Notes: generated from the sequence alone by a model not told the origin. A stretch of 15,702 bases of DNA from Candidatus Sulfobium sp. (GCA_037380845.1 JARRRI010000036.1:791-16492), one strand, 5' to 3'; numbered from the stretch's first letter, positions 1 through 15,702 are shown. A program made the numbers and translations.

Positions 1-83
1 TTTTTTCAGGGCAAGAGCGAAGGACGCCCCGATCAGACCCACACCCAGGATGGTGACTTTGTCGAAAAAAAGGTTGTCGGCAT
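1..83 (-). CDS. tyrA: Prephenate/arogenate dehydrogenase, 5' fragment only (runs off window; start uncertain)
   Basis: Minus-strand frame through 72..1 reads LFFDKVTILGVGLIGASFALALKK, a GxGxxG Rossmann N-terminus typical of TyrA, directly downstream of aroF. The nearest ATGs (83, 107) are out of frame across a T7 tract, so the end coordinate is nominal. Confidence 0.8.
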
Positions 84-119
84 CTCCTCTTCCGGCCGGC
101 TGCGCATTTCCGCGGATAT

Positions 120-1145
120 CTATATCTCCCTCCCCACCGAGGCGGCAACGGCCTGGAGTTCCTTCATCAGCTTTTCGAAATGATCTGGCCTGAGTGACTG
201 CTCTCCGTCGGACATCGCCTCTTCCGGGTTTGTGTGGACTTCTATGATAAGCGCATCGGCTCCAGACGCCACGGCTGCCTTTGCCATCGGAGCTACCAGG
301 TCCCATTTCCCGACCCCGTGGCTGGGGTCGACTACCACCGGCAGATGGGTGAGCTGTTTCAGCACCGGCACCGCGCTCAGATCGAGGGTATTCCTTGTGG
401 CGGTCTCGAAGGTCCTTATGCCCCTTTCGCAGAGCATTACTTCATGATTGCCCCTGGACATTATGTATTCCGCGGACATCAGCCATTCCTTGACCGTCGA
501 GGAGAGCCCTCTTTTCAGGAGGACGGGCTTATTGGCCGACCCAACCTCCAGGAGCAGCCTGAAGTTCTGCATGTTCCTGGCCCCGATCTGGATGATGTCA
601 GCGTACCTTACGATTACGTCGAGGTCCCTGGGGTCCATGATTTCGGTAATTACCGGAAGACCCGTTTTTTCACTCGCCTCGGCCAGGTACCTGAGTCCCT
701 CCTCTCCCAGTCCCTGGAACGAGTAGGGCGATGTCCTGGGCTTGTATGCGCCGCCCCTGAGGAAAGCGGCCCCGGCGGACTTGACCTTTTCGGCGATATT
801 CGTGAGTATAGTCTTGTTCTCTACCGCGCACGGTCCGGCCATGACGGGGATCCTCCTGCCCCCGATCACTGTGCCTTTTATGGTGATCTCGGTATTCTCT
901 TTTCTGAACTCACGGCTTGCGAGTTTGTAGGGCTTTACTATTCTAACGACGCTTTCGACCCCCGCGGCGGCACGGATCGCATCTTCCTCTTCCTCGCTGA
1001 CCTTCGATGTATCGCCGATCACACCGATTATCGTCATCTCCGTGCCCCGGGAAACATTCGCCCTGAGGTCGCGACTCTCCAGTTTCTTGACGATGTGTCT
1101 TATCTCTTCCTCGGTCGCCCCCTGCTTAAGCACGATAATATCCAT
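120..1145 (-). CDS. aroF: DAHP synthase, type I-beta, with N-terminal ACT/ferredoxin-like regulatory domain (copy 1)
   Basis: Motifs [54 protein letters not shown]. The ATG abuts the hisC stop; GGAGG lies upstream. Confidence 0.97.
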
Positions 1146-2228
1146 TCAAACCTCCCTGCTCACCGCAACCCGGCCGAGCGCTTCAACAAACCTTCTGTTT
1201 TCCTCCGGGAGACCTATTGTCACCCTTATCGAATCCGGTCCCATCGGCCTTACGATAACCCCTAGCCCGAGCAGTTGCTCGTAAAGAGCCGGCGCTTCAG
1301 GTACCGGCATATAGATGAAGTTCGCCTCCGTAGGGACGTATTTCATTCCCATCTCATCCAGCCGCCGGTAAAGATATTCCTTGCCTCCTTCATTGACTTC
1401 CCTTGAACGGCGGAGGTGTTCCTCGTCGTCCAGGGCGGCAATCGCCGCTTTCTGCGCTATGGAATTGGTGTTGAAAGGCTCTCTCGACCTGTTCATGTCC
1501 GTCAGTATTTCCTGCTTTGCAACCCCGTAGCCGACCCTCAGCCCGGCAAGACCGTATATCTTGGAAAAAGTCCGCAGAATAAGAACGTTTTTATCGCTGT
1601 GCAGGTATTTCATGCTGTCGGCGTAACCGGGGTCGGTTACGTACTCGTAATACGCCTCGTCCAGGACCACGATTAGATCATCCGGCATCTTCGCCATCAT
1701 CCTGTCGAATTCCTCTTGCCGGTTCAGGGTGCCAGTGGGGTTGTTGGGGTTCGCTATAAAAAGCATTTTTGTCCTGGGCGTCACGGCGGCGGCCATGGCT
1801 TCCAGGTCGTGGACATAATCCTTCAGCGGTACCTGGACGCAGATGCCGCCTACCAACTGCACCCCCATCGAAAAGACTACAAAAGAAGGGACAGCCATGA
1901 CTGCTTCGTCACCGTCGGTCATGAATGTCCGGACCGCTATATCGATGAGCTCGTTCGACCCGTTTCCGAGAATGACCTCATCCTCCCTCACGGACAGCCT
2001 TTCGGAAAGGACCTTCTTCAGATAGTAGCCGCTGCCGTCAGGGTACCTGTTGATGTCGGAGAGTGCCTTCCCGGCAGCTTCAACCGCAGCGGGTGAAGGG
2101 CCTACCGGGTTTTCGTTGGAAGCGAGCTTTACCGAATTGCTGATGCCCAGTTCCCTTTCCAGTTCTTCTATCGGCTTGCCGGGAACGTAGGGACGTACCG
2201 ACAACACGTAGTCCGGCGGACGGATCAT
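1146..2228 (-). CDS. hisC: Histidinol-phosphate/aromatic amino-acid aminotransferase (PLP, class I-beta)
   Basis: YVPGKP, KLASNENP, GNGSNELI, ANPNNPTG, DEAYYEY, RTFSKIYGLAGLRVGY. Start placed at ATG 2228, which overlaps the pheA stop (ATGA). Confidence 0.95.
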   Translation of the reverse strand: MIRPPDYVLSVRPYVPGKPIEELERELGISNSVKLASNENPVGPSPAAVEAAGKALSDINRYPDGSGYYLKKVLSERLSVREDEVILGNGSNELIDIAVRTFMTDGDEAVMAVPSFVVFSMGVQLVGGICVQVPLKDYVHDLEAMAAAVTPRTKMLFIANPNNPTGTLNRQEEFDRMMAKMPDDLIVVLDEAYYEYVTDPGYADSMKYLHSDKNVLILRTFSKIYGLAGLRVGYGVAKQEILTDMNRSREPFNTNSIAQKAAIAALDDEEHLRRSREVNEGGKEYLYRRLDEMGMKYVPTEANFIYMPVPEAPALYEQLLGLGVIVRPMGPDSIRVTIGLPEENRRFVEALGRVAVSREV

Positions 2229-3310
2229 TGGACGGCCCCCTGGGGATAAGAACCCAGCACCTTCAGATAAAGGCAACGGTCTTTGAGAGATTCAGTCGCG
2301 TTTCTGACCTTCCTGTCTTCGATGTGTCCTTCCATGTCGACAAAGAATATGTACTCCCACGCCTTCCTCTTGGAAGGGCGCGATTCGATCTTGGTGAGGT
2401 TTATCTTCGCCCTCTTGAACGGCAGCAGTATGTCATAAAGCGAGCCGGGCCTGTCCTTGATAGAAAACATTATGGATGTTTTGTCATTTCCGGTCTTGGG
2501 GGGGAAGTCTTTCGAGATCACCAGGAACCTGGTGACGTTATGGCGGCTGTCCTCAATATTCCTCTCGATTATCGAAAGGTCGTACATCCTCGCGGCCACC
2601 TCGCTGGCGATCGCGGCTGCGGCCGCGTCCTGGGCGGCGAGCTCGGCTGCCCTGGCGGTGCTGGTGGATTCTTTCGTAACGACCCCCGGCATATTGGACT
2701 CCAGCCAGCCCCTGCACTGTGCAAGGGCCTGGGGATGGGAGTAGATCCTCTTTATCTTCCCCCTGTCCTTCTGCTTCGAAAGCAGATTGTGCGAGACTTC
2801 CAGGACGATCTCGGCGTTTACTTTCAGATCGAAATCCATGAACATGTCCAGCGTATGACTGATGACGCCTTCGTTGGAGTTTTCTATCGGCACGACCCCA
2901 TAGTCGGCTTTTCCGCCTTCCACGTTCTCAAAGACCGCCTTTATGCTGTCCACCGGCAGAAAGGCGGCGGACGACCCGAAGTGCCTTAGAGCGGCCAAAT
3001 GCGTAAAGGTGGCAAGCGGGCCGAGACAGGAGACCTTCAGGGGCTCTTCAAGTGACAGCGATGCAGACAGTATCTCCCTGTATATGGACTTGAGTGCGTC
3101 ATTCGGGAAGGGGCCGCCATTGTTACGGGTCAATCGCTCCAATATCTGGCGTTCGCGTTCCGGTTTGTAAAATTTTACTTTTTCATCGCGGTTTTCCCTG
3201 CGTTTCAGCTTCCCGACTTCCATAACGTTTTCCGCACGTCTGTTCAGGAGGGCGAGTATTTCGTCATCGATCATGTCGATCTTTTTTCTGATTTTATCCA
3301 GCTCGCTCAT
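2225..3310 (-). CDS. pheA: Bifunctional chorismate mutase/prephenate dehydratase (P-protein) with ACT domain
   Basis: N-terminal AroQ (IRKKIDMIDDEILALLNRR...PERE); PDT motifs VPIENSNEG, SHPQALAQC, NVTRF; ACT motif NLTKIESRP. Confidence 0.97.
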   Translation of the reverse strand: MSELDKIRKKIDMIDDEILALLNRRAENVMEVGKLKRRENRDEKVKFYKPERERQILERLTRNNGGPFPNDALKSIYREILSASLSLEEPLKVSCLGPLATFTHLAALRHFGSSAAFLPVDSIKAVFENVEGGKADYGVVPIENSNEGVISHTLDMFMDFDLKVNAEIVLEVSHNLLSKQKDRGKIKRIYSHPQALAQCRGWLESNMPGVVTKESTSTARAAELAAQDAAAAAIASEVAARMYDLSIIERNIEDSRHNVTRFLVISKDFPPKTGNDKTSIMFSIKDRPGSLYDILLPFKRAKINLTKIESRPSKRKAWEYIFFVDMEGHIEDRKVRNATESLKDRCLYLKVLGSYPQGAVQ

Positions 3311-3330
3311 GTCAACTTAGTGTGCCGCAA
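3307..3330 (-). other. Candidate 7-aa upstream ORF (TTG start, MRHTKLT*) whose stop overlaps the pheA ATG
   Basis: GGAGGAG (3346..3340) lies 9 nt before TTG 3330; TGA 3309..3307 overlaps pheA ATG 3310..3308. pheA has no SD at normal spacing. Confidence 0.35.
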
Positions 3331-3371
3331 ATGCAGGGTCTCCTCCCGGGCCGGTTTACGATTAAATTTTA

Positions 3372-3400
3372 ATATTACTTGTTTTTCCTTATTTTTTCAA
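3372..3400 (-). promoter_or_regulatory. Putative sigma70 promoter for pheA-hisC-aroF-tyrA
   Basis: TTGAAA (3400..3395) - 17 nt - TAATAT (3377..3372) in an AT-rich stretch. Confidence 0.55.
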
Positions 3401-3407
3401 GGCATGC

Positions 3408-3504
3408 GTCATCCTGGATTCTGAAACAGAATGGGGTATCTCTGCTGCCGGGCAGCGAAGAGACCGGTTGTCAAGCCGGCTTGCCGGGAATCCTTCAGAA
3501 TGAG
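3408..3504. repeat. Degenerate REP-like palindromic element (GTCAT...ATGA-type ends)
   Basis: Imperfect outer arms GTCATCCTGGA / TTCAGAATGAG enclose the hairpins ATTCTG-AAA-CAGAAT and GCTGC-CGG-GCAGC and the palindrome CAAGCCGGCTTG (3472-3483). Confidence 0.3.
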
Positions 3505-3533
3505 AAGGCTGGAGACCCCCCGAATCAGCATTT

Positions 3534-3656
3534 CAACCACGGCTGGACACGGATAAATACGGATAGAAGGAGTGGTATTTTCAGGTGGCGGGACCCTTGG
3601 CGTGAGTGATTGAAAAAGCTTTGCAGTTACTGAGTATCCGTGTTCATCCGTGGTTG
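3534..3656. repeat. 123-bp element bounded by 22-bp inverted repeats built from 10-nt units (MITE/REP-like)
   Basis: Left arm CAACCACGGCTGGACACGGATA (3534-3555) vs reverse complement of right arm (3635-3656) CAACCACGGATGAACACGGATA: 20/22 match. YACGG recurs every 10 nt (3538, 3548, 3558). Confidence 0.75.
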
Positions 3657-3672
3657 CCGTTCTTCTATTTGT

Positions 3673-4689
3673 TCAGAGCTTCACCCTGTTGAACTTCGAA
3701 AGCTCCTTCAGCCTCTTCATGAGCGCCGCGAAGTCCGCGATATTCAGCGACTGGGGACCGTCGCACAGGGCTTTAAGAGGATCGGGATGTACCTCTATGA
3801 TCAGGCCGTCGGCCCCCGCCGCCATCGCTGCAAAACATAGAGGCTCAACGTAATCCCTCGATCCCGTGGCGTGGGAAGGGTCGATTATTATCGGGAGATG
3901 GGAGCGCTCGTGTATAACGGGTACCGCAGAAATATCCAGGGTGTTCCGGGTAGCGGTCTCGAAGGTCCTGATCCCCCTCTCGCAGAGTATGACATCGCGG
4001 CAGCCTTCGGCGAGCACATATTCCGCCGACATGAGAAATTCCTGGATGGTGGTGGACATGCCCCTCTTCAGGAGAATTGGTTTGCCGTATTTACCCGCTC
4101 TTTTGAGAAGAGAAAAATTCTGGACATTCCGGGCCCCTATCTGAAGTACGTCGGCATATTGACCCACGAGGTCCACATCTTCAGGATTAATGACCTCGGT
4201 GACGAAGGGAAGACCGGACTCCTCCCGGGCCTTTGCCAGCAGCTTCAGGCCCTCATGCTCAAGCCCCTGAAATGAGTAAGGCGAAGTCCTGGGCTTGAAG
4301 GCCCCGCCCCTCAGCATGCGGGCACCTGCCTTCTTCACCCCGACTGCCGTCTCGACGATCTGTTTTTGGTTTTCGACCGAGCATGGCCCCGCAATGACGC
4401 CGAAGTGATCCCCTCCGAACCGGGCGTTGTGGACCCTGATTACCGAAGGCTCCTTCCTCATCTCCCTGCTGGCAAGCTTGTAGGGTTGCAGTATCGGTAC
4501 GAGTTTCTCGACGCAGGGGCTGGCCTCGAGGACTTCAAGCAGGTGCCTGTCCCTGTCGTCGCCGACGGCACCGATGACCGTCCTCTCCACCCCGAAGATG
4601 GCGTGGGGCTTGAAGCCGAGCTTTTCGACCTTTTTCATCAACGCGTCTATCTCCTTTTTCCTGCACCCCTGCTTCATTACAATTATCAT
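3673..4689 (-). CDS. aroF: DAHP synthase, type I-beta, with N-terminal regulatory domain (copy 2)
   Basis: [51 protein letters not shown]. Start ATG 4689 (MIIVMKQG) follows GGGAGGAG. Confidence 0.96.
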   Translation of the reverse strand: MIIVMKQGCRKKEIDALMKKVEKLGFKPHAIFGVERTVIGAVGDDRDRHLLEVLEASPCVEKLVPILQPYKLASREMRKEPSVIRVHNARFGGDHFGVIAGPCSVENQKQIVETAVGVKKAGARMLRGGAFKPRTSPYSFQGLEHEGLKLLAKAREESGLPFVTEVINPEDVDLVGQYADVLQIGARNVQNFSLLKRAGKYGKPILLKRGMSTTIQEFLMSAEYVLAEGCRDVILCERGIRTFETATRNTLDISAVPVIHERSHLPIIIDPSHATGSRDYVEPLCFAAMAAGADGLIIEVHPDPLKALCDGPQSLNIADFAALMKRLKELSKFNRVKL

Positions 4690-4713
4690 GTGCTCCTCCC
4701 TTATCAGTGTATT

Positions 4714-4757
4714 AAAAAATATAAAAGCCACAGGGGCCTGCACCGCCTGTGGCTTTT
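4714..4757 (-). terminator. Intrinsic terminator in the aroF copy 2 leader (attenuator)
   Basis: Minus strand AAAAGCCACAGG-cggtgcaggcc-CCTGTGGCTTTT then ATATTTTTT, ending about 25 nt before the start codon. Confidence 0.8.
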
Positions 4758-4777
4758 TTCCCGTTATTCCGCTAACG

Positions 4778-4870
4778 CTACGTACCGGGCGGCACCCCCA
4801 TCAGGACGGAGCCGGACCAACTAAATCGACCGCCAAGGCGGAAAAATGAGATGCATACCCGAAAAACCAT
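4778..4870 (-). CDS. Candidate attenuator leader peptide, 30 aa, MVFRVCISFFRLGGRFSWSGSVLMGVPPGT
   Basis: ATG lies 5 nt after the predicted -10 box (possibly leaderless); 4 Phe and 1 Trp codons; stop about 20 nt before the terminator. An alternative frame gives MHLIFPPWRSI (4856..4821). Confidence 0.45.
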   Translation of the reverse strand: MVFRVCISFFRLGGRFSWSGSVLMGVPPGT

Positions 4871-4875
4871 TACTA

Positions 4876-4904
4876 ATAATGATATATTCCGGGATTTAAG
4901 TCAA
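4876..4904 (-). promoter_or_regulatory. Putative sigma70 promoter for the aroF copy 2 leader
   Basis: TTGACT (4904..4899) - 17 nt - CATTAT (4881..4876). Confidence 0.6.
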
Positions 4905-5089
4905 ACGGAAACGGGGGCGCGGACTTGCTGCTCCATTGGAAGGCATACCCTCCCTTTCAGACACGAGGAACAGGTGTTCGTTTTCTGCAGCGCAACTTCC
5001 CCCCATGACTTCACATTATCTTCATACAGGTTGTTTACCTTATTAATCGGGAAGACGATAGCAGTGCAGGCATACCGGGGGTTTCTTTT

Positions 5090-5719
5090 ATGCGACTGAC
5101 GAAGGCAGCTTCGACTTACCTGGAGAAAGAGTCGGTCCCTTTCATATGGGCGGCAGCTGTTTTACTCGACCTGCTTATCGGCCTGGTCGATTACAGGACC
5201 GGCTACGAAATCGGTCTCTCGGTCTTCTATCTCGCGCCCATTGCGCTGTGCGCCTGGTATATCGGCCGGAAGGCGGGTTTGCTGATGTCGGTTCTCAGTG
5301 CCGTAACGATGGCTGGGTCGATGTATCTGACCGGATACGTTGCCGGGGTAGGTCATCGGGGATATCTCGCGGATTTATGGACACTGTTCCTGCGCATCTC
5401 ATTCTATCTCATCGTTGTCTTCCTTTTGTCGGGTCTCAAGGAGAGCTTCGAGGAGCAGAGAAGACTCGTGTCCGAACTCAAGAAGGCCCTCAATGAAATA
5501 AAGACACTGAGCGGTTTCCTGCCTATCTGTGCTTCCTGCAAGAAGATACGGGACGACAGAGGGTACTGGTACGAGGTGGAGAAATATGTCAGCGAGCACT
5601 CGGACGCCCAGTTCAGCCACGGGCTGTGTCCCGATTGTGCCGAGAAACTCTATCCCGAGTATTTCAAAAAGGAAGAAGCAGCAAGGGACGGTCAGCAACA
5701 AAGACACAAGAGGACGTGA
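5090..5719 (+). CDS. Membrane protein (about 4 TM), coiled coil and C-terminal CxxC...HxxCxxC putative metal-binding domain
   Basis: Hydrophobic segments in roughly aa 17-116, then EEQRRLVSELKKALNEIKTL and LPICASCKKIRDDRGYW...FSHGLCPDC, a module I recognise from the C-termini of receiver/PAS/membrane signalling proteins. Confidence 0.85.
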   Translation: MRLTKAASTYLEKESVPFIWAAAVLLDLLIGLVDYRTGYEIGLSVFYLAPIALCAWYIGRKAGLLMSVLSAVTMAGSMYLTGYVAGVGHRGYLADLWTLFLRISFYLIVVFLLSGLKESFEEQRRLVSELKKALNEIKTLSGFLPICASCKKIRDDRGYWYEVEKYVSEHSDAQFSHGLCPDCAEKLYPEYFKKEEAARDGQQQRHKRT

Positions 5720-5747
5720 TGTCCTTGCCTGCAGTTCGATGAAGGCC

Positions 5748-7274
5748 CTATTTTATCGATAAGACTATTCCGTCGCAGACCGATTCGGACGGGGTCAGGC
5801 GACCGTCGTTTTCTTTGTCTATGCAGACGTTGACTCTGCCCCGCAGGACCGGAAAGGCGGATGTGGCACCCAGAATACGCCAGATTCCGGCGTTTATTCC
5901 GGCAAGACTGTAGCCGGAGACAACCGGCCTCATGCTTCCAGGGCCGTCGCCCGGCTCCCAGGCGCCGTCATAATAAAACATTGTCTCCCCGCCGTCCCCG
6001 GCAAACCCGACCCATGCATAGATTTCCACCCCGGTGCCTTCCCAGTCCCCCGGAACGATGTCGATGGGGACGTCAAAGGGAGCAGGCCTCTGGACCGTAA
6101 GGATATGGTCGCCCCGGTTGAGAATAATTTCGGGTACTCCGTTCCCGAGAGAAGGATGAGTATCAGCCCAGAACATCCGGTAGAGCGCGGCGGTATGTTC
6201 CACGCCCGATGGAAGCAGCGTGTCGCCAACCGGTGAAAGGTCTTCGTCGCCGATATCGGTCTTGTCGAAATCTGAAAGAAGATGCAGTTCCAGCCCGTCG
6301 TCAAAGACCAGTCCGATTCCGTAAAAGGAGGGCATCTCATCCGCCAGGGTTTTACGGGCCGAGTCGAGGAGGATGAACTTATTCCTTGCCGGCGACAGCC
6401 CGTAACCCCATGACAACTGTCTGACCGTGAAATCCTCACCGACCGCGTAGACTCCTTCCAGCCCGCTGTGCGTTGTCCGGACGCTCGTTCCCCGTCTTGT
6501 CCCTCTGTCGGTCTTTCCGTCGGCGTCGTCACTGTCGTAGTTATCGGACATTTCCGCCATGGAGTAAAACAGCCTGAACAGGGGAGGTTCTTCGGGATAA
6601 CCTCCATCCGTGAGACTTCCGTAAGGGACCGGAAGAAGGTTGGCGCGGGGGAAGGCGGCTTCAAAATTTGCCGCCCGTTCCCCGGCCGGAATGCCTGAAA
6701 TGTATTGCCTGCCGGTATATTCCTCGAAGGAGTCGTCGCCCGTGGAGTCCATATCGGAGATATGAGGGTCTAGGTGTACATGAGCCGGTGTTGCCATGTC
6801 GGCGAGCAGATGCGCCACCCTGCCCAGGAGGTAATAGGCCCCGGAGGGATCTTCGTCATATATTTCGACGGCGGACCGATAAAGCGACTGTGCGCGCTGA
6901 TAGGCGTTTTGGGACTCGAGATTGACAGGGATATTTTCGACTTTCGTGAGGAGTCCGCCGTCCGGTCCGGCGTCGGGCTGCCAAAAGTGGGTGCCCCAGT
7001 TCAGGAGTCCCCACCATACGTCGGGTCCATCCGAAAGCCTCGGGTCACGATCGGCGTCTTCGTCATAGGCACCCTTGCATAAATTGTCCCTGGCTGAATA
7101 AAGGCAGTCCGGATAATCCCCTGAATATACATGCAGCTCGGACGGCACGGTCTGGACAAGAGACGATTCGTAGGCTATCAGGGAATGCAGTTCGGAATAC
7201 AGGGCATGGGCTTTCTGCGCGCGGAAGAGGACCGGGAGGGATATGAGCAAAAGAATCAGAGCGGCTCTTTTCAT
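5748..7274 (-). CDS. Secreted protein with Zn-dependent phospholipase C/S1-P1 nuclease-like domain and C-terminal beta-rich domain
   Basis: Signal peptide MKRAALILLLISLPVLFRAQKAHA. Ordered ligand-like motifs SELH, AYDED, THFW, YLLGRVAHLLADMATPAH, DDSFEEY. Alternative start TTG 7304. Confidence 0.7.
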   Translation of the reverse strand: MKRAALILLLISLPVLFRAQKAHALYSELHSLIAYESSLVQTVPSELHVYSGDYPDCLYSARDNLCKGAYDEDADRDPRLSDGPDVWWGLLNWGTHFWQPDAGPDGGLLTKVENIPVNLESQNAYQRAQSLYRSAVEIYDEDPSGAYYLLGRVAHLLADMATPAHVHLDPHISDMDSTGDDSFEEYTGRQYISGIPAGERAANFEAAFPRANLLPVPYGSLTDGGYPEEPPLFRLFYSMAEMSDNYDSDDADGKTDRGTRRGTSVRTTHSGLEGVYAVGEDFTVRQLSWGYGLSPARNKFILLDSARKTLADEMPSFYGIGLVFDDGLELHLLSDFDKTDIGDEDLSPVGDTLLPSGVEHTAALYRMFWADTHPSLGNGVPEIILNRGDHILTVQRPAPFDVPIDIVPGDWEGTGVEIYAWVGFAGDGGETMFYYDGAWEPGDGPGSMRPVVSGYSLAGINAGIWRILGATSAFPVLRGRVNVCIDKENDGRLTPSESVCDGIVLSIK

Positions 7275-7316
7275 GTAGCCATATATTAACCTGAACTCCC
7301 GCAATGTTCAATGTTG

Positions 7317-7352
7317 AAAAGGAGGCAGCTCCACCCGGGAGCCTGCCTCCTT
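7317..7352 (-). terminator. Intrinsic terminator after the 166-aa gene
   Basis: Minus strand AAGGAGGCAG-G-CTCC-cgggt-GGAG-CTGCCTCCTT followed by TT. Confidence 0.7.
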
Positions 7353-7385
7353 GTTGTTTCGATCAGCTCATAGCGACAATTAAAT

Positions 7386-7886
7386 CTAAAACGCCGTCAA
7401 TAGCTGGAAATATGCTACAGGGACTTCTAAAGAACCTACGTAAAGATAACCATCTGTGGTATCCAACAAAGCGTCTATTCTTACTATTGGCCCGTAGGAG
7501 TTGTTTGCTTTGGTTATGTCCAGGAAGACATAGAAGTCCACGACCCCCTGATAGATGCCCTTTATATAGTCTTTCAGGTAATCCGCATCCGCAAATGCGC
7601 TTCCTATCTGGGCCAGCTGGCCCGGGCCGTAGACTGTTATGCCCGGTAAGGAACCGCCGAACATTCCGAGGACAAGCGGCAAAGACTGTGCATAGGTGTC
7701 TACTTCCTGAAGCGTGAAGTCGGAGGAGTCGAATTTACCGACCACGACGGCGGAAAGATTGTCGCTGCCGCCCGGCATATATAATCCCAAAACCGGGTAT
7801 CCTGAAGAATAAGCGGGTGCGGTTCCGACAAAGAGAACAGCGGCGATAACACCGACGCAGGCAAGCAAGACTTTTCCTTTTTTCAC
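7386..7886 (-). CDS. Hypothetical exported protein, 166 aa
   Basis: GTG start after AAGGGGG; basic N-terminus, hydrophobic core and APA-YS cleavage-like site; followed by a terminator. No family recognised. Confidence 0.8.
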   Translation of the reverse strand: MKKGKVLLACVGVIAAVLFVGTAPAYSSGYPVLGLYMPGGSDNLSAVVVGKFDSSDFTLQEVDTYAQSLPLVLGMFGGSLPGITVYGPGQLAQIGSAFADADYLKDYIKGIYQGVVDFYVFLDITKANNSYGPIVRIDALLDTTDGYLYVGSLEVPVAYFQLLTAF

Positions 7887-8034
7887 AATTTTCCCCCTTT
7901 GATAGTTATGATGAGTAGTTCAAACCCTCGAAAGAGAGCGTCTGCGACCTTAATTTCCCTCTACCACCTCCTTGCTTTGAGAGATGTTACCGGAAAATTG
8001 GATAAAGCACGGCAACGACATTTTCCCGTCAATA

Positions 8035-8063
8035 TTTCTAGCATTTTGGCCGCTCTAAGTCAA
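8035..8063 (-). promoter_or_regulatory. Possible sigma70 promoter for the 166-aa gene
   Basis: TTGACT (8063..8058) - 17 nt ending TGC - TAGAAA (8040..8035); imperfect -10 with an extended TG. Confidence 0.35.
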
Positions 8064-8166
8064 GCAAAGAGGCCGGTTTTTCGGGTGGAAAGACTTCGAT
8101 TTCAGTATTCGATGTTTGTGGAAGGGGTTATGAAGAGGCCGGGACCCGGAACGTTAAGCGGCAGGT

Positions 8167-8568
8167 CTAGTCCATGAGAATGCGATAGCCGGACAACTCT
8201 TCGACCGCTTCGATCTTGTCCCGTAATCCGGTGCGGTCATATCGGCCGTATGCCTGCGAACTGCCAGAGAGATGCAGAAGCCTGTCGGCATCGTTTATCG
8301 CCCATATGCCGCCGCCGCGGACTTCCCATCCATTTTCGTGTATTTCGTAAAAATCGCCCTTCCCGTTATAATCTCCCCTGATTTTCAGTCGGGTGAAAAA
8401 ACGCTCGACAATGTTGGCATGATAAACCGACAGCCCTTTCGGAGACAGAACGAGATATTCCGTGCCGTCGTTTCTGATCAGGACGAACTTGCCGAGACGC
8501 TTGTCCGGTACTGACGCTTTTCCGATGGCCCGGTAATAGATATCTGAATAGTCTAAAAGGATGAACAC
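8167..8568 (-). CDS. 133-aa protein resembling the PHPT1/Janus-Ocnus phosphohistidine phosphatase family
   Basis: Ordered motifs KFVLIR, YHANI, RGGG, LHLSGSSQAYG, DKIEA parallel human PHPT1 KYVLIR, YHADI, LGGG, IHVYGYSMAYG, EKIKA (recalled sequence). Start codon uncertain (no clear SD). Confidence 0.7.
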   Translation of the reverse strand: MFILLDYSDIYYRAIGKASVPDKRLGKFVLIRNDGTEYLVLSPKGLSVYHANIVERFFTRLKIRGDYNGKGDFYEIHENGWEVRGGGIWAINDADRLLHLSGSSQAYGRYDRTGLRDKIEAVEELSGYRILMD

Positions 8569-8593
8569 GAAGAAGGTCCCGGCACGATTATGA

Positions 8594-9565
8594 CTACCTG
8601 CTTAATACCCGGGCGGCTTCCTTTGCGAAATAGGTGAGTATAAGGTCGGCGCCGGCGCGTTTTATCGAGGTCAGGATCTCGATCATCACGCGTTCTTCAT
8701 CAATCCATCCCATCTTTGCCGCCGCCTTGATGACGGAATATTCGCCGCTCACATTATAAGCGGCAACAGGAAGGTCAACACTTTCTTTTACGTCGGAAAT
8801 CACATCAAGGTAAGTCATCGCCGGTTTGACCATCACGATATCCGCGCCCTCTTCGATATCGAGGGCGACTTCCTTCAGCGCCTCCCTTCGGTTGGCGGGG
8901 TCCATCTGGTAGGAACGCCGGTCCCCGAACTGAGGGGTCGATTCGGCGGCGTCGCGGAAAGGACCGTAGAAGGCCGAGGCATACTTGGCAGCGTAGCTCA
9001 TGATGGGCAATTCTTCATACCCCTCCGCATCGAGGGCCGCCCTAATCGCCTGCACCCTGCCGTCCATCATGTCGGAAGGGGCCACCATGTCGGCCCCGGC
9101 CCTGGCATGCGAGACCGCTTCTCTGGCGAGGAGTTCCAGCGTGGGATCGTTCTTTACATCCCCTTCCTCTATTATCCCGCAGTGGCCGTGGCTGGTGTAT
9201 TCGCACATGCAGACGTCGGTGATAACGTACAACTCCGGCACCTTGTCCTTGATTGTCCGGATGGCCTTCTGGACCACGCCGTGGGGGTCGTAGGCCCCGG
9301 AGCCCGTTTCGTCCTTCTCTTCGGGAATACCGAAGAGTATTACCGCGGGGATGCCGAGGGAGTAAACCTCTTTGGCGTGTTTGACGATCCTGTCTGCGGA
9401 CTCCTGGTAACACCCGGGCATGGAGCTTATCTCCTTCCGGACGTTCCTGCCGTAAGTGACGAAAAGGGGATAGATGAAATCGTTAGGAGACAGTGGGGTT
9501 TCCCTCACCATTCTCCTGACGGTCTCGTTTTTTCTCAGTCTCCTCGGTCTTACGACGGGAAACAT
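8594..9565 (-). CDS. hemB: Porphobilinogen synthase (ALA dehydratase), Zn-binding type
   Basis: [20 protein letters not shown] (CxCx7C), [29 protein letters not shown]. Confidence 0.98.
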
Positions 9566-9886
9566 TTATCCGCAGGAACTGCAGCCGGAGCCGCACGAAG
9601 GGGGCTCGTTGCTGTTTATGACAAACCCCTCTCCCTGGTCCGTTTTGACGTAGTCGATCTCTTTACCGCTCAGGCTCTGCGAGGCCTCTTTGTCCATGAA
9701 AACCTTCAGCCCGTTCTTCTCGACTGTTTCATCGTCTTCAGAAGCCGCCTGATCTATGTCAAGGCCGTAGCTCGGTCCGCAGCATCCGGCCCCGTGTATG
9801 AAAACCCTGAGCCCCCAGCCTTCCTTTCCTTCGGTCTTCAGAAGCTGCAAGGCCTTCTCCGCAGCCGCATCGGAAATTTTCAACAC
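9566..9886 (-). CDS. HesB/IscA-family (A-type carrier-like) Fe-S cluster accessory protein
   Basis: ISDAAAEK, LRVFIHGAGCCGPSYGL, DYV...GF, C-terminal CGSGCSSCG. GTG start with GGAGG SD; stop abuts the hemB ATG. Confidence 0.9.
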   Translation of the reverse strand: MLKISDAAAEKALQLLKTEGKEGWGLRVFIHGAGCCGPSYGLDIDQAASEDDETVEKNGLKVFMDKEASQSLSGKEIDYVKTDQGEGFVINSNEPPSCGSGCSSCG

Positions 9887-9973
9887 AATCCACCTCCATA
9901 AAACGTAGTTACACTTTAGAATAAGTTAAAAAAGGGCCGAAATGCAAGCAAACGCCGCCGCCGGTTTTTGAAA

Positions 9974-10003
9974 TTGACAATAAATCGGCATAAGTTTTAT
10001 TAT
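9974..10003 (+). promoter_or_regulatory. Putative sigma70 promoter for the glutamate synthase-like operon
   Basis: TTGACA (9974-9979) - 18 nt - TATTAT (9998-10003). Confidence 0.65.
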
Positions 10004-10040
10004 ATGGGACGACTTTGATTACAGTCTTTTTGACGTATTC

Positions 10041-10079
10041 AACGCCTAATGTAACCACGTGGTTAGTAGGCGTTTTTTT
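10041..10079 (+). terminator. Terminator-like hairpin in the 5' leader of the glutamate synthase-like operon
   Basis: AACGCCTA-atg-TAACCACGTGGTTA-g-TAGGCGTT merging into a T7 run, 30 nt before the ATG. Confidence 0.65.
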
Positions 10080-10109
10080 AGCATAAAATATTGTCGAGGC
10101 GAGGCTGAA

Positions 10110-11219
10110 ATGTGCCGTTTGGCTGCGATAACATCTTCTGAATATGTTTCCCCGATGGAGCCCATTCTTGCCCTTGAGACCATGAAGGAAGGTCACGACG
10201 GCTCCGGGCTGGGCGTCATGATGAAGGACCTGGGCGGGGAATTTGAAGAATTGAAGGAATACCCTGTCCTGTCGGCCATCTGTTCCGATGCCGGCATGGA
10301 GGCGGTCGATGAATACATGGAGAAAAAAGGGTTCACGGTCAAGCATTCGTGGACGCCTTCGATAAAGGAAGTGCCGGGAGTCCGCAGAAGGGACCACTAT
10401 TTTGCCCGGGCATACAGTTATCCCGACTCTTACGCCGGAAAACCGGACCGTGAAAAAGAAGACCTTCTTTTGAGAACGCGGCTTGAACTGAGGAGGATGG
10501 GACAGGCCGACGAATCGATTATCGTGTTCTCGTTCTATCCTGACATACTGTCGATCAAGGAAGTCGGAGACCCCCTTCAGCTCAGCGAATTCTTCAGTCT
10601 TGAAAAGTCTTCGCTGAAGGCGAGGATAGTAATGGCCCAGGGAAGGCAAAATACCAATTACGCGATTAACCTGTATGCCTGCCACCCGTTCTTCATCCAG
10701 GGGTTTTCGACCATGACCAACGGCGAGAACACAGCCTTTGTCCCGATAAGGGAGTATCTCATGAGCAGGGGATTCCCCGGTTATGTAGGGTATAACAGCG
10801 ACAGCGAGGTCTTTACCCACATCCTCCATTACCTGGTCAGACAGCTGGGCCACCCTCTCTCCTATTACAAACACGTCATCACCCCCCTGAAGTCCTCCGA
10901 GATAGAGAAGAGGGAGGACAGACAGGTTCTGGACCTGCTGAAAAAATCCCTGCGCATGCTCTGTATCGACGGGCCGAACTGTGTGATAGGATTTACTCCC
11001 GACGGAGCCTGCTTTATGACCCAGGACTCCAAGAAGCTGAGGCCGGGCATGGTGGGAGGCGTGAAGGGCAGGTATGCGCTCATGTCGGAGGAATGCGGCG
11101 TGGACAGCGCTGTGCCCGACAGGGACAGATCGAAAGACATATTTCCGATGAAGTACGACATGGTGGTCGTCTCACCGGGGGCTGAGGAGGTAAGGGTTTG
11201 GAACCAGCTTCGCGATTAG
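10110..11219 (+). CDS. Class II (Ntn) glutamine amidotransferase, stand-alone glutamate synthase domain 1 (GltB1-like)
   Basis: Starts M-C-R-L (N-terminal nucleophile Cys2); GHDGSG, QGRQNTN, CHPF, TNGEN, SDSE, DGP, KKLRP; GAGG SD. Confidence 0.9.
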   Translation: MCRLAAITSSEYVSPMEPILALETMKEGHDGSGLGVMMKDLGGEFEELKEYPVLSAICSDAGMEAVDEYMEKKGFTVKHSWTPSIKEVPGVRRRDHYFARAYSYPDSYAGKPDREKEDLLLRTRLELRRMGQADESIIVFSFYPDILSIKEVGDPLQLSEFFSLEKSSLKARIVMAQGRQNTNYAINLYACHPFFIQGFSTMTNGENTAFVPIREYLMSRGFPGYVGYNSDSEVFTHILHYLVRQLGHPLSYYKHVITPLKSSEIEKREDRQVLDLLKKSLRMLCIDGPNCVIGFTPDGACFMTQDSKKLRPGMVGGVKGRYALMSEECGVDSAVPDRDRSKDIFPMKYDMVVVSPGAEEVRVWNQLRD

Positions 11220-12856
11220 ACCACAATCATCAACTCTCAGTGAGAGAGTTCCCTTACATAATCAGGTGGAGGGACGACAGGTGCAAGAGGTGCGGCAAAT
11301 GCACGGCCGTATGTCCTGTCAAGGCTATCGAGCCGTCCATAAAGATCATGAGAACAGTGACTTCGGAGGGCCCTGTGCCGGAACCGACGGCGACCAGGAA
11401 GATCACCTATGTCGTGGAACAGGTGACCGACATCAACCGCTACTGCACCGGCTGCGGGACGTGCACGCTTGTATGTCCGAACGAGGCGATAGAGCCGGAG
11501 TTGAATCCCCAGAACAAGTTCCTTCACTTTAAGAACAAGGGCGGGGACGCCTATAAGAGGGGCGGCAGGCGCAACGACCCGTCGATATCGACCCTCGACA
11601 GGCTCAAGTTTACAAGGATATCAATGCTGACCGACCCGGCCCTGGACGCGGGCCGTCATGAATTCAGGATACGTACACTTCTGGGGAGGAACCTGCCTCC
11701 GGAGCAACTTCCCCTGAAGGATATGGGCGGAAAGCTGGTTGTGGACAAAGACGGCATATTCGTCCCGCCCGTGCGCGAGATCTACCCGATCATGATAGGC
11801 AGCATGTCAGTGGGCGCACTTTCGCCGCCGATGTGGGAGGGGCTGGCGATGGGCATTACCTACCTCAATGAGGTGGAGGGAATGCCCGTAGTGATGTGCT
11901 CCGGTGAAGGCGGAATGCCCCCGAGGCTTCTGAAATCCAAGTTCCTCAAATATTTCATCCTGCAGATCGCATCGGGTTATTTCGGATGGGACGAAATCAT
12001 CCATGCCCTTCCGGACATGGTAGAGGACCCCTGCGCGATAGAGATAAAATACGGCCAGGGCGCAAAGCCCGGAGACGGCGGACTCCTGATGGCCTATAAA
12101 GTACTCAAGCTGATCGCCGAGATCAGGGGTGTCCCGATGATGGTCGACCTCGCTTCGCCTCCGACCCATCAGACCAAATACTCGATCGAAGAGGCGGTGG
12201 CCAAGATGATCCAGTCGATGTCTATGGCCTGGGGTTTCCGTGTGCCGGTATATCCGAAGATTTCGGGCACGAAGACAGCGCAGGCTGTTCTTAACAACCT
12301 CGCACGGAACCCTTATGCAGCGGCCCTGAGCATCGACGGCGAGGACGGCGGCACCGGCGCAGCCTACAACGTTTCTATGGACAAGATGGGCCATCCCATC
12401 GCGTCCAACATCAGGGATTGCTATCTCGACCTTGTGAAGCAGGGCAAACAGAACGAACTGCCGCTGATAGCAGCCGGCGGGGTCGGCAAAAAGGGCAACC
12501 TTGCTGCCAATGCTGCAGCACTGATAATGCTGGGTGCATCGGCCGTTTCCATAGGCAAATATATCATGCAGACCGCGGCGCAGTGCTTCGGAGACGAATA
12601 CAACAGGTGCAATCTTTGCAATACGGGGAGGTGCCCGAGGGGCATCACCACGCAGGACCCGAAACTTTACCGGAGACTGGATCCGGATAAGGTCGCCGAG
12701 CGCGTGGTGGAAGTCTTCAAGACGGCGGATACGGAACTGAGGAAGATATTTGCCCCCATGGGCAGGAGTACCGAACTGCCGATCGGGATGTCGGACGGCC
12801 TGAGCATAGGAGACCGCGAGATGGCGGAAAGGTTGCATATAGATTATGCGTGCTGA
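11198..12856 (+). CDS. Glutamate synthase FMN-binding subunit (GltB2-like) with N-terminal 2x[4Fe-4S] ferredoxin domain
   Basis: CKRCGKCTAVCP and CTGCGTCTLVCP; MSVGALS, SGEGG, QIASGYFG, EIKYGQGAKPGDGG, DGEDGGTGAA, CNLCNTGRCPRGITTQDP. TTG start 7 nt after GAGGAGG. Confidence 0.92.
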   Translation: MEPASRLDHNHQLSVREFPYIIRWRDDRCKRCGKCTAVCPVKAIEPSIKIMRTVTSEGPVPEPTATRKITYVVEQVTDINRYCTGCGTCTLVCPNEAIEPELNPQNKFLHFKNKGGDAYKRGGRRNDPSISTLDRLKFTRISMLTDPALDAGRHEFRIRTLLGRNLPPEQLPLKDMGGKLVVDKDGIFVPPVREIYPIMIGSMSVGALSPPMWEGLAMGITYLNEVEGMPVVMCSGEGGMPPRLLKSKFLKYFILQIASGYFGWDEIIHALPDMVEDPCAIEIKYGQGAKPGDGGLLMAYKVLKLIAEIRGVPMMVDLASPPTHQTKYSIEEAVAKMIQSMSMAWGFRVPVYPKISGTKTAQAVLNNLARNPYAAALSIDGEDGGTGAAYNVSMDKMGHPIASNIRDCYLDLVKQGKQNELPLIAAGGVGKKGNLAANAAALIMLGASAVSIGKYIMQTAAQCFGDEYNRCNLCNTGRCPRGITTQDPKLYRRLDPDKVAERVVEVFKTADTELRKIFAPMGRSTELPIGMSDGLSIGDREMAERLHIDYAC

Positions 12857-12906
12857 AGAAAGACAGGAAGTTCGGAAGCGGGGAAGATACGAAGGAGAAG
12901 GCGGAC

Positions 12907-13107
12907 ATGCTGAAAAAGTCCATAACTTCGGCAAATATTGAAAGCCGGCTCATGACAGAGACGCTGCTGTCTCCGTCATTCCCGCAGTTCTTGGACGGGC
13001 ATCCACTGTTTCTGAAACATGGATGCCCGATTGAAGTCCTCGGGCATGACAGTATGAGGCTGGAGGTTGCAGGTGTTTGCCTGCGATATAGTTATGCGAA
13101 TGAATAA
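12907..13107 (+). CDS. Possible small hypothetical ORF (66 aa; 85 aa from GTG 12850) spanning a palindromic repeat; may be non-coding
   Basis: AAGGAG 9 nt before ATG 12907; stop overlaps ATG 13100 (ATGAATAA). No recognisable motif. Confidence 0.25.
   Translation: MLKKSITSANIESRLMTETLLSPSFPQFLDGHPLFLKHGCPIEVLGHDSMRLEVAGVCLRYSYANE
12975..13050. repeat. 76-bp REP/RPE-like nested palindrome
   Basis: GTCATTCCCG-N11-CGGGCATCCA-N14-TGGATGCCCG-N11-CGGGCATGAC; outer arms pair 9/10, inner arms 10/10. Confidence 0.85.
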
Positions 13108-15427
13108 AGTGACCATAAATGGAGAGTTCGACGGCAAGAGGATCCCTTCCCGGATCCTTGAAGAACATATCCAGCAGGCCGTGCAGGAAGGCGCCCGGGA
13201 GATGCTGGTACGTGCCGAAGGGCAGCACGGTATAGGCGGTCGCATCTGGCCCAGGGGCGAGAGGGTGAGGATAACCGTTGAGGGTCCCGTCGGCCAGCGT
13301 ATCGGCAGCATGGGGATGGAAGGGACGGAGATCCTTGTCAAGGGAAGCACCTCCGATGACGCGGGCTGGCTCAACTGCGGCGCAAAGATAACGGTGCTGG
13401 GAGACGTGACAAACGGCGCTCACAACGCCGCGGCCCAGGGCATCCTGTATGTCCAGGGGAGCGGCGGAGCGAGGTGCGACACCATGACCAAGAGGAACCC
13501 CCGGTTCGAACCCCCTCAGTCCTGGTATTTCAGGAGTGTGGGCGACTCCTTCGCAGAGTTCAAGGCGGGGGGTATTGCTGTAGTCTGCGGTGTTGATTCG
13601 CGTGACGTCGACAGCGTGCTCGGCTACAGGCCCTGCGTGGGGATGGTCGGAGGGACGATATACTTCCGCGGCAATATCAGCGGATACAGCGAGCGCGACG
13701 TAAAACTGCTGGAACTCACTCCACAGGACTGGGAATGGCTGAAGGGCAACATGAAGGATTATCTGAAGGCCATTGACAGGGAGCCTCATTACCGGGAGCT
13801 TACCCGCTCGTCAGATGAATGGAAGAAACTGATCGCCTACACGCCTGCCGAAAAAAAGGCATTTCCGAAGAACCGGTTGTCGACCACTGATTTCAGAAAG
13901 GATGTCTGGGAGAAGGGAGTCGGGGAGGGGGGAATCTTCGGCCCTTATATCACACACGAACAGACGCTTCTCCCGTATATCACGACCGGTGTGGAGAGGC
14001 GGAACAGGCCTGTCTGGAACAATGAAAAGTATCTGCCTCCCTGTGCCTACAACTGCCCTACCCATATACCTTCCCACAAGAGGGCGACTCTCATAAGACA
14101 GGGGAAGATGAAAGAGGCAATGGATCTGGTCCTGAGATACAGCCCGCTGCCGGCAACCGTCTGCGGTCAGATATGCCCCAATCTCTGCATGCAGAGCTGC
14201 ACCAGGGGACAACTCGACCAGCCCCTCAATATTAGGGAACTTGGAAATCTGGCGCTCAAACTGCCCGCCCCGAAACCGGCTAAAAAGACGGGCCACAGGA
14301 TAGCGGTGATCGGCGGCGGACCGGCTGGTCTTTCAGCTGCCTGGCAGCTCGGGCTGAAGGGACACAGCGTTGATTTATATGAAGCGGAGCGCAAGCTGGG
14401 CGGGAAGATAGAACTCTGTATCCCGAGAGAGCGTCTCCCGCACAAGGTCCTCCTGAAGGAACTGTCCCGTTTCAAAGAGATAGGCGTGACGGCTCACATC
14501 GGAAGGAAGATCAACCAGAAGGCTTTCGAGAGAATCTATAAGGCGCATGATGTCGTGGTAGTGGCCTGCGGCGCCCATAAGCCCAGGAAGATAGAATTCC
14601 CCGGTTCAGATGACGTCATGTCGGCGATAGATTTCCTGAAGGGCATAAATTTCGGGAAGGACGTCGTGCTCAAGGGCAAGAGGGTCGTTATCATAGGCGC
14701 CGGAAACGTCGGGATGGACGTTGCTTCCCAGGCGTTCAACTGCGGTGCGGCCTCTGTGACCGCGGTCGACATCCAGAAGCCCGCGGCCTTTGGAAAGGAG
14801 ATGGAGCTTGCGAAGGAGAAGGGGACCGGGATAATATGGCCGAAGGTGGCGAAGAAATATGACAAGAAGGCGAAGAAGATCTTCTTTAAGGATGGTACGT
14901 TCCTCGATGCCGATATGGTGATCATGTCGGTCGGTGAAGTGCCGGTCCTGGATTTCCTCCCTCCGGCCATCCATGCAGAAAGAGGATGGATCACCGTTGA
15001 CGAACTCGGCAGGACGTCCGATCCGAAGGTCTTCGCCATCGGGGACGCGACCAGGCCCGGGCTGGTAACTCATGCTATCGGACAGGGAAGGACCGCGGCC
15101 GACGTGATCCACTCGGAATTGATGCATTACGATTACATGCCGGAGGTGAAGCAGGTCATCCCTTACGAGAGCATCAAGACCGAATACTATGAGGTCTGCC
15201 GCCGCGAGGAATTCGAGGCGAAGCAGGAGGCGGGCCTTTGCATGTCCTGCGCCACCTGCCGCGACTGCCACATGTGCGAGGCCACATGCTACTGGGACGC
15301 TATAAGCAGGGTCGAGCACAACGACGGCTCCTACGAGTACGTGGTGGACGACGAAAAGTGCATAGGCTGCGGGTTCTGCGCCGGTATATGTCCCTGCGGC
15401 GTCTGGGAGATGGTCGAAAACATCTGA
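13100..15427 (+). CDS. Fusion of glutamate synthase GXGXG domain (GltB3), GltD-like FAD/NAD(P) oxidoreductase and C-terminal ferredoxin
   Basis: GXGXG repeats (GQHGIGG, GQRIGSMG, GDSFAEF, CVGMVGG); PCAYNCP, CGQICPNLCMQSC; IGGGPAGLSAA; GAGNVGMD; TSDPKVFAIGD; CMSCATCRDCHMCEATC; CIGCGFCAGICP. Start ambiguous (GTG 13073 after GGAGG, ATG 13094 or ATG 13100). Confidence 0.9.
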   Translation: MNKVTINGEFDGKRIPSRILEEHIQQAVQEGAREMLVRAEGQHGIGGRIWPRGERVRITVEGPVGQRIGSMGMEGTEILVKGSTSDDAGWLNCGAKITVLGDVTNGAHNAAAQGILYVQGSGGARCDTMTKRNPRFEPPQSWYFRSVGDSFAEFKAGGIAVVCGVDSRDVDSVLGYRPCVGMVGGTIYFRGNISGYSERDVKLLELTPQDWEWLKGNMKDYLKAIDREPHYRELTRSSDEWKKLIAYTPAEKKAFPKNRLSTTDFRKDVWEKGVGEGGIFGPYITHEQTLLPYITTGVERRNRPVWNNEKYLPPCAYNCPTHIPSHKRATLIRQGKMKEAMDLVLRYSPLPATVCGQICPNLCMQSCTRGQLDQPLNIRELGNLALKLPAPKPAKKTGHRIAVIGGGPAGLSAAWQLGLKGHSVDLYEAERKLGGKIELCIPRERLPHKVLLKELSRFKEIGVTAHIGRKINQKAFERIYKAHDVVVVACGAHKPRKIEFPGSDDVMSAIDFLKGINFGKDVVLKGKRVVIIGAGNVGMDVASQAFNCGAASVTAVDIQKPAAFGKEMELAKEKGTGIIWPKVAKKYDKKAKKIFFKDGTFLDADMVIMSVGEVPVLDFLPPAIHAERGWITVDELGRTSDPKVFAIGDATRPGLVTHAIGQGRTAADVIHSELMHYDYMPEVKQVIPYESIKTEYYEVCRREEFEAKQEAGLCMSCATCRDCHMCEATCYWDAISRVEHNDGSYEYVVDDEKCIGCGFCAGICPCGVWEMVENI

Positions 15428-15649
15428 CGTAGTCCTCTGAGCGCGTGCACTAACCTGGCCGGGCGGACAGCTCAACGCCCTCTTGAATTTCTACTTTTTT
15501 TGTTAACAGTCGGTTTAAATGCCGGTTTGGAGCCCGTGATTTTCAGGTTCTATCTTCTTAGAAATAATCAGTCCTGTTTTTTACCTATAGAAAAAGAGCC
15601 GACCTAATCCAGGCGCGGGCAAAATTAAATAGTATAACAAATCATGTAC

Positions 15650-15686
15650 AAAAAAGAACCTGTCAGAAATGACAGGTTCTTTTTTT
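15650..15686. terminator. Bidirectional intrinsic terminator
   Basis: AAAAAAGAACCTGTCA-GAAA-TGACAGGTTCTTTTTTT: perfect stem, GNRA loop, A and T tails. Confidence 0.9.
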
Positions 15687-15702
15687 GTTTCTGATAGTGT
15701 AT

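Follow-up and report, generated by a model that had tools for sequence, protein, structure and literature searches.

The protein encoded by an open reading frame (ORF) in a stretch of DNA from Candidatus Sulfobium sp. belongs, as a bacterial member, to the Janus/Ocnus fold of the 14-kDa phosphohistidine (pHis) phosphatase PHPT1, and both its homology to PHPT1 and its place in the fold are established. The whole stretch, at its full length of 15,702 nucleotides, is referred to here as the window. A sequence-only reading of the window had proposed that the ORF is a PHPT1 homolog, and this is borne out by a match to the Pfam Ocnus profile and by an AlphaFold2/Foldseek fold match that is unique to PHPT1. 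The ORF protein matches Pfam Ocnus (PF05005), its only Pfam match, with an E-value of 3.3e-4 and 21.1 bits, which is just short of the 23-bit gathering cut-off, and the same model is matched at E≤0.1 by 23 of 23 close homologs (best 8.3e-6). An NCBIfam scan of the ORF protein gave no match, and NCBIfam has no model for the family. A search of PDB sequences with the single protein did not retrieve PHPT1 at E≤10, and a profile of the 23 homologs ranked human PHPT1 first (E 0.017). Human PHPT1 was the sole significant PDB sequence for profiles of 52 diverse members (E 1.1e-6) and of 19 members with a GGGK motif (E 3.9e-7), the next unrelated sequence for these two profiles standing at E 0.04-0.07. 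The AlphaFold2 model of the ORF protein, which was built on a 23-sequence alignment and has a pLDDT of 95.6 and a pTM of 0.89, displays the α/β fold of PHPT1. When this model was compared with PDB by Foldseek, the top five matches were all human PHPT1 (E 4.8e-7 to 1.2e-4, TM 0.56-0.74), and the next match after the PHPT1 set came at E 0.078. A profile of the N-terminal half, which holds the region of K27 and H50, did not bring up PHPT1 among PDB sequences at E≤10. The best matches to that half were the KA1 domains of BRSK1/2 (E 0.05-0.12), which were taken as chance.

The ORF is a genuine gene that evolves under purifying selection. It is more than a chance reading frame because 23 full-length homologs (40-82% BLASTP identity) run without frame breaks, because dN/dS is 0.14-0.19 against three relatives at about 80% nucleotide identity, and because the motifs picked out in the sequence-only reading are the most conserved columns of the family alignment. 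All of these motifs are present in the translation with the numbering claimed for them, namely KFVLIR at 27-32, YHANI at 49-53, GGG at 85-87, HLSGSSQAYG at 99-108, and DKIEA at 117-121, and the codons of K27, H50, the GGG, and S104 were confirmed in the raw bases. The extent of the ORF and its 25-nt distance from hemB on the same strand were likewise as claimed; the strand itself, which had been left unstated, is the minus strand (Table 1). Scans of the window for terminators and promoters found nothing above shuffled expectation, an Rfam scan of the window found no family, and the 280-nt region 3' of the ORF folds no better than its shuffles (z 0.34). The stretch or part of it is contained in 14 DNA runs of marsh/salt-marsh metagenomes, 9 of which hold at least half of its words, and there is no RNA dataset among those listed as containing it.

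Table 1. Features of the window and of the PHPT1-like ORF, with positions counted from the first letter of the window
Feature	Position	Strand	Remarks
PHPT1/Janus-Ocnus-like ORF	8167..8568	(-)	133 aa, GTG start, TAG stop; from translation, Pfam, model, dN/dS
Codon of K27, proposed equivalent of PHPT1 Lys21	8488..8490	(-)	K in 154/159
Y49-H50-A51-N52-I53, proposed catalytic His motif	8410..8424 (H50 codon 8419-8421)	(-)	H 158/159, A51 140/159
Insertion relative to PHPT1, small β-hairpin from helix 1 to the GGG strand	8341..8385 (about residues 62-76)	(-)	Borders inferred
G85-G86-G87 loop, PHPT1 G75-G77	8308..8316	(-)	HMMER alignments; 157, 159, and 146 of 159
S104-Q-A106-Y107-G108, PHPT1 S94-M-A96-Y-G98	8245..8259 (S104 codon 8257-8259)	(-)	HMMER alignments; phosphate-binding Ser and backbone
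Spacer from hemB stop to GTG start	8569..8593	(-)	25 nt; no terminator-like site on the minus strand
hemB (porphobilinogen synthase)	8594..9565	(-)	Pfam ALAD, E 2.4e-159; upstream of the ORF
IscA/ErpA-like Fe-S carrier	9566..9886	(-)	Fe-S_biosyn E 7.9e-12; TIGR00049 79.2 bits, above cut-off; abuts hemB, upstream of it
Glutamate synthase set, 386-aa gene	10059-11219	(+)	No Pfam match
Glutamate synthase set, Fer4 and Glu_synthase gene	11198-12856	(+)	
Glutamate synthase set, GXGXG, Pyr_redox_2, and Fer4 gene	13067-15427	(+)	
Two DAHP synthase genes	120-1145, 3673-4743	(-)	
Aminotransferase, aromatic block	1146-2276	(-)	
Chorismate mutase/prephenate dehydratase	2225-3310	(-)	

The catalytic site of human PHPT1 is described as being made up of Lys21, His53, Ala54, Ser94, and Ala96, with phosphate bound by the backbone NH groups of residues 53, 54, and 96 and by the hydroxyl of Ser94, and with Tyr52 preceding His53 (PMC4817053). 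Conservation in the bacterial family was assessed on 159 aligned sequences of 115-190 aa, the remainder of 173 proteins after 14 shorter or longer ones were dropped. The family carries a PHPT1-like site, as K27, H50, A51, S104, and A106 match the residues named for the human enzyme. Of the three residues whose equivalents were predicted to be kept, H53 is represented by H50 in 158 of 159 sequences and S94 by S104 in 158, and K27, the probable counterpart of K21 by the fold match, is present in 154. The two computable refutations named in the sequence-only reading, the absence of a profile or structural match to PHPT1 and a lack of H50 conservation, thus both failed to materialize. Conservation is also high at F28 (151), A106 (131), Y107 (154), and G108 (159). 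The HMMER alignments show only residues 53-119 of human PHPT1, leaving the N-terminal half outside them, and in these alignments the human protein reads H53-A-D-I against the Y49-H50-A51-N52-I53 of the bacterial one. The equivalence of H50 with H53, with an insertion of about 13 residues behind it, is well supported; it rests on the Y-H-A-[ND]-I motif, the arithmetic of the Pfam alignment, and the fold match, because the N-terminal-half profile missed PHPT1. In the AlphaFold2 model, H50 starts helix 1 (residues 50-60).

Two further residues, Arg78 and His102, are both reported to contribute to the activity of human PHPT1 (PMC4817053, PMC11277029). Their equivalents are not kept, just as the sequence-only reading had it: the ORF protein has I88 and R112, and both columns are variable. 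The Arg78 column (position 88, n=159) contains H 38, K 24, Y 17, R 15, I 14, and M 14, so that it is H/K/R in 77 of 159 sequences and hydrophobic or aromatic in most others, and it is I, M, or L in the ORF protein and its 13 closest relatives (72-81% identical). The His102 column, which aligns to R112, contains R 40, L 35, and P 18 (n=159).

The spacing from the His to the GGG is 35 residues in the ORF protein versus 22 in human PHPT1, in agreement with the predicted insertion of about 13 residues before the GGG. This spacing is 35 in 117 of 159 family members and 33-37 in 157 of them, and the Pfam alignment, which pairs residues 38-120 of the protein with HMM positions 32-101, gives a net 13 extra residues. 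Within the insertion, the AlphaFold2 model places strands at 65-67 and 74-76. The human substrate site is described as lying between the α1-β4 loop and the β5-α2 loop (PMC4817053), and the bacterial insertion falls in the α1-β4 loop, one of the two loops that flank it. Because the hairpin is inserted and the Arg78 and His102 equivalents are missing, the family is a structural variant of PHPT1 and not a plain ortholog. The family-wide insertion and the missing equivalents together imply a substrate range different from that of the animal enzyme.

HMMER, run exhaustively against 1.84 billion cluster representatives, recovered 255 clusters (50% identity) at E≤1e-3 and 103 at E≤1e-10. The members are single-domain proteins with no fused partner within the length range searched. 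The sequence-only reading had called the PHPT1 family mainly eukaryotic, which agrees with the literature consulted, where PHPT1 is called eukaryotic in a SixA paper (PMC6282199) and where SixA papers, that one included, present SixA as the characterized bacterial pHis phosphatase. Pfam, however, already marks hundreds of bacterial proteins with PF05005, and its taxonomic profile of the family includes bacteria (PMC10989767). Among the best 120 of 691 relatives, all appear to be bacterial, with source names that are either a bacterial MAG or "hypothetical protein", and PF05005 is precomputed on 116 of these 120, one of which JGI names "Janus/Ocnus family". Among the 23 closer relatives of the ORF protein, the precomputed PF05005 is present on only 3, and the NCBI/JGI names looked up for ten members were "hypothetical protein" or none. 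In the ESM Atlas, bacterial clusters of 343 and 62 members are named "Janus/Ocnus family domain-containing protein", and a 114-member "hypothetical protein" cluster has PF05005 on 52% of its members. The bacterial family is thus flagged by automatic annotation already, yet no study of a bacterial PHPT1/Ocnus homolog was found in the literature searched.

The distribution of the family is patchy. A survey of loci, which used pattern-based retrieval with one genome per species and is biased to the subfamily of YHANIVER type, yielded 55 loci that are mostly from Nitrospirota or Thermodesulfovibrionales MAGs, with a few from Pirellulaceae/Planctomycetota, Zixibacteria, and "Delta-" or "Betaproteobacteria" bins. 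In this survey the nearest relatives came from two Thermodesulfovibrionales MAGs, at 79% and 76% identity, and from a MAG of Candidatus Sulfobium, at 78%. When whole genomes were searched with the family profile (E≤1e-5), 52 of the 301 from the window's phylum proved to be carriers (35 among the 229 of high quality), and these carriers are concentrated in a few families of that phylum: 30 of 64 genomes in one (f21) and 7 of 8 in another (f7), and three further families have no carrier (0 of 50, 0 of 28, and 0 of 24). The phylum of a Zixibacteria carrier has the family in 53 of 121 genomes, and that of a Pirellulaceae carrier (Planctomycetota) in 4 of 251. The Pfam Ocnus model matched 43 of the 301 genomes from the window's phylum, 40 of them above the cut-off, and it matched none of 14 well-known control genomes.

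Phage (Uroviricota) clusters of about 99 aa in the ESM Atlas weakly resemble residues 25-133 of the model, as does a 108-aa Tenacibaculum phage protein (BFVD A0A1B4XX83), the best match at E 0.022 in a viral fold search of BFVD that gave nothing at E≤0.001. The phage proteins superpose on these model residues with TM 0.46-0.67 and may be truncated relatives of the PHPT1 fold. The Ca. Sulfobium MAG carries, in addition to its full copy, a trace of a second family member in the form of a C-terminal fragment of 55 residues with a TGA in frame (G305:C117:8979-9143).

The genome of the window itself encodes both candidate kinds of pHis phosphatase. A second PHPT1-like gene (G000:C3:71922-72323; L057 1501-1905; L068 5923-6327) encodes a 134-aa protein with the motifs YHSDLLERF and GGGK, the latter placing a basic residue where PHPT1 has Arg78, and it scores 23.5 bits with Ocnus, just above the cut-off. 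Upstream of this paralog are two DegP-like proteases and an Slp lipoprotein, and downstream are an uncharacterized 323-aa gene followed by CopC and CopD. A full-length SixA is encoded at G000:C1:42872-43333 (TIGR00249, 124.5 bits versus a cut-off of 74.5). Across the window's phylum, SixA scores above its cut-off in 20 of 52 carriers of the family and in 52 of 249 non-carriers, a difference with a Fisher p of 0.011, a value that the relatedness of the genomes makes invalid. The idea that the family replaces SixA was rejected, since the two are not mutually exclusive: SixA occurs in carriers, including the window's genome.

The immediate (+/-1) neighbors of the gene were scanned with Pfam at 56 loci, the 55 of the survey and that of the paralog, and they are heterogeneous. 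A convergent YceG/MltG gene adjoins it in 18, which looks like clade synteny. Other neighbors are a GGDEF protein upstream in 4 of the 56 and a GGDEF-EAL protein downstream in 1, a 2-oxoacid dehydrogenase E2 gene in 4, rubrerythrin in 2, and Usp with peroxiredoxin in 2. A hybrid histidine kinase with an Hpt domain adjoins the family gene at one locus (L013), and no PTS or NDK gene was found by Pfam among the immediate neighbors at any of the 56. At two loci (L038 4663-5791 and L044 1506-2634), the PHPT1-like gene shares its strand with a PemK/MazF-like toxin gene upstream of it and a MazE antitoxin gene downstream, which is an odd order for a toxin-antitoxin pair.

A different arrangement is found among 20 Zixibacteria-phylum loci, where a same-strand cluster contains an HD/HDIG phosphohydrolase, an MFS transporter, a PHP/CehA-McbA-like gene, the PHPT1-like gene, nuoA, nuoB, and nuoC. 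At 9 of the 20, the PHP-like gene immediately precedes the PHPT1-like gene; MFS is present at 11, and nuoA is downstream at 11. The assignment as a PHP-domain/CehA-McbA-like metallohydrolase has scores of 64 and 47 bits, below the cut-off of 80. No PTS, NDK, or histidine kinase gene was found among the chosen neighbors that were Pfam-scanned at 11 of the 20 loci. The cluster loci include L070, L072 (960-6056), L077, L085, and L088, the MFS protein is ATG22-like, and the cluster sets three phosphohydrolase-type genes and a transporter side by side.

The ORF protein most likely works like PHPT1, although we put this forward only tentatively: as a small metal-independent P-N hydrolase, it would act on protein phosphohistidine and perhaps on phospholysine. 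In human PHPT1, His53 is described as a general base that acts on water, with no phospho-enzyme intermediate (PMC11277029). By the same scheme, H50 at the N-terminus of helix 1 would activate a water molecule as general base, and the phosphoryl group would be held by the backbone NH groups of H50/A51 and A106, the S104 hydroxyl, K27, and the GGG loop. Hydrolysis would then proceed without a phospho-enzyme intermediate, as in PHPT1.

Alternatively, the same fold and chemistry may serve for salvage or detoxification of a small phosphorylated metabolite such as a phosphoramidate, a phospho-amino acid, an acyl phosphate, or a nucleotide derivative. We regard this as rather unlikely, but it has points in its favor: the hairpin remodels the substrate loop, the anchoring Arg78 equivalent is missing from the ORF protein, and the gene adjoins, in the window's phylum, an assortment of unrelated genes for housekeeping or stress, none of which encodes a signaling partner. 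The Zixibacteria-phylum cluster, with its HD/HDIG, MFS, and PHP-like genes, also fits a metabolite substrate, but its synteny belongs to one lineage and does not surround the window's gene, and as it abuts the nuoABC operon it may be plain conserved gene order. Moreover, the reviews consulted give proteins as the substrates of animal PHPT1, to which all assays of the fold have been confined.

It is improbable, by comparison, that the protein has kept its pocket only as a non-catalytic module that binds a phospho-ligand or a protein and works as a regulator or adaptor. Such a role would be in keeping with the lack of equivalents of R78 and H102, which are tied to the activity of human PHPT1, and with a statement in PMC4817053 that the pHis phosphatase role of related family proteins is still unclear. 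However, near-invariant His, Ser, and Lys residues across 159 diverse sequences are what would be expected of a working catalytic site, and an adaptor sits poorly with single-domain proteins that have no fused partner in the length range searched.

The sequence-only reading had also suggested co-expression with Fe-S/tetrapyrrole genes, and here its claim stands in part. Adjacency holds at the closest loci, as hemB and iscA are upstream in 5 of the 55 (L001-L003, L005, and L006; 52-78% tblastn identity), which are the closest relatives in the list, and in the window's lineage co-transcription of the gene with iscA-like and hemB is probable. At the other 50 related loci the arrangement is absent, so the neighborhood is lineage-specific and the family as a whole does not share the hemB/iscA linkage. 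It is therefore highly improbable that the protein is dedicated to making tetrapyrroles or Fe-S clusters, despite the short same-strand gap to hemB with no terminator-like site in between and the arrangement kept at the five closest loci, given those 50 loci, the 323-aa gene, CopC, and CopD beside the paralog, and the quite different neighbors in the Zixibacteria phylum.

The rest of the window offers some further observations. At 5090-5719 (+), the window encodes a membrane protein of 209 aa that matches DUF4118 weakly and has a C-terminal tail rich in Cys (CxxC ... CxxC). In L021, L028, and L033, tblastn located the N-terminal domain of this protein shortly upstream of the PHPT1-like gene. 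At these three loci the neighbor on the upstream side is a 289-aa GGDEF protein, with DUF4118 too in L028. The region at 5748-7886 (-) encodes two proteins that are secreted by the look of their hydrophobic N-termini, one of 518 aa with only a weak match to Zn-dependent phospholipase C (E 0.0031) and one of 166 aa that falls in no family. In Ca. Sulfobium L002 the two are again present on the downstream side of the PHPT1-like gene, and in L001 and L003 rubrerythrin takes that place instead. An archaeal-type split glutamate synthase set occupies 10059-15427 (+), and an aromatic amino-acid biosynthesis block occupies 120-4743 (-).

Phosphohistidine is central in the signaling and metabolism of bacteria, where it appears in two-component systems, the PTS, NDK, and succinyl-CoA synthetase. 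A conserved bacterial branch of PHPT1 with an intact His/Ser/Lys set, spread over 255 clusters, is thus a candidate for a second class of pHis phosphatase, and its small, simple proteins are suited to the study of how the PHPT1 fold selects its substrates. It is possible, if doubtful, that bacteria have a second class of P-N phosphatase that is homologous to PHPT1, unrelated to SixA, and equipped with its own substrate-loop hairpin. Such a class would be common in the Zixibacteria phylum and in some Nitrospirota lineages, and the animal enzyme would be an offshoot of an old prokaryotic family. If this is true, co-existence with SixA would point to a distinct set of pHis proteins for the family. 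The weight of the proposal is limited by the many members that are already auto-tagged Janus/Ocnus, by the lack of a conserved partner gene that points to a substrate, and by an activity that is predicted.

Among the known systems, SixA shares the proposed job, which is to take the phosphate off phosphohistidine, but it has an unrelated fold and mechanism. A His of SixA itself carries the phosphate in a phospho-enzyme intermediate, and no His_Phos match was found in the ORF protein by the Pfam scan. LHPP, a phospholysine/phosphohistidine/pyrophosphate phosphatase which is described as acting on P-N phospho-amino acids, free ones included (PMC11277029, PMC12687438), has a HAD fold with an Asp nucleophile and has no sequence or fold relation to the ORF. 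The PF05005 Janus/Ocnus family (Drosophila Janus-A/B and Ocnus) is closer, as its HMM matches the ORF protein and the 23 close homologs, although its characterized members are from animals. The ORF protein falls 1.9 bits below the PF05005 cut-off, whereas the paralog and most GGGK-type relatives are above it. The closest system is human PHPT1 (PDB 2HW4, 2NMM, and 2AI6), from which the ORF protein differs in being bacterial, in its β-hairpin insertion of about 13 aa, in having I88 for Arg78 and R112 for His102, and in a Lys-to-His spacing of 23 residues versus 32 by PHPT1 residue numbers.
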